Of a stretch of 64,000 nucleotides of DNA, positions 1 through 64,000 are shown piece after piece. Position 1 is the stretch's first letter, and every line of letters begins with the position of its first letter. The stretch lies in the NCBI GenBank assembly GCA_034416335.1, contig DAOULV010000018.1, positions 38,788 to 102,787 of the forward strand. The letters are read 5' to 3'. Source of the stretch: Dehalococcoidales bacterium (GTDB lineage: Bacteria > Chloroflexota > Dehalococcoidia > Dehalococcoidales > UBA2162). The notes under the pieces are model-generated. The model worked only from the letters and a program-made list of their open reading frames with translations, was not told where the DNA came from and made no database searches. The position numbers and the translations under genes were made by a program.

Positions 1-45
1 GGGGTGAGTACAATAACAACCAAAACCGAATAATACCATAAGTAG

Positions 46-81
46 GGAATAAAACGGGGGCTGGTGGTATCACCAGCCCCC
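46..81 (-). terminator. Intrinsic terminator downstream of trpB2
   Basis: GC hairpin gggggctggtg/gtat/caccagccccc at 56-81, followed on the minus strand by TTTTATT. It lies about 25 nt after the trpB2 stop. Confidence 0.6.
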
Positions 82-104
82 GTAATGTCCTGAAAGGGAA
101 TTTA

Positions 105-1469
105 TTATTCAGGTATTTCAGGCAGAGAAGCCAGCGCTTCCTTTACCTTCTCTTCGGGGTAGGCATAATCGGTGAGTTTTCCGGAAAGATAGGCTTCATA
201 AGCCGCCATATCGAAATGACCGTGACCGCTGTGTGCCAGAAGAATAACTTTGGACTCGCCTGACTCTTTGCACTTCAGGGCTTCGTCTATGGTCACTCTT
301 ATCGCGTGGTTGGTCTCAGGAGCGCTTATGATACCCTCGGTACGGGCGAACTGTACGCCGGCTTCGAATGTCGCTACCTGGGGTACGGCAACCGCTTCGA
401 CAAAGCCGAGTTTGTGGAGGTGGCAGATGAGCGGCGCCATACCGTGATACCTCAGGCCTCCGGCATGTACCGGCGGGGGCATAAAGGTGTGGCCGAGTGT
501 GAACATCTTGGCGATGGGAGCCATTCCGGCGACATCACCGTAGTCGTAGGCATAGAGCCCTTTGGTGAGGGTAGGACAACTCTCCGGCTCGACATTGATA
601 ATTCGCAGGTCGGGCTTGCTGCCGCTGAGTTTATCCTTGATGAACGGCAGGAACATACCGGCGAAGTTTGAGCCGCCGCCGACGCACCCGACGATGATAT
701 CGGGATAATATCCGGCCATTTCCATCTGTTTCATTGCTTCCTGGCCGATTACCGTCTGATGAAGTAATACGTGGCTGACAACGCTGCCCAGCGAGTAGTG
801 TGTATCGTCTCTCATCATACAGTCTTCTACCGCTTCACTGATGGCAAGACCGAGGCTGCCGGGACAGTCCGGGTCCTGGGCAAGCATGTCGCGTCCTGCC
901 TTGGTATCCTGGCTGGGACTGGGAATGCAGGTAGCACCCCAGGTCTCCATCATCAACCGGCGGTAGGGTTTCTGGTTATAGCTGACTTTGACCATGTAAA
1001 CCTTGAGTTCAATGTCGAAGAGCATGCAGCCGAAAGCAAGAGAACTGCCCCACTGGCCGGCTCCTGTTTCGGTGGTAAGCCGTTTGATGCCTTCTTTCTT
1101 ATTGTAATAAGCCTGGGCTACCGCTGTGTTCGGTTTGTGGCTTCCGGCCTGGCTGGTACCTTCGTATTTGTAAAAAATCTTGGCGGGGGTATCCAGAGCC
1201 TTTTCCAGGTTGTAGGCACGGTGCAATACCGTCGGTCGCCACGTAGCGTAGATCTCCTGGATTTCTTCCGGGATGTCTATGTAGCGTTCCTGGCTTACTT
1301 CCTGCATAATCAATTCCATCGGGAAGAGGGGTGCCAGGTCGGGTGGGGTCAGGGGTTCCTTTGTCATCGGATGAAGCATAGGTGGCAGCGGTTCAGGCAA
1401 ATCTGCCTGGACGTTATACCACCGGGTAGGCATATCCTTCTGTTCAAGGAAAAACCTTCTTGTGTCCAT
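105..1469 (-). CDS. trpB: Tryptophan synthase beta chain, TrpB2-type (PLP-dependent)
   Basis: 454 aa ORF. The N-terminus ([16 protein letters not shown]) and the long form are typical of TrpB2, with a GGGSN PLP-phosphate loop and a GHGHFD motif. AAGGAGG RBS before the ATG. Confidence 0.9.
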
Positions 1470-1550
1470 ATATCCTCCTTACATTATTTTCGGTGTATGT
1501 TTCTATCCGGTTTACCCGGGGCTGGTATCAAGGGTATTTACCATCCCCTT

Positions 1551-1860
1551 AAAATAAAATCCCCCACCCTAAAAGGGGCGGGGGTTTACTTCCGCGGTGC
1601 CACCCTCCTTAGCCGAACCAGTTATCCGGACCGGCTATCTTTTGCGGGTACAGAGATTATACAACCGATATTAAGGTACTCGATACCTCGGGATCTGATA
1701 ACGCTTCCCAAGCGGCAAAGCCTACTTGCACCGGATACTCTGGGCTTTCGGTTTGCGGCTCCCAGGTCCATTCACCTCCCGCGCCGACATCGGTTCACAC
1801 CCGAGTGCTCCATCATCACTGCTTTCCCGACTCTCTGAGACTCGCTTTGGAGGCTACTAG
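1551..1860 (-). promoter_or_regulatory. T-box riboswitch leader, Trp-specific (UGG specifier), with terminator
   Basis: The minus-strand RNA shows stem-I AGAGAG (plus 1831-1836) and a specifier loop GUGAA-UGG-A (UGG = plus 1768-1770). The T-box core AGGGUGGCACCGCGG is at plus 1592-1607. It is followed by a CCCCCGCCC/GGGUGGGGG hairpin plus AUUUUAUUUU (plus 1551-1585), upstream of the trpB2 RBS. Confidence 0.8.
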
Positions 1861-1946
1861 TCCTGTTCACAGCCTCTGGCTTTATTCGATTGTCATTGAT
1901 TCTACTTTACCGCTTAGTGTTTGTCAATACGCGGCAGTTGTAAGGG

Positions 1947-2432
1947 TTATTCTTTACTCCAGTCGGACACAACTCCTATCGAGTCCATATCCTTGTAGAC
2001 GGCACAGTATATCAGGCACTCACCTGTTTTGTCGTCTACTTCGAGCCCGGCTGAATAGGTAGTCATGTAATTCAGTTTGGTGATAATCTGCTCCGATATC
2101 ATATTGGCTAAGGGGCACATATAGGGGTCTATACCGCTTTGCTTGAGTTTGGCTTCCTTGGGCAGGTGAATGCAGCCTTTCATATTTAGTTTAAGCAGGA
2201 TACCCTTCCCGCCTACTTTCCCCGTCATATCCTGGACGAAACCGTCCTTCTTTATTTCCGCGACGCAGTTTTCGACCAGTTCCTCAATAGTATTGCCCTG
2301 TATATTTTTGTCATTGAGATAGTCTGAGCCGATAAGCTCTACCTTGCACCGGGCATTAATCTGGGATAATTCGTGGAAAAAGATTTCTTCGAATCTGAAT
2401 AATAAATCATTTGTATATTCTATATTGTTCAT
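1947..2432 (-). CDS. Hypothetical protein, possibly V4R-like small-molecule-binding domain
   Basis: 161 aa ORF abutting the downstream nitroreductase gene (stop/start adjacent). Spaced Cys/Gly residues (GCIHLP..MCPLANM) resemble a V4R domain. The function call is weak. Confidence 0.55.
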   Translation of the reverse strand: MNNIEYTNDLLFRFEEIFFHELSQINARCKVELIGSDYLNDKNIQGNTIEELVENCVAEIKKDGFVQDMTGKVGGKGILLKLNMKGCIHLPKEAKLKQSGIDPYMCPLANMISEQIITKLNYMTTYSAGLEVDDKTGECLIYCAVYKDMDSIGVVSDWSKE

Positions 2433-3089
2433 TTAAGCCCTCTTCCTGTTCCCGAATTTTTCCCAGTGCACGAACTCCGAAGAATCTTTCCTGCCCTGGG
2501 GGTGACTGCGTCGTCCCGAAGGCCAGCCTATCGAAACGATAGCCAGCATCTTATAGTCGGCTAAGCCGGTGGGGATGCCGAGAAGCTCTTTTATCTTCTT
2601 CACTATGCGCGGATATACCGCCGGTCCGTGGACCCAGCAGGCGCCCAATCCCAACGAATGTGCTTCAAGAATGGCGTTCTCGATGGCGGCAGACAGGTCA
2701 TAAGGGGTATCCATCATTCCCTTGAGTTCTCCGATTACGACCATGACCAGCGGAGCGTTAGCCGGGAAGTACGAGACCATTCCGCTGTAATAGAATTCAG
2801 CTACCCTGGCTCTTTCCACCGGATCTTCGTATATATCGAACCTGTGGTCTTCACCGAGGCAGTGTTCGGCCGTGCCGCGCTGGCCGGTACCGACTTTACA
2901 GAGGTTTCCTATTTTCTCCCGGGTTTCGGGATCCTTTACCATGATGAAATGCCACGGCTGCTCATTTTCGCCGCTCGGTGCCCACCTGGCAGCCTCGACA
3001 ATTTTATCTATCATTTCATCGGGTATCGGCTCATCGGTATACTTGCGTATACTCTGCCGGCTGGTTATGACGTCAAGAATATCAGCCAT
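2433..3089 (-). CDS. Nitroreductase family protein (FMN-dependent)
   Basis: 218 aa. The RQSIRKYTDEPIP..AARWAPSGENEQPWHF signature is typical of the nitroreductase fold. Confidence 0.85.
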   Translation of the reverse strand: MADILDVITSRQSIRKYTDEPIPDEMIDKIVEAARWAPSGENEQPWHFIMVKDPETREKIGNLCKVGTGQRGTAEHCLGEDHRFDIYEDPVERARVAEFYYSGMVSYFPANAPLVMVVIGELKGMMDTPYDLSAAIENAILEAHSLGLGACWVHGPAVYPRIVKKIKELLGIPTGLADYKMLAIVSIGWPSGRRSHPQGRKDSSEFVHWEKFGNRKRA

Positions 3090-3204
3090 TTTTTCTCTCC
3101 CTAATTTTACTTTAACTCGGTCTTCTCCCTGTAATCCGTGTTATCAGGGAAACAATTTAGTAGGAGATGATTTAATACTCCCTACTCCACAATCACCCTT
3201 ATTA

Positions 3205-4131
3205 TCATTTGGTATCGAAGACTGCCTCTGCAGACTTTCCCATTACCATATCCAGCTCCTCGGTAGTGAACTCAATATTTGTTTGCGGCTCCTTGATAGC
3301 CTTCACCCACTCAGCTTCGGGAGTCAATACATTCGGATTGGGGAAACCACTACCGAACATTATCTTCTCAGGACCGCAGGCATCTATAGCATCGCGCAGC
3401 CACCGATAAAAATAATCAGGTTGCAGGTGCCAAAAACCCTGGTACTCTGAAAAGTCCATATAGACGTTAGGTACTATACTGGCTTCTATGGCTTCTCTCC
3501 TGTATATTCTTGTACCAGCGTGTCCGATAACTACTTTAAGCTCGGGGTACATGAGGCCTACATTGGCGATCCTGAACGGATGACAATAGTCCCAGTGAGC
3601 TATTTCCTTCCCGGAATGGATAATCACAGGCACTTTCCAGTCGATACATTTTTCATAGATGGGGTAACAAATCGGATCATCCGGTCGAAATCCCGTAGCT
3701 GGCATGAAGTAGAACCCCTTCATTCCCCAATCTTCAATGGCCTCCCTGGCAATGTCAAGAGCATCCCCCCTCGTGGGATTAAGAGCACACACCGGTACGA
3801 ATCGGCCCTTATGCTTTTTCGCCGCATCGGCATGGGCCTTATTCTGCTCTCTTACCGGAACTTTTGGCGGTCCGGTTACAGCCTCCCAATCCACAGGGAA
3901 AATAACAGCCTTGTCAACTCCTGCTTTGTCCATCAATTCGATCACGCCATCGCCCTCAGGGTCAACCACTGACGGCTTCATAGCTGTCAACATATCTTTA
4001 AAATCATCAATGGACTTGTTTGTATGATGCACCCGATTATACTCGGTAATGTACATTTTCCATACAAATCGTAAATACTTACCCCTTACCCAACCAGTCC
4101 CACTAAGATGCATGTGAGCATCAATAATCAT
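3205..4131 (-). CDS. Amidohydrolase-2 family metal-dependent hydrolase
   Basis: 308 aa. N-terminal IIDAHMHL metal-binding motif, with later HSG and HAG motifs typical of TIM-barrel amidohydrolases. Confidence 0.8.
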   Translation of the reverse strand: MIIDAHMHLSGTGWVRGKYLRFVWKMYITEYNRVHHTNKSIDDFKDMLTAMKPSVVDPEGDGVIELMDKAGVDKAVIFPVDWEAVTGPPKVPVREQNKAHADAAKKHKGRFVPVCALNPTRGDALDIAREAIEDWGMKGFYFMPATGFRPDDPICYPIYEKCIDWKVPVIIHSGKEIAHWDYCHPFRIANVGLMYPELKVVIGHAGTRIYRREAIEASIVPNVYMDFSEYQGFWHLQPDYFYRWLRDAIDACGPEKIMFGSGFPNPNVLTPEAEWVKAIKEPQTNIEFTTEELDMVMGKSAEAVFDTK

Positions 4132-4328
4132 AAAAATACTCCTTCCTAAGTATTGAAATCATAGTAATATTGCAGACAGATTTTATTAATTCGTGATAAA
4201 AACCAGTGGTGATACCAGTATATTGTCTGGATATTTCAATGTCAATGATAATGCCCTTTCGTTGAGTGCTGCAGGATACTATCGGTTTTGGTTGTGATTT
4301 TTGGGTTCACCCCCTTTCTCCCCCTCAA

Positions 4329-4957
4329 GGCGTTGCCCTATAAATGGTACTTGCCTTAAAAGTAAGGTAGTTGCCTCAAAAGTATCTGATTATGGGAGGT
4401 ATTATTAATGCTTCCTGTAATCAGGATAAAAGTATTCCATTATCTCAAGATATATGTGTTTGTATTATTGATATATACTACCTTACTCTGGGTACTGACT
4501 AGATTCCCTATAAACGATTCATCATTTCGTGTAATAGCCACTATCGGATACTATTTGGTATATATTGGTTTAGCATCTATCGCAATAGCTTTACTCGCTG
4601 TTCTTAAAAGACTTTATAAGTATAAAAAAGAAGATAGCAAAGATAAGAATAGCGATAAATCCATCGCTGATTTGGCTATTGATTTGGGTAGTATCTGTAA
4701 TTCCTTCACTAATAAGCTTTCTTTGATATTCAATAAGATTAATCACGTCATAAATTTTATACACAATAACTCCGAGAGAAAATAAAGATGCTAGACCTTT
4801 ACTAATATTATTACCCAATGCAACAATACCTCCAAGTGATAGTTTGAACATTATATGGAATAGATGCAGATATGTATATAGTTATTAACAGACTTTTAAG
4901 GCAAAATAGGGTGTTGCCCCAAAAGTAAGGAGAAAATAAGACTTTTAAGGCAACGTC
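4329..4957. mobile_element. MITE-like non-autonomous insertion (629 bp) with imperfect terminal inverted repeats and 9-bp target-site duplication
   Basis: The flanks 4283-4328 and 4958-5012 together reconstitute the intact REP element seen at 38053-38141. ccccctcaa is duplicated at 4320-4328 and 4958-4966. The ends read GGCGTTGCCCTATAAAT and, on the reverse complement, GACGTTGCCTTAAAAGT. The interior is AT-rich and has no transposase. Confidence 0.7.
4408..4785 (+). CDS. Small 2-TM membrane protein carried inside the MITE-like element
   Basis: 125 aa ORF with a GGGAGG RBS 8 nt upstream. It has two hydrophobic helices followed by a Lys/Asp-rich tail. No recognisable family. Confidence 0.5.
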   Translation: MLPVIRIKVFHYLKIYVFVLLIYTTLLWVLTRFPINDSSFRVIATIGYYLVYIGLASIAIALLAVLKRLYKYKKEDSKDKNSDKSIADLAIDLGSICNSFTNKLSLIFNKINHVINFIHNNSERK

Positions 4958-5215
4958 CCCCCTCAAACAGTTGCTATATTCAGCAGAGGTATTTCGATTG
5001 TTTGATGGGGTAAGGTATATATAAGTAACCAGAGGTAAACAGAACCTGATGCGAACGTTGTTGACAGCGAATTGGCTCTGTGTCAAAATAAGTCGGTTAT
5101 TAGCTGCATCAGTAAATTTTTTTCTGCATTTTACCCTGCATCATTCGGACCCCTCGAATGAATTAACGTCGGGGTAACGATTGTAAAAAAGATACCGTAG
5201 TAAGGAGGTCGTATT

Positions 5216-6442
5216 ATGCCTTTTGAATTATCACCGGCGGAGGAAATGGCACGAAAAATTGCCCGCGAATATTGTGAGAAATACATCATTCCCCGCCGTA
5301 AGGAGTTGATGACCAACGACCAGGATATGTGGGATGAAGAAGCCCGCAGGCAGACCAGGGCAGGTCTCCATCTTCATATCGTCCCCCGCGAGGAAGGCGG
5401 GACCGGGATAGGATATGTCGCAAGCTGTATTACCATTGAAGAATTATGCGCAGCCTGGCCCGACCTTGCCATGGCTATCTACGGTGAATTTGCTTATTAC
5501 TTTGCCAATGCTACCGGAGGAGTGGTAGCGGAAAAATTTATGCCGGGTATCATCAGCGGCGACATCCTGGCTACTCCCGCCATCACCGAACCCAGCGGAG
5601 GTTCCGATATGCTGGGGCTCCAGGCTAACGCCAAGAAAGTAGACGGCGGCTGGGTACTTAACGGCAGAAAAGTCTTCCAGAGTGAAGGACATTATGCGGA
5701 TTTCGTAATGACCCTGGTTAAGACCGGAGATCCCAACGATCCCAGGACTCCCGGCGCCCGGTCGCTTACAGCGTTTATCGTTGAAAGAGAGTTCGACGGT
5801 TTCCGCGTCGGCAGACTTGAAAATACTCTGGGCAGGAAAGGCGACCTTACCGAGTTTGTTTTCGATAACTGTTTCGTACCGGACAGTCACGTAGTCGGCG
5901 GAGAAGCGGGAATCGGCCGCGGTCTCGGACCGGTTTTCGCGGCAGTCGGAGATATCGGACGCCTGACTATCTGCGGGATGCTTACCGGCATTTCACTCGG
6001 AGCGTATCGCACCGCAATGATGTATGCCAAGGAACGGAACCTTTACGGACGTCCGATATCGGAACTGCAGATGATACAAGCGCGCGTTGCCAAAATGGCT
6101 GTGGACCTCGAAGCCTCGCGCGCCCTCACCTACCGTGCCGCTTGGTTGCGGACAAGAGGGAAAAGGTGTGATGCCGAACAGGCGACCGCTAAGAATTTCG
6201 CCGAACAGGCAGCTATAAGGTGCGCCGAACACTGCGTAAAAATCCACGGCGCCTATGGCGTTCTCGAAGACTATATGCCACATCACTATTACAGGCACGT
6301 ACCCCTGAGATTCAGCGCCGGCGGTACCGAGGAATCCCTGGGTATAATGATAGCCAATGCCGCTTTTCGTAATGAAGCTAATCCCGACCTCAGCAGTAAT
6401 TCGATGGAAACAGCAGGCTGGTGGGGAAGGATGGAATGGTAA
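5216..6442 (+). CDS. Acyl-CoA dehydrogenase
   Basis: 408 aa. AAGGAGG RBS. ACAD motifs are present (TEPSGGSD, C-terminal IHGAYG), and the etfBA genes lie immediately downstream. Confidence 0.9.
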   Translation: MPFELSPAEEMARKIAREYCEKYIIPRRKELMTNDQDMWDEEARRQTRAGLHLHIVPREEGGTGIGYVASCITIEELCAAWPDLAMAIYGEFAYYFANATGGVVAEKFMPGIISGDILATPAITEPSGGSDMLGLQANAKKVDGGWVLNGRKVFQSEGHYADFVMTLVKTGDPNDPRTPGARSLTAFIVEREFDGFRVGRLENTLGRKGDLTEFVFDNCFVPDSHVVGGEAGIGRGLGPVFAAVGDIGRLTICGMLTGISLGAYRTAMMYAKERNLYGRPISELQMIQARVAKMAVDLEASRALTYRAAWLRTRGKRCDAEQATAKNFAEQAAIRCAEHCVKIHGAYGVLEDYMPHHYYRHVPLRFSAGGTEESLGIMIANAAFRNEANPDLSSNSMETAGWWGRMEW

Positions 6443-6481
6443 TGAATACTGCGGGATTAATAATAGGCGAGGAGTATTAGT

Positions 6482-7294
6482 ATGAAGCCATTGAATATAG
6501 TAGTCTGCGTCAAGCCTGTTCCCGACTCGCGATACTGGGACAGACTCAGCCTTGACACTAATACAAAACTGCTTCGGCGCGAGGGTATACCCATCATTAT
6601 GAACCCCCTGGATAAAAATGCAATCGAGGAAGCGCTGAAGATAAAAGAAGAACGCGGGGGAAAAGTAACCGTGATAAGTATGGGGCCGGACAGTACGCTC
6701 GACGTCCTTGCCTGGGCATATGCCCTGGGAGTCGATGATGCGGTCTTGCTTTCGGACAGGGCTTTCGCCGGAGCCGATACGCTGGCAACGGCCTATGTAA
6801 TCGCTACCGGTGTCAAGAAAATCGGTGACGTGGATATGGTTATCCTCGGTAATGAGAGTCTGGACGGAAGTACCGCTCAGGTCGGTCCCCAGGTAGCGGA
6901 GTTCCTCGGTATGCCCCACCTGACAAATGTAGAAGAAATAAATTTCGTCGACGATGATACCGTACACGTAAAATGTAAGATAGAGAGCGGACATATGCTG
7001 GTAGAAGCCAAACTGCCGGTAACCCTGGCGGTCAACAGCGAGATAAACGATCCCAGGATTCCTCCGGTTTTCGGCGCTCTCTGGGCTACGGAGAAAGAAA
7101 GCACCAAATACACCGCTGGCGACATGGATGTAGACGAGAATAAAATCGGTCTTGCCGGTTCACCTTCTTACGTTCCCGAGGTTTCCAACATAGAAACGCA
7201 GCGAAAGGGTGAGGTTATCAGCGGCGACCCTGCCGACATTGCCCGGCAGCTGGTAGAAAAACTTAAAGCCGACGGAGTACTTCCCGAGGTATAA
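6482..7294 (+). CDS. etfB: Electron transfer flavoprotein beta subunit
   Basis: 270 aa. The N-terminus NIVVCVKPVPD is typical of EtfB, and the gene is adjacent to etfA. Confidence 0.9.
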   Translation: MKPLNIVVCVKPVPDSRYWDRLSLDTNTKLLRREGIPIIMNPLDKNAIEEALKIKEERGGKVTVISMGPDSTLDVLAWAYALGVDDAVLLSDRAFAGADTLATAYVIATGVKKIGDVDMVILGNESLDGSTAQVGPQVAEFLGMPHLTNVEEINFVDDDTVHVKCKIESGHMLVEAKLPVTLAVNSEINDPRIPPVFGALWATEKESTKYTAGDMDVDENKIGLAGSPSYVPEVSNIETQRKGEVISGDPADIARQLVEKLKADGVLPEV

Positions 7295-7308
7295 AACATC
7301 TGGAGGGT

Positions 7309-8313
7309 ATGATGACGGATACATATAGCGGAATCTGGATTTACGCGGAGCAGAGAAACGGGAAGTTACTGGATTCGGGACCGGAACTGCTCGGTGAAGC
7401 CCGTAAAATAGCCGATAAACGAGGACAGGAACTGGCTGCAGTGGTAATGGGAAGCAAAATCGCCGGTCTTGCCGACGAGCTGGCGGCATACGGAGCGGAT
7501 AAAGTCTACGTTGCCGATTCTCCGGTTCTCGAAAACTACCGGTGCGAAGCTTACGCCCCGATACTCGAAGAAATGATAAACAAATACAAGCCGGAGGTTT
7601 TCGTTATCGGCGGAAGCAGTATCGGCATGGACCTTGCTCCCAGGGTTGCGGCAAAGGTGAATACGGGGCTTGCCGCTCATGCGGTAGGACTCGACGTTGA
7701 TGACAACGGATGCCTTAAAGCCTTTGTACCGTCATTCGGCGGCAGTATTATGGCATCGATTACCTGCGCGGTCCACCGGCCTCAGATGGCCACCATTCCT
7801 CCCGGATTTCTTCAGAAACCGGAGAAACAGGAAGGCAGGAAGACTGAGGTTGTAAACGTTGAAGTAAAGATAATCGAGAAAGACCTCAGCACCAGGGTGC
7901 TGGAAGTCAAAACAACCGAATCAAAGGTCAAGCCGTTGGAATCCGCCGAAACGGTTATCGCCGGTGGTTACGGTATCGGCAGCAAAGAGAACTGGAAGAT
8001 GGTGGAAGATCTCGCCGCATCAATCGGCGGCAGTGTGGGTGCGACCCGGCCGGCCTGCGACGAAGGCTGGGCGGTACAGGAAGAGCAGATGATAGGACAG
8101 AGCGGCAAGACCGTCCATCCAAACCTTTATATAGGCGTAGGCGTATCCGGTATTATCCATCACCTTATAGGAATTCAGGACTCCAAGAAAATCGTGGCAA
8201 TCAACCGGGACGCCGACGCCCCGATTATGAAAGCGGCCGACTATGCCATAGTTGCCGATTATAAGGAAGTAGTACCGGCGCTTATAGAGGAATTCAAGAA
8301 GCTGAAGGTATAG
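7309..8313 (+). CDS. etfA: Electron transfer flavoprotein alpha subunit
   Basis: 334 aa. The C-terminal FAD-binding signature GQSGKTVHPNLYIGVGVSG is present. Confidence 0.9.
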   Translation: MMTDTYSGIWIYAEQRNGKLLDSGPELLGEARKIADKRGQELAAVVMGSKIAGLADELAAYGADKVYVADSPVLENYRCEAYAPILEEMINKYKPEVFVIGGSSIGMDLAPRVAAKVNTGLAAHAVGLDVDDNGCLKAFVPSFGGSIMASITCAVHRPQMATIPPGFLQKPEKQEGRKTEVVNVEVKIIEKDLSTRVLEVKTTESKVKPLESAETVIAGGYGIGSKENWKMVEDLAASIGGSVGATRPACDEGWAVQEEQMIGQSGKTVHPNLYIGVGVSGIIHHLIGIQDSKKIVAINRDADAPIMKAADYAIVADYKEVVPALIEEFKKLKV

Positions 8314-8521
8314 TCTTCATCAGAAAATACAGAGGACTAAGAGGGGAGAGTATTTACTCTCCCCTTCGCTACATTCGCGGTGATACCTATTCGCATCCGT
8401 CGCCCTCAAAGAAGATAAAGAGGGGCATTTGCTCCTCTTTATAAAACCTCCCGGATCTTGATAACGATAATATAAACGTCATCACGAATCAGGTTAGAAG
8501 AATGGAGTATAATACTAACCT

Positions 8522-8695
8522 ATGGAACATAAAGAAGCAATGAATATCCTGCTGGAGCTTGTGAAAAAGGGGACGCTGACCGACAAGGAAAGAGAAGCGG
8601 TTACCACGGCAATCGGTATACTGAGCTGGACTACTCTTTCTAAGGGCGTGGTGAAAGCCCGGAAAGCTAAACGGGATAAGAGCCTGGAATGGTAA
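8522..8695 (+). CDS. Small hypothetical protein (57 aa)
   Basis: ATG-to-TAA ORF below the length cut-off of the supplied track (MEHKEAMNILLELVKKGTLTDKEREAV...). It sits in an otherwise empty gap. There is no family assignment. Confidence 0.3.
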   Translation: MEHKEAMNILLELVKKGTLTDKEREAVTTAIGILSWTTLSKGVVKARKAKRDKSLEW

Positions 8696-9088
8696 TTACT
8701 TCTCCAGCAGTTCTATAAGCACACCGCTCATCGACTTGGGGTGGATGAAGGCTACCATCCCTTCGATACCCTGTCTCGGCTCGGTGTCTATGAGTCTGAT
8801 ACCCTTGTCGGCTAGGTCGGCAAGGGTCTTTTTTATATCATCCACCTCGATACAGAGGTGATGGATGCCTTCGCCGCGACTTTCGATGAATTTGCCGATA
8901 ACGCCGCCTTCACCGACAGGTTCTATCAACTCCAGCATATCTTCGCCGGCAGAAATCATCGCGGCTCTCATTCCCGATTCCGGGGCATCGTGAATTTCTC
9001 CCAGTTCCGCCCCCAGAGACTGATATGTTTTTACCGCTTCATCAAGATTCTTTACCGCTATGCCGGTATGGCTTATTCCCTTTAGCAT
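8696..9088 (-). CDS. mce: Methylmalonyl-CoA epimerase (VOC/glyoxalase fold)
   Basis: 130 aa. The ISHTGIAV..LELIEP..GEGIHHLCIEVDDI pattern is characteristic, and the gene is clustered with acyl-CoA mutase genes. Confidence 0.85.
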   Translation of the reverse strand: MLKGISHTGIAVKNLDEAVKTYQSLGAELGEIHDAPESGMRAAMISAGEDMLELIEPVGEGGVIGKFIESRGEGIHHLCIEVDDIKKTLADLADKGIRLIDTEPRQGIEGMVAFIHPKSMSGVLIELLEK

Positions 9089-9169
9089 TATAATAAAACC
9101 TCCTGTTAACGAGAGAGCAGGCTGGTTACCAATCTACAACCTGCTCTAATTATCCCTCATTACATTTAA

Positions 9170-9365
9170 CCATCTCAACTGTCATTGCGGGAGTGAAGCC
9201 CATAATCCGTTTATTAGATTCCCGCCTGCGCGGGAATGACGGAAAGGACGGATCTCAACCGCCATTGCGAGGAGTCCGCCTGCGGCGGACGACGTGGCAA
9301 TCTATAAGATTTATATAGATTGCTTCGGTTCGCCTGTTGATGGCGAATCTCGCAATGACAATGTT
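9170..9365. repeat. Cluster of interspersed REP-like elements (gtcattgcgag / tctcgcaatgac family)
   Basis: Inverted copies of the cattgcgag motif plus tatagattgc. The same motifs recur at 20395-20500, 26017-26385, 31190-31460, 39940-40060 and 41150-41185. Confidence 0.7.
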
Positions 9366-9371
9366 ATTCAG

Positions 9372-10589
9372 TTAAAAGGCTTTACTCATTATACAGACGC
9401 CGTTGTTTCCGGCATAACCGTAGCTCTGGGCAAGTCCGACCGTGGGATTGTTGGTAATCTGCCTTGGACCGAGGTCGCCGCGCAGCTGGTAGGCTACCTC
9501 GATGCACTGCCAGAGCCCCTGGGCAACGGTAGCTTCACCGAAAGCTCCGAACCCGCCGCTGGGACAGACCGGTACCTTCCCGTCCGGGATGTTGAAATAG
9601 CCATCCCTGAGGAGCTGGTCGGAACCGCCGTAAGGCAGCTGGAGAATCATATCCATATAGGTAAGATAATGCCACGAACTGTTATCGGGCAGTTCCACCA
9701 AATCGATATCATCGGGAGTTCGCCCCGCCTGCTTATAGGCGGCGGCGAGGGCATTCCGACTTTCACTCCATCCGAGAGTACCGACATCCGCCTGGGGATA
9801 TGAACTCAGGTAAGTCAGGGGAATACAGGGATCGCCGAATGAAGGCGAACCGACGGCGAGTCCTTCGATGAGGATAGGTTTATCCGTATATTTCTCCGCC
9901 ATATCCATCGGAACGACGATCATAGCCGACGCCGAATCGCTGGTGGCACATATCTCATACAGGCGAAGAGGGTCACAGACCATCGGTGATTCGAGCACTT
10001 CTTCCAGCGTATATTCCTTGCGGTATCGTGCATTGGGATTATGAACGCCGCCTTTGCTGGTAATAACTTTTACCATTGCCATATCTTCTTCGGTCGTGCC
10101 GCAGTCATGTATTCTACGGCGCATTTCCATCGCCCAGTAGCCCGGATTGGTCTCACCTACCATCGCGTAACGCATCCAGTCGTTATCGAACGCGGTGTCC
10201 CTGGACTGAGGTCTGAAGAAGCCGCCGGCCGATTTGTCCGAGCCTACGGCAATAGCGATGTCGTGTTCGCCGCTGGCTACGGCAAGGCAGGCTTCCCTCA
10301 GAATGGACTGCCCGGTAGCGCAGGCGTTAACGATATTCGCACAGGGTATGCCTGTTCCGCCCATCATAGTGGAGATAGAAGTACCGAGGAGCAGCGAAGG
10401 AACGCCGCCCTGGTCTGAAATCCACATATAGGCTCCGCAGGCCATGGTCTCGATATCACGCCATTTCATATGGGCGTCTTCCAGGGCCTGACTGATAGCA
10501 TAGCAGCCCAGTTCAGCCATCGATTTTTCAGGCCATTTCCCGTAGGGATGAACACCAAGGCCAACTATTGCAATTTCTCTGTTTTTCAT
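9372..10589 (-). CDS. Thiolase-like protein (SCP-x/nonspecific lipid-transfer type)
   Basis: 405 aa. Thiolase fold with an active-site Cys region (NACATGQ) and a C-terminal GG..G motif. It is paired with a DUF35 gene. Confidence 0.8.
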   Translation of the reverse strand: MKNREIAIVGLGVHPYGKWPEKSMAELGCYAISQALEDAHMKWRDIETMACGAYMWISDQGGVPSLLLGTSISTMMGGTGIPCANIVNACATGQSILREACLAVASGEHDIAIAVGSDKSAGGFFRPQSRDTAFDNDWMRYAMVGETNPGYWAMEMRRRIHDCGTTEEDMAMVKVITSKGGVHNPNARYRKEYTLEEVLESPMVCDPLRLYEICATSDSASAMIVVPMDMAEKYTDKPILIEGLAVGSPSFGDPCIPLTYLSSYPQADVGTLGWSESRNALAAAYKQAGRTPDDIDLVELPDNSSWHYLTYMDMILQLPYGGSDQLLRDGYFNIPDGKVPVCPSGGFGAFGEATVAQGLWQCIEVAYQLRGDLGPRQITNNPTVGLAQSYGYAGNNGVCIMSKAF

Positions 10590-10609
10590 TTTATCTTAGC
10601 TCCTCTCCC

Positions 10610-11026
10610 TTACTTTACCGGCTTCCAGGCCCAGGTAATGTATTCGTTCTCATCATCCGAGTAGAGTGTCCGGGTTGTCATTTCCATTTCCATACCGATT
10701 TCTACCTGGTCCGTAGTAAGCATTCCGAGTATCCTGAGTCCCTCGGGAAAATCGAGCATCCCGAGCGGGAAAGGTTCGAAAGGTTCCATTTTAAACGGTT
10801 CAGGCATCGGGTAAGCCTGCACGGCATAAGTGTAGAGTGTTGCCCTGTTGCTGAGTTCGATTTCCTCTACATTTTCCGTTTTCTTTTCGCAGTCAGGATT
10901 GGTGCAGTAAGGTGATTTCGGGAAAGCCGGTGTTCCGCATACCTTGCATTTACTGCCAATCAGTTTCGGCTGATCGGAAGGCCAGGTGAAAAGGCCTTCA
11001 GCCAGTGGTACTTTGTTCTTGGGCAT
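10610..11026 (-). CDS. DUF35 Zn-ribbon/OB-fold protein (thiolase partner)
   Basis: 138 aa. CKVCG..(x)..CTNPDC rubredoxin-like zinc ribbon followed by an OB fold, in the canonical pairing with the upstream thiolase-like gene. Confidence 0.8.
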   Translation of the reverse strand: MPKNKVPLAEGLFTWPSDQPKLIGSKCKVCGTPAFPKSPYCTNPDCEKKTENVEEIELSNRATLYTYAVQAYPMPEPFKMEPFEPFPLGMLDFPEGLRILGMLTTDQVEIGMEMEMTTRTLYSDDENEYITWAWKPVK

Positions 11027-11089
11027 TATTTATCCTCCTTACATTAACTGAATTATTGTACCTTTATACCTGCGGTAGTGCAGTGTGGT

Positions 11090-11485
11090 CTATACTTTTT
11101 CGCGGATGTATTCTGATAACTCTTTAATAGAGGTACCCGGGCCGAAAACGGCGCTTATACCCTTTTCCTTGAGATAGGGTACATCCTCATCCGGTATGAT
11201 GCCGCCGCCGATAACCAGGACGTCTTTCATATCATGTTTTTTCAGTTCTTCTACTACACGCGGGAAGAGCGACTGATGAGCACCCGAAAGGCAGCTTAAC
11301 GCTATCGCGTCCGGCTGCTCTTCCAGCGCTGCCCGGGCTATCATTTCAGGGGTCTGCCTTAGTCCGGTATAGATTACTTCCATTCCGGCTTCTCTCAGGC
11401 CCATGGTGATTACCTTGGCGCCCCGGTCATGGCCATCCAGGCCGGGTTTTGCTACCAGTACCTTGATTTTCTTTTTATCATTCAC
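11090..11485 (-). CDS. Acyl-CoA mutase B12-binding subunit
   Basis: 131 aa. Contains the cobalamin-binding motif [11 protein letters not shown] (DxHxxG). Confidence 0.9.
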
Positions 11486-11520
11486 TTTAAGGATTCACTC
11501 CTGTATTGTTATCAGGTTTA

Positions 11521-13281
11521 CTAAATCTTACCATATCCGGAATATTCACCAAATACTTTTCTCAGCGTCCCGGTTATTTCACCGATGGTTGCATAAGCCT
11601 TCACAGCTTCGACTGTCAGCGGCATTATATTGGCTTTCTCATCGGCTGCCGTTTCTTCCAGCTTTGCCAGTATCGACTTGACTTTGTCGTTATCTCTTTC
11701 CGCTTTTACTTTAGCCAGCCTTTGAAGCTGCTTCTTTTCCGCTTCGGCGCGCTTGGTTGCGTCGTATGGGTAGGGTATCAGCCGGTTGGGCAGGACTTCC
11801 AGTTCCTGCTCATCTGTGAAAGCGTTAACGCCTACCACGATTTCTTCGCCGGTCTCCAGTTTTTTCTGGTACTCGTAGGCACTCTGGGCGACGGCGCGCT
11901 GCATAAAACCGTTTTCGATAGCACCCTGAGAACCTCCCATTTCTTCTATCTGACGAATCAACGCCCAGGATTCTTCCTCAATCTTGTTGGTCGTTGCTTC
12001 GACATAATAGGAGCCTGCCAGCGGGTCGGTGACTTTACTCAGCTTGGATTCCCAGTAGAGGATTTTGGCGGCATCTTCCGAAAGCTGCTGCGCTTCGATA
12101 CTCCAGCCGAGTCCCAGCGGCTCGTCATAGGGAGGTTCCGCCGAGGGAATGTAACCGGCAAGAGCCCCGGCGACACCGCCGATAACGGCACGGGTCAGGT
12201 TGTTTAGCGGTCGCTGGCTTGTCGATGTCCAGGCACCGGTGAGGAATCCACCGGCTTCCCTGAGAATCCAGTTTCTCGGGTTCTTGCTGTTGAACTTATC
12301 TCTCATTATCTTCGCCCACATACGGCGGCTTGCCCTGCGGGTACAGATTTCCGGCAGGATTTCCATACTGCCGCTGAGGGTGTTGAAGGTGAACCGGTTG
12401 ACGAATGAATCGACATCGAGTCCGCCGTCAATTCCGCACTGCACGTAGGCTGAGGCATTTGCCAGCGTGAAAGCCAGTGCCTGCACTCTGCTGGCTCCGG
12501 CTTCTCTCATGTGGTAGCCGGAAATGCTTATCGTGTTCAGCAGCGGCAGGTCTTCAGTGCAGTATACGAGGATATCTCTCGTAATCCTGAGAGATTCTTT
12601 TGGAGGAAAGATGTACGTGCCGCGTGCGACATATTCCTTGATGATATCGTTCTGGGGCGTTCCTCGCAGCTTTGCGGGAGAAATTCCTCTCTTTTCAGCA
12701 AGAGCCACATAAGCGGCTACTATGACATTTACCGGGGCATTGATAGTCCAGTTCGAAGCGATACTGTCAAGGTTATTCTCACCCTGAAAAGGTTCGTATA
12801 TGGTCTCGAAATCGGCAAGTGTATCGAAAGCTACCCCCGCTTTACCTACTTCACCTTCAGCCATCGGATCGTCTGAATCCAGACCTATCTGCGTGGGAAG
12901 GTCGAAAGCAATATTAGGACCGCCCGTTCTTCCTCGAACGATCTCACTCTGGTAATAGTCCCTGGTATCTTCGGCGGTACCGTATCCGAGATAGCGTCCG
13001 GCTCTGACAAGACCTCCTCCGCCGCCGATGTGGTATCCGCCGGTTACCGGACCGCTGCCGGGAACCTGACAGGGATATACTCCGGCGGTGAAAGGGTATT
13101 CACCGGGAAAACCTACCTGCTCAAGGAAATCGAATCCTTCGACGTCAGCCGGAGTATAGAATTCGTTCGGACTTTCGGTAGTACCGAACCTGTCGAGGGA
13201 TTTCTTTAGCGTGCCGTTTTCCCATTCCTGTCTTTTTTGCTTGATTTTATGAATGTCTTTTTCATCGAATGTTCCGGACAT
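11521..13281 (-). CDS. Methylmalonyl-CoA mutase family catalytic (large) subunit
   Basis: 586 aa. Mutase TIM-barrel signatures are present (FPGEYPFT, SISGYHMREAG). Confidence 0.9.
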   Translation of the reverse strand: MSGTFDEKDIHKIKQKRQEWENGTLKKSLDRFGTTESPNEFYTPADVEGFDFLEQVGFPGEYPFTAGVYPCQVPGSGPVTGGYHIGGGGGLVRAGRYLGYGTAEDTRDYYQSEIVRGRTGGPNIAFDLPTQIGLDSDDPMAEGEVGKAGVAFDTLADFETIYEPFQGENNLDSIASNWTINAPVNVIVAAYVALAEKRGISPAKLRGTPQNDIIKEYVARGTYIFPPKESLRITRDILVYCTEDLPLLNTISISGYHMREAGASRVQALAFTLANASAYVQCGIDGGLDVDSFVNRFTFNTLSGSMEILPEICTRRASRRMWAKIMRDKFNSKNPRNWILREAGGFLTGAWTSTSQRPLNNLTRAVIGGVAGALAGYIPSAEPPYDEPLGLGWSIEAQQLSEDAAKILYWESKLSKVTDPLAGSYYVEATTNKIEEESWALIRQIEEMGGSQGAIENGFMQRAVAQSAYEYQKKLETGEEIVVGVNAFTDEQELEVLPNRLIPYPYDATKRAEAEKKQLQRLAKVKAERDNDKVKSILAKLEETAADEKANIMPLTVEAVKAYATIGEITGTLRKVFGEYSGYGKI

Positions 13282-13422
13282 AATACATTCTCCTGTTTTT
13301 ATGGGGTATTAAAGACGGTGGATTTATGCGTCTATTGTATATCAAACCCCCACTGATTTCCAGTATCGGACTCATCATATTCGGACATACGAGAATATCT
13401 GTTATAATAGAAAACCATTCTT

Positions 13423-14238
13423 ATGAAATTTATCAATTCAGTTAAAATGGGCACATTTTTCAGGACCAAGATACGCATCCATTATACCTGGCTGCTGGTT
13501 TTCCTCCTCATTCCCTGGACTGTAAGCACCCAGTATTCCACGGAGACTTCGCTGGTCATTAGAGTGGTATTGGGTCTGGTCACCTCTCTGCTTTACTTCG
13601 GTACGGTGTTTTTACGTGAAATTGCTCTTCTGATGCTTGCCGTTTATAAGGGTATAGTGGTTAAGACCGTTACCATATTCGCCTTCGGGGGACTGATTCA
13701 GCCTGACTATGATACAGCGTCGCCGTCACTCGAAATACTTCTGGCCGTATCCGGGATGCTGCTGAATTTTTTAATTACGGGAATCTTTTACTTTGCCCAC
13801 CTGTTTTTCCTGAATATTCATCAGGATATGGTGGTTATTCCCCTAAAGTGGCTGGCATTCTTCTATTTCACACTCAGTCTGTTCCACTTTATTCCGGCTT
13901 TTCCTCTCGAAGGCGGCAGAATTTTTCACGGTATACTCTGGAAAACCACCGATAATATCAGACGGGCGACACGTATTGCGGGATTCAGCGGCTGGATAAT
14001 GGGTTTTCTCGTAATGGTCGGAGGAATACTGCTGGCGGTGTTTACGACGGAATTGTTTACGGGGCTGTTCTTCGCCGGCCTGGGGCTGATAATACAGAAT
14101 GCTGCCACCCATGGCATCAGGCAAATGAGGCAGATTCCCGGAATACCTCCTCCGGGACCACCTCTATCGCCGCCTGAAGAAAGTGACCGGTTTACTGAGT
14201 CTCCTGTGGAGGAGATTCCGGCTCAACAGACTGAATAA
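13423..14238 (+). CDS. Peptidase M50 (site-2 protease)-like membrane protein with degenerate active site
   Basis: 271 aa polytopic protein. The NxxPxxPLDGGR-type motif reads FIPAFPLEGGR. The position expected for HExxH reads REIAL. Confidence 0.75.
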   Translation: MKFINSVKMGTFFRTKIRIHYTWLLVFLLIPWTVSTQYSTETSLVIRVVLGLVTSLLYFGTVFLREIALLMLAVYKGIVVKTVTIFAFGGLIQPDYDTASPSLEILLAVSGMLLNFLITGIFYFAHLFFLNIHQDMVVIPLKWLAFFYFTLSLFHFIPAFPLEGGRIFHGILWKTTDNIRRATRIAGFSGWIMGFLVMVGGILLAVFTTELFTGLFFAGLGLIIQNAATHGIRQMRQIPGIPPPGPPLSPPEESDRFTESPVEEIPAQQTE

Positions 14239-15667
14239 CTTTCACGGGGATGTCGTCGATTACGCTTACGTACCTGTATTCTTTCTTGTATGTCGTCCAT
14301 TTTGCTTCAAACCACCTGAAGGGACTCTGGGCTTGAGAACGTATCCATATCACGGGATTCAAGGGGTCATCCTTCCACCAGCGTACGTCTACAATACTTG
14401 CCAGGGGAGTACCTCTTGTAATTTCTATATCGTAAAAAGAGCGGGGGGTTTCTTCGGGGAGTAATCCTGCCCTGAATACGCTCCACTCTACTTCAACCGT
14501 TGTCAGAGGGGCAGCAGAAGTGGTAACTTTCAGCCTGCAGTCGCTGGCGTTGTCGGAGTCCATCCAGCTGGCGTCCTTTATAGAGGTAATCAGAGGGACC
14601 GATGACAGGTGTATATGGCTGTACGACCTTTCATTTTCCGGTTCACATTCTCCTATGATATCTTCCCACTGCTGCCACTTATAAAAAGAAGAGTTTTTAT
14701 GGGTGATAGTCCCGTTTCCTGTGGTGGTACCTCCGACGATGTCCGACCATTGATCAGTTCCCAGCAGCCAGTCTGCTTCATGTTCGATAACGCCGCTTCG
14801 AGCCGGTACGGAAAATTCCATGTAGTAACCGAAAATGTAAAACAGTATATTATTCGCCAGGAACCGGGACGTATTATCTTTCGCACCGACTTCACTGTGC
14901 TGGTGTTCTCCGTAATAAATGACGTCAGCTCCTTCGGAGAACTGAGCCGAAAGCGGTACTACCCCGTCATCCATATTCCTCGGCCATACGTCCACGCCAC
15001 TCTGATTATACTGGGTACTGAGCGGGGATGTTTCCGCCGATACGAAAGCAAGCCAGTGTTTTTCCCGGCTGATTTTCAGACCGTCAGCTCTACTGTCGTA
15101 AAAAGCTACGGAATTACAGACTCCTTCATCGGAACCCAGCAGAGTGGTCCTGCAGTAATCAGCCATCGGTCCGCCGCCCGGCACATAGTAATCATTCAGT
15201 TTTTTTATGGGGCTGTTGATGGTTATTACAGCAGCTACCCTGTCCGAAATATTGCCGACATTACGAGCCGTGGCATATAAGGCTGTTTTACCTCCCATAC
15301 TGTGACCGACCAGTATCAGATTGTCTTTATCGGCAAAGTGCTTATTGATACTTTCGGCGATGTTGTTCGCCCAGGTGTTAATATCGACGTAACCTGGATA
15401 ACACCTGTCGAGCATGTTAACTTCGATTTGAATGCCCGGATTTTTCTCCCGGTAACGGTCGATGAAGTAAGGGAGAAGATCGTTTATCTGGTCGGCGATG
15501 TTCTGGAAAGCACAGGGATCCCCTCCCATACCATGACAGAAAACGAAGTTCAGCTCCTTAACTGCTTCGGGTGTATCCTGCGCCTTTGCCGGCTGATAGA
15601 CCGCGAACTGAAAACACAGGATCACTAAAATCGAAAACAGTAATAATCCGGTTTTAATACGATACAT
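14192..15667 (-). CDS. Secreted alpha/beta-hydrolase (lipase/esterase-like) with C-terminal domain of unknown function
   Basis: Start moved to the internal ATG (MYRIKTGLLLFSILV..AKAQ signal peptide). GHSMGG nucleophile elbow. About 200 aa of C-terminal extension. Confidence 0.75.
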   Translation of the reverse strand: MYRIKTGLLLFSILVILCFQFAVYQPAKAQDTPEAVKELNFVFCHGMGGDPCAFQNIADQINDLLPYFIDRYREKNPGIQIEVNMLDRCYPGYVDINTWANNIAESINKHFADKDNLILVGHSMGGKTALYATARNVGNISDRVAAVITINSPIKKLNDYYVPGGGPMADYCRTTLLGSDEGVCNSVAFYDSRADGLKISREKHWLAFVSAETSPLSTQYNQSGVDVWPRNMDDGVVPLSAQFSEGADVIYYGEHQHSEVGAKDNTSRFLANNILFYIFGYYMEFSVPARSGVIEHEADWLLGTDQWSDIVGGTTTGNGTITHKNSSFYKWQQWEDIIGECEPENERSYSHIHLSSVPLITSIKDASWMDSDNASDCRLKVTTSAAPLTTVEVEWSVFRAGLLPEETPRSFYDIEITRGTPLASIVDVRWWKDDPLNPVIWIRSQAQSPFRWFEAKWTTYKKEYRYVSVIDDIPVKVIQSVEPESPPQETQ

Positions 15668-15798
15668 TTTAACTCTTACAGAAATTTTATCGTGCCTGCT
15701 AATTTTACAGTAGTGGTAAACCAGCTTCAAGAGGACACGTAATCTCTTGTTCAGTAATTTGAACGGAACTAACCAAGAATGATAAAATTTAATAGAGG

Positions 15799-16779
15799 AT
15801 GAGCCGTTCCGTTATTCGAGAGAGTTTTGACAGCCTTAAATCACTCCGGGAGAAGTCCGATACGTACTTGACCTGGGAACCTGTATTTGTCTCTCCTATA
15901 TGGCTCGAAGTCTGGTGGAACGTTTTCGGTGACGACAGCGAACTGTACTTGAATTCTATAAGAGAAGACGAGAATTTAACGGGTATCGCACCCCTGATGG
16001 TCAAGGATGGGGCAGCTTCGATTATCGGCAGCGTCGATGTCTGCGACTACCTTGATTTTATTGTTGTTCCTGGCAGAAGCCAGGTTTTCTTTAATACGCT
16101 TCTCGATGATTTGAAGCAGAAAGGTATCAGTCAGTTAAAACTTGAATCCCTGAGACCGGATTCGAACATACTCTCGGATTTCGCCGATATAGCGTTGAAT
16201 CGCGGCTGCGAGGTGACTATTACCCCGAGTGATGTAACGGTGGAAATGGAATTACCGGCGACCTGGGATGAATACCTGATGATGCTGAATACAAAACAAA
16301 GGCACGAGGTCAGGCGAAAGCTGAGAAGGCTGGAAGAAGCCGGAAGATTCGAATACAGTTCGGTCAGTGATAATGAATCGGTTACGGAAGCACTCGATAC
16401 CTTTCTCAGGATGTTTACCGAAAGCAGGGAGGACAAAGCTGATTTTCTGACCGAAAAACGGGAGTCGTTTTTCAGGTCTATGACCGAAGCGATGTCGAAT
16501 GCGGGAATTATTAAACTGGGAACACTCGAGATTGAAGGAGTTCCCGCTGCCATGATAATGTATTTCGACTATAATGACAGTATATACCTGTATAACAGCG
16601 GTTTTGAAAAAGAATATATCTCACTCAGCGCGGGATTACTGAGTAAGGTACTCTGTATTAAAGAGAGTATCGAGTCAGGGAAGAAGGTCTTCGATTTTCT
16701 GAAAGGCGACGAAGTATATAAGTCACGTCTGGGAGGAATCGAGAAGCAGTTATCGGATTGCCGGATAACGATTAATTAA
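15799..16779 (+). CDS. GNAT-fold acyltransferase, CelD/BioF2/FemAB-like
   Basis: 326 aa. The C-terminal half has the motifs LYNSGF..FDFLKGDE.YK typical of the CelD-like GNAT family. Confidence 0.6.
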   Translation: MSRSVIRESFDSLKSLREKSDTYLTWEPVFVSPIWLEVWWNVFGDDSELYLNSIREDENLTGIAPLMVKDGAASIIGSVDVCDYLDFIVVPGRSQVFFNTLLDDLKQKGISQLKLESLRPDSNILSDFADIALNRGCEVTITPSDVTVEMELPATWDEYLMMLNTKQRHEVRRKLRRLEEAGRFEYSSVSDNESVTEALDTFLRMFTESREDKADFLTEKRESFFRSMTEAMSNAGIIKLGTLEIEGVPAAMIMYFDYNDSIYLYNSGFEKEYISLSAGLLSKVLCIKESIESGKKVFDFLKGDEVYKSRLGGIEKQLSDCRITIN

Positions 16780-16797
16780 CGGCGGGAAGAGGAGTGT

Positions 16798-18030
16798 ATG
16801 GAGGAAGAACGATTACGAATAGCCATAATAAGTGCTCATAGCTGCCCGGTAGGGACTCTGGGGACTAAAGATACCGGCGGAATGAGCGTTTATATAGTCG
16901 AACTTGCCCGGGAACTGGGCAAACTGGGACATACTGTGGACGCCTATACCCGCGTCCACGATCCGGCGGACCCGATAATAGTTGAACTGGGTGATAACGC
17001 CCGACTTATCCACATCGAAGCCGGAGAAATGGAACAGATACACAAGCTTGCCGTTTATTCCTATCTTCCGGATTTTGCCTGTGGTCTCGAAGCATACCGG
17101 AAACAGAATAACCTCGAGTATGATATCGTTTTCAGTCACTACTGGCTTTCTGCCTGGATTGGAGAGTATCTCCAGCATTGGTGGGAAGTTCCTCATGTAA
17201 CGATGTTCCATACCCTGGGCGTGGTTAAAAACTCCATCGGTATCGGAAGAACCGAACCGGAACTCCGCATCGCCACCGAAGGAGAACTGGCGAGAAGCAG
17301 TACCCACATTATTGCACCCACGGAAAGAGAAAAAGCCGAATTAATCAACCAGTACGGAGTTACCCCGGAGAGAATAGGTGTTGTCCCGTGCGGCGTAAAT
17401 CCGGAACTCTTCAAACCGATAAACAGGGACGAAGCCCGCAGAGAAACCGGATTTGATAACGGGAAAATCATTCTTTACGTCGGAAGAATCGATCCTCTTA
17501 AAGGGATTGCCAACCTGATTAAAGCAATTCCTATGCTTGAAGATAACCGTGATATTAAACTGGCTATTATCGGCGGCGGCGAAAGCAGCCGCGAAGAAAC
17601 CGCCCACCTCAGAACGCTTGCTCAGGAACTGGGTGTAGGAGACAGAATCATCTTTACCGGGCCGGTGAAGCAGGACAGGATGCCGTATTACTACAGCGCC
17701 GCCGATGTGTGTGTAATTCCATCGTTTTATGAGAGTTTCGGGCTGGTAGCTCTTGAGTCTCTCTCCTGCGGTACGCCTATCGTCGCCAATGATGTCGGTG
17801 ATCTCAGGAATATTGTCCGGGAAGGAGAGACAGGGTACGTAATCGACAGTAATACATCCAGTCTGCTGGCAGAAAAAATAGATTTACTTCTCAACAAACC
17901 GTCCGATGAAAAAACACCACCTGAGGTTATAAGAGAGTCAGTGATGGGATTCGCCTGGGTAAATATCGCAATGGCGCTGGCCGATGAGTTCAAGAGGGTT
18001 CTGGATAATTACTGTATTCCGGTATCTTAG
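16798..18030 (+). CDS. GT4 glycosyltransferase, MshA/BshA-like
   Basis: 410 aa. The N-terminal ISAHSCPVGTLGTKDTGGMSVYIVELAREL resembles MshA-type GT4 enzymes. C-terminal E..G....E motif. Confidence 0.75.
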   Translation: MEEERLRIAIISAHSCPVGTLGTKDTGGMSVYIVELARELGKLGHTVDAYTRVHDPADPIIVELGDNARLIHIEAGEMEQIHKLAVYSYLPDFACGLEAYRKQNNLEYDIVFSHYWLSAWIGEYLQHWWEVPHVTMFHTLGVVKNSIGIGRTEPELRIATEGELARSSTHIIAPTEREKAELINQYGVTPERIGVVPCGVNPELFKPINRDEARRETGFDNGKIILYVGRIDPLKGIANLIKAIPMLEDNRDIKLAIIGGGESSREETAHLRTLAQELGVGDRIIFTGPVKQDRMPYYYSAADVCVIPSFYESFGLVALESLSCGTPIVANDVGDLRNIVREGETGYVIDSNTSSLLAEKIDLLLNKPSDEKTPPEVIRESVMGFAWVNIAMALADEFKRVLDNYCIPVS

Positions 18031-18932
18031 CTGAGAATCTTCTCATACCACAGGGTGCTGCCCTGTTCCTCAAAACCTATTGAACGATAAAGTTCGTAAG
18101 CTATCTTGTTTTCGCTGTCTACCGATAGACTGACGGTTGTTATCCCTTTGTTTTTCAGATAGGCCAAGCCGGCAAACAATACTTTTTTACCGAGTCCCTG
18201 ACCGCGGTACTCAGGGTCTGTCCCTATCATATATATTATTCCCTGTTTTTCTTCACCGGAGTCCGCTGCAGCGTTTATTATCTCAGTCCAGCAGTAGCCG
18301 TTGATGGATTCTTCCCGGCAGGTAACAACGACATCCTCAGGCGAACGGTTGTTTGAGTTGACGTCGTAGGCGATTGTTTCCGGAGTATTGGGATTATATC
18401 CCCAGTGATTGGCGAAAGCCCGATTCTGTATCTCCGCCAATTTTGTTTCTTCACCGGGCTGTAGCTGCCTGCATCCTTTTCCGGCTTCTTCCAGGTCTTT
18501 ATGTGAAAGCTTGTTTATATCCAGTTTAAGTTCAAGGTAGCGACGGATGTATTTAAAACCCAGCTTGGGCAGTTCATTTCTGGCAATACTGTTGTTCGAA
18601 GAAATATCGACGTGGACAGCTCCGGCTTTTAGCTCTTCCGCACGCTGGATAACCCGGTTTACCAGTTCTCTGGCAACTCCCTTTCGTCGATATTCGGGAT
18701 GTACCCAGCACTGAAGGATTACTCTTCCGATAGACAGTTCAGGTTGGGCTTGAGAAAACCCGACCAACCGGTTTTTATATTCGGCGACAAAGAAATCCTT
18801 TTCGGGTATAAGACCCGGACGGTTTAGCCGGTCGGCTGCGGATTCATTTGTGTTTGCTTCTTCGAGCAATCCGGAGAATGCTTCCAAATCAGATTCATTG
18901 TAGGGCCTGATAATGTATTCCGATTTGCTCAT
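18027..18932 (-). CDS. Tandem-GNAT acetyltransferase (MshD-like architecture)
   Basis: 301 aa with two GNAT acetyl-CoA-binding motifs (RRKGVARELV and RGQGLGKKVL). Confidence 0.7.
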   Translation of the reverse strand: MSKSEYIIRPYNESDLEAFSGLLEEANTNESAADRLNRPGLIPEKDFFVAEYKNRLVGFSQAQPELSIGRVILQCWVHPEYRRKGVARELVNRVIQRAEELKAGAVHVDISSNNSIARNELPKLGFKYIRRYLELKLDINKLSHKDLEEAGKGCRQLQPGEETKLAEIQNRAFANHWGYNPNTPETIAYDVNSNNRSPEDVVVTCREESINGYCWTEIINAAADSGEEKQGIIYMIGTDPEYRGQGLGKKVLFAGLAYLKNKGITTVSLSVDSENKIAYELYRSIGFEEQGSTLWYEKILS

Positions 18933-19025
18933 TTCAGGTTAATGCTGCCTCCGGTTAAATTGTATCAGGCTGGTGAATGTTATACAATTTAGCTGAGCAC
19001 ATTTGATTGAGGAGGCCCTGTAATT

Positions 19026-19721
19026 ATGCCCGAAACGGCTGATGTGATGGTTATTTCACCCCATGCTGATGATGCCGAAGGAGGCTGCGGCGGAACCGTG
19101 GCGCGGTGGATAAAAGAAGGAAAAAGCGTTGTATACGTTTTATGTACAAATGGTGATAAAGGCACGAGCGACCCCGCGATAAAACCGGAAGAACTGGCAG
19201 CTACCAGGGAGAAAGAGCAGCTTGCGGCTGCCGAAGTCCTTGGGGTGAGAGAGGTTATTTTCCTGAGACATCCCGACCAGGAACTCGAAGATACTCCGGA
19301 ATTCAGAAAAGAGCTGGTACGCCTGATACGGATGTACCGACCCGACATCGTGATAACGGTCGATCCTTACAGAAAATATATCTGGCACCGGGACCACCGG
19401 ATAACCGGGCAGGTAGTGCTGGATGCGGTATTCCCTTACGCCAGGGACCTCTATGCTTATCCCGACCTTAACAATGAAGGTCTTGAACCTTTCAAAGTTA
19501 AAGAAGTCCTGCTGTGGGCTTCCGAGGACCCGAATTATAAAGTTGACATAACAGATACTTTCGATATGAAAGTTACTGCTCTGCGCTGTCACGTAAGCCA
19601 GGTCGGCGCTGCCCCTCTTGCCGAGATGGAAGAGCGTGTAAAAGAAAGAAGCCGGATGCACGCCGAAGGGGAAGACTTCGAACTGGCGGAGTCATTCCAC
19701 CGGGTGGAAATGTTCCGGTAG
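19026..19721 (+). CDS. PIG-L/LmbE family N-acetylglucosaminyl deacetylase (MshB/BshB-like)
   Basis: 231 aa. Contains the PHADDAE..GG motif and the later HRDH metal-binding motif. Confidence 0.85.
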   Translation: MPETADVMVISPHADDAEGGCGGTVARWIKEGKSVVYVLCTNGDKGTSDPAIKPEELAATREKEQLAAAEVLGVREVIFLRHPDQELEDTPEFRKELVRLIRMYRPDIVITVDPYRKYIWHRDHRITGQVVLDAVFPYARDLYAYPDLNNEGLEPFKVKEVLLWASEDPNYKVDITDTFDMKVTALRCHVSQVGAAPLAEMEERVKERSRMHAEGEDFELAESFHRVEMFR

Positions 19722-20226
19722 CACTTTAGTTGTATTATTCAGAGGCTGCCAGGGTACTCGAAGAAGCTGCGTATTCTACTGGTAAGGTGCAAAAACAGGG
19801 TAAAACTGTTTCAGTGTACGCGAAGCGGTACTCACGCCACGGGGCTGTGAGGGACTGCAATCAGTCCGGGAACCGTTGAAGCGGGCGTTCCGTCGCCGTT
19901 CCGAAGAAATGTGTTTTTATCATGCCCTTCCACCGGTTTCCGGTGGTGTACGGACACTTTCGGGGCGGAGAAACGACATATTCATCCTTTACTGGACCGT
20001 ACCGGACTTTCCCGGTCCTCTCGTTGTCCGACGCCCTGAACCACTACCATAAGGGGTTAAGGGGGCAGTTGTCCGAAACAGACGCCCATCGTTGCCGCCT
20101 TTCCGATGCTATTTCCGGAAGCGTTTCCGGTTCTTCCGGCTTAGTGATCCCGGCGGTGAAGACCTCCCGGAGGGTTATGCGGCTACCCTCAAAACGTAAG
20201 GTTATTGTAAGGGAGAAGACGAGGAG

Positions 20227-20254
20227 ACGGCAAGGTTATTTTGTCGTTTTTTTT
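20227..20254 (+). terminator. Intrinsic terminator ending a ~530-nt non-coding plus-strand region
   Basis: Stem acggcaa / ttgtcgt (one G-U pair) with a 7-nt loop, followed by T8 at 20247-20254. Confidence 0.5.
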
Positions 20255-20394
20255 ATCTCTTCTAAGTTCAACGACAGGTTCATATTAGGTTTTTGTTTTT
20301 ATCTCTTCCCCTGTTACGAAAGACCCCCTTCTCTTATAAATAAAAGACGGGGGTTTTCGAAAATAGGCTTGTTTGATTTCAAGGATTTCCTATT

Positions 20395-20500
20395 AGTGGC
20401 ATGGGCGGTTGCCAGAGCGAGTGAGGGGTCGAGGGAAGGAATTGATATAGATTGCTACACTTTCCGCCTCGGGCGGATTGACGCCGAGTCTCGCAATGAC
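20395..20500. repeat. REP-like element (tatagattgc...gacgccgagtctcgcaatgac family)
   Basis: Near-identical to segments at 26017-26070 and 26262-26320. Confidence 0.7.
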
Positions 20501-20540
20501 AGCGAGGGCAACCGGGCGACGCCGTGGAGGGCTTTTGATG

Positions 20541-21167
20541 CTATTTCCCGGTGTCGAAGAGCCAATAGAACCGGGTAAGAACACGGGAGGTAGTCTTAGC
20601 TCCTTCGAACCAGGCTCCCCGAAGAGCCTGGTTCATGATCCTGGTCCTGGCGTCAGCGGTATTATTCAGCATGGAGATATCAAGGCTGGCAAGGGAGCTT
20701 TCGAGCCGAACCCGCGCGGAATCGAGTATCTGAGCCTGTATGCGGAGTTTTTCGAGGGCTATACCGGCGCATCTTTTCATTTCCGCACCGCGGGTGTACG
20801 GGCAGATACCGAGCAGGTAATCACGAATGGCGAAGGTCTCGGTAGTGACGGATTTGCGTTTCGGATCGCCCCGGTAGAGGAACTTGAATTCGTCGAGGCG
20901 GGCGGGCAGCACCTGGCGGAGGAACTCGCAGGTTTCGGAATACCATCGCTGGTAGGATGAGGAGAAGCGGCCACAGCGGCGGTTCCTCAGGTTCCGACCG
21001 GCGAGAGTGTCTTCCATATCGAGGCAGAGGTCCCGTGAAACCTCCACCAGCCTGTCCAGGTCCGCCTGTAACTTATCGCTGTTCGGGAAGGAGATATCGC
21101 GGGAATCCTCGGCGATACGTTTCAGTAATTCAAACGATTTACGAAACTCAGTATTTTTAGCGTCCAT
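20541..21167 (-). CDS. Hypothetical protein
   Basis: 208 aa ORF with host-like GC. No motif recognised. It lies downstream of, and co-directional with, the AT-rich defence island. Confidence 0.5.
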   Translation of the reverse strand: MDAKNTEFRKSFELLKRIAEDSRDISFPNSDKLQADLDRLVEVSRDLCLDMEDTLAGRNLRNRRCGRFSSSYQRWYSETCEFLRQVLPARLDEFKFLYRGDPKRKSVTTETFAIRDYLLGICPYTRGAEMKRCAGIALEKLRIQAQILDSARVRLESSLASLDISMLNNTADARTRIMNQALRGAWFEGAKTTSRVLTRFYWLFDTGK

Positions 21168-21343
21168 AAGAATAATAATAAAGCAGCGGGTGAGGAAGGT
21201 AAAGAGAGTTGTGTCGTTTGGTGCAGTTGATAACCGGGAAGCGATAGGGATTCTTGGGAGAGGGTGGGGAATCTTTACCTAAAAGTGTAATTGAGGTTGG
21301 TTTAACGAAGAAAGCGATATTTTCGCACCTGAATCAAAAAAAG

Positions 21344-21709
21344 TTAAGATAATTTCTTCTTTAAATTATTCCAAGTCCACGCTACTACCTCTCCAGCACC
21401 TTCGATCCTCTGAGGATTATGTCTTTTCTCGCGAAGTTGGAATCTTCTTTTGTTCAATTGTCGAGCCATTTTGACTTCGCGCAATACACCAGTGGCTTGG
21501 TGTGTGTTTTCTCTTAATAGAACAACAAACACGTTGCAGTTATTAATCGCCTCTCTTGCTCTTTGTTGCCAATTTGGTATTCGACCTTCTAGTGACATAT
21601 CTTTTACAGAAAACGGTGAATCTTGTCGTTCGGATTGAGCAATAAAATTGTTTTTCATGTCTAGATCATGTTCGTAATCGAAACTCAAAAATACTTTGGT
21701 TTTTGACAT
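21344..21709 (-). CDS. TIR-like protein (DUF1863 / ThsB-like)
   Basis: Start taken at the internal ATG (MSKTKVFLSFDYEHD...). The FLSFDYE N-terminal strand, the NCNVFVVLL strand and the GVLREVKMA helix with a conserved Glu match the ThsB/MTH538 TIR-like pattern. AT-rich. Confidence 0.7.
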   Translation of the reverse strand: MSKTKVFLSFDYEHDLDMKNNFIAQSERQDSPFSVKDMSLEGRIPNWQQRAREAINNCNVFVVLLRENTHQATGVLREVKMARQLNKRRFQLREKRHNPQRIEGAGEVVAWTWNNLKKKLS

Positions 21710-21734
21710 CTTAATTAATGAATGATTAGTTAAT

Positions 21735-22628
21735 CTATGGGGTATCCCTCCTAGCTCTCCATTGTGTATGTTCTCTTGAAAATGCGTTTTCAGCATCACC
21801 TACAAATTTTGAAAATTCTTTTTCATCTTTGATTTCCGAATGCGCCGCTCGTACAATACTAATCTCATGGGCTGTAAAAATGTATGAAGTAGCCAAATCT
21901 TGAAAACGTTTTGCTTGTATCCAAGCTACAACAGATGCTGCTAATGTTGAGAATATACCTGTGGGGTAATATAGCCATTCAGGAACAAAGATTCTTATAA
22001 TAGCAGAAGATATCGCACATATCTGAAAAGCGATCATGACATAGAACCAAATATTGCCTCTATGTTTATTTTTAGAAGACGTGTTCGTATACCAAGCTCT
22101 TTGATGGTCAATTCTATTAGTAAGATAGATGTTTTTTCTTTGTTCAAAATCAAGTTCTCTGATATAATCCATAGATTCAGTTATTTGTTCACGGTCAGAA
22201 GAACCGTTATTGAAATATTTACAAATATCGCTTACTTCTCCGAGTATTCTTTTTAATTCGCTTAATAATAGTGCTCTTGCCGTATCATCATCATACGGTT
22301 CTGCTTTCATCATATATCTCCAGCAAATAGTTTTTATTGATTCAGTAGCAGACCTGGCAAGATACCACAATCTGTCATATCTTTTTAACACTAGTATATA
22401 AGAATATATAGGTACGATTAGCAGTATAGTAGCTGTGATTATAGACAAGGTTATTACATCACTAGGGAAGATAGAGAATATGGCTGCTAACGATAGTAAA
22501 ATCAGGATGGAACCTATCCCGATATAATGGTATCTTTGTGTAATCTTTGAAACATGACTAGTTTCTTTATATAAGGCTGGATATACTGAAGAATCTAATT
22601 TCAAATCATTCATGTTCATTCTTCTCAA
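21735..22628 (-). CDS. Double SLATT / DUF4231-like 4-TM membrane protein (putative effector)
   Basis: 297 aa. Two 2-TM hairpins (about aa 35-85 and 195-245) are each followed by an amphipathic helix (W..ARSATESIK..WRY and RFQDLATSYIFTAHEI). The start overlaps the upstream gene's stop (ATGAATGA). Alternative ATG starts at 22619 and 22613. Confidence 0.65.
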   Translation of the reverse strand: MRRMNMNDLKLDSSVYPALYKETSHVSKITQRYHYIGIGSILILLSLAAIFSIFPSDVITLSIITATILLIVPIYSYILVLKRYDRLWYLARSATESIKTICWRYMMKAEPYDDDTARALLLSELKRILGEVSDICKYFNNGSSDREQITESMDYIRELDFEQRKNIYLTNRIDHQRAWYTNTSSKNKHRGNIWFYVMIAFQICAISSAIIRIFVPEWLYYPTGIFSTLAASVVAWIQAKRFQDLATSYIFTAHEISIVRAAHSEIKDEKEFSKFVGDAENAFSREHTQWRARRDTP

Positions 22629-24738
22629 ATAATATTACATCATAATTTTCTTTTAATTCTGTAGAAGCCTTTTGGCGAAAACAGGAAATCACCTCATTGG
22701 CAAAATTGAACAAGGTTTTAGTTATTTCAGTACAGCTATATTCAGGAGAATATATAAATAGATCAGGAAAATTTACAGCGAGATATTCTAAAGGTGTGTG
22801 TAATAAGTTATGTGAAAAGCGTAACAGATCTGCTATCTTAACCATTGTTTCAAGTGTTCGCTCAGGTAATCTATAAAATGAGGGCGATTCGAAAATATTA
22901 AATATGTCTATTAAACATTCATCATATTTATTGGGAGTTTTCCCCATACAAAGAGCAACTCGCCTTATAATGCATGGAAGGCAATCTCCATCGTGAATAC
23001 CTTGATAATCAAAGATATCTAACCTCTTGGCTAATATTTTTACTCTAGAGTAGTTATAACATGAACTTGTAAATGGAATAATAACTCTAGATAATCTTTT
23101 GTTTGCAATATATTTAACGATTTGACCTTTAGTTTTATATTTATAAGGATTCGAGATTGAAATATTAAGGTCAAATACCGAATTTATAGTAGATTGATAC
23201 GTTTCAATGAATTTAGGGTGAACAGTATGGGTGTTTACATGAGATTCTGACATAAGTGGATTAATAGCTATGGGTCCATTCTCAAACATAAATATATTAG
23301 TATTTCCTACCTCGACTGAGACTGCATAAGCTATTGATAAATAAAAGAATGACCTTAAATGTTGGAGAAATAAATCTCTATGGTAACCTTTTAACTTATA
23401 GGAACCCTTCTTCTTCCTTGAAGGTTGCCAAGATACTTTCAAATGAGGTAGATCTGTATTCATTACATGGTTCATCTGGTCTAATAACCTTGTCTGAATC
23501 CCTGATAAATTACCGGAGGCATAACTAATTAGACTAGGTGAATATCCTTTACTTATTGCCCATATTATTCCAGCAGCGCTATCTATGCCGCCTGAAAATA
23601 GGCAACTGCATCCATTTTCCACTTTAGTGAATTTGATATTTTCAACTTTCGGTTCGTTATTAGCGGAAAAATATAGATTAATAGTATCTCTTGAGAGATA
23701 CGATATTGTTTTTGATAACGATGATTTTTGACTTTGCCAAATTTCCGGGTGACGAACTGGTATATATACATCAAGTTCTCGATAATAGTCAATATCCCTG
23801 TCTATGTATAAATCAGATATATATATAACAAAAGCTATCTCTAATAAATCACGCGTTAGGGAGTTTAAGGGGTGTCCTACGAAAGATTCAATATCTGATA
23901 AATCGAATGATACGTTTTTATCTTTGCCATTGAGGATTATTCTAATGGCGTTATCATCTACAATATAATCTTCGGAAAGTTTTTTTATAGGAATTTTCCC
24001 AACGATAACATTAATTCTAGTTTTTTGATTTCTTTTTCCTGAATTATCATCACGCCAACTAAGGAAAGGGAGTTTCTCCTTAAATCCAGTAGAAATTCGT
24101 TTAATTTTCGAGTTAATGCGACCTTTTGCTTGAGAATCAATGAAATATGGTACAAGTGATTTGGCTATATCATTACATTTACTAAATATAGCTTGTCTTA
24201 AAATATTTTGTTCATCTGTACTAACAAGTTTACCGTTAAGGAATTGGTATGAATATCCGAAATCCGTGCTGCCCTGAGATTTCCCACGAAGAATAGTCAT
24301 ACTTTGGTTAAAAAGAAAGTATGAAAGGAAAGTTTCAAATATAGTGGTTAGATTAATGTCTTTAGATAATGAATAAATCTCTTTAATAAACTGAATATTA
24401 CTAAAATTTTGTCCCTGTTTATCAGGGAATAATCTGGGGGAATCTAATAGTGTTAATGATATTGTTTGCTTAAAAGATCGTTCAATAATGTCACCAAGAG
24501 GAAATGTATATAGACTTGGATTATCTCTGGTAACGATATCATATATTAAATCGGAGAACGAATAAGGCTCGAGTTTAATTTCATCAGAGAAATCATCTTC
24601 ATTAACAAATGCAGAAAAACGTTCTTCGTGTAAACAGCGCAGTAAAGCATTTAAACTTACGGCACATATATATAATTTTTTGGAAGTATCATTTATCTTA
24701 TATGAAGCAAAAGCTTGTGTTAGCAAATAATCAATCAT
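22606..24738 (-). CDS. Large QueC-like PP-loop ATP-pyrophosphatase fusion protein (N-terminal ~290 aa unknown)
   Basis: 710 aa. PP-loop LFSGGIDS at aa 380-387 (plus 23578-23595). The pre-PP-loop segment DLLEIAFVIYISD..IPV is similar to QatC-type proteins. C-terminal Cys cluster C560/C586xxC589/C597. Confidence 0.7.
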   Translation of the reverse strand: MIDYLLTQAFASYKINDTSKKLYICAVSLNALLRCLHEERFSAFVNEDDFSDEIKLEPYSFSDLIYDIVTRDNPSLYTFPLGDIIERSFKQTISLTLLDSPRLFPDKQGQNFSNIQFIKEIYSLSKDINLTTIFETFLSYFLFNQSMTILRGKSQGSTDFGYSYQFLNGKLVSTDEQNILRQAIFSKCNDIAKSLVPYFIDSQAKGRINSKIKRISTGFKEKLPFLSWRDDNSGKRNQKTRINVIVGKIPIKKLSEDYIVDDNAIRIILNGKDKNVSFDLSDIESFVGHPLNSLTRDLLEIAFVIYISDLYIDRDIDYYRELDVYIPVRHPEIWQSQKSSLSKTISYLSRDTINLYFSANNEPKVENIKFTKVENGCSCLFSGGIDSAAGIIWAISKGYSPSLISYASGNLSGIQTRLLDQMNHVMNTDLPHLKVSWQPSRKKKGSYKLKGYHRDLFLQHLRSFFYLSIAYAVSVEVGNTNIFMFENGPIAINPLMSESHVNTHTVHPKFIETYQSTINSVFDLNISISNPYKYKTKGQIVKYIANKRLSRVIIPFTSSCYNYSRVKILAKRLDIFDYQGIHDGDCLPCIIRRVALCMGKTPNKYDECLIDIFNIFESPSFYRLPERTLETMVKIADLLRFSHNLLHTPLEYLAVNFPDLFIYSPEYSCTEITKTLFNFANEVISCFRQKASTELKENYDVILFEKNEHE

Positions 24739-24780
24739 AAGGCAATCCTAAAATATTGAAAATGGATTATCGGGGTATGT

Positions 24781-25389
24781 CTAGCCACTTACTCCACGCC
24801 TTCTCTCAATTTGTTTTGTCCTTTTACTTAAGACTTTAGCAAATTCTGCATCGGGGTCTTCTAACCAATCTTGTAAAGCAGCAAAGTCAGGATTGTAAGC
24901 GATGTCTTCTTGCCACGATTCCTGTGTAGTAAAAGGACCTTCGGAAGCTAGTTTATAGTATTCACTTATTGTATTTTCCGAATTTGATTTGGGTTTTCTT
25001 ATAGCATTGACTATATTCTTAGTATTCCATTTTACCTGGTGGTTAAAAACCTGTAGTTCTCGTGGTAGTCTTTGCGATCCATGTGGACTTACTACAATTA
25101 TGTTTTTATCCATCTCAAGTGCAATTTCTATTTCTTTATGAATCCATTTACGATGTTTGGTATACATACCAGCGATAATTAAAACAGATTTAGCAGGACG
25201 TATTTGCCTTCTTAAAGAAGCTTCGAGTTGTGATTCACTCTTCCTAGCGAACCTACGATCTTGGGGGACACTATAATTCCGAAATTTAAAACGCTTGTGA
25301 TCTGATAACAATTCAGAAAGGCGTTCGTAATCACTACTACGACTCCATACATGACTTATGAAAATAGGATAACTTTTTAACTTTGGCAT
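24781..25389 (-). CDS. TIR-like protein (DUF1863 / ThsB-like) with C-terminal extension
   Basis: 202 aa. YPIFISHVW..DY N-terminal strand, the SVLIIAG strand, and WIHKEIEIA with a conserved Glu. First gene of the operon. Confidence 0.7.
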   Translation of the reverse strand: MPKLKSYPIFISHVWSRSSDYERLSELLSDHKRFKFRNYSVPQDRRFARKSESQLEASLRRQIRPAKSVLIIAGMYTKHRKWIHKEIEIALEMDKNIIVVSPHGSQRLPRELQVFNHQVKWNTKNIVNAIRKPKSNSENTISEYYKLASEGPFTTQESWQEDIAYNPDFAALQDWLEDPDAEFAKVLSKRTKQIERRRGVSG

Positions 25390-25418
25390 ATAATATTCTT
25401 GTATGATTATTTATGGGA

Positions 25419-25447
25419 ATAATAATGCTCATATACAAATTTGTCAA
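25419..25447 (-). promoter_or_regulatory. Sigma70-type promoter of the TIR/QueC-like/SLATT/TIR operon
   Basis: The minus strand reads TTGACA (25447-25442), a 17-nt spacer, then TATTAT (25424-25419). This is about 30 nt upstream of the ATG at 25389. Confidence 0.45.
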
Positions 25448-25754
25448 CATATTAAAATAGTCGCGTACTTAAGAGATAAATTGCTAACCGGTTTGGAATA
25501 ACGGCTAACATTCTACGGACATTCATACACGAAATACAAGTCAGTAATGATCTGACCGTTATCAACCCATCCCTTTTCCGTCTCTCCCGATTTTCATGCG
25601 GGATATGGTCTTTCCCTTGATAAGGGAAGGGAGAGACTTACAAATAGAACTCGTATTTAGTTGCGGCGATTACTGTTATTATAATTCCGTTCGCCCCCGT
25701 ATCAAGTACGGGGCAGGTTCTGAGCTTGTCGAAGGGCGCCGTTGTGGTTCGACA

Positions 25755-25912
25755 GGCTCACCACGAACGGCTGACTATGGACGGCTCACCACGAATGGCT
25801 AACTATGGACGGTTCATCACGAACGGCTAACTATGGACGGCTCACCACGAACGGCTAACTATGGACGGTTCATCACGAACGGCTGACTATGGACGGTTCA
25901 TCACGAACGGCT
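25755..25912. repeat. 28-bp tandem repeat, about 5.6 copies
   Basis: ggctcaccacgaacggctRactatggac repeats with an exact 28-bp period (unit starts at 25755, 25783, 25811, 25839, 25867, 25895). There are no spacers. Confidence 0.9.
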
Positions 25913-26009
25913 TGATTATCATACTTTTCTGTGCAACCAGGTACTCGTGCCGGTAAAATTCCACTTATTGATGGTATGGGGCGGTCGCCAGGGCAAGCAA
26001 GAGGTCGAG

Positions 26010-26445
26010 GGAAGGAATTTATATAGATTGCCACGTCTCGGCTATTGACGCCGAGTCTCGCAATGACAGTGGGGAACGGATTGGCATCCGCCTGCGGCGG
26101 ACCTGTTGACGGCGGACCTCGCAATGACCCGCCTATGCCAACCCACCTACGTTAAAACTTCGGCGGACAAGGGCTTCGGCGGGCAGGCAGGAGATGGGTT
26201 CATCCTTCGACAAGCTCAGGACGAACGGGATAAAGTGTAGTCTCGCAATGACTTGAGGGTGTTATTTATAGAGATTGCCACGTCTCGGCTATTGACGCCG
26301 AGTCTCGCAATGACAGTGGGGAACGGATTGGCATCCGCCTGCGGCGGACCTGTTGGCGGCGGACCTCGCAATGACCCGCCTGCGTCAGGGCTTCGGCGGG
26401 CAGGCAGGAGATGGGTTCATCCTTCGACAGGCTCAGGACGAACGG
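26010..26445. repeat. Segmental duplication of composite REP elements (about 115 bp core x2)
   Basis: 26017-26135 and 26262-26385 are near-identical (tatagattgccacgtctcggctattgacgccgagtctcgcaatgacagtggggaacgg...). Both are followed by gggcttcggcgggcaggcaggagatgggttcatccttcgaca. Confidence 0.85.
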
Positions 26446-26825
26446 GAGAGGGTCAGGGTGAGGGGGCTAGGCGCAAATCGTTACTTTTCACCCTCACCTA
26501 ACCTCTCCCGTCAAGGGAGAGGAATGTCCTGATTGATATTAAGTGATGTTGATCGGAGGTTTCTTATCAAGGGAGAGGGTCAGGGTGAGGGGGCTAGGCG
26601 CAAATCGTTGTTTTTCACCCTCACCTAACCTCTCCCGTCAAGGGAGAGGAATATCCTGGTCGATATTAAGAGATGTTAATCAGAGGTTTTTTATCAAGGG
26701 AGAGGGTCAGGGTGAGGGGCTAGGCGCAAATCGTTACTTTTCACCCTCACCTAACCTCTCCCGTCAAGGGAGAGGAATGACTTGATCAATAGAGGGAGAG
26801 GAATATCCTGATAGATATTCGAGTT
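26444..26825. repeat. 127-bp tandem repeat x3, each unit a nested hairpin element
   Basis: gggagagggtcagggtgaggg starts at 26444, 26571 and 26698. Each unit contains the palindromes gggtgaggg..caccctcacc and cctctcccgtcaagggagagg. Confidence 0.9.
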
Positions 26826-26843
26826 TAGAGCTTCTCGACCATT

Positions 26844-27485
26844 TCAGGATGTAAGCCAGACGATATCACCGCATAAATCGGATCCGTGGGATTTCGAAGC
26901 GAATACGGCATACTTGTCCTTTTCTTGTTTCAGTACCGTAGACTCACCGTGCCCCGGAAATATCTGTGTATCGTCGGGCAGACTGAAAATCTTTGTAGCT
27001 ATGGACTCTATTATCTGTTTGAGAGCCTCAGGTGACATCGTTTTCCCGGGCCCGTCTTTGAAAATAGTATCTCCGGCAAGCAGGTATCCGTCAACATAGA
27101 AACACAGGCAGCCGGGAGTATGCCCCGGCGTGTGCAAGACCTTGATTTCAAGGTTTCCGATAGAAAGGACATCTCCATCCGAAAGAAACATGTCCGCTTT
27201 GACCGGCAGGTTCCCGGCGTCGGCTTCGTGAGCGGCTACCGGTACACTCAGTTTTGAACGCAATTCGGACAGGGCGCCGGTATGGTCCATGTGATTATGG
27301 GTCATAAGTATGTGCCTGGCGTCGGTACCGCTCAACGCTTTAGTTACCGTATCCGCTTCGCCCGGTGCATCGATAACCGCACTCTCTTTCGTCTCAAGAC
27401 AGGTTAAAATATAAGTGTTCGTTCCGAACGGTCCGAGCGACAGCTTCTCAATCTGCAGGTTGTCATCCCTGGCTGCAATCGTCAT
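26844..27485 (-). CDS. MBL-fold metallo-hydrolase (glyoxalase II-like)
   Basis: 213 aa. Contains the THNHMDHTG (HxHxDH) motif and a later HTPGHTPG. Confidence 0.85.
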   Translation of the reverse strand: MTIAARDDNLQIEKLSLGPFGTNTYILTCLETKESAVIDAPGEADTVTKALSGTDARHILMTHNHMDHTGALSELRSKLSVPVAAHEADAGNLPVKADMFLSDGDVLSIGNLEIKVLHTPGHTPGCLCFYVDGYLLAGDTIFKDGPGKTMSPEALKQIIESIATKIFSLPDDTQIFPGHGESTVLKQEKDKYAVFASKSHGSDLCGDIVWLTS

Positions 27486-27620
27486 TTTTCTCCTCCAGCG
27501 CTTGATTTCTGATACGTTTTGGTATTATACCACGTAATAATAATATAGCCGGAAATACCGGCGATATGGTTGACTCAGCCTGCTATAATATAGGCTAACC
27601 GGTTACTCCAAAGTAATATT

Positions 27621-28094
27621 ATGAAATCATCCAGTAAATGGCTCCTTGGTTTCGGTACGGCCATCGGTATTCTGGTCATCCTGGCTGTCGTTCTTGTCCT
27701 GGTTATGCCGGAAAACAACGAGATTGAGCTGCTTCCGGAAAACACTCCCGACGGTGTGGTACAAAGGTATGTGAACGCAATTAGAAACAGGGATTATGAA
27801 GAAGCCTATGGATATCTGTCATCTTCTGCGCTGGAAGATGAGCCCCGATACAACACGTTCGAGCAATGGTCAGGGATGTTTCTGAATCGCGGGCAGGTCG
27901 ATGCCTGGAGGGCTGAAATCGGTGAACCTGAAATTCACGATAATAAGGCAGTGGTGATGGTAACCGTTGAAGTTTTCGATCCTGATAGTGTTTTCGGAGA
28001 CCCGGTAGACACCATGTATTATCAATTTATACTTGAGAAACAGGACGGTGTATGGAAAATCACCTCGCCCCTGTATAACAAAATCATATACTGA
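27621..28094 (+). CDS. Membrane-anchored hypothetical protein (NTF2-like fold suspected)
   Basis: 157 aa with an N-terminal TM anchor. Co-directional with, and 18 nt upstream of, the next membrane protein gene. Confidence 0.6.
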   Translation: MKSSSKWLLGFGTAIGILVILAVVLVLVMPENNEIELLPENTPDGVVQRYVNAIRNRDYEEAYGYLSSSALEDEPRYNTFEQWSGMFLNRGQVDAWRAEIGEPEIHDNKAVVMVTVEVFDPDSVFGDPVDTMYYQFILEKQDGVWKITSPLYNKIIY

Positions 28095-28112
28095 CGGGCA
28101 GGAGAAAAGACG

Positions 28113-29798
28113 ATGAGCACGGTAAAAAGGCTTTTTCTATATGCACTGGCGATAGTTAACCTCGGTATATTCGCAGGCGGGGTGAATACGCTGCTGACAC
28201 TGGTCTTCGACCTGATTTTCGGAGGAGAAGGCTGGCGTTCTTACGCCCAGGTCCAGCTCAGTATGGGACTGGCGATGCTTATTATCGCCGGTACTCTCTG
28301 GTTCCTGTTCTGGAGAATAATTCGGAGAGAAGTAGAAAAAGATACCAGCGAGACGGGTTCGGGGATTCGCAAACTGTATCTTAATCTGATCCTGACAGTG
28401 ACTGCGATTACCGGACTGAGCAATACTGCAGTTACCCTGAGATGGATACTGTCGGGAGTACCGGTCGATGAATTCCCATCGACTGCCGTATCGCTGGTGA
28501 TAGTTTCCGGTTGTTTGTGGTTATTTCATAGAAGTGTTGAAGAAAACGAGGGACAGCCTTCTCCCGAAGCAAAGACTCTCAGACGCTGGTATGTCTATAT
28601 ACTGGTTGCTGTCGGACTGTCATGGCTGACAAACGGCATAGTTCAATTACTTAACGCTTCATCTTTCTACCTGCCGCTGTGGGGCGGATATACCGCGCAG
28701 GGAAACATCTGGGTAAATGTCCTTAGCGGTAATATAAGCTGGGTACTGACCGGCGGTCTAGCCTGGTGGTACTACTGGTTCCGGATGGCGAAGGATGATT
28801 ATCAGTCCGTTCTCCGGCAGGTCTATCTTTACCTGATGACCATTGCCGGAAGTGCGGTTGCCGGGCTTGCCGCACTGATAATCGTTTTATACAGGTTACT
28901 CAACCTGCTTTTCGGCGGTACCGCCGGCAACGAGCTTTATTTCAGGTTCACAGGGTGGACTATCCCCGTCATCATAGTGACGGCAGCTATCTGGTCATAT
29001 CACCGGAGGAAGGTCCAGGAAGAAGCCGAGCAGCTTGGCGGCGCGAACCGTTTATCTCCACGCAGGCTTTACTTATACCTGATGGCATTTATCGGTCTGG
29101 GAACCATGCTTTCCGGAATCGTCTATTTACTCAGCGTACTGTTCGACAGGTTGTTTGGCCTTTTCAGCACTGCCGAGGTCTTCTCAGCCGGATGGTGGGG
29201 CGGGCAGCTCAGCCTGTCACTTGCCTTATTGCTGGTGGGCGTGCCTATCTGGATGTATTACTGGCGAAGAATCATACGTATGGCGGATGAAGGGGGAGTT
29301 GCCGAACGCGGGGCGCGGTCGCGCCGGGTATTTATCTACGCCGTTCTCGGTTTTTCGATTATTGCCGCTGTTACTACTCTGGTGATAATCGTTTACCAGG
29401 TAATCAGCAGCATACTCCAGGGCAATTTCGATACGGAATTTATGCGGAATATGGTCTGGAATCTGTCCGGATTACTGGCTGCTTTACCGGTACTGGTCTA
29501 TCACTGGAGAGTCCTTCGCGAAGACCAGAGTCTGGGGGCGGAAAAATCACTGCGCCGTAAACGGATAAACGTTGTTGCCGGAGAAGAAGCCGGGGAATTG
29601 ATTGACCTTATCGAGGAGAAACTCGGATACCGCGTCAGGCGGCTTAAATATACGGGTGAACCGGCCGCAACAGCGCCCGAACTTACCGATGGTGAAATGG
29701 AAAAACTTGTCGATGACATCGGGCAAGCCGAGGGCGAGGGTATTATTCTAGATATTACCGGAGGCAACGTGAAACTGCTTCCTTACGGGGAGAAATAG
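28113..29798 (+). CDS. Polytopic membrane protein built from six repeated 2-TM modules
   Basis: 561 aa. The module pattern R-x-x-[YF]-[LVI]-Y ... W-x-[YF]-[HW]-[WR]-R recurs six times at roughly 90-aa spacing. Confidence 0.7.
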   Translation: MSTVKRLFLYALAIVNLGIFAGGVNTLLTLVFDLIFGGEGWRSYAQVQLSMGLAMLIIAGTLWFLFWRIIRREVEKDTSETGSGIRKLYLNLILTVTAITGLSNTAVTLRWILSGVPVDEFPSTAVSLVIVSGCLWLFHRSVEENEGQPSPEAKTLRRWYVYILVAVGLSWLTNGIVQLLNASSFYLPLWGGYTAQGNIWVNVLSGNISWVLTGGLAWWYYWFRMAKDDYQSVLRQVYLYLMTIAGSAVAGLAALIIVLYRLLNLLFGGTAGNELYFRFTGWTIPVIIVTAAIWSYHRRKVQEEAEQLGGANRLSPRRLYLYLMAFIGLGTMLSGIVYLLSVLFDRLFGLFSTAEVFSAGWWGGQLSLSLALLLVGVPIWMYYWRRIIRMADEGGVAERGARSRRVFIYAVLGFSIIAAVTTLVIIVYQVISSILQGNFDTEFMRNMVWNLSGLLAALPVLVYHWRVLREDQSLGAEKSLRRKRINVVAGEEAGELIDLIEEKLGYRVRRLKYTGEPAATAPELTDGEMEKLVDDIGQAEGEGIILDITGGNVKLLPYGEK

Positions 29799-29800
29799 CT

Positions 29801-30298
29801 TTGAAATACCGGATTATCGATACCGCATTCGGCTATGTCGGGATTATGACCTCCGAGAAAGGTCTAACGGCGATAACACTTCCCTGTGTTACCGAAGAAG
29901 AAACGCTTATTTTACTCGGCGATAAAGCCGGCAACGGTGATTTAACTTCCGACCTTTTACCGGACCTTACAAAGCGCCTGGTCGATTATTTCAGAGGTAA
30001 AGAAGTATTATTTCCGGATGCGCTCGATCTGTCATCGGCTTCCGAGTTTCAAAGGAAAGTATGGCATGCAACGCGTTTAATCCCGTACGGTGAGACGCGC
30101 AGTTATATATGGGTGGCTGAACGGGCGGGAAATCCCAGAGCGTCGCGAGCGGCAGGTCAGGCACTGGGACGAAACCCATTTCCGATTATAATTCCCTGCC
30201 ACAGGGTTATTGCCGGAAACGGCGGTATGGGAGGTTTCACCGGCGGTATAGAGATGAAAATGCGGCTTCTTGCCCTTGAATCATCGAACGGCGGGTAA
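29801..30298 (+). CDS. ogt: Methylated-DNA--protein-cysteine methyltransferase
   Basis: 165 aa. Active-site IIPCHRVI motif. TTG start 2 nt after the upstream stop. Confidence 0.85.
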   Translation: MKYRIIDTAFGYVGIMTSEKGLTAITLPCVTEEETLILLGDKAGNGDLTSDLLPDLTKRLVDYFRGKEVLFPDALDLSSASEFQRKVWHATRLIPYGETRSYIWVAERAGNPRASRAAGQALGRNPFPIIIPCHRVIAGNGGMGGFTGGIEMKMRLLALESSNGG

Positions 30299-30304
30299 TG
30301 CCGA

Positions 30305-31111
30305 TTATTCACTCCACGGCAGTTCGTGAGAAGGAAGGTTCTCACGGGTTTTATCCTGCCCGGTTCCGGCAGCCCCTCTTATTTTAAGCCCGAGGAAGTC
30401 CGCTTCGTATTTATCAATCAGCCCCTGTCCGGCAAAACTGAAATACCTGTTATCGCCGATGACAATGTGGTCCAGCACCTTGATCTGTACCGTATTCGCC
30501 GCGTATACCAGGTCACGGGTTAATTCCCTGTCGCTCCGGCTGGGCTCCGGGTTACCCGAGGGGTGATTGTGCGCGAAGATAAGGGAAACGGCGTTCTGCC
30601 TGATAGCATTCTCTATCACCTCCCGTGGAGAGACGGCACTGCTGTTGACCGTGCCGTGAAACAGGTCTTCCGTCTCGATAATCTGGTTCTGGCTGTTCAG
30701 GTACACTACCTTGAATACCTCTTTCTTGAGGTCACGCATCGAGTGGTACAGGTAGTCGAATACTTCATCGGCCGATTTGTAGACCGGTTTATCGATAATT
30801 CTTTCCTTGAGAAATTCCCTGGCTACTTCCTGGATCAGCTTGATACCGAAGGTGTTATGCGGTCCGACTCCCTTTATTGCCTGAAGTTCTTCGGGCGGGG
30901 CTTCCAGAACACCCCTTAGAGTCTTGAATTTCCTGATGGCTTCTTTCGCCTGCTGCTTGCAGTCGCGCCGCGGTGTACCCAGGCTCAACAGCAGCTCGAT
31001 GATTTCATAGTCCTGAAACCCGGCAAGACCCGCCTTTATAAACTTCTCGCGGAGTCTTCTCCTGTGCCCGGCCTGTGTCTGTTCTTTTTTGTTATCGGGG
31101 GTGTCATTCAT
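30305..31111 (-). CDS. radC: RadC-like JAB/MPN domain protein
   Basis: 268 aa. N-terminal HhH region (GYEIIELLL-type) and the JAMM motif HNHPSG. Confidence 0.85.
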   Translation of the reverse strand: MNDTPDNKKEQTQAGHRRRLREKFIKAGLAGFQDYEIIELLLSLGTPRRDCKQQAKEAIRKFKTLRGVLEAPPEELQAIKGVGPHNTFGIKLIQEVAREFLKERIIDKPVYKSADEVFDYLYHSMRDLKKEVFKVVYLNSQNQIIETEDLFHGTVNSSAVSPREVIENAIRQNAVSLIFAHNHPSGNPEPSRSDRELTRDLVYAANTVQIKVLDHIVIGDNRYFSFAGQGLIDKYEADFLGLKIRGAAGTGQDKTRENLPSHELPWSE

Positions 31112-31189
31112 CGCTGATGTATTCTAGCACGACAGCAAGAAAATGTCTCGCGCAGAAATAAATGTTTCTGTTTGCATCTGGTTTCTCTT

Positions 31190-31700
31190 GTTGTCATTGC
31201 GAGTCCCTGATTTTTGCAGGCGAACCACTACAACCGGTACCTTCCCCCTTGATGGGGGAAGGTCAGGGCCTGCCCCGTACTTGATACGGGGATGAGGGTG
31301 ACATAAACCTAATTTTCACCCTCACCTTAATCCTCTCCCATCAAGGGAGAGGAAACAAGAAGTATGTTATTCGATAAATTATGCATTACCTGGTACTGGA
31401 GACTGCCATTCGCCTTCGGCGAACCTTCGGCGGACTCCTCGCAATGATCCGCCTGCGCTAAAGCTACGGCAGGCAGGGGATGGATTCGTCCTTCGACAGG
31501 CTCAGGACGAACGGGAAAAGGCGATAAGCTCAGGACGAACGGGAGCGGGATCTCGTAATAACGAAGAAGGAACGGATTAACATGGGCTTCGTCCCTCTCT
31601 CAAACTCTTTCCCCCTCGAATATATGGAAACATTTCGGCTGGAGAAGGCAACTATTTGAGGGGGATAAAGGCCTGCCCGCCATACAAGACTTCGGCAGGC
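31190..31700. repeat. Cluster of interspersed REP-like elements (several families)
   Basis: Contains copies of the caccctcacc..cctctcccatcaagggagagg element, the ttcgacaggctcaggacgaacgg element, and the ccccctc..tttgaggggg hairpin element seen elsewhere in the window. Confidence 0.75.
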
Positions 31701-31745
31701 GGGGGGTGAATTAATAATCACAACCAATAATAATGCCAAATAAAA

Positions 31746-32630
31746 TTATACCTGTAATCCCGGTACTTTATTTCCCCTGAAGGCGATATAAATTCCTCCG
31801 AGAATCAGGATACCGCCGCCGATTTCGATAAGAGCCGGTGCTTCATCCAGTATGAGGAATGCGAGCCCGGTGGCAAGTATGGGTTCACCCAGTACGGCGA
31901 TGGTAACCATCGTTGCCGGCATGAAACGAAGCGACCAGTTAAGGGAGGAATGCCCCAGCAGTTGCGGTACCAGTGCCAGAAGGACGAACATGAGATAAGT
32001 GTTCCCGGAATAGCCGGTGAGTTCATATCCCGATACAAGCGCCGTAATTAACAGCAGAACTGCCGCCGAGCTGTATGTAACGAACGAATAACTCAGGATA
32101 CCAACAGACCTGCGGACCCTGCGGCCTATCAGAAAATATCCGGCTACCGCCACCGCTCCAAGCAGCGACAGGACGGCGCCGAGTAACGGACTTGTCCCGA
32201 TACTCCAGTTGCCGTAACCGATAAGTACGGAGCCGGCAATCGATATTGTTATACCAAGAATTATCTTCCGTGTGATTTCCTCTTTAAACAGGATATATGA
32301 AGCGATAGACACGAATATCGGGGTTGCGGTGACCAGTATTACGGATGTAGCAACCGAGGTAAGGCTGAGAGAGGTTATCCAGAGTCCGAAATGAAGGGCC
32401 AGAAAGGCTCCTGCGACCAGCATCATAACCAGGTCCTTTCCGGATATATGCCGCAGTTCGTTTCCGGAGAGTTTTATTGCAAAGGGAGCAAGTATCAGGG
32501 CGGCCAGGCACATCCGGTAGGCTGCGATAACCAGTGAAGGAGCATCGGCCAGGCGGATGAAAACCGCGGCGAAAGATACGGATATCACACCGATTGCCAG
32601 GACCGAATACTGCCGTTTCATAATTGTCAA
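31746..32630 (-). CDS. EamA/DMT family transporter
   Basis: 294 aa, 10 predicted TM segments, with the typical two-EamA-repeat organisation. Confidence 0.8.
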   Translation of the reverse strand: MTIMKRQYSVLAIGVISVSFAAVFIRLADAPSLVIAAYRMCLAALILAPFAIKLSGNELRHISGKDLVMMLVAGAFLALHFGLWITSLSLTSVATSVILVTATPIFVSIASYILFKEEITRKIILGITISIAGSVLIGYGNWSIGTSPLLGAVLSLLGAVAVAGYFLIGRRVRRSVGILSYSFVTYSSAAVLLLITALVSGYELTGYSGNTYLMFVLLALVPQLLGHSSLNWSLRFMPATMVTIAVLGEPILATGLAFLILDEAPALIEIGGGILILGGIYIAFRGNKVPGLQV

Positions 32631-33064
32631 TACTATACACTTTCACATGGATGAATGCGAGGGGTGTTTGAGAGCAAACACATTATCAACCCATACCCCT
32701 CCCATCTCCCTCACCTGCATAGGTAGTAACAGACGGGATCATATTGTTTGCTTTTTAAATCTCACCTCTTCCTTCGTTTGATTTGACGAACTACGGTGGA
32801 CTTTCAGCCTGTTACGAATAATCCCCTCTCCTTAAAAAGGAAAGGGGATTTTCGAAAATAACGCTATCTGCGGTCAGGCTATTTTTTCTTATTGGTGGAG
32901 ACATTTGGCAGAGTGGTTTAAGAGCAGAGGAAGGAAATTTGGATTTAACGGCTATCAATGGCAGACTCTTTTATCATTCCAGCGAAGGCTGGAATCCAGA
33001 GATTCTTGGTGTGATATACTTGTCTTGATTATCGGCGATATGTTTAAAGGGGTTGGCCTGATTA

Positions 33065-33772
33065 GTGGATACGTCCCAATTAGCAGACGAAATAAAGACC
33101 ATTCTTAAATCGGAAGGTGCCGGCATAGTCGACTTTGCGGATTTACAGGACCTGCCTGCCGATGTCCGAGACGGATTTCCTTATGGCGTCTCGATCGTTG
33201 TTGCTTTGAATCCGCGTATTATTAAAGAAATAATAGACGGCCCGAACAATGAGTATTATCAGGAATATAAACGCGCCAACGAACTCCTGGATGCACTCGG
33301 CACGGAGGCTGCAGGTTTCCTTGAGGGACTGGGATATCGGGCGAAGAGTTTTTCCGCTACCAACACAGGAATCGATCCGGATACACTTTCCACGATACTT
33401 CCTCACAAGACCGTAGCAACCCGGGCAGGTCTGGGCTGGATAGGAAAATGCGCCCTGCTTATTACACCTGAATATGGTTCGGCTGGCCGGCTAACCAGCG
33501 TACTTACCGATGCTGTCTTACCTCTGGCTAATCCTAAAGACAACTCCGATTGCGGCGATTGTCATGCCTGCGTCGATATATGTCCCGGCAAGGCTGTTAC
33601 CGGCAGGGAGTGGGAAGCGGGTATTTCACGTGATTTATTATACGATCCGTTTAAGTGCCGTGACGTTGCTCAGGGATGGGAACGTAAACGTGAAGGGGTA
33701 CGGGATAACATATGCGGAATGTGTATTGCCGCGTGCCCCTGGACTCAGAAATATTTGGATAAAGCGGGATAG
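33065..33772 (+). CDS. QueG/reductive-dehalogenase-superfamily 4Fe-4S protein (short form)
   Basis: 235 aa, GTG start. HKTVATRAGLGWIGKCALLI motif as in epoxyqueuosine reductase. Two ferredoxin-type Cys motifs (CGDCHACVDICP and CGMCIAACP). Confidence 0.6.
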   Translation: MDTSQLADEIKTILKSEGAGIVDFADLQDLPADVRDGFPYGVSIVVALNPRIIKEIIDGPNNEYYQEYKRANELLDALGTEAAGFLEGLGYRAKSFSATNTGIDPDTLSTILPHKTVATRAGLGWIGKCALLITPEYGSAGRLTSVLTDAVLPLANPKDNSDCGDCHACVDICPGKAVTGREWEAGISRDLLYDPFKCRDVAQGWERKREGVRDNICGMCIAACPWTQKYLDKAG

Positions 33773-33789
33773 CCGTCTTATCTGTTGAT

Positions 33790-34404
33790 TTATGGTTTCT
33801 TGGCTATGATGCTGTTTCCCGCGTGTACGTGCCTTGGACCATCAGGGTGCTCGTGTTCGAATTTATAGGTTTTCGTATCTAAAATCTCCCAGCCTTCATA
33901 ATAGCTGAAAAGTTCACCTTCTTTAAAAAGACTGACCATCAGACCTCTCTGGTCTTCGGGTTCCGGGGCTTCATCGGTAAACACCCCCGTTATATGATAT
34001 CCGCCGCTGGTGGTATGTTCTTTCATCCGGGCGATGACCGGCTGCCATTCCTCACGTTTTATCAGGTGGAGGCATCCCTGGCAGACTATCAGGTCGAAGC
34101 TATGAGGGAACCGGTATTCACGCATATCGCATACGGATGAATCGATATCAACACCTATTTCAACGGCAACGGAGTTGAGCTTAGCGATACCGGATTGCGA
34201 AATATCGGTTGCGGAAGTAATAAAACCGAGGGAAGCAAGATACAGCGCATTCCGCCCTTCTCCGCATCCCAGGTCGAGCGCTTTCAGGCCGGGCTGCATT
34301 TTTTCGACTACAGCCACTACTTCCTGACTCGGTTTACCGCCTCCGAAAGTATCGAGTTTCCCTGGTCTCTTGTAGCTCTCTTCCCAGAACGGTTTCTTTG
34401 TCAT
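33790..34404 (-). CDS. Class I SAM-dependent methyltransferase (TehB-like)
   Basis: 204 aa. Contains the SAM motif I ALDLGCGEGRN. Confidence 0.8.
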   Translation of the reverse strand: MTKKPFWEESYKRPGKLDTFGGGKPSQEVVAVVEKMQPGLKALDLGCGEGRNALYLASLGFITSATDISQSGIAKLNSVAVEIGVDIDSSVCDMREYRFPHSFDLIVCQGCLHLIKREEWQPVIARMKEHTTSGGYHITGVFTDEAPEPEDQRGLMVSLFKEGELFSYYEGWEILDTKTYKFEHEHPDGPRHVHAGNSIIAKKP

Positions 34405-34414
34405 AACCGGACTA

Positions 34415-37400
34415 TCAACCTTCCGTCTCTACCCTGACTCCTTCCTCGCCCATCAGTTCGGTAAGCTGGCGGTACATTTCATCGCAGTAGCCGGTAGTAT
34501 GCGGCAGTTTGACCACATCTATCTTGGTGCCGTTCTCCAGCCGAAGAATTACTTCGTCCTCGCCGGAATAGTCTCCGATTATGTCCCTGATACGGCTGAG
34601 TTTGCTGGTGTCGCTTTCCGCGTCGTCGGTCGGTCTTATATCTATAACAACCCTGCAGGCGGCGCTGACAGCTTCTTCTTCCGGAACCTCTTCTGCGTCG
34701 GGAATGCCGTTTGTACTATTGGTAGAAGCGGTTTTATCTTTAGTGACAGCGGTCATCTGGAAGTAATCGGCGTCATTGACACTGAGCTGTACTTCTTCAT
34801 CCCTTACTCTAACTCTGACATTGAGTTTCAGCAGGTTGCCTTCCTGCCACAAATCATGCGTAGCTTCATATTCACGCGGCCATACCGCGACTTCAACACC
34901 TCCGGTTACGTCCTCTAACACAGCTTTGACGAACTGCCGTGAGTCTTTTCGGGTCATCAGATGGGTTACACTCGCAATTTCACCGATTACCGTAATATTT
35001 TCACCGTCCATCTCGGTGTCTATTTCGGCGCAATAGGTGGCATCCGGATTAAATTGTTTCGGGTCCACCAGCTTTCGGGAAAAGGGGACTCCCATCAGTT
35101 CTTTTTCCCAGGCAGCCATCTCCCTGTCGCTTACGCCGGCATATTCCATTTCAAGACTCGGCATCGGCAGGGAAGTGGTATCGCCCCAGAGGTCGAACAT
35201 TGTGGTCTGTCCTGTTTCCCTGAGACGCTGCTCTCTCTGGGCAAGCGAAATGATATCGTTGATGTTATGAAGAAGGGTTCCTCTCTCGCCGAACGAATCG
35301 AATGCTCCGGCTTTAATCAGGCTTTCCATCGCTCTCCGGTTGATTCCGTGAAGGTCGCAGCGGCGGCAGAAGTCCTCGATAGATTTGAAAGGACCGTTTT
35401 CTTCTCTTTCGGTAACTATCGACTCGATGGCTCCAAGCCCCACATTCTTGATGCTGGTAAGTCCGAAACGTATTACCGGCTTCCCTTCTTCACCGGTTTC
35501 TATGGAGAACCTGTCTTTACTGTGCTGGACGTCGGGCTGCTTGAGGTCTATGTTCAGACGTCTGCATTCAGCCACGGCGTTGATTACTTTTTCAGTTTGC
35601 CCGGCGTTTGCCGTCAGGAAGGCACAGATATATTCCACCGGATAGTTCGCCTTGAGATAAGCGGTCTGGTAGGCGATAAGCGCGTAACTGAAGGCGTGGG
35701 CTTTGTTAAATGCGTAGCCGGAAAAAGGTTCGATAAGGGCGAATATATCCTCCGCTTCCTTTTCGGTGAAGCCTTTGTTAACGGCTCCATCGATAAAATT
35801 CTTCTTTTCCTGCCGCATTTTCTCGGCAATTTTCTTACCCATTGCCTTACGGAAAACATCGGCTTTACCGAGGGTGTAATCGGCAATAGCCCGGACGATA
35901 AACAGTACCTGTTCCTGGTAGACGATAACGCCGTATGTTTCCTTGAGAATGTCGGCAAGCGCCGGATGAGGATAACGGATTTCTTCTTTACCGTGTTTAG
36001 CCCTGATATAAGTAGGGATATGGTCCATCGGTCCGGGTCGGAAGAGGGCGACTATCACGGCTATGTCACTGAAAGTGTTTGGCTTTAGCTGCATCCCTGT
36101 CTTTCTCATCCCGGAGCCTTCAAGCTGGAAAATACCGGTGGTCTCACCGGAAGCAATAAGCTCGAATGTTTTCGGATCATCCTTGGGGATATTGGGCAGG
36201 TCGATGTCGATATCCTGGCTTTCTTTTATGGTTTCTATTGCTTTACCCAGTATTGAAAGGTTAGCCAGTCCGAGGAAGTCCATTTTCAGCAGACCTATCT
36301 GGGCGATCTCATCCATGCTGTACTGTGTCATTACCGTCGCATCGTCATCGGCCCTGCTGGCTCTCTGAAGCGGGACGTAACCGGTAAGAGGCTCCCTGGC
36401 TATGACAACTCCGGCGGCGTGGGTACTGGCATGTCGTGCCGTACCTTCGAGCCGCTGGGCGGAATCGATTAGATAGCGTATTATTTTATCCTGGAGATAA
36501 ACACTCTTCAGTTCGGAGTTTTCCTCCATCGCTTTACGCAACGTCATATGAGGGGCAAACGGGACAAGCTTGGCGACCCTGTCTACCTCGGCGTAGGGCA
36601 TGCCGAGCGCCCTGCCGACGTCTCTCAGTGCGGCACGCGCTCCGAGGGTTCCGAAAGTAATAATCTGGGCAACGTGGTCCTGTCCGTACTTCCGGGTTAC
36701 GTAAGCGATAACCTCTTCGCGGCGGTCGTCCTGGAAATCAAGGTCTATATCGGGCATTTCGATCCGCTCTTCGTTGAGAAACCTTTCGAATACCAGTTCT
36801 GTTTCTATCGGGTCTACCTCCGTGATGCCGAGGCAGTGGAGGACGATGCTCGATGCGGCGCTGCCCCTTACTCCGAAGAGGATATTGTTTTCCCGGACGA
36901 ACGAAATGATGTCCCATACCACGAGTATGTAATTGGCGAACTGTGTCTGCTCTATTACCTTTAGTTCGTGTTCCAGCCGTTCTCTTATCTCAGGCGAGGG
37001 GTCTGGATAATATTTCGTCAGGCTTTCTTCGCAGAGAGCAGCCAGGTACTGGTCGGGAGTTTTCCCTTCCGGGATAGTAATCTCCGGGAGGAGCAGGCGG
37101 TCGAATTCGAGGTTCAGGTTGCACATATCCGCGATGCGTCCGGTATTTTCCAGGGCCTGGGGAATATCGCGGTACATCTCAGCCATCTCCTCCGGACTCT
37201 TGAGGTAAAGGAAATCACCCTCCATCTTCATTCGTTTCTCGTCGTTGATGGTGGTGTTGGTGCCGATGCACAGCAGCAGGTCATGGGCCGAAGCGTCCTC
37301 CTGATTGACATAATGAACATCGTTGGTGGCTACAAGGGGGATATCGAGTTCTTTACCGATGGCAATCAGTTCCTGATTGATGCGCTCCAGTTCGGTGACC

Positions 37401-37921
37401 GGCTGTCTCTGTATTTCCAGGTAGAAATCTTCGAGGTTGTCCCTGTACCACCGGGCGGACTGCCGGGCTTCGTCCATGCGGTTCTGTTCTATCAGGGAAG
37501 GGAGTTCACCGCCCCGGCATGCCGAGAGTCCGATAAGACCCTCGCTGTACTGAGAAAGCAGCTCTTTATCGATTCGCGGCTTATAATAAAAACCTTCGAG
37601 ATTGGCTTTGGTGATAAGCTGAATCAGGTTGCGGTATCCGGTTAGATTCTTGGCCAGCAGGACGAGGTGGTAGCTCTGTTTGTCGGCGCTGGTCCGGCTG
37701 GTACGGCTTTCAAGGGCTACATAGGTTTCGCAGCCGATAATGGGTTTTATACCTGCTTCCACAGCCGCATTATAAAACTGGACGGCGCCGTACATAACTC
37801 CGTGGTCGGTAATTGCCAGGCTGTCCATACCCATCTCTTTCGCCCGGCCAACAAGTTGATCAATCCGGCTCATCCCGTCAAGCAGACTGTACTCGGTATG
37901 AACGTGAAGATGGCTAAACAT
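34415..37921 (-). CDS. dnaE: DNA polymerase III alpha subunit
   Basis: 1168 aa. N-terminal PHP domain (FSHLHVHTEYSLLDG), polymerase core, and a C-terminal OB fold. Confidence 0.95.
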   Translation of the reverse strand: MFSHLHVHTEYSLLDGMSRIDQLVGRAKEMGMDSLAITDHGVMYGAVQFYNAAVEAGIKPIIGCETYVALESRTSRTSADKQSYHLVLLAKNLTGYRNLIQLITKANLEGFYYKPRIDKELLSQYSEGLIGLSACRGGELPSLIEQNRMDEARQSARWYRDNLEDFYLEIQRQPVTELERINQELIAIGKELDIPLVATNDVHYVNQEDASAHDLLLCIGTNTTINDEKRMKMEGDFLYLKSPEEMAEMYRDIPQALENTGRIADMCNLNLEFDRLLLPEITIPEGKTPDQYLAALCEESLTKYYPDPSPEIRERLEHELKVIEQTQFANYILVVWDIISFVRENNILFGVRGSAASSIVLHCLGITEVDPIETELVFERFLNEERIEMPDIDLDFQDDRREEVIAYVTRKYGQDHVAQIITFGTLGARAALRDVGRALGMPYAEVDRVAKLVPFAPHMTLRKAMEENSELKSVYLQDKIIRYLIDSAQRLEGTARHASTHAAGVVIAREPLTGYVPLQRASRADDDATVMTQYSMDEIAQIGLLKMDFLGLANLSILGKAIETIKESQDIDIDLPNIPKDDPKTFELIASGETTGIFQLEGSGMRKTGMQLKPNTFSDIAVIVALFRPGPMDHIPTYIRAKHGKEEIRYPHPALADILKETYGVIVYQEQVLFIVRAIADYTLGKADVFRKAMGKKIAEKMRQEKKNFIDGAVNKGFTEKEAEDIFALIEPFSGYAFNKAHAFSYALIAYQTAYLKANYPVEYICAFLTANAGQTEKVINAVAECRRLNIDLKQPDVQHSKDRFSIETGEEGKPVIRFGLTSIKNVGLGAIESIVTEREENGPFKSIEDFCRRCDLHGINRRAMESLIKAGAFDSFGERGTLLHNINDIISLAQREQRLRETGQTTMFDLWGDTTSLPMPSLEMEYAGVSDREMAAWEKELMGVPFSRKLVDPKQFNPDATYCAEIDTEMDGENITVIGEIASVTHLMTRKDSRQFVKAVLEDVTGGVEVAVWPREYEATHDLWQEGNLLKLNVRVRVRDEEVQLSVNDADYFQMTAVTKDKTASTNSTNGIPDAEEVPEEEAVSAACRVVIDIRPTDDAESDTSKLSRIRDIIGDYSGEDEVILRLENGTKIDVVKLPHTTGYCDEMYRQLTELMGEEGVRVETEG

Positions 37922-38052
37922 CGTTCTTCCCGGCGAGGATTTGCATGGAATAATTATAACACAGCGACCTGTAAATTTGTCATTTCAGCGTCTATTTCGT
38001 CATTCTCTTGTAGGAGTGAACATTGTTATTTTTCATGAAAAAAGTGCTATCG

Positions 38053-38141
38053 ATTTTGGTTGTGATTTTCGGTTCATCCCCTTTATCCCCCTCAAACAGT
38101 TGGAGTATTCAGCAGAAATATTTCGATTGTTTGAGGGGGAA
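38053..38141. repeat. Intact copy of the hairpin REP element that is interrupted at 4283-5012
   Basis: cgattttggttgtgattttcggttcatcccctttatccccctcaaacagttggagtattcagcagaaatatttcgattgtttgaggggg. The ccctcaaacag / ctgtttgaggg-type inverted repeat forms the hairpin. Confidence 0.85.
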
Positions 38142-38520
38142 AGAGTTTGAGAGAGGGGCGAAGCCCCTCTCTCTTGTTTACTCCCCCTTTCTGGCCTGGA
38201 AAGTCCTCCAGCCACCAACGATGGTTCTGACCGGAAAGGGGGCAGGGGGGTAAGGTGAGTATAAACAGCCAGATGCAAACAAAACCATAAAAAATGCAGG
38301 ATTTTCTTGGCTGGAGAAGGGATTTAAGAATTAGGAGGGGGCATTACAAAGCCCCCTCCTAAGGACCTTCCCCCTATCATACTGGACGGATAACTCTACA
38401 ATATGGTGGTTTTGTATGAGAGGGGGACCAAGGGGGTGAGTATATTTAAAATCACGCCGGATAATGTAGATAATACTGAAACCTAGTGCCAAGCAGCGCT
38501 TAATTATTCGGAATAACACG

Positions 38521-38650
38521 CTTTTTGTTTCCTCTCCCTTGACGGGAGAGGATTAAGGTGAGGGTGAGAACTGGATTTATATCACCCTCATCCCCGTATC
38601 AAGTACGGGGCAGGCTCTGCCCTTCCCCCATCAAGGGGGAAGGGACTAGT
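38521..38650. repeat. REP element (caccctcacc/cctctccc family), inverted orientation
   Basis: Reverse complement of the element at 40845-40960. Confidence 0.85.
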
Positions 38651-38690
38651 TGTAGAACTGGCTTCAGACAATTTTTAATGCTACAGCGCA

Positions 38691-39242
38691 CTAGACCTTG
38701 AGATATTCTAATATCTGGGCGGTCATTATTTCGGCACTCAGCAGCTGTTCAAACCTGACTAACCGGCACGGTAGTGTTTTCATCCATTCTTCGTGGAGCG
38801 CCCTGCTTCGCATTTCCGTTCCGGCGGTGTCGTACTGTGCCGCCCATTCCATAAAGCCAGCGTGGTTTTCATGAAACCATCCTCCCGGCGCCAGGGCTGC
38901 TTCGCCGAACCGTTTCAGTTCCCTCTCCCTGAGCCTTGAGAGACGCAGGTCCTGAGGTATCCAGAGAAACACCACCATGGTAAACATCGGGATTGAGAAG
39001 TCACCCCATCCGCAGAGAGAACCGGACAGCACCCACGAAGGATATTTCTCAAGATCGGGCTTCAACAACTCAACCCGCTGTTCCGGCTCTCTTTTTTCCG
39101 TGTAAGGGATCTCGGTTTTCACCCAGTAATAGTCATCGGTGTCCAGGTGAGGAATGCCGAGACGTTCGGCAAGTGCTTTACCGAGGGTAGTTGTCCCCGA
39201 ACCAGCAGACCCGAATATGTGTATCCTGTTATTCATGCCCAT
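38691..39242 (-). CDS. P-loop NTPase, adenylate/shikimate-kinase-like
   Basis: 183 aa. Walker A motif GSAGSGTTTLG. Confidence 0.7.
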   Translation of the reverse strand: MGMNNRIHIFGSAGSGTTTLGKALAERLGIPHLDTDDYYWVKTEIPYTEKREPEQRVELLKPDLEKYPSWVLSGSLCGWGDFSIPMFTMVVFLWIPQDLRLSRLRERELKRFGEAALAPGGWFHENHAGFMEWAAQYDTAGTEMRSRALHEEWMKTLPCRLVRFEQLLSAEIMTAQILEYLKV

Positions 39243-39861
39243 AAACAGCTTGGTACAGCAGGGTCGGTGGTTCTTCTCTCACGCGCAGGTCGTCGATGTC
39301 CAAATCCCTGCTCAGGTCGAACAACTCTTTTTCACGCTTTTTCGCTTCTTCTACGCTGGCTGCGGATTTTTCCAGCTCGACCATCAGCGGATACTTTAAT
39401 GCCGGACATGACATCAGCTTGATATCTACGTTTAACGGTTCGTAATAGCCGTAGGCATCTTCACCCTGAAACGACATAAACTCGTAGTGCCCCAAGCGGT
39501 TAAGCTCTTTAATTACCTCATCAAGACTCCCTGAATTTTCTTTTCCACCGAGTCGTTTAAGTATGTCACTTCCGGTAATTCCATCCGAGATTATTTCTTC
39601 GATTTCCTGTCTGATATTGGCGAAACTGCCGATATCGGGACCTTTCAGGCAAAGAAAATATACCGGTTTGTCACCGGTATACAATACACCGATTCTGAGG
39701 AGTTGCCCTGATTCAAAAAGCGCCCGGCCGTAGATTCTGCTGTCCCAGGTTTTTTTGTCTTTAAGGCGATCGTTCAGGAAGGGAATTTTGTTGCAGGCTT
39801 CCTCGTAATTATCGAATTTATATCTGATTTCTACTTCATAGGGTGGTTGAGGATTCGGCAT
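39229..39861 (-). CDS. Hypothetical protein, tentatively CYTH-like
   Basis: 210 aa. The N-terminal YEVEIRYKF resembles the CYTH ExExK strand. Weak call. Confidence 0.5.
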   Translation of the reverse strand: MPNPQPPYEVEIRYKFDNYEEACNKIPFLNDRLKDKKTWDSRIYGRALFESGQLLRIGVLYTGDKPVYFLCLKGPDIGSFANIRQEIEEIISDGITGSDILKRLGGKENSGSLDEVIKELNRLGHYEFMSFQGEDAYGYYEPLNVDIKLMSCPALKYPLMVELEKSAASVEEAKKREKELFDLSRDLDIDDLRVREEPPTLLYQAVYGHE

Positions 39862-40117
39862 ATGTTGTCCTTTTCCGTTCGTTTATTATACACCAATCTC
39901 AACTGTAAAAACGGTACTATTCGGTTTTAGTGGGTAAAGATCTATAGAGATTGCTTTTCCTTCCGCTCTTCCTTCGACAGGCTCAGGATGAGCGGAAGGA
40001 TCTCGTAAGGCTCAGGATGAGCGGAATGGTCTCGTAATGACCCGCCTCAGGCGGGAACTAATCAAATGCAAACGGAACCGTAAAAACTGTTAATTCCGGT
40101 ATGGCCGTTGTACAATC

Positions 40118-40813
40118 TTGAATAGAATGAAACTGAAAATAATGCGGATTATCGCCAGAGTAGTCTTTATTGCCTGTATTCCCTTTATTCTGTTCACCGC
40201 CAGTATAGCCGTTGCAGTAAACTGCGTTTCGCTGTATGAATATGGGTTCGATAAGTATAACGTCACTGATACCAGCGGTCTTGCCAGGACGGAACTGGTG
40301 AAATCGGCTGAAACCCTTATTTCGTACTTCAATTCCGGCGACGAATACGTCGACCTCACGGTAGAAAAAAACGGCGTCGAATTCGAGTTGTTTACCCGTG
40401 AGGAGTCCATTCATATGAAGGATGTGAAAGGGTTAATAAGGCTGGACTACGGTATACTGCCGGGGACTATTGTTTACGTTCTCGGTTATGCCGGGGTATG
40501 TATTTACAGGCGGAAGTACGGACGGCATATCGCCTGGAACATAGTTATCGGCAGCGGCGTTACACTTGTCCTGATGCTGGCGTTATGGCTTGGCTCATTA
40601 TGGGATTTCGATGCGATATTTCTCCGGTTTCACCTGATAGCTTTCTCCAACGATTTCTGGTCGGCTAAAGGGTACATGCTTAAACTTTTCCCCGGAGATT
40701 TCTGGTATGATGCGACGCTGTTCTGCGCGCTGGGGATGGCGGCTGCGGCAGCCCTGGCAGGGATATCAGCCGGTATTTACTTATATTATAAAAAAGGTAC
40801 CAGTCGTTTGTGA
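40118..40813 (+). CDS. Integral membrane protein, TIGR01906/DUF1461 (Lit-like) family
   Basis: 231 aa. N-terminal TM, a periplasmic segment with YEYGFDKYNV and HMKDVKGL motifs, then 3-4 TM segments. Confidence 0.55.
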   Translation: MNRMKLKIMRIIARVVFIACIPFILFTASIAVAVNCVSLYEYGFDKYNVTDTSGLARTELVKSAETLISYFNSGDEYVDLTVEKNGVEFELFTREESIHMKDVKGLIRLDYGILPGTIVYVLGYAGVCIYRRKYGRHIAWNIVIGSGVTLVLMLALWLGSLWDFDAIFLRFHLIAFSNDFWSAKGYMLKLFPGDFWYDATLFCALGMAAAAALAGISAGIYLYYKKGTSRL

Positions 40814-40844
40814 CTCTGGTATTCGGTACTCCCCATAACATACA

Positions 40845-41172
40845 ATGGGGAAGGGCAGAGCCTGCTCCGTACTTGATACGGGGATGAGGGTGATATAAAT
40901 CTAATTTTCACCCTCACCTTAATCCTCTCCCGTCAAGGGAGAGGAAACAAATAGTGTGTTATCCTGAAAAATTATGCATTACCTGGTACCGGGTTTTCAC
41001 CCTCACCTTAATCCTCTCCCGTTAAGGGAGAGGAAATAAAAAGTGTATTATTCCGAAAAATTATGCATTACCTGGTACCGGATTTTCACCCTCACCTTAG
41101 TCCTCTCCCGTCAAGGGAGAGGAGACAAAAAGTGTGTTATCGTCCGCCCTTCGGCAGACTCCTTGCAATGAC
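40845..41172. repeat. REP element followed by 89-bp tandem repeat x3
   Basis: ttttcaccctcacctta starts at 40905, 40994 and 41083. Each unit includes cctctcccgtcaagggagagg and aaattatgcattacctggtac. Confidence 0.9.
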
Positions 41173-41357
41173 GAAGGAGGGACGGATTGTCAGGGCCTTC
41201 GCCCCTCTCAAACTCTGTAGATGTCAAGGACTTGCGTTGACAACAAGAGAAACCAGGTGAAAACAGAACCATAAAAAATAATACTTGCATTTTTACAGGT
41301 AAATGTCATAATAAATTAATCTTCCGGTAATATTACCGGCATACAGGAGATAGATAT

Positions 41358-42152
41358 ATGAAAAAAGCCCTGAGTGCGATTGTACCGGTTATTCTGCTTG
41401 TTGCCATTCTGCTGTTGCCGGGATGTAAAGATGTAATAGGCACCGGTGAAGTAATCACCGAAAAGAAAGACTTTACCAATTTTACCTCCCTCGATATCGG
41501 AAGTGCCTTTGAAGTTAACATAACCAAAGCCGACACTTTCAGCGTGGTTATCAGTGCCGATGAGAGTCTGTTCGACTATGTCGAAGTTACCCAGACGGGT
41601 ACCAAACTGAAAGTATACCTGAGTCCCCGCCATATTTTCACCGATTTCACTCTCGGTAAAAGAGTGCTGAAAGCCGAGATCACGATGCCATCTCTTCATG
41701 AGCTGGAGATTTCAGGAGCCAGTAAAGGAACTATGACCGGATTTCAGTCGGCGTCTCCACTCAAGCTGGGTATTTCCGGTGCGACAACCCTGAAACTGGT
41801 CAATACGAAAGCAGGCGATACCGAGTGCGAGATATCCGGGGCAAGTAAATTATCCGGTAATCTGACGGCTGTCGACGTTGATTTCAACATATCAGGAGCC
41901 AGCAGTATGGAGGTCTCGGGTTCTGCAAATGATCTGAAGTTAGAGGTATCAGGTGCCAGCCGGGCGGACCTTACGGACTTTAAGGCGGAAAATGCCGGCG
42001 TAGACCTGAGCGGTGCCAGCGAGGCTACGATATACGTGCATGAAACACTTGATGTCGAGGTCAGCGGAGCCTCAAGACTGTATTTCCTGGGAAACCCGAA
42101 GCTGGGTGAAACCGATGTATCCGGTGCTTCCACCATCAAGCATAAAGACTAA
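41358..42152 (+). CDS. Lipoprotein with DUF2807/GIN (head domain of trimeric-autotransporter-like beta-helix) repeats
   Basis: 264 aa. Lipobox LLPGC. Eight SGA[ST] repeats. The N-terminal GTGEVITEKKDFTNF pattern is typical of DUF2807. Confidence 0.7.
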   Translation: MKKALSAIVPVILLVAILLLPGCKDVIGTGEVITEKKDFTNFTSLDIGSAFEVNITKADTFSVVISADESLFDYVEVTQTGTKLKVYLSPRHIFTDFTLGKRVLKAEITMPSLHELEISGASKGTMTGFQSASPLKLGISGATTLKLVNTKAGDTECEISGASKLSGNLTAVDVDFNISGASSMEVSGSANDLKLEVSGASRADLTDFKAENAGVDLSGASEATIYVHETLDVEVSGASRLYFLGNPKLGETDVSGASTIKHKD

Positions 42153-42196
42153 ACAGTTGATAAGAGTGTAAGATCCTTCGTCTGCCTGCGGCGGGT

Positions 42197-42949
42197 TCAG
42201 GATGACGACCGTTCTTCAATTCTCTGCCTGAAGGCAGCGTGCATAACGAGCGCGGCGGCAACCGAAGCATTCAGTGAATTTATTTTCCCCTTCATCGGGA
42301 TATACGCAACCGTATCGCAGTGTTTCCTGACCAGCGGCGACAGTCCCTTCCCTTCGCCGCCGATAACGATGGCTGAAGGCAGTGTGAAATCGATACCGGC
42401 AAAGTCGGTTTTACCGGTCGTTTCTATTCCCGTTATCCAGATATTGTTCTTTTTCAGGGTTTCTATTGCCTGTGAAATGTTGGCTACCCTGGCTACCGGG
42501 ACATATTCGATAGCTCCTGCCGACGTCTTGGCGACCGACGAAGTCAGTCCGACGGCGCGGCGCGACCTGATAATAATGCCGTGGACACCGGTTGCCCCGG
42601 CCGTTCTCAGGATTGCCCCCAGGTTAGCCGGGTCCTCGATACCGTCCAGGACGCAGAAAAGCGCCGGTTCACCTGTTTTCTCGGGTATCGCCAGCAGTTC
42701 ATCAAGGGTGGCGTATTCACGGGCGGCGGTAATTGCGATGATGCCCCGGCTGCTGCCTTTTAGACTCTGCCGGTCAAGTGTATATCGTTCGACATACTCG
42801 ACCGGTATGTGCCTGTTCTTTGCCTGCTCAAGAATTTCCGATACCGCGGCGTCTTTTTTCAGACCTTTTGCCAGCAGGATTTTGTTTACCGGTCTGCCCG
42901 ACTTCAGGGCTTCGAGGACCGGGTTCTTACCTTCTATCGTGTCAGGCAT
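42197..42949 (-). CDS. rlmB: 23S rRNA (guanosine-2'-O)-methyltransferase RlmB (SpoU/TrmH)
   Basis: 250 aa. N-terminal SpoU substrate-binding domain (GKNPVLEAL) and SPOUT motifs (GNEGKG-like GGEGKGL, and SLNASVA). Confidence 0.85.
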   Translation of the reverse strand: MPDTIEGKNPVLEALKSGRPVNKILLAKGLKKDAAVSEILEQAKNRHIPVEYVERYTLDRQSLKGSSRGIIAITAAREYATLDELLAIPEKTGEPALFCVLDGIEDPANLGAILRTAGATGVHGIIIRSRRAVGLTSSVAKTSAGAIEYVPVARVANISQAIETLKKNNIWITGIETTGKTDFAGIDFTLPSAIVIGGEGKGLSPLVRKHCDTVAYIPMKGKINSLNASVAAALVMHAAFRQRIEERSSS

Positions 42950-44039
42950 TTCTTTCTCTTGTCAGCCTGCCGAGCCGGTTTTCAGCGTTTCTTTTCTCGC
43001 CGGGGGCGATTTTACTCCTGCCGATGGCTTTTCTCAGCAGCTCTATCGACCGGTCGTAGGTTTCGCGGTCGACCGGGTAGGGTATGCCGTCTTTTCCGCC
43101 ATGGGCGAAACTGTACCGGGCGGGGTCGCGGTAACTCGGCGCCACGCCGTGAACGAGTTCCGATATCAGGCTTAAGGCGCGGATCGTTTTGGCGCCTACA
43201 CCAGGCAGACCGAGAAGTTCCTTGAAATTTCCCGGCTGCCTTTCGTAGGTACTCAGAATAATTTTCTTCAGGCTGTCCGGGTGCAGGTCCTCCGTCCTGA
43301 TATCGTGACGGGCCGGCAGACTCAGGGTTTTTATCTTTTTCAGGTCCAGGAGTATTTCTTCCGGTTTCTGGCTGGAAACAATTTCGGCGATGGTGTTTCT
43401 GGCAGGGTCGCTTTCGCCGGCTACCAGGTTTAGCGTTTTCCCCCTGGTCTCGGAGAGGATGGCTGAATGGGGTTCGTTGACGAAATCGGTAACCTCTCTG
43501 CCCAGCCAGTGATAGCGCCGGGCATACCGGGCCGACTCGTTCATTCCCTGCTGGACAACCGCCCAGGAGCCGTTTTTGGTGAAGATGAATGAATGGTGAT
43601 ATATCTGATACCCGTCCTGGACGGCGGCGCTGTCTACCTTAGCGGACATGCGGCTGGCATAGATGAGAGGATCCGGGTTTATGGAAATGGTCTCACCCCA
43701 TTTTATGAGCTCCGACGGGGTTTTACGGGAAGTAGCACCCTTACCTCCGGCGACGAACAATCCGAGGTCGCGTTCCATTCCCCTGATGCCTTCTTTAAGG
43801 GCGCCACAGAGGGTGGTGGTTACGCCGCTCGAATGCCAGTCGAAACCCAGGATGCAGCCGAAAGCCTGGAACCAGTAGGGATGGGAGAGACGGTTCAGCA
43901 TCTCTTCGGGACCGTAATCGGAGACGATAGCGATGGTAATCTCGTGAGCGAGCTTTACCATGCGCTGGAAAAGCCACCTGGGCGCTTTACCTCCGTGGAG
44001 AGGGAGGTTGGCGATACCGGTTCTGGCGGGACCAGGCAT
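42942..44039 (-). CDS. DUF763 family protein
   Basis: 365 aa. The LPLHGGKAPRWLFQRM..PYWFQAFGCILGFDWHSSGVTTT motif block is recalled as DUF763. The 3' end overlaps the rlmB start by 8 nt. Confidence 0.6.
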   Translation of the reverse strand: MPGPARTGIANLPLHGGKAPRWLFQRMVKLAHEITIAIVSDYGPEEMLNRLSHPYWFQAFGCILGFDWHSSGVTTTLCGALKEGIRGMERDLGLFVAGGKGATSRKTPSELIKWGETISINPDPLIYASRMSAKVDSAAVQDGYQIYHHSFIFTKNGSWAVVQQGMNESARYARRYHWLGREVTDFVNEPHSAILSETRGKTLNLVAGESDPARNTIAEIVSSQKPEEILLDLKKIKTLSLPARHDIRTEDLHPDSLKKIILSTYERQPGNFKELLGLPGVGAKTIRALSLISELVHGVAPSYRDPARYSFAHGGKDGIPYPVDRETYDRSIELLRKAIGRSKIAPGEKRNAENRLGRLTRERNA

Positions 44040-44052
44040 TATATAACTCCGG

Positions 44053-44289
44053 CTAACTGGCGCAGGTGGTGCAGCTCCCGGAGGAACAGCTTGCGCAGGA
44101 ATGTCCTCCGCCGGCTACTGCCGTAGTCATTCCGCTTTCATCGGATGAGAAGCAGGCGAACGTGGACAGTGCCCGTTCGGCTTCATGCTTGCAGTGCGGA
44201 CACTCGGCTCCTTCGTCCGCTTTACTCATCGAGCGGAGCATCTCGAACTTCGTGTCGCAGCTTGAACATACATACTCGTATATCGGCAT
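44053..44289 (-). CDS. FmdB-family zinc-ribbon protein
   Basis: 78 aa. N-terminal MPIYEYVCSSC...CPHC, with a Cys/Ser-rich tail. Confidence 0.8.
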   Translation of the reverse strand: MPIYEYVCSSCDTKFEMLRSMSKADEGAECPHCKHEAERALSTFACFSSDESGMTTAVAGGGHSCASCSSGSCTTCAS

Positions 44290-44459
44290 CTTTTCTCTCC
44301 TAAGATTAGTTTAAGCACTGGCAACGGGGAAGTCAAGATGAATTGTTAAATCATAAATCCGAAACACTAAATACTAAACAAATACGAATAACAAAATACA
44401 AATGTTTTAAAATTTGGAATTGTTTAGAGTTTAGAAATTAGAGATTAGAACTTAAACTT

Positions 44460-46010
44460 TTATCTTTCCCAAACCACTTCGCCGCCGATTAGGGTCTTCT
44501 CAACCCGGATATCCTTTATCTGTTCGGGCGGTACCGAAAGCGGACTGTTGCTCAGCAGTACCATATCCGCCAGTTTTCCTCTGCTAATGGTACCCTTTTC
44601 GTTTTCTTCAAAAGATGCATAGGCCGCGTTCCGGGTATACATTTCGAGGGCTTTTTCAGGCGAAATCCGTTCTTCAGGCAGGACTTCCTGGCCGAATTCG
44701 GTCAGCCTGGTCACGGCGCCGAACATCCCAACCAGAGGATTATCATCGACTATCGGTGAGTCAGAACTTCCGGCAACAGTTATTCCGGCGTCCATCATTG
44801 AGCTTATACGGTAGAGCCACTTCTGCCTATCGGGTGGTACCGTCGCCAGATACCTTTCACCGCTGTAATAGAGAAACGGCGGCTGGGTCACCACGGTAAT
44901 TCCCAGCTTCTTTATTACTTCCAGCAGGGAAGGGGGGCATTCGGAGCAGTGTTCTATCCTGTGGCGGTGGTTATCCCGCGGTATTTGAGTAAGGGCGTAT
45001 TCTATCGCGTTTACCGCGGCTTCAACCGTTTCGTACCTGATGGCGTGAATGGCAGCCGGGAACCCTTTCCGGTGGATATCCAGTACCATTTTATTCAGTT
45101 CTTCCCGGGCGGGATGGATGCCTTTATCTCTCGTTTCCGAGGGCGTAATCTTGACCGTGCCGAGCCTTAAATGAGAATCGCCGGAACCGAATGATAATCC
45201 GGCTTCTATGAATTCATCCAGATATTCCGTTCCCGGCATATAGTAGAGTCGTGACTTCAGCAACCCCTTTTCTTTGAACCGGCGGAATTTTCCCAAGCGG
45301 GCATAGTCGTTAACCACCGTGGCGTCCTGCAGCGATGTAATCCCCTGTGAGAGGTAATGTTCACCGGCAAGCCCGATTCCTTTTTCCAGCTCCGTTTCCG
45401 GTATGGACGGCATCACTTCTTCCCTGATGTAGCCCAGCATTTCAAGCAGCAGTCCGCTGGGTTCGCCGGTGTCCAGCTCTCTTTCGATATACCCACCCGG
45501 CGGTTCCTCGGTCTCGCGGGTGATACCGGCAAGGGAAAGTGCTTTGCTGTTAAGGACGCAGGCATGGAGAGAACGATGGGAAAGAACAACGGGATGGTCG
45601 GGAGCGACCTCATCGATATCTCTCCGGTTCGGATGGCGTTTCTCGGCAATATAAAAATCGTTGTAGTCCGTACCCGATATCCACTCTCCCGGCGGCGTAT
45701 TTTCCGCCTTTCTTTTAATTGCCGCCTTGATATCGTCTATCGACCTGACGACTTTTTCCGAAAGGTCGACGCTTATCAGCTTGCGCAGGAAGGAGAAAAT
45801 GTGGCAGTGGGCGTCATTGAATCCGGGAACCACCGTGCTGCTCTGACAGTCGATTATCCTCGTTTCCGGACCTGCGACCGAACCCGCGTCTTGGCTGCTT
45901 CCGGCAAACAGTATCCTGCCGTCTTTTACAGCGACCGATTCCGCAACTGGGTTTTCGGGGTCGAGTGTAAGTACGTTTCCGCTTTTCAGTATCAGGTCGG
46001 CTTTCGCCAT
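44460..46010 (-). CDS. Amidohydrolase-3 family (YtcJ-like) metal-dependent hydrolase
   Basis: 516 aa. Contains PGFNDAHCH and the C-terminal GSDSP and GKLAD motifs. Confidence 0.85.
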   Translation of the reverse strand: MAKADLILKSGNVLTLDPENPVAESVAVKDGRILFAGSSQDAGSVAGPETRIIDCQSSTVVPGFNDAHCHIFSFLRKLISVDLSEKVVRSIDDIKAAIKRKAENTPPGEWISGTDYNDFYIAEKRHPNRRDIDEVAPDHPVVLSHRSLHACVLNSKALSLAGITRETEEPPGGYIERELDTGEPSGLLLEMLGYIREEVMPSIPETELEKGIGLAGEHYLSQGITSLQDATVVNDYARLGKFRRFKEKGLLKSRLYYMPGTEYLDEFIEAGLSFGSGDSHLRLGTVKITPSETRDKGIHPAREELNKMVLDIHRKGFPAAIHAIRYETVEAAVNAIEYALTQIPRDNHRHRIEHCSECPPSLLEVIKKLGITVVTQPPFLYYSGERYLATVPPDRQKWLYRISSMMDAGITVAGSSDSPIVDDNPLVGMFGAVTRLTEFGQEVLPEERISPEKALEMYTRNAAYASFEENEKGTISRGKLADMVLLSNSPLSVPPEQIKDIRVEKTLIGGEVVWER

Positions 46011-46263
46011 CGTCTCACCATTAACCGCTTGAACTGTAGGCTAGTATACTACCGGAAAATCCTTCCGGACAAATGGAGGACACGGATAAAATAACATCGA
46101 ACTTGCTGAAATACCGAGTTCGTGGACCGGTAAGAAGGTAAACGACGGCCGGATATAGAGTCCGTAATGTTTCGATACTGTTTTCTCCGTATTTTTACCC
46201 GTTCTTATTCTCATATCGCAGGCACTTTAATCCTGTCTTTATCCGGTGCTATAATAGATAGGA

Positions 46264-48453
46264 ATGGATATCCTTACGAACCTGAACCCGGCTCAGAGAG
46301 AAGCCGTGGAGGCAATCAGTGGACCGGTACTTATTTTAGCCGGTCCCGGCAGCGGAAAGACCAGAGTAATTACCCACCGTGTAGCTTATCTCATAAGGAC
46401 CTGCGGGGTAAGTCCCCGCAACATTATGGCGGTTACCTTCACCAACAAAGCCGCCAGAGAGATGGAAGAGCGGCTCAACGGCCTGATAAGCAGTTCGGTG
46501 CAGGACCTGACTCTCGGTACCTTCCACGCTATATGCGTTCGCATCCTCCGCACCAGCGGAAGCGCTGCCAATATCGACCCACAGTTCGTGATATACGACC
46601 GCGAAGACCAGCTGTCCGTGGTTAAGCGCGGTATCCAGGAAGCCGATTTCGATCCCAAGCAGTACGCTCCCGGAGCGATAATTTCAGCGATATCCTCAGC
46701 CAAGAGCCGGATGCTTTCTCCTGCAGAATTCGTCAAGACCGAGCGAAATTACTTCGACGAAGTGGTCAGCCGGGTCTATGAGAACTACCAGCGCATGCTC
46801 GAAGATAGCAACGCCCTCGACTTCGACGACCTCCTGATGAAGACGGTGCTGCTTTTCCGCAACCATCCCGATATCCTGGCGCGATACCAGTCGCGTTACG
46901 TTCACCTGATGGTGGATGAATTCCAGGATACCAACCTGGTACAGTACGAGCTTATCAAGCAGATCGGCGGCAAGTACCGGAATATATGCGTAGTCGGCGA
47001 CCCCGACCAGTCGATATATTCCTGGCGGTTTGCCGACGTCCGCAATATCCTGAATTTCGAGAAGGACTATCCCGATGCCAAGGTCGTGATGCTGGAGGAG
47101 AATTACCGGTCGACCAAGACGATCCTCGAAACGGCGTCCTGCATTATTTCGGCAAACCAGCAGCGCAAGCCGGTGAATCTCTGGACGCAGAACGACGAGG
47201 GTGCTTCGGCCGTGGTGGTGGAGACGTATACCGAGCAGGAAGAAGCCCAGTTCGTGGTAAGTGAAATCGAGCGACTGGTAGAGCAGGGCGACTACAGCCT
47301 GGGCGACTGCGCCGTGATGTACCGCACCAATGCCCAGTCGCGCGTTCTCGAAGAAGCCTTCGTCCGCTATGGAATGCCCTACAAACTGGTGGCAGGGACC
47401 AGGTTCTACGAAAGACGTGAAGTCAAGGACATTATAGCCTACCTCAGGCTGATACAGAATCCTCACGACAGCGTCAGCCTGATGAGAGTAATCAACGTCC
47501 CCCAGAGGGGAATCGGCCAGCAGACCCAGCTTAAACTGGCTGCCTGGGCGAAGTCGATGGGAATATCCCAGTTCGAAGCGCTGCGGCTGTTGAACGGTGA
47601 ATCGACCGACGATCTTAAATTGCCCTTCAATTCCCACATCAGCCGGGTGCTGAAGGCTTTTTCCGAGTTGATGGAAGACCTTATCGCACGCAGTAAAGAA
47701 TTGAAGCTGGTGGAGCTGTTCGACCTAGTGGTAGAACGGTCGGGTTATAAGGAATATATTCAGAACGAAGCCAACGGTGACGGGCAGGAGCGATGGGAAA
47801 ATATCCTGGAACTGCGCTCTGTCGCCCAGAAGGACTATGGCGACCTTTCTCCACAGGAGTGCCTGGCGTCTTTCCTGGAAGAGGTTACGCTGGTATCCGA
47901 CGTCGACGGACTGGAGGAAGGTCTTACCGCCGTTACCCTAATTACGCTGCACCAGGCCAAAGGACTGGAATTTCCGGTGGTCTTCATTGCCGGTATGGAA
48001 GACGGCCTGCTTCCTCATTTCAGGACATTCGACGATCCTACCCAGATGGAGGAGGAGCGTCGACTCTGCTACGTAGGCGTTACCCGTGCCAAGCAGCTGG
48101 TCTACCTGGTCAGGGCTTTCCGCCGCAGCCTGATGGGTCGGAGCCAGGTAAGCGAGCCGTCGCGGTTCCTCAACGATATACCCAAACACCTGATTTCGAC
48201 CGGCGACTGGAAAGACGGTAGCGAAAACGATGTATTTCCGTCGATTCAGGCCTGGAATAAACCTGCCGTTGCCGCGTCCGTTACTACGGCTTCCGAATAC
48301 CAGGCAGGCGACCATGTATACCACGCCCAGTTCGGCAAGGGGGTGGTTGTCAGCTGCCAGTCGGTGAAGAACGATGCCGAGATAGTTATCGCCTTCAACG
48401 GCGCCGTCAAGAAACTTCTGCTCAGTTTCGCCAATCTGGAAAAAACGGACTAG
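46264..48453 (+). CDS. pcrA: ATP-dependent DNA helicase PcrA/UvrD
   Basis: 729 aa. SF1 helicase motifs are present (AGPGSGKT, DEFQDTN, VGDPDQSIY). Confidence 0.95.
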   Translation: MDILTNLNPAQREAVEAISGPVLILAGPGSGKTRVITHRVAYLIRTCGVSPRNIMAVTFTNKAAREMEERLNGLISSSVQDLTLGTFHAICVRILRTSGSAANIDPQFVIYDREDQLSVVKRGIQEADFDPKQYAPGAIISAISSAKSRMLSPAEFVKTERNYFDEVVSRVYENYQRMLEDSNALDFDDLLMKTVLLFRNHPDILARYQSRYVHLMVDEFQDTNLVQYELIKQIGGKYRNICVVGDPDQSIYSWRFADVRNILNFEKDYPDAKVVMLEENYRSTKTILETASCIISANQQRKPVNLWTQNDEGASAVVVETYTEQEEAQFVVSEIERLVEQGDYSLGDCAVMYRTNAQSRVLEEAFVRYGMPYKLVAGTRFYERREVKDIIAYLRLIQNPHDSVSLMRVINVPQRGIGQQTQLKLAAWAKSMGISQFEALRLLNGESTDDLKLPFNSHISRVLKAFSELMEDLIARSKELKLVELFDLVVERSGYKEYIQNEANGDGQERWENILELRSVAQKDYGDLSPQECLASFLEEVTLVSDVDGLEEGLTAVTLITLHQAKGLEFPVVFIAGMEDGLLPHFRTFDDPTQMEEERRLCYVGVTRAKQLVYLVRAFRRSLMGRSQVSEPSRFLNDIPKHLISTGDWKDGSENDVFPSIQAWNKPAVAASVTTASEYQAGDHVYHAQFGKGVVVSCQSVKNDAEIVIAFNGAVKKLLLSFANLEKTD

Positions 48454-48468
48454 GCTGGAAAAAATCCC

Positions 48469-48497
48469 TTGACATTTTACACGGAAACGTGTAAAAT
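48469..48497 (+). promoter_or_regulatory. Consensus-like sigma70 promoter with embedded palindrome, driving RM cassette 1
   Basis: TTGACA (48469-48474), a 17-nt spacer, then TAAAAT (48492-48497). The palindrome TACACG-gaaa-CGTGTA (48478-48493) overlaps the -10 element. Confidence 0.55.
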
Positions 48498-48555
48498 TCT
48501 GTTGATGGACATTTTTGAGCTTTTGGCCTACAATAAGTCAAACGAGGTCAATATT

Positions 48556-49437
48556 ATGACTTGCGAACCCCAAAAAACTCTTTTCCAGATAGTAATTGGT
48601 GATTGTTTGCAACATCTCAGAGATGATGAAGTGAACGGTATTTCTTTGTCATTTGTCGACCCACCGTTTCGCCAAGGGAAAAGTTACAGGTTATTTGATG
48701 ATGACCTTCCGGAATGGAAGTACTGGGATTGGATGAAAGACGTGTTATTCGAGATTAATCGTGTGACGGTAGATGGTGGTGCGGTGTACTTTATGCAAAG
48801 AGAAAAAAATACCGAACAGGTACTTCAAGTTTTACGAGATACCGGATGGACTTATCAAAATCTTATAATATGGCAGAAGAAGACGTCTGCAGTACCTTGT
48901 ACATTTAGATACGCAAAGCACTATCAGATAATAGTATTTGCCACAAAGGGTAAAAAACCGAGAACTTTTAATAAACTGCGCATTGATTTACCTCTGTCGC
49001 CGGGACACAAGTATAATCGAGCCAACGGAGTGTACCTGACCGACGTTTGGAATGATATCAGAGAGTTAACCTCCGGTTATTTCGCAGGGAACGAGGCAAT
49101 TCGAGAATTAAACGGTGATAGGGCACATGTGCAGCAATCGCCGGTAGCTTTGTTACTCAGGATCATACTCTCGTCATCGATGCCCGGAGATGTCGTCCTC
49201 GATCCATTTGCAGGGACGGGCACTACACTCATTGTTTCCGAGCAATTGGGTCGAAAGTCGATAGGGATCGAAGTAGACTCAAAAAATGTAGATATTATTG
49301 AGCAGAGACTGAAGCAGATTAGACAGGCAGATGATGTTTCCAAATTGCGAGAATATTATCGATTTACCAAGAATCTATCTTCCGTATGGCCTGTGGTAGT
49401 GCAGCAAAGCGAAAAGGGACAGATGGCAAATGTTTGA
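48556..49437 (+). CDS. Beta-class DNA methyltransferase (N6-adenine or N4-cytosine)
   Basis: Start moved to the ATG preceded by GAGG. Motif IV FVDPPF near the N-terminus and motif I DPFAGTGTT near the C-terminus give the beta permutation. AT-rich. Confidence 0.85.
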   Translation: MTCEPQKTLFQIVIGDCLQHLRDDEVNGISLSFVDPPFRQGKSYRLFDDDLPEWKYWDWMKDVLFEINRVTVDGGAVYFMQREKNTEQVLQVLRDTGWTYQNLIIWQKKTSAVPCTFRYAKHYQIIVFATKGKKPRTFNKLRIDLPLSPGHKYNRANGVYLTDVWNDIRELTSGYFAGNEAIRELNGDRAHVQQSPVALLLRIILSSSMPGDVVLDPFAGTGTTLIVSEQLGRKSIGIEVDSKNVDIIEQRLKQIRQADDVSKLREYYRFTKNLSSVWPVVVQQSEKGQMANV

Positions 49438-50392
49438 ATTTATAGACGTGGCGGATTTCTATATATCGTTAATTAATAATCTAAAAAAGGGTACGGTTAC
49501 CCTTGAGTCTTCGCTGGACAGGATAGTTCTCGGTGTATATTTTGAGCAACTTGCCTATGTGGATAATCGTAAAGAAGCGAAGAATAAGGGGTATGACTTC
49601 TGGAAAGGAATTGATATTGCTTCGTTATCCGGGAAAGCCATAGGTAAAAACCAACTCTACTCCGAATCGCAGAAGTTCCCCGATTTTGTATTCAGAGCTA
49701 GAGAGTACGATGGAAAACTTGTATGTGGCAGTTTGCTTGAAACAAAAGATACTGGTGGCGGAAGTATATCTTCGTTCAATTCAACGATTCCAACCGGAAC
49801 AAAGAATATGAATGAAGTCGATGTAATCAACAATGGGGAAATAGTTTCAAAAATTGCATCCATAAAGGATGGAGAATTAGCTGAGAATACCGAATATTAT
49901 ACGTACCAGCGAAAATGTTTTTATTTAATAAGAACTCATCGAGGAAGTGATAAGACAAAAACATCTCTGATAGACGGCTCGTTTTTTGAGACTGTTCCTA
50001 AAAATTATCTGATTTCCCAGATGTTCATTAATATTCTGGAAAAGCATCGTAGTAATAAAAAGTTAGATATCTCGGCAGAGAAATTCGACGAAGTAAAGAA
50101 ATTGTTAGCCCAGGTTACTGACCAAACAATTATTGCAGGCTCACAGTCTATAGACAAAGCATCGGTTAAACCAAGACTAAGGATAATGGCTGAAGTCAAT
50201 CCCGAAGGTAATCCTCATAGTCAGCATTACCCTGAAATTAAGAGTAATGCGGTTAATTTTATATTGCCTGATAAAATGAGTACAAAAGAACTGCAGTCTC
50301 ACTTAACTGATAATGTGCCCGAACTCTCTCAATTCACATTGCAGCATAAGCGTAACGGAAAATACATAGTATTTGAGTATAAAGCTGGGTAA
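49430..50392 (+). CDS. Putative Type II restriction endonuclease (PD-ExK)
   Basis: 320 aa. The start overlaps the MTase stop (ATGTTTGA). Candidate catalytic motif FPDF...(x22)...LLETKD. AT-rich. Confidence 0.6.
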   Translation: MFEFIDVADFYISLINNLKKGTVTLESSLDRIVLGVYFEQLAYVDNRKEAKNKGYDFWKGIDIASLSGKAIGKNQLYSESQKFPDFVFRAREYDGKLVCGSLLETKDTGGGSISSFNSTIPTGTKNMNEVDVINNGEIVSKIASIKDGELAENTEYYTYQRKCFYLIRTHRGSDKTKTSLIDGSFFETVPKNYLISQMFINILEKHRSNKKLDISAEKFDEVKKLLAQVTDQTIIAGSQSIDKASVKPRLRIMAEVNPEGNPHSQHYPEIKSNAVNFILPDKMSTKELQSHLTDNVPELSQFTLQHKRNGKYIVFEYKAG

Positions 50393-50410
50393 GGTTTATT
50401 GACGTCTGTT

Positions 50411-52147
50411 ATGCCTATCAGAGTTCTCGACCATGAAATGGTGTCGCGTATTGCCGCCGGCGAGGTAATCGAAAGACCGGCTTCGGTGGTGAAGGAGCTG
50501 GTGGAGAACTCGCTGGACGCCGGATCTACCCAGATTTCGGTGGAAACATCCGGCGGGGGTATCGGCATGATACGCGTTACCGACAACGGCACCGGGATTC
50601 CATCGGACGAACTGGAGCTCGCTTTTCAGCGACATGCCACCAGCAAAGTGAGTAGTCCGGTCGACCTTGAATCGATCGGCAGTCTCGGTTTCCGAGGAGA
50701 AGCCCTTCCCAGCATTGCCGCGGTATCTAAGATAGAGGTCGTTACCTGTGCTGAAGGTGAGACGACCGGCAGCTTTCTGCTGCTTAATGAAGGAAACACC
50801 GTCGATTCCGGGAGTCGGGGAAGGTCGCAGGGGACAACTATCACCATCCGTGACCTGCTTCGGAACGTGCCGGCGCGACTGAAATTCCTGAAATCCACCT
50901 CGACCGAGAACAGCCACATCGCCAATGTTGTTACCCAGTACGCCCTTGCCTGCCCCGGCGTGAAATTCAGCCTGACGGTGGACAGCCGGAATACGCTGCG
51001 GACACCGGGTACGGGCGGGCTGTCCGACACTGTGCTGGAAATCTACGGGGCTGAAACAGCACGGAGCATGTGCAAACTGGGTGACGGCGAGGACGGGTGG
51101 AAATCCGATTCTGCGCAGTCTCCGGTCAGGGTCGACGGCATGGTGGGGTCTCCCTCAATCAGCCGGGCTAACCGCAATTATATGAGTTTCTTTGTCAACC
51201 GGCGCTGGATAAACAGTCGGGTGCTTTCCTACGCGGTCGAGGAAGCCTATCACGGAATGCTTATGCAGGGCAGGCATCCGATATCGGTGATAAACATCAC
51301 CGTTCCGCCGGGAGACGTGGACGTTAATATTCATCCGACCAAGACCGAGGTCAAGTTCAGGGACGACCGTCCTGTGTTCAGCGCCGTCCAGAAAGCGGTG
51401 CGACAGGCTGTCCTCGAGCAGTCACCCGTTCCCGCAATCGAAGAAGTTTCCCCCGATTACGGCGGGAAGCCGTCCCGGGAACAATCGTTGTTCAGTTCAC
51501 CTCCTCAACCAGTTCATCACGGTACCGGTCAATCTGCTACAGTGCCCCTGTCGGGTGAACGTTTCACTCCTTCACAGTCACTTCCGGCGCTGCGGCTGGT
51601 AGGCCAGGTTGCCGGCACGTATATAATCGGAGAGGGGCCTGAAGGACTTTACATTATCGACCAGCATGCCGCCCACGAAAGGATTCTGTTCGAGCAGATA
51701 CGTAAACAGAGCAGGCTGCACCAGGTGGAGGTCCAGGGGCTGCTGGAACCGGCGACCCTCGAGGTTTCTCCCGGGCAGGATGAAGTCCTTAAAACCTGTT
51801 ATTCCGAGCTGTCGGAATTCGGTTTTACCATCGAACCATTCGGCGACCGTTCCTACCTCGTCAGGGCGGTACCGGTAATGCTGAACGGTAAAGACTGGTC
51901 GGCAACACTGCGAGAGCTGCTGGACAGTACTGAAGCGGGGAAGGGTGCCGACTGGCGGGAAGAGCTGGCGATTTCCTTCGCCTGTCACGGAGCCATCAAG
52001 GCAGGTCAGGTGCTTACCGACGAGGAAATGCGGGAACTGCTGCGCCAGCTTGAGCAGACCGCCGCACCGAATACCTGCCCTCACGGCAGGCCGACTATCA
52101 TCCGACTGAGCACGTCCCAGCTTGAGAAAGAATTCCGCCGGACATAA
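50411..52147 (+). CDS. mutL: DNA mismatch repair protein MutL
   Basis: GHKL ATPase motifs are present (IAAGEVIERP, ELVENSLDAG) with a C-terminal dimerisation domain. Start set at the ATG (MPIRVL). Confidence 0.95.
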   Translation: MPIRVLDHEMVSRIAAGEVIERPASVVKELVENSLDAGSTQISVETSGGGIGMIRVTDNGTGIPSDELELAFQRHATSKVSSPVDLESIGSLGFRGEALPSIAAVSKIEVVTCAEGETTGSFLLLNEGNTVDSGSRGRSQGTTITIRDLLRNVPARLKFLKSTSTENSHIANVVTQYALACPGVKFSLTVDSRNTLRTPGTGGLSDTVLEIYGAETARSMCKLGDGEDGWKSDSAQSPVRVDGMVGSPSISRANRNYMSFFVNRRWINSRVLSYAVEEAYHGMLMQGRHPISVINITVPPGDVDVNIHPTKTEVKFRDDRPVFSAVQKAVRQAVLEQSPVPAIEEVSPDYGGKPSREQSLFSSPPQPVHHGTGQSATVPLSGERFTPSQSLPALRLVGQVAGTYIIGEGPEGLYIIDQHAAHERILFEQIRKQSRLHQVEVQGLLEPATLEVSPGQDEVLKTCYSELSEFGFTIEPFGDRSYLVRAVPVMLNGKDWSATLRELLDSTEAGKGADWREELAISFACHGAIKAGQVLTDEEMRELLRQLEQTAAPNTCPHGRPTIIRLSTSQLEKEFRRT

Positions 52148-52233
52148 ATATTATGTTTTAATTTATATATTTATAATATATTATTGATATTATATTACTT
52201 GACAACATATATTTTAAATGATATATATGAAAT

Positions 52234-52395
52234 ATGTCGTACAGAGTGGAAAAAACAGCCATATTTTTTCATTGCCTTCGTTGTGATTACGAATGGTATC
52301 CTAATGACCCTGATAAAGAACCAACGGCTTGTCCTAAGTGCCATAGTCCGTATTGGAACAAACCGAGAGTTAGGAAGATCCGCCAGCCGAAATAA
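52234..52395 (+). CDS. Small zinc-ribbon protein (53 aa), first gene of RM cassette 2
   Basis: ATG..TAA ORF below the track cut-off: MSYRVEKTAIFFHCLRCDYEWYPN..CPKCHSPYW (CxxC...CxxC). Preceded by TTGACA (52199-52204), 17 nt, then TATATA. Confidence 0.5.
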   Translation: MSYRVEKTAIFFHCLRCDYEWYPNDPDKEPTACPKCHSPYWNKPRVRKIRQPK

Positions 52396-52475
52396 ATTTT
52401 TAAATAACGTTGGTTATTTTTATGATAACGTGCTTGTTTGCTTTTAATAAGTTATTGATTTAGGGAGCGGAGTTG

Positions 52476-53351
52476 ATGACAATTTCAGAAAAGATGGTAA
52501 GTAATACTGGAGAAGGTATGGACACCGGTACTGTCAATGAAGTCGGCACCGATAACACTCCTTTACAGATTGACCGGATTTATTCTGGTGATTGTATAGA
52601 GTTGATGAAAAGAATTGATGCAGATAGTGTTGACTTGGTAGTTACGAGTCCACCATACGATAATCTCAGAAATTACAATGGTTTTTCGTTCACTTTCGAG
52701 CGGATAGTTGAAGGTCTGCATCGAGTAATGAAACCTACTGGGATTATAGTATGGGTGGTTGGTGACAAAATCGAAAACGGAAATAAAAGCCTCACTAGTT
52801 TCAGACAGGCGATTTATTTTCAAGAGCATGGATTCAAGGTACATGATGTAATGATTTACGAAAAGAAGAATACTCCGTTTATGCGTTCAAATGCATACAC
52901 AAATTGCTATGAATTGATGATTATTTTAACCAAGAATAGACCCGAAACTTTCAATCCTCTCATGGTTGGAACTAAACGCAGAGGTTATGAAATGCTTCCG
53001 CATAATAAACTAGCCGATGGTATCAATAAAAAAAAGCTAGGTAAGCTAAAAGAGAATAAGGTCAGAAATAACGTTTGGCAATATGCAGTTGGTCTAGGGG
53101 GGACTACAAGAGATAAAATTGCCTTTGGCCATCCTGCCGTGTTCCCTGAGCGACTTGCAGAAGACCACATTTTGTCTTGGACGAATGAAGGTGACCTCGT
53201 TCTAGACCCTATGTGTGGAAGTGGGACAACCTGTAAGATGGCTTTTGTTAATAACCGCCATTATATTGGAATTGATATTAGTGAAGAGTATTGCGAGATA
53301 GCGAGAGAAAGACTTCGTACAACTTCACAAAGGTTACGAAGGCAGTTATGA
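52476..53351 (+). CDS. Beta-class DNA methyltransferase (SPPY type, N4-cytosine/N6-adenine)
   Basis: Motif IV TSPPY comes early and motif I DPMCGSGTT comes late. ATG after a GGGAGCGGAG RBS. Confidence 0.85.
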   Translation: MTISEKMVSNTGEGMDTGTVNEVGTDNTPLQIDRIYSGDCIELMKRIDADSVDLVVTSPPYDNLRNYNGFSFTFERIVEGLHRVMKPTGIIVWVVGDKIENGNKSLTSFRQAIYFQEHGFKVHDVMIYEKKNTPFMRSNAYTNCYELMIILTKNRPETFNPLMVGTKRRGYEMLPHNKLADGINKKKLGKLKENKVRNNVWQYAVGLGGTTRDKIAFGHPAVFPERLAEDHILSWTNEGDLVLDPMCGSGTTCKMAFVNNRHYIGIDISEEYCEIARERLRTTSQRLRRQL

Positions 53352-54266
53352 CGACAAGCGAAGACATAGGTTACACGGAATCGCCCGTAAATGGGACTGG
53401 AATAAAACGTTCTAGGACAACCAAGTTAATAAGGGCTTGGCAATTCGAACGCTCTTCGGCAACTCTAAAAGCTTTGGATGACGAATTAGGAAACACGGAC
53501 TATCCGGGATTATATCTGTTATTTGAAGGTGATAAGAAGGTATATATTGGTGAAGCAAAATCTATCTACAAGCGTCTCGATACACATAATAAGTCACCTG
53601 AGGACAAGATAAAAGATTGGGATACAGTACTTTGTTTTAGGTCGTCCGGCTACGCAGTCGGACTTTAACGATGAAGTTGTAAGAAAATCTTTAGAATTAT
53701 ATCTAATTGACCTCTTTAGAACTAATAAATATACAGTGGTTGCTCAAGGAGAGGTACAAAATCTGAATCCTTCTCAAAAACAACTCGTAGACTCGTTAAA
53801 AATCGAACTTCTCTATTTCTTCAGGAAGGCTAATCGTATTGAGAAGGACATCGAGAGCAGAGAAGAGCGTGAGATATTTTCTGATGAAGTCCGCAGTATT
53901 CTGAAAAAACACAATATAACTGTTAACCAATGGAAGGAAAAAGATGCCATTATCAATGGTGAAACGACTTTCGTCAGGCAGGGCAGCAAAAAATCAAAAG
54001 GCTATCAAATAACCATTCGTGGTGGAAAATCAGGCAGTTTTATAGATTGTTTAAAATCACGAAAAGGTCAATTACTAGTGCGAAGGGATGGGCTTCTATT
54101 GATTCCCTTGTCAAAGATTCGTGACATTATAAATGATGGCTCGGTATTAGAGCATGACACCGTTGATATCTGGATAAATTTTAAAGACGACAAGGTGTTC
54201 CTCAGCTATCGGTCAAATGATGAAGATGTAACTGAATATAGGGTATCTACAACTTCATCTTCGTAG
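53348..54266 (+). pseudogene. GIY-YIG-type restriction endonuclease, disrupted by a frameshift
   Basis: The first ORF (53348-53668) carries GLYLLFEGDKKVYIGEAKSIYKRLDTH (GIY-YIG). The reading frame continues in a second frame that is open from 53613 (..RKSLELYLIDLF.. to 54266). The shift lies in or near the T-rich tract ctttgtttt at about 53630-53640. Confidence 0.65.
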
Positions 54267-54426
54267 AAATAAAACTATTACTTTCGATACAATTTCCCTA
54301 CTTTTTATACAATATGAACTTTTAATGCAATTCCCCCTTCTATTCAGGACTTATTTTTAAGTGGGCGACCAGGTATTTCAGGTTGGGGTTCTGTTCGTCC
54401 GGGACTGGATAATCGCAGCCGGTTTA

Positions 54427-55407
54427 TCATGTGGATTCAACGGATAGTTCGGCCCTTTTCAGTATCCTGCAAGCCAGGAAAGTTATCCACGGCGACGGTT
54501 CTTTCTTCTGTCCGAAGCCCCATTCGCTCCAGGCTTTCCATATCGACTCCGGAGTAAAACGCTGGCGGGAATCGGCTTTCTCCCTGACTATATCCAGCAT
54601 TTCGTTCAGCCGCGGGTCATCCAGCGCCCGGGGAAACTCAGCCAGCACGTCCAGCGCGTGCAGGATATCATACCAGATAAGCGGTGCTTTCAGTTTCCTG
54701 AAATCGGTCCCCATCGCGAACAGGAAGGGTCGGCGTTCTTTACGCTGTTCCCATAATCCGAGAAGGGTTTCGATACCATTCCGGCAGACTTCACTTTCTC
54801 TCCATTCCGGTATTTCGTGTAGTGCCTTCAGTGAAATCAGGGTAGCATAAGGACAGGGATCATCTTTCCTGCCCGGCCCTTTGAACCTGCCCATCTCCGG
54901 TGATACCGCACAGGGCCAGCCGTTGTCTCGACCGTACCCGACCAGGTGGTCGACGGCACCTTCCATCCCGGGTACGGCTGCACCCATTTTCAGCAGGGAA
55001 TACAGGACTGACGGCGTATCGCACAGCATCCATACCCAAAGGTCCTCGCCGGAACCGCCGAAGCTGCGAGGGGTATTTGCCAGAATTTGAAAGATACCTT
55101 CCTCCGACCGGTGTGCGAGGATTCGGTCGATTACCCGATTCATCCCCGGGTCGTCGGCCTTGACTCCGATATCCGCCAGAAAAACGAGTTTATGTATCAT
55201 ATGGTTTGCGTCGTTATGGCGCTTCAGGGGGTGTCCTGGCCATTCGGAAAGCGAGGAAATCAACGACTTTACCTGCGGGTGATCGAGCATCGATTTTCTG
55301 GCCGCCGCAACCTCCGGTGAGTCTTCCGGCTGTTCCAGCAGGTCTATCCGGGTGCGGTATTCCACCCAGGGAGGGCTTTCCAGCAGCCACCGGAATGGTT
55401 CGTTCAT
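54427..55407 (-). CDS. Hypothetical protein, possibly alpha/alpha-toroid (prenyltransferase/terpene-cyclase-like) fold
   Basis: 326 aa, Trp-rich and helical. No firm motif. Confidence 0.5.
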   Translation of the reverse strand: MNEPFRWLLESPPWVEYRTRIDLLEQPEDSPEVAAARKSMLDHPQVKSLISSLSEWPGHPLKRHNDANHMIHKLVFLADIGVKADDPGMNRVIDRILAHRSEEGIFQILANTPRSFGGSGEDLWVWMLCDTPSVLYSLLKMGAAVPGMEGAVDHLVGYGRDNGWPCAVSPEMGRFKGPGRKDDPCPYATLISLKALHEIPEWRESEVCRNGIETLLGLWEQRKERRPFLFAMGTDFRKLKAPLIWYDILHALDVLAEFPRALDDPRLNEMLDIVREKADSRQRFTPESIWKAWSEWGFGQKKEPSPWITFLACRILKRAELSVEST

Positions 55408-55461
55408 ATCGTTACCTCCGGCCGATTGTTTTCCAATTCCATATAGGAAAACGCAGCCCCG

Positions 55462-56100
55462 TTACTTCCTGAAGAATATCTTCAAGTTCTTTACCCGTTT
55501 CACGCCCTTGAGTGAGTTTGCCATTGCCATCAGGACGCTGGTGATTATATCACCGGGAAATGAGCTGAGCGTCATCAGTTCGTCATTGACATAAAATGAT
55601 AGATGACTATCCTGCGACTTTATGAATTCTTCCTCTATGAAATCGGCGATACTCCGCGGGTCGTCGATTGAGAACTGCCTCAGTCCGGTTTCCAGCGGTT
55701 CGTCTGTGGCTATGGCTACCAGGTTGATTATGTTTTCAAGGGGAGGTCCGACCTCCCGGCGGTGGACCTCTATCTTTGGATAAATGCCCTGCTTGAATCC
55801 TTCGGTTATTATGATGTCGTAGTCTTCGCCGAGCAGCCTGGCCATTTCCTCGACGGTCGAGCCGGACTTTACCGGCTTGATGAGGACGATACGCCTGTCG
55901 GAGCCGATAGCGGTAGCCCTGCTTCCCGCTTTAAGGTGCCGCCAGGTGTCCTTGCCGGGAGTGTCCAGGGTGGCTTCTTCGGAGGTATGCTTGATGGTGG
56001 CGACCCTGTATTTCCTCGATGTCAGTTCGCCGATAACCTTCTCTATCAGGGTGGTTTTACCGGAGTGCGAAATGCCGACAAACGATATTATTGCAGCCAT
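55462..56100 (-). CDS. mobB: Molybdopterin-guanine dinucleotide biosynthesis adapter MobB with C-terminal extension
   Basis: 212 aa. P-loop GISHSGKTTL and the MobB pattern IKH..., plus about 45 extra C-terminal residues. Confidence 0.8.
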   Translation of the reverse strand: MAAIISFVGISHSGKTTLIEKVIGELTSRKYRVATIKHTSEEATLDTPGKDTWRHLKAGSRATAIGSDRRIVLIKPVKSGSTVEEMARLLGEDYDIIITEGFKQGIYPKIEVHRREVGPPLENIINLVAIATDEPLETGLRQFSIDDPRSIADFIEEEFIKSQDSHLSFYVNDELMTLSSFPGDIITSVLMAMANSLKGVKRVKNLKIFFRK

Positions 56101-56130
56101 TGTATTTATCTCCTTGCCTTATGAGACGGG

Positions 56131-56793
56131 TCAGTACTTCCTCTCGCCGAATATGATACTACCTAATCTTACGATATTTGCGCCCTCTTCGACAGCTATC
56201 CGATACGAGTTCGTCATTCCCATCGAGAGGTATTTCATCTCCACGCCGGGGATGTCGAGCGACTTTACCCGCTCGAAGACCCGTTTCGTTTCGATAAAAT
56301 ACGGTCTTGCTTCTTCGGGGTCACCCACGGCCGGCCCCATCGTCATCAGTCCTGCTATCCGGATGTTTTCGCAGGCTGAAATCTCCCGGATAAGGCGTTC
56401 CGCGTCTTCCGGCATAATCCCGGCTTTTTGCGGTTCCCGACCGCTGTTGACCTCGATAAGCACCGGCATTACCTTTCCCGCCTGTTCGCTTCGCCTGTCG
56501 AGCAGGGCGGCTATTTCCGGGGAATCGACGGTCTCTATCAGGTCGAACAACTGCGCGGCTTTCTTTACCTTGTTCTTCTGGAGGTGTCCGATAAAGTGCC
56601 ATGCTGCCCGGCTGCCGACAATCTCATACGCTTTTTCCGCTTCCTGGATGTAGTTCTCGCCCAGGATTTTCACGCCGGCTTCCACGGCTTCCAGGATTTC
56701 TTCGGGCTGGCGCGACTTCACGGCGGCGACCAGTTCCACCCCGTCCGACAGTTCGTCCAGTATGCGTTTTACGTTTTCCGTAATCTGTGACAT
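56131..56793 (-). CDS. yggS: YggS/PLPBP family pyridoxal-phosphate homeostasis protein
   Basis: 220 aa. Contains LVAAVKSR (PLP Lys), GENYIQE, WHFIGHLQKNK and SMGMT motifs. Confidence 0.9.
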   Translation of the reverse strand: MSQITENVKRILDELSDGVELVAAVKSRQPEEILEAVEAGVKILGENYIQEAEKAYEIVGSRAAWHFIGHLQKNKVKKAAQLFDLIETVDSPEIAALLDRRSEQAGKVMPVLIEVNSGREPQKAGIMPEDAERLIREISACENIRIAGLMTMGPAVGDPEEARPYFIETKRVFERVKSLDIPGVEMKYLSMGMTNSYRIAVEEGANIVRLGSIIFGERKY

Positions 56794-57050
56794 TGAGCCT
56801 TTCCGTTACAGGATGATTCCAGTACTTAGTTTTAAACAGGTATACAAATGATTCCGCTCGCCCTGAGCCTGTCGAAGGGCGCCGTTATGGTTCAACAGGC
56901 TCACCACGAACGGCGCGCATAAGACGGAATAATTATACAACTAAGTACTAGCAGTATTATAGTATGTTTTTCATACCGGGAAAGCTTCTCTTGACTTGGA
57001 GGCGGCAATGTATGAAAATGTACCTGTTGCTGTTGAAGCACGGTGAAAAT

Positions 57051-57127
57051 CGGGGTGTAGCGCAGCCAGGTAGCGCACCTGAATGGGGTTCAGGTGGTCG
57101 GAGGTTCAAATCCTCTCACCCCGACCA
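57051..57127 (+). tRNA. tRNA-Pro (anticodon GGG), CCA encoded
   Basis: Cloverleaf read by hand. Acceptor CGGGGTG/CACCCCG, D arm GCGC-AGCCAGGTA-GCGC, anticodon stem CCTGA/TCAGG. The anticodon loop is A-T-GGG-G-T. T arm GGAGG-TTCAAAT-CCTCT, followed by ACCA. Confidence 0.9.
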
Positions 57128-57177
57128 GTAAATCAAGCTTGTATCTAGGGAGTATTTTATAGGCGCTGTCTCAGTCC

Positions 57178-57840
57178 TTAATCCGCTGGATGTTTAGGGT
57201 AGGCTTTACCATCACGAATTTCAATATAATTTACGACGGCCATTTCATCCAGCATCAGTGATACATTCAACTCATATATAGGCGGATATATCTCCTCCCG
57301 TTCGAATCTGCTGTATTTTTTCAGTATTTCATTAACCGTCATACCAGGTTGTTCTTTGACCTTATCCAGGATACTCATTGCGCGGTTATAGTGTGTGAGC
57401 ATGTCACCGCCGTTAGCAATATCGACCGGTTCACAAATAAAATAGGCACCCGTCCGTGTATCATCGCAGACAAAACCACGCTGTCTTTTTATCAGGTTTT
57501 CGGGGGGTTCGGCGGAGATACTTCTGAGATACTTCGGGTCAGCGCCTTCGGGGGCTTTTTTAAGGGGGCGAAAACCGACGCCGTCATACTTTTTCATACT
57601 CGGGTCACGGGCACTGAGGCCTGAATACAGATAAACCATCCGGTCATAGTCTCCCTGACCATAGAAAACGGTATTCCATATTACCGATGCCATATTTTTC
57701 AATAAGCCGTTGCAGATTTTTCCTTCGAATTTTTCACCGTCATAATAGAACTCATCACCAATTTTATAATCGAAATGACAGGGGAAATTATCAGGATCGC
57801 CCGTAAACGAGACCAGCTTGCATCTTACTTTAAACGGCAT
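57178..57840 (-). CDS. TIGR04076-like domain protein with C-terminal extension (AOR-associated paralogue 1)
   Basis: 220 aa. The N-terminal FKVRCKLVSF..FPCHFDYKIGDEFYYDGEKFEGKIC block is paralogous to 59804-60589. Confidence 0.6.
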   Translation of the reverse strand: MPFKVRCKLVSFTGDPDNFPCHFDYKIGDEFYYDGEKFEGKICNGLLKNMASVIWNTVFYGQGDYDRMVYLYSGLSARDPSMKKYDGVGFRPLKKAPEGADPKYLRSISAEPPENLIKRQRGFVCDDTRTGAYFICEPVDIANGGDMLTHYNRAMSILDKVKEQPGMTVNEILKKYSRFEREEIYPPIYELNVSLMLDEMAVVNYIEIRDGKAYPKHPAD

Positions 57841-57862
57841 ATCCAGTTTCCTCCTTGGTTTA

Positions 57863-59761
57863 CTACTGTTCCGGAATCATATCAGCCATCCCAAGGGAAG
57901 ATAATGTCTCAGGCAGGGGTATACCGGTGTTCTTATCCCATCCCCTGAGGTAGTAATACTCTCTCAGCATATCGGTGAATTTATCTCTGTCAAGGACGTT
58001 ACCTGTGACATTAACCGACTCGTCACCCGGCCCGGGAACCAGCAAAGGACGTGCTGATTTCAGCGGTTCGGTGAAGTTAAATTCCGGTGGGAAATCGTCA
58101 TGCGGCAGTTTCCTGCCTTCCCGTATCATTATCATCCTCTGAACGTTCATGATTCGTTCCGCACAGCGATCGATTTCCTTACTGTCAACTCCGGTGACTG
58201 CAGTGAATATTTCAGCTTCAAGATCAGGGTCTCCAACCGGGTCAGGCTTGCTGAATGAGTAGACAATCGGCCAGCCGGAATCACACAGACCGAGGCTGTC
58301 TTCGGTGTATGCCCGGTTCTGTATTTTAACGGCTGCCAGCGCTTTACCTTCATAGCTGGAGACATTCGCCGCGGCGGCGCTGCCCCAGAATGCTTCAGCT
58401 ATCCTCCTGAAAACTTCGGAAGTTACGGGACTCACATCCGGGTTCATCAGGTTAGCCGCCCAGGCTGCCCTGGCAAAACCGCCGTGAACGAGGGGACGGC
58501 TCATCCGGGGTTCCATAGGATCGAGGAGTGAGTGGACGACCGATGAACGGGGCAGATTGGCGTCGTTTTCCCCGACCGGCACCACTCCGGGGTTAAGCAG
58601 CTCCCGGGCTTTTTGGGGAGCCTTTGCGGCGGCTCTGAACAGACCTTCGGCAAGCAGTTCACCGAAGCCTTCACGATAAGCTATCGAATGCAGCAGTCGT
58701 TCTAAAAATTCAGCAGTGCCTATTTTTGAAAGCGGCAGACCGGTCTCTTCCTCGGTGAGTACGTTCGCCTGATAGCAGTCATAAAGCCAGTTAATCATGC
58801 TGCGGAGTTCGAAGGTGCATATGGAGTAATCATTCGCCAGGACAGGCGCGTTATAAAAGGTATCCACCGGTTCATCTTCACGGGAATACTTCCAGGGCAT
58901 GTAGTATTCCATTGCCTCACAACGGCGGTAATCTTCAAGGTCGGACCTGTCTCCGTATCGGTATTTATTCCTGATACAGGTCAATCCGCACTGGTAGCAG
59001 CCGCCTTTACCGATAGCTTTCAGCAAATGACCGTGACCGCTCATCGTCACGTCGGGAGGAATGGTCAGATCAAGGCGTTTGCTTATCTGGATGGTGTACC
59101 GGTTGAGTTCTTTCAGTTTTGCTGAGTCAAACACCGAAGGTCTGCCGGTGCCTTTTACAGCCACGGCTTTCAGATTTTTCGAAGCCATAACTGCGCCGAA
59201 ACCAGCGGTTGAAGTGGACTGGTGTGAACCGAAAATGATTGCGCTTCTAACCCGGTTTTCACCGGCGACACCCGTAGTCAGGAATTTTGTCCTGTCTCCG
59301 TGGGTCTGGAGAAGAATATCTCCGACGTGGTACGTCCCTTCTCCCCGGAGTGACGAAGCATCAAGCAACTCTACGCTGTCATCATCAATCATCAGATAAA
59401 CCGGCTGTGAAGCACGTCCGGTAACAACTATACCGTCGAATCCAGCCTTTTTAAGTTCCGCCGGGAAAAATCCTCCGATATTGCCGTAGCAGTACTGTTC
59501 CGGATAAGCCATCGGTGACTTACCCGTAACCGCCATACGGGTGGCTCCCTGGGCGCCGGTGGCTACCAGCGGTCCGGTCATAAATATCAGGTGATTTGCA
59601 GCGTCAAAGGCATCAATCTCCGGTCTTACCGTTTCCCAGTAAAGCCTTGAAGCGATACCGCGTCCGCCGAGATATTTTTCAGCATATGGTTGCGTCGAGA
59701 AATCTGAGATCTTGGATGAGGTCAGGTCGACGTGCAGAATTTTACCCATCCATCCGTGCAT
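57863..59761 (-). CDS. Aldehyde:ferredoxin oxidoreductase (AOR) family tungsto/molybdopterin enzyme
   Basis: 632 aa. N-terminal GKILHVDLTS..YLGGRGIASRL is typical of AOR, with pterin- and 4Fe-4S-binding Cys motifs. Confidence 0.9.
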   Translation of the reverse strand: MHGWMGKILHVDLTSSKISDFSTQPYAEKYLGGRGIASRLYWETVRPEIDAFDAANHLIFMTGPLVATGAQGATRMAVTGKSPMAYPEQYCYGNIGGFFPAELKKAGFDGIVVTGRASQPVYLMIDDDSVELLDASSLRGEGTYHVGDILLQTHGDRTKFLTTGVAGENRVRSAIIFGSHQSTSTAGFGAVMASKNLKAVAVKGTGRPSVFDSAKLKELNRYTIQISKRLDLTIPPDVTMSGHGHLLKAIGKGGCYQCGLTCIRNKYRYGDRSDLEDYRRCEAMEYYMPWKYSREDEPVDTFYNAPVLANDYSICTFELRSMINWLYDCYQANVLTEEETGLPLSKIGTAEFLERLLHSIAYREGFGELLAEGLFRAAAKAPQKARELLNPGVVPVGENDANLPRSSVVHSLLDPMEPRMSRPLVHGGFARAAWAANLMNPDVSPVTSEVFRRIAEAFWGSAAAANVSSYEGKALAAVKIQNRAYTEDSLGLCDSGWPIVYSFSKPDPVGDPDLEAEIFTAVTGVDSKEIDRCAERIMNVQRMIMIREGRKLPHDDFPPEFNFTEPLKSARPLLVPGPGDESVNVTGNVLDRDKFTDMLREYYYLRGWDKNTGIPLPETLSSLGMADMIPEQ

Positions 59762-59803
59762 AATAACACCTCAAATAATTGATGGATTATATAGTGTCCA
59801 GAA

Positions 59804-60589
59804 TCACATTCTCAGGGCTTCTTTTTCTTCTGCTGACAGGCTGGAGATAAAATCTGCCAGCTTGTCTTTACCTTGACTGGTTATGGTTACCTTGCCTTCT
59901 CTATCGCCTTCAAGCTTGACATAATCCAGGACAGCGAGTTCGCCTACGAGCGTCCAGATGATATTCTGCCCGAGGGTGGGATATATATTATCTCTTTCGT
60001 CATCGTCATATTCTTCTATTATCCTGTTAACGGCAATACCGGGTTTTTTAGATATCTTGTTCAGCATTCCCAAAGCCCTTCGGGTATAGGGAAGGCCGTC
60101 GCCATAATCCACCAAGTCGAAGGCTTCCAGTTCCATCCGCATCAGGGTGTGACTATCTCCGCAGACCAGAGTCTCTTTTTGCCTGATACCGGTGCCCGGA
60201 CCTCCGAGTAATTCGGCCCCGCCCGGCGGGTCATCGAATAAAGTAACATCGGGAATGTATTTATAGTTCTGCTCCGGTCTTTCAAGGGTCGGTCTGAAAC
60301 CCACTCCGTCATACTTCTTGTATGCAGGGTCATATACGCTGTACGGCGAATGAAAAAAAGGCACGTAAGAGTTTGGCAGTTCACCCTCTTTGTGCCTTCC
60401 GCCGGATACGTATAAAATACTCACCTTATCGGCGAAAGGGCGCAGGATGGAGGGACAGATGCGACCGATGAATTTTTCACCGTCCCAGACGACAGTATCT
60501 CCTATTTTATACTGGAAATGGCAGGGATGTTTTTCTTCATCATTATCGAATCCCAGAACAGTCGCTCTTACTTTAAACATTCGTCTCAC
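59804..60589 (-). CDS. TIGR04076-like domain protein with C-terminal extension (AOR-associated paralogue 2)
   Basis: 261 aa. The FKVRATVLGF..HPCHFQYKIGDTVVWDGEKFIGRIC block and the shared YDGVGFRP motif match 57178-57840. Confidence 0.6.
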   Translation of the reverse strand: MRRMFKVRATVLGFDNDEEKHPCHFQYKIGDTVVWDGEKFIGRICPSILRPFADKVSILYVSGGRHKEGELPNSYVPFFHSPYSVYDPAYKKYDGVGFRPTLERPEQNYKYIPDVTLFDDPPGGAELLGGPGTGIRQKETLVCGDSHTLMRMELEAFDLVDYGDGLPYTRRALGMLNKISKKPGIAVNRIIEEYDDDERDNIYPTLGQNIIWTLVGELAVLDYVKLEGDREGKVTITSQGKDKLADFISSLSAEEKEALRM

Positions 60590-60790
60590 TCCTTTATTAT
60601 TAACGGATACAGGATACGGGATATAAAGATTGTTATCGGTTATAATAGTCTACCCGACCGATAAACGCAAAGATGTAATATCATTTGATGTCAACTATAG
60701 CAGAATGAAAAAAAGAATTCTAAAATATAGACCCGGTCGTGTACGTATATCCTGGCACAGACTGAGGGGTGGTGCCGGGAGATATGACTT

Positions 60791-61753
60791 ATGAACATTG
60801 ATATGGAGAAAAAGGTGAAACTGGTATTTCATAATATTCATAATCATGGCACGGATATAGCCGAGTTGTGGATGAATGAATTAGAAAGTCGTTCCGAAGG
60901 CAGAGTAAGTTTCAGAAAAACCGAAGGTAATGAACAAAAACTGATTAACGATGCAGATATTGTACGGGACGTTCCGGCTTCAGACAGCAGTTATCCGCTG
61001 CTGAACCTTGTCCAGATACCTTTTATCTTCCCCAGCTCATCTGTCGGTAGCAGAGTTATCGCTCAGCTTTATGCCGAATTTCCGGAATTGAGAAGGGAAC
61101 TGAATGATAATAAGGTATTAGGGCTTGGTACAGGTGCGTTAATGGCTGTATTTTCTAACAAATCTAAAGGACCAATCCGCACTCTGGAAGATTTTAAGGG
61201 AGCCAGGATAAGGTCACTCTCTTTAATGGACAGTATTTTCATGGCTCTGGGTGCAACACCGGTAGGAGTGGGATGGTTCGATATGGATCGAATGCTGGGC
61301 GCGGGAGAGATTGACGCAGTTTTTCTGGGTATCATGCCGTCATTTGTGTTTAAACTGGCGGAAGGATCGGCACCTTACTGTACCATTACCGGCAGCAAGT
61401 CCATATCGATGCATCCGATGCGCATATATATGAAATGGGATATCTGGAACAGCCTGCCTCCCGATATACGGGACATTATCGGCGGACTTGGTCCTTCCGG
61501 TGCCGATTGCTGGTACGCCGTACAGAACGGGGGTGATTCCGATAATCATTTGAAAGAAGCACTGGAATATATAAGGCAGAATGGTGAAATAATTGAAGTG
61601 CGTGAGGAAGAAATACGAAGGTGGGACAAGGTAATTCAGGCTGAAGTTGAAGCGATAATAGACGGAGTAGAAAACAGGGGGCTGCCTGCCCGTCGATTTT
61701 ATACCAGGATGCTTGAATTAGTACGGGAGTGCGACACCGCAGCTAAGGAATAA
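60791..61753 (+). CDS. DctP-like (TRAP solute-binding protein fold) protein lacking a signal peptide
   Basis: 320 aa. DctP-type motifs are present (LGATPVGV..GEIDAV). No hydrophobic N-terminus and no adjacent DctQ/M genes. Confidence 0.55.
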   Translation: MNIDMEKKVKLVFHNIHNHGTDIAELWMNELESRSEGRVSFRKTEGNEQKLINDADIVRDVPASDSSYPLLNLVQIPFIFPSSSVGSRVIAQLYAEFPELRRELNDNKVLGLGTGALMAVFSNKSKGPIRTLEDFKGARIRSLSLMDSIFMALGATPVGVGWFDMDRMLGAGEIDAVFLGIMPSFVFKLAEGSAPYCTITGSKSISMHPMRIYMKWDIWNSLPPDIRDIIGGLGPSGADCWYAVQNGGDSDNHLKEALEYIRQNGEIIEVREEEIRRWDKVIQAEVEAIIDGVENRGLPARRFYTRMLELVRECDTAAKE

Positions 61754-61776
61754 ACTCACAGGAAGAGGAAAGTAAA

Positions 61777-62499
61777 ATGGACCTGAAATTGACAGATAAA
61801 GTAGCACTGGTGACCGGTACGGGAAGCCGGATAGGATATGGCAGGGCTATTGCTGTGACCCTGGCGCGGGAGGGATGCGATGTTATCTCAGCAGATATCG
61901 ACCTTGACGGGGCGATGGAAACGGCGGTAGAAATCAGGAAAGAGGGACGTAGAGCACTGGCGGTTAAGGTTGATGTCAGGAACCGGGGTGAAGTGGACAC
62001 GATGGTTAAAAAGAGTCTGGATGAATTCGGCAGGATCGATATACTGATAAACAATGCCGGCGTCAGCAGCAGGTGGAAACCGTTCCTTGAGATGAGCAGG
62101 GAAGACTGGGACTACGATATCGGCGTTAACCTTTACGGACAGATGAATGTGGCCCAGGCGGTACTTCCGCATATGATATCGCAAAAGTCCGGAAGGATAA
62201 TCAATACCTCGGGAGGACAGGGTATCCCCGGGATTTCTCTGTACGGGGCATCCAAAGGCGCGGTTGTACAGTGGACAAAAGCGCTGGCAAGAGAAGTCGC
62301 TCAATACGGGGTGATAGTCTCAGCTTATTCTCCCGGCCTCGGGGCTACGGGACTTACTGCGGATGACCCGCGGGAGATGGAAAACCTGGCAAAGGACAAC
62401 CTTCTCGGAAGGCTTTGCACTCCCGAGGACGTTGGTACGCTGGTGGCGTTTATGGCTTCCGAAATCAGCAGTTACTTTGCCTCTTCATTCAGCAATTAA
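61777..62499 (+). CDS. SDR family oxidoreductase (FabG-like)
   Basis: 240 aa. Contains TGTGSRIGYG (TGxxxGxG), NNAG and YxxxK (YGASK). Confidence 0.9.
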   Translation: MDLKLTDKVALVTGTGSRIGYGRAIAVTLAREGCDVISADIDLDGAMETAVEIRKEGRRALAVKVDVRNRGEVDTMVKKSLDEFGRIDILINNAGVSSRWKPFLEMSREDWDYDIGVNLYGQMNVAQAVLPHMISQKSGRIINTSGGQGIPGISLYGASKGAVVQWTKALAREVAQYGVIVSAYSPGLGATGLTADDPREMENLAKDNLLGRLCTPEDVGTLVAFMASEISSYFASSFSN

Positions 62500-62530
62500 A
62501 AAAATTAAACCTGAAGGAGGTGTTGTCGTT

Positions 62531-63250
62531 ATGACTGAGAAAAATGTCAGGTGTATCTGCCCTTATTGTGAGGAGGAATTCGATACAATCCTTGCTTTGC
62601 AGGAACACCTCGAAGGCAACCACCTGACTGGCACGGAAACACAACAGATATGGGGAAGAGAGATTTATCCCCAGCCGGGTGGCGTGGCATTTATCGATTC
62701 GGATGTGATGAAATGCGTGGGATGCGGTTTATGTGCCGAAGCCTGCTCGATTCAGCACTTCGGCGTTATTAACAAGGACTACGCCCGGATTTACGTACGA
62801 AAGTATCTCCTGCCTTTGCCCAAGGCAATCGTGGTGACGTGCTGCCAGTGCCAGGAAGAAGAAAGGCGGTGTGAACAAGCCTGCCCTGTAACACCGCCGG
62901 CGATTTACTTTGATAATAATACGCTACATATGGTGGTTGATAAAGAGAGGTGCACAGGATGCCTATTGTGCAGAGATGCCTGTGGAACCGAGGCTGTAAG
63001 GAGCAATCCGGAAATATCCGATAAGCCTTTTGTCTGTGACCTCTGCGACACTGATAATAACGGCGAGAGGAATCCACAATGTGTGGAGATATGCCCGATG
63101 ACCGCACTATATTTCCACGACCAGAATGAGCGCGGTCGACCCCTCAGGGATAGTTTTCGGAAGAGTTCCGACGAAAAAGCGGAGATGGTTGCCAGAAGAC
63201 TATATCCACTGACCAGGGACAGCCTGGCTTTCCCTGTCTGGAAACCGTAA
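62531..63250 (+). CDS. 4Fe-4S dicluster ferredoxin-domain protein with N-terminal C2H2-like zinc finger
   Basis: Start at the ATG after a GAAGGAGG RBS. CICPYCEEEF..H..H zinc-finger-like N-terminus. Cys motifs CVGCGLCAEAC, CTGCLLCRDAC and CDLCD..C..CP. Confidence 0.8.
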   Translation: MTEKNVRCICPYCEEEFDTILALQEHLEGNHLTGTETQQIWGREIYPQPGGVAFIDSDVMKCVGCGLCAEACSIQHFGVINKDYARIYVRKYLLPLPKAIVVTCCQCQEEERRCEQACPVTPPAIYFDNNTLHMVVDKERCTGCLLCRDACGTEAVRSNPEISDKPFVCDLCDTDNNGERNPQCVEICPMTALYFHDQNERGRPLRDSFRKSSDEKAEMVARRLYPLTRDSLAFPVWKP

Positions 63251-63271
63251 TCCGTAAACAGGAGATTTTAG

Positions 63272-64000
63272 ATGGAAGAGATAAGATTTAACCTGCTTGA
63301 AGTGAATTTATCCACCGGAGACAGCCGGGTGCTGGATGTGACGGAGGACGTAAAAACATACCTGGGAGGAAATGGCCTCGGCAATAAATTGATATGGGAC
63401 CTGGTTCCACCGGGGACCGACCCTTTCAGCCCTGAAAACGTCCTCCATATCGGCGTCGGGCCGATTACAGGTCTGGTCGGTACTAAAGTGAGTTGCTCGT
63501 TTATATCGCCACTGACCGGCTGGGCGGGTGAAGCCACGGTATCAGGCTATCTCGGTGACGAGATAATGAGGTCAGGTTTTAACACCGGAATCCTGATAAG
63601 AGGTAAAGCCAGTCAACCGGTCTATCTGATGGTCTATAACGATAAAGTGGAAATCAGGGAAGCTTCCGATTTGTGGGGTCAGTACCTGGTCAAGACGGAA
63701 AACACCCTGCGCGACAGATTATACCGGGAGACAGGTCAGGAATTCGGTACGCTGTGTATCGGACCTGCCGGTGAAAATCTGGTAAGGTTTGCCAGCGTGT
63801 CCACTGAAAACGTACACAGTGCGGCGAAGAACGGTGTCGGAGCTGTATTCGGTTCGAAGAACCTTAAAGCCGTAGCAGTTAAGGGTACGAGGACGCCCCC
63901 GTATGCCGACCACCGGAAAGTCTGGGAACTCAGGAAAAAATACACGATGCACCAGGCTACGGCGGTACAAAAAAACCCCGGTTGGGCAAGGTACGGTGCC
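63272..64000 (+). CDS. Second AOR-family oxidoreductase (5' partial, runs off window)
   Basis: Open frame from the ATG at 63272 to the window end. MEEIRFNLLEVNLSTG..YLGGNGLGNKLIW.. and GPAGENLVRFA..NGVGAVFGSKNLKAVAV match the AOR N-terminal domain. Confidence 0.85.
   Translation, partial: MEEIRFNLLEVNLSTGDSRVLDVTEDVKTYLGGNGLGNKLIWDLVPPGTDPFSPENVLHIGVGPITGLVGTKVSCSFISPLTGWAGEATVSGYLGDEIMRSGFNTGILIRGKASQPVYLMVYNDKVEIREASDLWGQYLVKTENTLRDRLYRETGQEFGTLCIGPAGENLVRFASVSTENVHSAAKNGVGAVFGSKNLKAVAVKGTRTPPYADHRKVWELRKKYTMHQATAVQKNPGWARYGA

Follow-up and report, generated by a model that had tools for sequence, protein, structure and literature searches.

The window analysed here, a stretch of 64,000 nucleotides from a Dehalococcoidales bacterium, encodes a small membrane protein of the SLATT class among genes for TIR proteins. 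The SLATT protein carries no fused ligand-sensing domain, and the question that the locus raises is where the receptor for a TIR-made signal lies: in the cytoplasmic helices of the protein itself, or in a neighbouring protein, either a large QatC-like protein (designated the giant) or a second TIR. We consider it probable that the SLATT protein belongs to the ThsH family and serves a Thoeris-type abortive-infection system as its membrane effector, that it senses the signal directly, and that the giant is an accessory linked to the first TIR. The domains, topology, synteny, conservation and tail-giant co-occurrence discussed below were computed here. The genes lie in the order TIR1, giant, SLATT, TIR2 within 4.2 kb of low-GC DNA.

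25419-25447, minus strand: promoter-like sequence TTGACA-17-TATTAT, recognized by consensus match only, 30 nt before the start codon of TIR1
24781-25389, minus strand: ThsB-type TIR1, 202 amino acids (Pfam ThsB_TIR, E 1.9e-17)
22606-24738, minus strand: QatC-like giant, 710 amino acids, with QatC matches in PADLOC, NCBIfam, PDB and Foldseek
21735-22613, minus strand: double-SLATT gene, candidate ThsH-like effector, 292 amino acids (Pfam and NCBIfam SLATT_3 and SLATT_1; AF2 pLDDT 93.8)
21344-21709, minus strand: TIR2, a short ThsB-like TIR, 121 amino acids (Pfam ThsB_TIR, E 2.3e-5)
21250-25500, no strand: low-GC island, GC 0.29-0.39 as compared with about 0.5 in the flanks, coinciding with the four-gene cassette
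20403-20507, plus strand: left copy of a direct repeat of roughly 105 nt that, with the right copy, brackets the cassette and ORF208
25979-26074, plus strand: right copy of the direct repeat, with a partial third copy at 26291-26321

The maximal open reading frame of the SLATT gene (21735-22628, minus strand) was confirmed, the TTG at 22628 marking only the maximum of the frame. Alignment with homologues places the start most likely at the ATG at 22613. This codon and the stop of the preceding giant gene overlap (ATGAATGA), and the resulting protein of roughly 292 residues is 100% identical to sequence P0001; residue numbers of the SLATT protein are counted from the ATG at 22619. The start of TIR2 is at 21709 and not at the GTG at 21799. 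ORF208 (20541-21167) was considered as a fifth gene and rejected: it has no family matches and a high GC content, occurs in the same genome only, and is unrelated to the 196-residue gene found in two related loci (L004 and L005).

Pfam assigns residues 14-162 of the SLATT protein to SLATT_3 (PF18184; E 4.7e-26, 92.3 bits as compared with a cut-off of 26.3) and residues 165-287 to SLATT_1 (PF18181; E 2.5e-36, 124.8 bits, cut-off 26.3), and also matches DUF4231 (E 2e-15, 57.4 bits, cut-off 24.7), all three beyond the gathering scores. NCBIfam gives 133 bits for SLATT_1 (cut-off 41) and 125 bits for SLATT_3 (cut-off 45). These scores are far beyond chance. The protein is laid out as follows.

22134-22580, minus strand: SLATT_3 domain, residues 14-162, holding TM1, TM2 and the amphipathic helix H81-103
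22464-22526, minus strand: TM1, residues 32-52, from hydropathy
22383-22454, minus strand: TM2, residues 56-79, from hydropathy
22311-22379, minus strand: helix H81-103, motif WYxARxxxESxKTxxWRY
21759-22127, minus strand: SLATT_1 domain, residues 165-287, holding TM3, TM4 and most of the C-terminal helix
21987-22055, minus strand: TM3, residues 189-211, from hydropathy
21909-21962, minus strand: TM4, residues 220-237, from hydropathy
21747-21824, minus strand: near-invariant C-terminal helix H266-291, motif FVGDAENAFSREHTQW

Hydropathy arranges the transmembrane helices in two hairpins, TM1/TM2 and TM3/TM4, with periplasmic loops of 3-8 residues, and the N-terminal, central and C-terminal parts, which are rich in Lys and Arg, mark the cytoplasmic side. 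The AF2 model is all-helical (mean pLDDT 93.8, pTM 0.87) with helices that fit this layout, and all soluble parts of the protein are predicted to be cytoplasmic. The family profiles, the hydropathy and the model bear out the stand-alone double SLATT with four transmembrane helices described in the first-pass annotation, and the SLATT and DUF4231 matches all lie above curated thresholds; the further statement of the annotation that no ligand-binding domain is fused agrees with the finding that no family other than SLATT/DUF4231 is matched in Pfam or NCBIfam. No model in PADLOC 2.0 matches the protein. Among solved structures, a sequence-profile search gave a best E of 0.36, and Foldseek found none at E ≤ 0.001 (best E 0.056, TM-scores at most 0.24).

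A conserved amphipathic helix had also been proposed to follow each hairpin. The conservation stands for both, with mean column values of 0.74 for H81-103 and 0.83 for H266-291; values for the transmembrane helices are 0.44-0.46. The amphipathic character is clear for H81-103, which has a hydrophobic moment of 0.43, but only moderate for H266-291, with a moment of 0.26. Across 117 family sequences, the giant-linked clade included, 25 columns are invariant, and nearly all of them are in the cytoplasmic helices (W85, Y86, R89, T97, W100 and R101, and further Y165, R169, Q173, W176, Y177 and E277-W287). These residues provide a concrete mutagenesis map for the putative ligand pocket.

Type VII Thoeris, named in December 2025 by Yirmiya et al., comprises a ThsB TIR and a ThsH SLATT protein; such systems make cADPR on infection, and cADPR added externally is specifically toxic to cells that contain the TIR and the SLATT protein only (bioRxiv 10.64898/2025.12.03.692087). 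In the AF3 model of the SLATT oligomer in the same preprint, positive pockets lie between protomers, in their cytoplasmic parts. A coupling of TIR and SLATT proteins had been predicted earlier by Aravind's group (PMC9503650). The validated ThsB sequences for comparison were taken from Table S1 of the preprint. Those of Alteromonadales, Bacillus PvP124 and Pseudohongiella are, respectively, 86, 72 and 64% identical to the TIRs encoded directly upstream of a double SLATT in loci L035, L009 and L039, and the SLATT proteins of these loci are 36-44% identical to that of the window. TIR1 and the Pseudohongiella ThsB belong to one TIR cluster. Because validated ThsBs are 64-86% identical to TIRs beside the SLATT genes of this family, the window protein is probably a ThsH-like effector, by an indirect though strong link that runs through the TIR partners of ThsH and through synteny.

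A genome scan returned 379 relatives. For the 80 loci fetched, the same-strand gene directly upstream of SLATT encodes a ThsB_TIR protein in 59 of 68, and the downstream gene a TIR in about 15 of 38. In one widespread type of Thoeris, a double SLATT without a sensor beside TIRs is the usual layout; the wiring unlike that of Thoeris types I and II, which the first reading of the sequence had proposed, holds, yet it has already been described as type VII (ThsH). The window shares with type VII a ThsB-type TIR with a catalytic Glu encoded near the effector, of which the window has two, and the lack of a separate sensor domain in this effector; the SLATT_3 plus SLATT_1 effector family, of about 290 residues, is probably shared as well. 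It differs in that the described operons have two genes, whereas that of the window has four, with the giant between TIR1 and SLATT, a 70-residue Gly-ended extension on TIR1, and the second TIR 3' of SLATT. The new part of the four-gene operon is the rare QatC-like enzyme and the tail-bearing TIR added to a familiar effector. The relevant regions of TIR1 and the giant are these.

24784-24993, minus strand: C-terminal extension of TIR1, residues 133-202 (70 residues)
24784-24807, minus strand: TIR1 terminus ERRRGVSG-COOH, the conserved tail
24073-24738, minus strand: N-terminal all-helical domain of the giant, residues 1-222
22609-24021, minus strand: QatC-like part of the giant, residues 240-710
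23578-23595, minus strand: PP-loop SGGIDS of the giant, family-invariant
23215-23235, minus strand: QatC-type NTxTxHP motif of the giant, with family-invariant TxT
22972-22995, minus strand: HDGDCLPC of the zinc site of the giant, to which C560 also belongs, with family-invariant Cys

The ThsB_TIR matches of TIR1 and TIR2 support the placement of the SLATT gene within a TIR operon, as had been supposed. The TIR domain of TIR1 (residues 8-132) contains a catalytic-type invariant Glu86 in the sequence KWIHKEIE. TIR1 and the type VII ThsB of Pseudohongiella share 37% identity (E 5e-22 to 5e-23). When the TIR1 tail alone was searched against 1.84 billion representatives, one true match was obtained, another TIR of 202 residues, the rest being noise from repetitive proteins; the tail was found on no other protein family in that set. 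TIR2 has a conserved, invariant Glu78 in VLREVKM and resembles the TIRs of type IV and of Bacillus type VII systems (E about 5e-11; 4e-11 for the type IV TIR of Pseudomonas sp. 1-7), and in L003, L004 and L005 an orthologue that is 71-73% identical lies 3' of SLATT. A specific relationship to the Alteromonadales type VII TIR was rejected, as that match is weak (E 0.013) and the type IV Pseudomonas and Bacillus type VII TIRs fit better. With its catalytic Glu kept, TIR2 looks like a second signal producer.

The giant matches QatC in PADLOC (3e-45), in the PDB (9vlk, E 9e-50) and in Foldseek (9y01_B, E 7e-14, TMt 0.73) but lies below the QatC equivalog cut-off (NCBIfam NF041925, 172 bits versus 280). 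Its homology to QatC is clear at the sequence level. Residues 240-710 match QatC in sequence and fold, including the QatC-specific N- and C-terminal extensions (PMC13279940, PMC13376578), and the SGGxDS motif, zinc cysteines and TxT motif are those of QatC, the TxT replacing the Tyr/Asp with which QueC and Cap9 read the nucleobase. The corresponding residues, S382-S387, C560/C586/C589 and T503/T505, line up with the QatC motifs and do not vary among 21 members of the family. The giant differs from the QatC of QatABCD in its extra 222-residue helical N-domain, which is not detectably QatB-like and for which Foldseek found no fold match, and in its partners, a TIR and a SLATT protein; QatA (KAP NTPase), QatB and QatD (TatD) are absent from the cassette as judged by Pfam and PADLOC. 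The cassette proteins also lack the N-terminal MGTS, whereas control loci yielded canonical QatBs that do have MGTS, and none of the cassette proteins has the N-terminal Gly motif of Cap9 and QatC substrates; their N termini are MPKLK (TIR1), MSKTK (TIR2) and MNDLK (SLATT). The N-domain is all-helical like QatB, but a QatB-QatC fusion is unsupported: QatB chains are absent from the Foldseek PDB matches of the giant, and the N-domain aligned with a profile of 13 QatB sequences at an hhalign probability of only 10%. The giant family is rare, with 29 matches in 5.8 billion proteins. When metagenomes were scanned with the giant profile, most matches were ordinary QatC proteins of QatABCD loci, L087 being the only informative locus, and a scan of viral contigs found ordinary QatC only and no giants. 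In the searchable literature we found no TIR/SLATT operon described as containing a QatC-like protein.

The giant is strictly coupled to the tail of its TIR, which resembles ubiquitin in ending with glycine. All nine giants (at least 34% identity) with readable upstream DNA come after a TIR of roughly 200 residues, and the giant-linked TIRs end in RR[RG]G-x-[SH]-G in 13 of 13 cases; the tail occurs in none of about 30 TIR1-like TIRs from two-gene loci. The pair of giant and tail-bearing TIR is found (i) with SLATT, in the window and in L004, L154, L201, L087 and L153; (ii) without SLATT, beside a module of a TIR and a Peptidase_C14 protein, in L155, L199 and the contig of giant P0136 (JGI metagenome 3300075153); and (iii) beside ASCH proteins, also without SLATT. 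Because the giant is tied to the tail-bearing TIR and recurs in caspase-type operons that have no SLATT, it is best read from these associations as a ThsB accessory and not as the receptor of SLATT. SLATT relatives of at least 46% identity with known context are all giant-linked. The clade of the window SLATT always bears a giant, and the giant may be required for activation of SLATT in this clade.

We infer the identity of the signal, its direct binding, pore formation and the substrate of the giant in the following scheme. On phage infection, TIR1, and probably TIR2, would turn NAD+ into a cyclic ADP-ribose-type signal, for which canonical cADPR is the best guess. The signal would bind directly to the juxtamembrane helices of SLATT, namely H81-103, the helix that precedes TM3 and the C-terminal FVGDAENAFSREHTQW helix; these have many invariant Trp, Tyr, Arg and His residues. 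Binding would cause SLATT to oligomerize, and the four-transmembrane hairpins would breach the inner membrane, leading to death or growth arrest ahead of phage release. The giant would be an ATP-dependent PP-loop accessory with TIR1 as its substrate or partner, most likely engaging the ...RRRGxSG-COOH extension, and would prime or regulate the making of the signal, in analogy to Cap9 and QatC, which act on the termini of partners, and with Cap2, which acts on the C-terminal glycines of CD-NTase. Among the receptors that the first-pass annotation had offered, the SLATT cytoplasmic helices are the best supported and most likely one, in view of the habit of SLATT as sole partner of ThsB TIRs, the conservation and the cADPR response of two-gene systems; the giant and the second TIR are not supported as receptors, given the SLATT-less operons of the former and the catalytic Glu of the latter.

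The giant gene lies between TIR1 and SLATT, and the overlap of its stop codon with the SLATT start suggests translational coupling. This arrangement, together with the giant linkage of the close SLATT relatives, the N-domain without a fold match and a QatC reaction that the literature leaves open (PMC13279940), would suit a giant that is itself the sensor or converter, binding or modifying the TIR product in an ATP-dependent manner and relaying a ligand or protein signal to a SLATT protein blind to the raw product. We regard such a relay as unlikely, because the giant and its tail-bearing TIR occur without SLATT beside ASCH proteins or caspase-like effectors, the presence of the giant goes together with the TIR tail and not with any feature of SLATT, the giant-linked clade keeps every family-invariant cytoplasmic SLATT residue, and two-gene systems function with SLATT alone and no giant (bioRxiv 10.64898/2025.12.03.692087). 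The same conservation, centred on pocket-like cytoplasmic helices and not on a docking surface peculiar to the clade with the giant, also weighs against SLATT as a membrane anchor or scaffold that localizes a TIR-giant complex, in which case the TIRs would be toxic by depleting NAD+, or the giant through its product. Pore formation by SLATT is a model only, in a family that has no solved structure, and the cassette has two TIRs with a catalytic Glu, which would suit a scaffold role; however, the killing of type VII cells by external cADPR (bioRxiv 10.64898/2025.12.03.692087) argues for a signal-activated effector, and both CBASS and DRT10 offer cases in which a SLATT protein is the effector. 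We regard a scaffold as very unlikely.

It is also conceivable, although very unlikely, that the cassette, once acquired horizontally, is now a remnant that decays or has become inactive, which would leave its SLATT gene with no present function in this genome. It is an isolated low-GC island of 4.2 kb, bracketed by repeats in a non-defence neighbourhood, and related loci are truncated: L153 has a single SLATT, L155 a giant of 609 residues, and L003 SLATT and TIR2 beside an integrase. However, none of the four open reading frames of the cassette is disrupted or has lost a family-invariant residue, the genes overlap or lie close together behind a promoter-like site, and the cassette recurs without change in a second, independent assembly (L002).

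Under the preferred reading, with SLATT as a directly sensing effector and the giant as an accessory of TIR1, the cassette can be compared with other systems in which a signal enzyme is served by an ancillary one. With Cap9, Cap10 and Cap11 of type IV CBASS it shares a QueC-family ancillary enzyme in a nucleotide-signalling operon, presumed to modify a terminus of the signal enzyme, but the giant is QatC-like and not Cap9-like, the TGT-like Cap10 and Cap11 are absent, and the conserved end of the window TIR is C-terminal (...RRRGxSG) and not an N-terminal Gly. Thoeris operons with cap9, cap10 and cap11 have been noted in the Sorek preprint. With Cap2 and Cap3 of type II CBASS, and of Thoeris operons with cap2 and cap3, it shares a Gly-ended tail on the signal enzyme and a strictly co-occurring ATP-dependent accessory, but it has no E1/E2 (Cap2) or JAB (Cap3) protein, the accessory being a PP-loop enzyme of the QueC family. 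We tentatively suggest that a QatC-like enzyme, in place of an E1, could recognize the ...RRRGxSG-COOH tail of the TIR for ATP-dependent activation or conjugation, as a portable layer of Thoeris that serves SLATT or caspase-like effectors; one possible reaction is adenylation of the C-terminal Gly carboxylate, which would replace the CDG carboxylate of QueC and Cap9. If this is true, the layer would be a previously undescribed means of priming or regulating Thoeris signalling, and the chemistry of the giant and the tail might hint at the function of canonical QatC. The pair of giant and tail-bearing TIR, reused with two effector classes, offers a tractable system both for the regulation of Thoeris TIRs and for the QatC-type reaction, which three structural papers on QatBC have left open.

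The stand-alone SLATT effectors of CBASS (2TM/4TM) and of DRT10/UG17 (SLATT_5; bioRxiv 10.64898/2026.04.29.721553) resemble the window protein in being transmembrane proteins with no fused sensor but belong to other subfamilies, with triggers that come from a CD-NTase or from reverse-transcriptase cDNA. Type IV Thoeris is approached through L155 and L199, where the tail-bearing TIR and the giant lie beside TIR and Peptidase_C14 modules; the window, in contrast, has no caspase-like gene and has SLATT as its effector. TIR1 is 42% identical to the type IV Thoeris TIR of E. coli 328, slightly closer than to the type VII ThsB (37%), and because type IV is an N7-cADPR system, the signal could be another ADPR isomer.

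The SLATT gene comes third in a run of four closely spaced genes on the minus strand, which coincide with a 4.2-kb island at 29–39% GC against a background of ~50% GC. Both MAG GCA_964464295.1 and an independent Logan assembly contain an identical cassette. Its features and those of the flanking DNA are as follows.

24781–25389, minus strand: TIR1, 202 aa (ThsB_TIR, E 1.9e-17)
24784–24993, minus strand: TIR1 tail, residues 133–202, a C-terminal extension of ~70 residues
22606–24738, minus strand: the giant, a QueC-family protein of 710 aa
21735–22628, minus strand: ORF of the SLATT gene, its existence confirmed
21344–21709, minus strand: TIR2, 121 aa (ThsB_TIR, E 2.3e-5; corrected start 21709)
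30 nt upstream of the TIR1 start: promoter-like site, a consensus match only
20403–20507 and 25979–26074, with a third partial copy at 26291–26321: direct repeat of ~105 nt, bracketing the low-GC cassette and ORF208
20541–21167, minus strand: ORF208, 208 aa, high GC, between the left repeat and the cassette

For the SLATT gene, the ATG at 22613 is the most probable true start, giving a protein of 292 aa, as judged from homologue N termini, two independent gene calls and the overlap with the upstream stop codon as ATGAATGA. In Pfam the protein matches SLATT_3 (residues 14–162, E 4.7e-26), SLATT_1 (residues 165–287, E 2.5e-36) and DUF4231, all far over the curated cut-offs, and no further family; the NCBIfam search is concordant, and no PADLOC 2.0 model matches. 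The first-pass annotation had described a stand-alone double-SLATT protein, to be checked with SLATT and DUF4231 HMMs, and this description is borne out. Hydropathy places hairpin 1 at residues 32–52 (TM1) and 56–79 (TM2) and hairpin 2 at residues 189–211 (TM3) and 220–237 (TM4), with very short outer loops and K/R-rich N-terminal, central and C-terminal segments, so that all of the soluble parts are predicted to be cytoplasmic. The AF2 model, built from 117 homologues, is all-helical (pLDDT 93.8, pTM 0.87), and its helices coincide with the hydropathy layout; sequence-profile and Foldseek searches found no solved structure resembling it. Mean column conservation is 0.74 in the helix trailing hairpin 1 (residues 81–103) and 0.83 in that trailing hairpin 2 (residues 266–291), as compared with ~0.45 in the TM helices. 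The two hairpins with conserved trailing helices that had been noted from the sequence are therefore upheld, but their amphipathic character is clear only for residues 81–103 and moderate for residues 266–291.

Homologues of ~290 aa with the same SLATT_3 + SLATT_1 architecture are abundant (427 matches in the protein search), and a scan of 185,579 species genomes gave 379 relatives in many phyla. When ORFs were called in 80 genome loci and the adjacent genes were scanned for families, a ThsB-type TIR accounted for 59 of the 68 immediately upstream same-strand genes of double-SLATT genes and for ~15 of the 38 downstream genes. Type VII Thoeris was defined in December 2025 as a TIR plus a SLATT effector, ThsH (Yirmiya et al., 10.64898/2025.12.03.692087). 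The validated ThsB TIRs in Table S1 of that preprint are closely matched by TIRs directly upstream of double-SLATT genes: the Alteromonadales ThsB is 86% identical to that of locus L035, the Bacillus PvP124 ThsB 72% to that of L009 and the Pseudohongiella ThsB 64% to that of L039. The window SLATT protein is 36–44% identical to the double-SLATT proteins of these three loci and, linked in this way through the TIR partners of validated systems, appears to be a ThsH-family member. The TIR–SLATT association and the idea of a SLATT gated by an ADPR derivative came earlier from Aravind's group (PMC9503650), and DRT10 also has sensor-less SLATT effectors (bioRxiv 10.64898/2026.04.29.721553). In Paraburkholderia sp. 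UYCP14C, a 703-aa DUF4062 + TPR protein (L062 4815–6923), not a small TIR, holds the position directly upstream of the double-SLATT gene, which may represent another wiring of the same SLATT effector.

The SLATT protein is most likely its own receptor for the TIR-made signal, because two-gene systems consisting of TIR and SLATT alone still respond to cADPR. Infection leads to canonical cADPR from type VII TIRs; when supplied in the medium, cADPR harms no cells but those with the two-gene system; and in the AF3 model the SLATT protomers have positively charged pockets between their cytoplasmic parts (10.64898/2025.12.03.692087). Across 117 SLATT sequences 25 columns are invariant, almost all of them aromatic, Arg or His; they include Trp85, Tyr86, Arg89, Thr97, Trp100 and Arg101 in the helix after TM2, Tyr165, Arg169, Gln173, Trp176 and Tyr177 in the helix leading into TM3, and residues Glu277–Trp287 (ENAFSREHTQW) in the C-terminal helix. 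The window protein and its closest clade keep the invariant cytoplasmic residues intact, and the family alignment supports a putative nucleotide pocket on the cytoplasmic face. Ligand binding would lead to SLATT oligomerization and then to a breach of the membrane, steps drawn from the preprint model and the role of SLATT in CBASS. The first-pass annotation had offered as receptor either the cytoplasmic helices or a neighboring protein. The former idea agrees with the two-gene systems and the invariant residues, and had already appeared as a preprint; against the giant as receptor, that protein pairs with a TIR, also in operons that lack SLATT. TIR2 is best read as a second ThsB, since the catalytic-position Glu is kept in both TIR1 (Glu86, KWIxKEI) and TIR2 (Glu78, REV); several ThsB genes per locus are common among double-SLATT loci. 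TIR1 shares 42% identity with a type IV (N7-cADPR) TIR and 37% with the type VII (cADPR) Pseudohongiella ThsB, a likeness to both that leaves the identity of the signal in the window system uncertain.

Residues ~240–710 of the giant form a QatC-like region, matching PADLOC QatC (3e-45) and the PDB QatC 9vlk (E 9e-50 over residues 296–600). The best Foldseek match is the QatC chain of the QatB–QatC complex 9y01 (E 7e-14, TMt 0.73), with QueC and Cap9 much weaker. The SGGxDS PP-loop, the zinc cysteines and the QatC-specific TxT motif, which stands where QueC and Cap9 have a nucleobase-reading Tyr or Asp, are invariant in 21 family members. The giant scores below the NCBIfam QatC equivalog cut-off (172 versus 280 bits) and, judged from its sequence, is not a QatC equivalog; no QatA, QatB or QatD is present in the cassette. 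The additional 222 N-terminal residues form a confidently modeled helical domain, in which Foldseek and profile comparison detected no likeness to QatB. The family is rare, with 29 proteins in 5.8 billion.

A TIR of ~200 aa precedes the giant (at least 34% identity) in all nine cases with readable upstream DNA, namely the window, L004, L153, L154, L155, L199, L200, L201 and the P0136 contig (JGI metagenome 3300075153). These giant-linked TIRs carry a tail with an acidic SPDFxALQxW(L/I)xDPD motif and an invariant C terminus, RR[RG]G-x-[SH]-G-COOH, in 13 of 13 sequences; besides TIR1, the tail is present on the TIRs of the seven L-numbered loci just listed and on proteins P0151–P0155. All TIR1-like TIRs of the two-gene loci examined lack it and end directly after the TIR domain, and a tail-only query against 1.84 billion representatives returned just one further tailed TIR. 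The pair of tailed TIR and giant also occurs without any SLATT. In three loci it lies beside a type IV-like module of TIR and Peptidase_C14, and in L200 it is followed by an ASCH protein only.

L155 2653–8308 (Dehalococcoides mccartyi CM137044.1), L199 2458–7121 and the P0136 contig: pair with type IV-like module
L155 7880–8308, L200 3068–3475, L156 4815–5600 and L088: ASCH protein

The module before the pair comprises a 128-aa TIR, a 316-aa Peptidase_C14 protein and a gene for 161–169 aa. The small ASCH protein (Pfam ASCH, E ~3e-5 to 6e-5) recurs beside giants in SLATT-less loci. The position of the pair directly after a type IV-like module, with no SLATT, suggests that the giant module is common to different effector classes. 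The partner of the giant thus appears to be the TIR rather than SLATT, and its constant tailed-TIR partner and SLATT-less occurrences suggest that it behaves as a portable ThsB accessory. In QatC and Cap9 the terminal tail of a partner is held in the active site, the C-terminal glycines of CD-NTases are adenylated by Cap2, and Thoeris operons with cap2/3 and with cap9/10/11 exist (10.64898/2025.12.03.692087). By analogy, the TIR1 tail is our proposed target of the giant, through a chemistry that is speculative. These inferences about the giant draw on few loci and on genomic sequence only.

Both the SLATT effector and its probable wiring for direct sensing thus fall within type VII Thoeris, an already known kind. 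The four-gene arrangement of QatC-like giant, glycine-tailed ThsB, SLATT and second ThsB is absent from the literature searched, and the new part appears to be the operon that joins the giant, the glycine-tailed ThsB and the second ThsB. Sister loci vary. In L153, whose giant is 50% identical to that of the window, a 158-aa single SLATT_1/DUF4231 protein (8218–8694) replaces the double SLATT. Some loci have after TIR2 a 196-aa protein that is not in the window (L004 9262–9852, L005 1690–2280; partial gene copy at L087 2921–3067). The N terminus of this protein bears a TM helix, and its C-terminal region is HEPN-like (RiboL-PSP HEPN, E 5e-4; RNKMAH Rx4H motif). In L003/L008 (Dehalococcoidales MAG DAOUMS010000016.1), SLATT and TIR2 have a phage-type integrase as neighbor and lack a giant immediately upstream. 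Other parts of this 153-kb contig encode the tailed TIR P0151 and a giant of 518 aa, P0135; the operon may have been split by a mobile element.

ORF208 has no family match in Pfam, PADLOC or NCBIfam and homologues only within the same genome, and may not be a gene. The 26-mer core of the ~105-nt direct repeat occurs only at its three sites within the 64-kb window, and the repeat may have been left by an insertion or recombination event. The intergenic DNA upstream of the operon is repeat-dense (25755–25912, 26444–26778, 26017–26134 and 26264–26381), with a 28-bp tandem repeat of 5.6 copies, a 127-bp tandem repeat of 2.6 copies and two 118-nt copies that are 98% identical.
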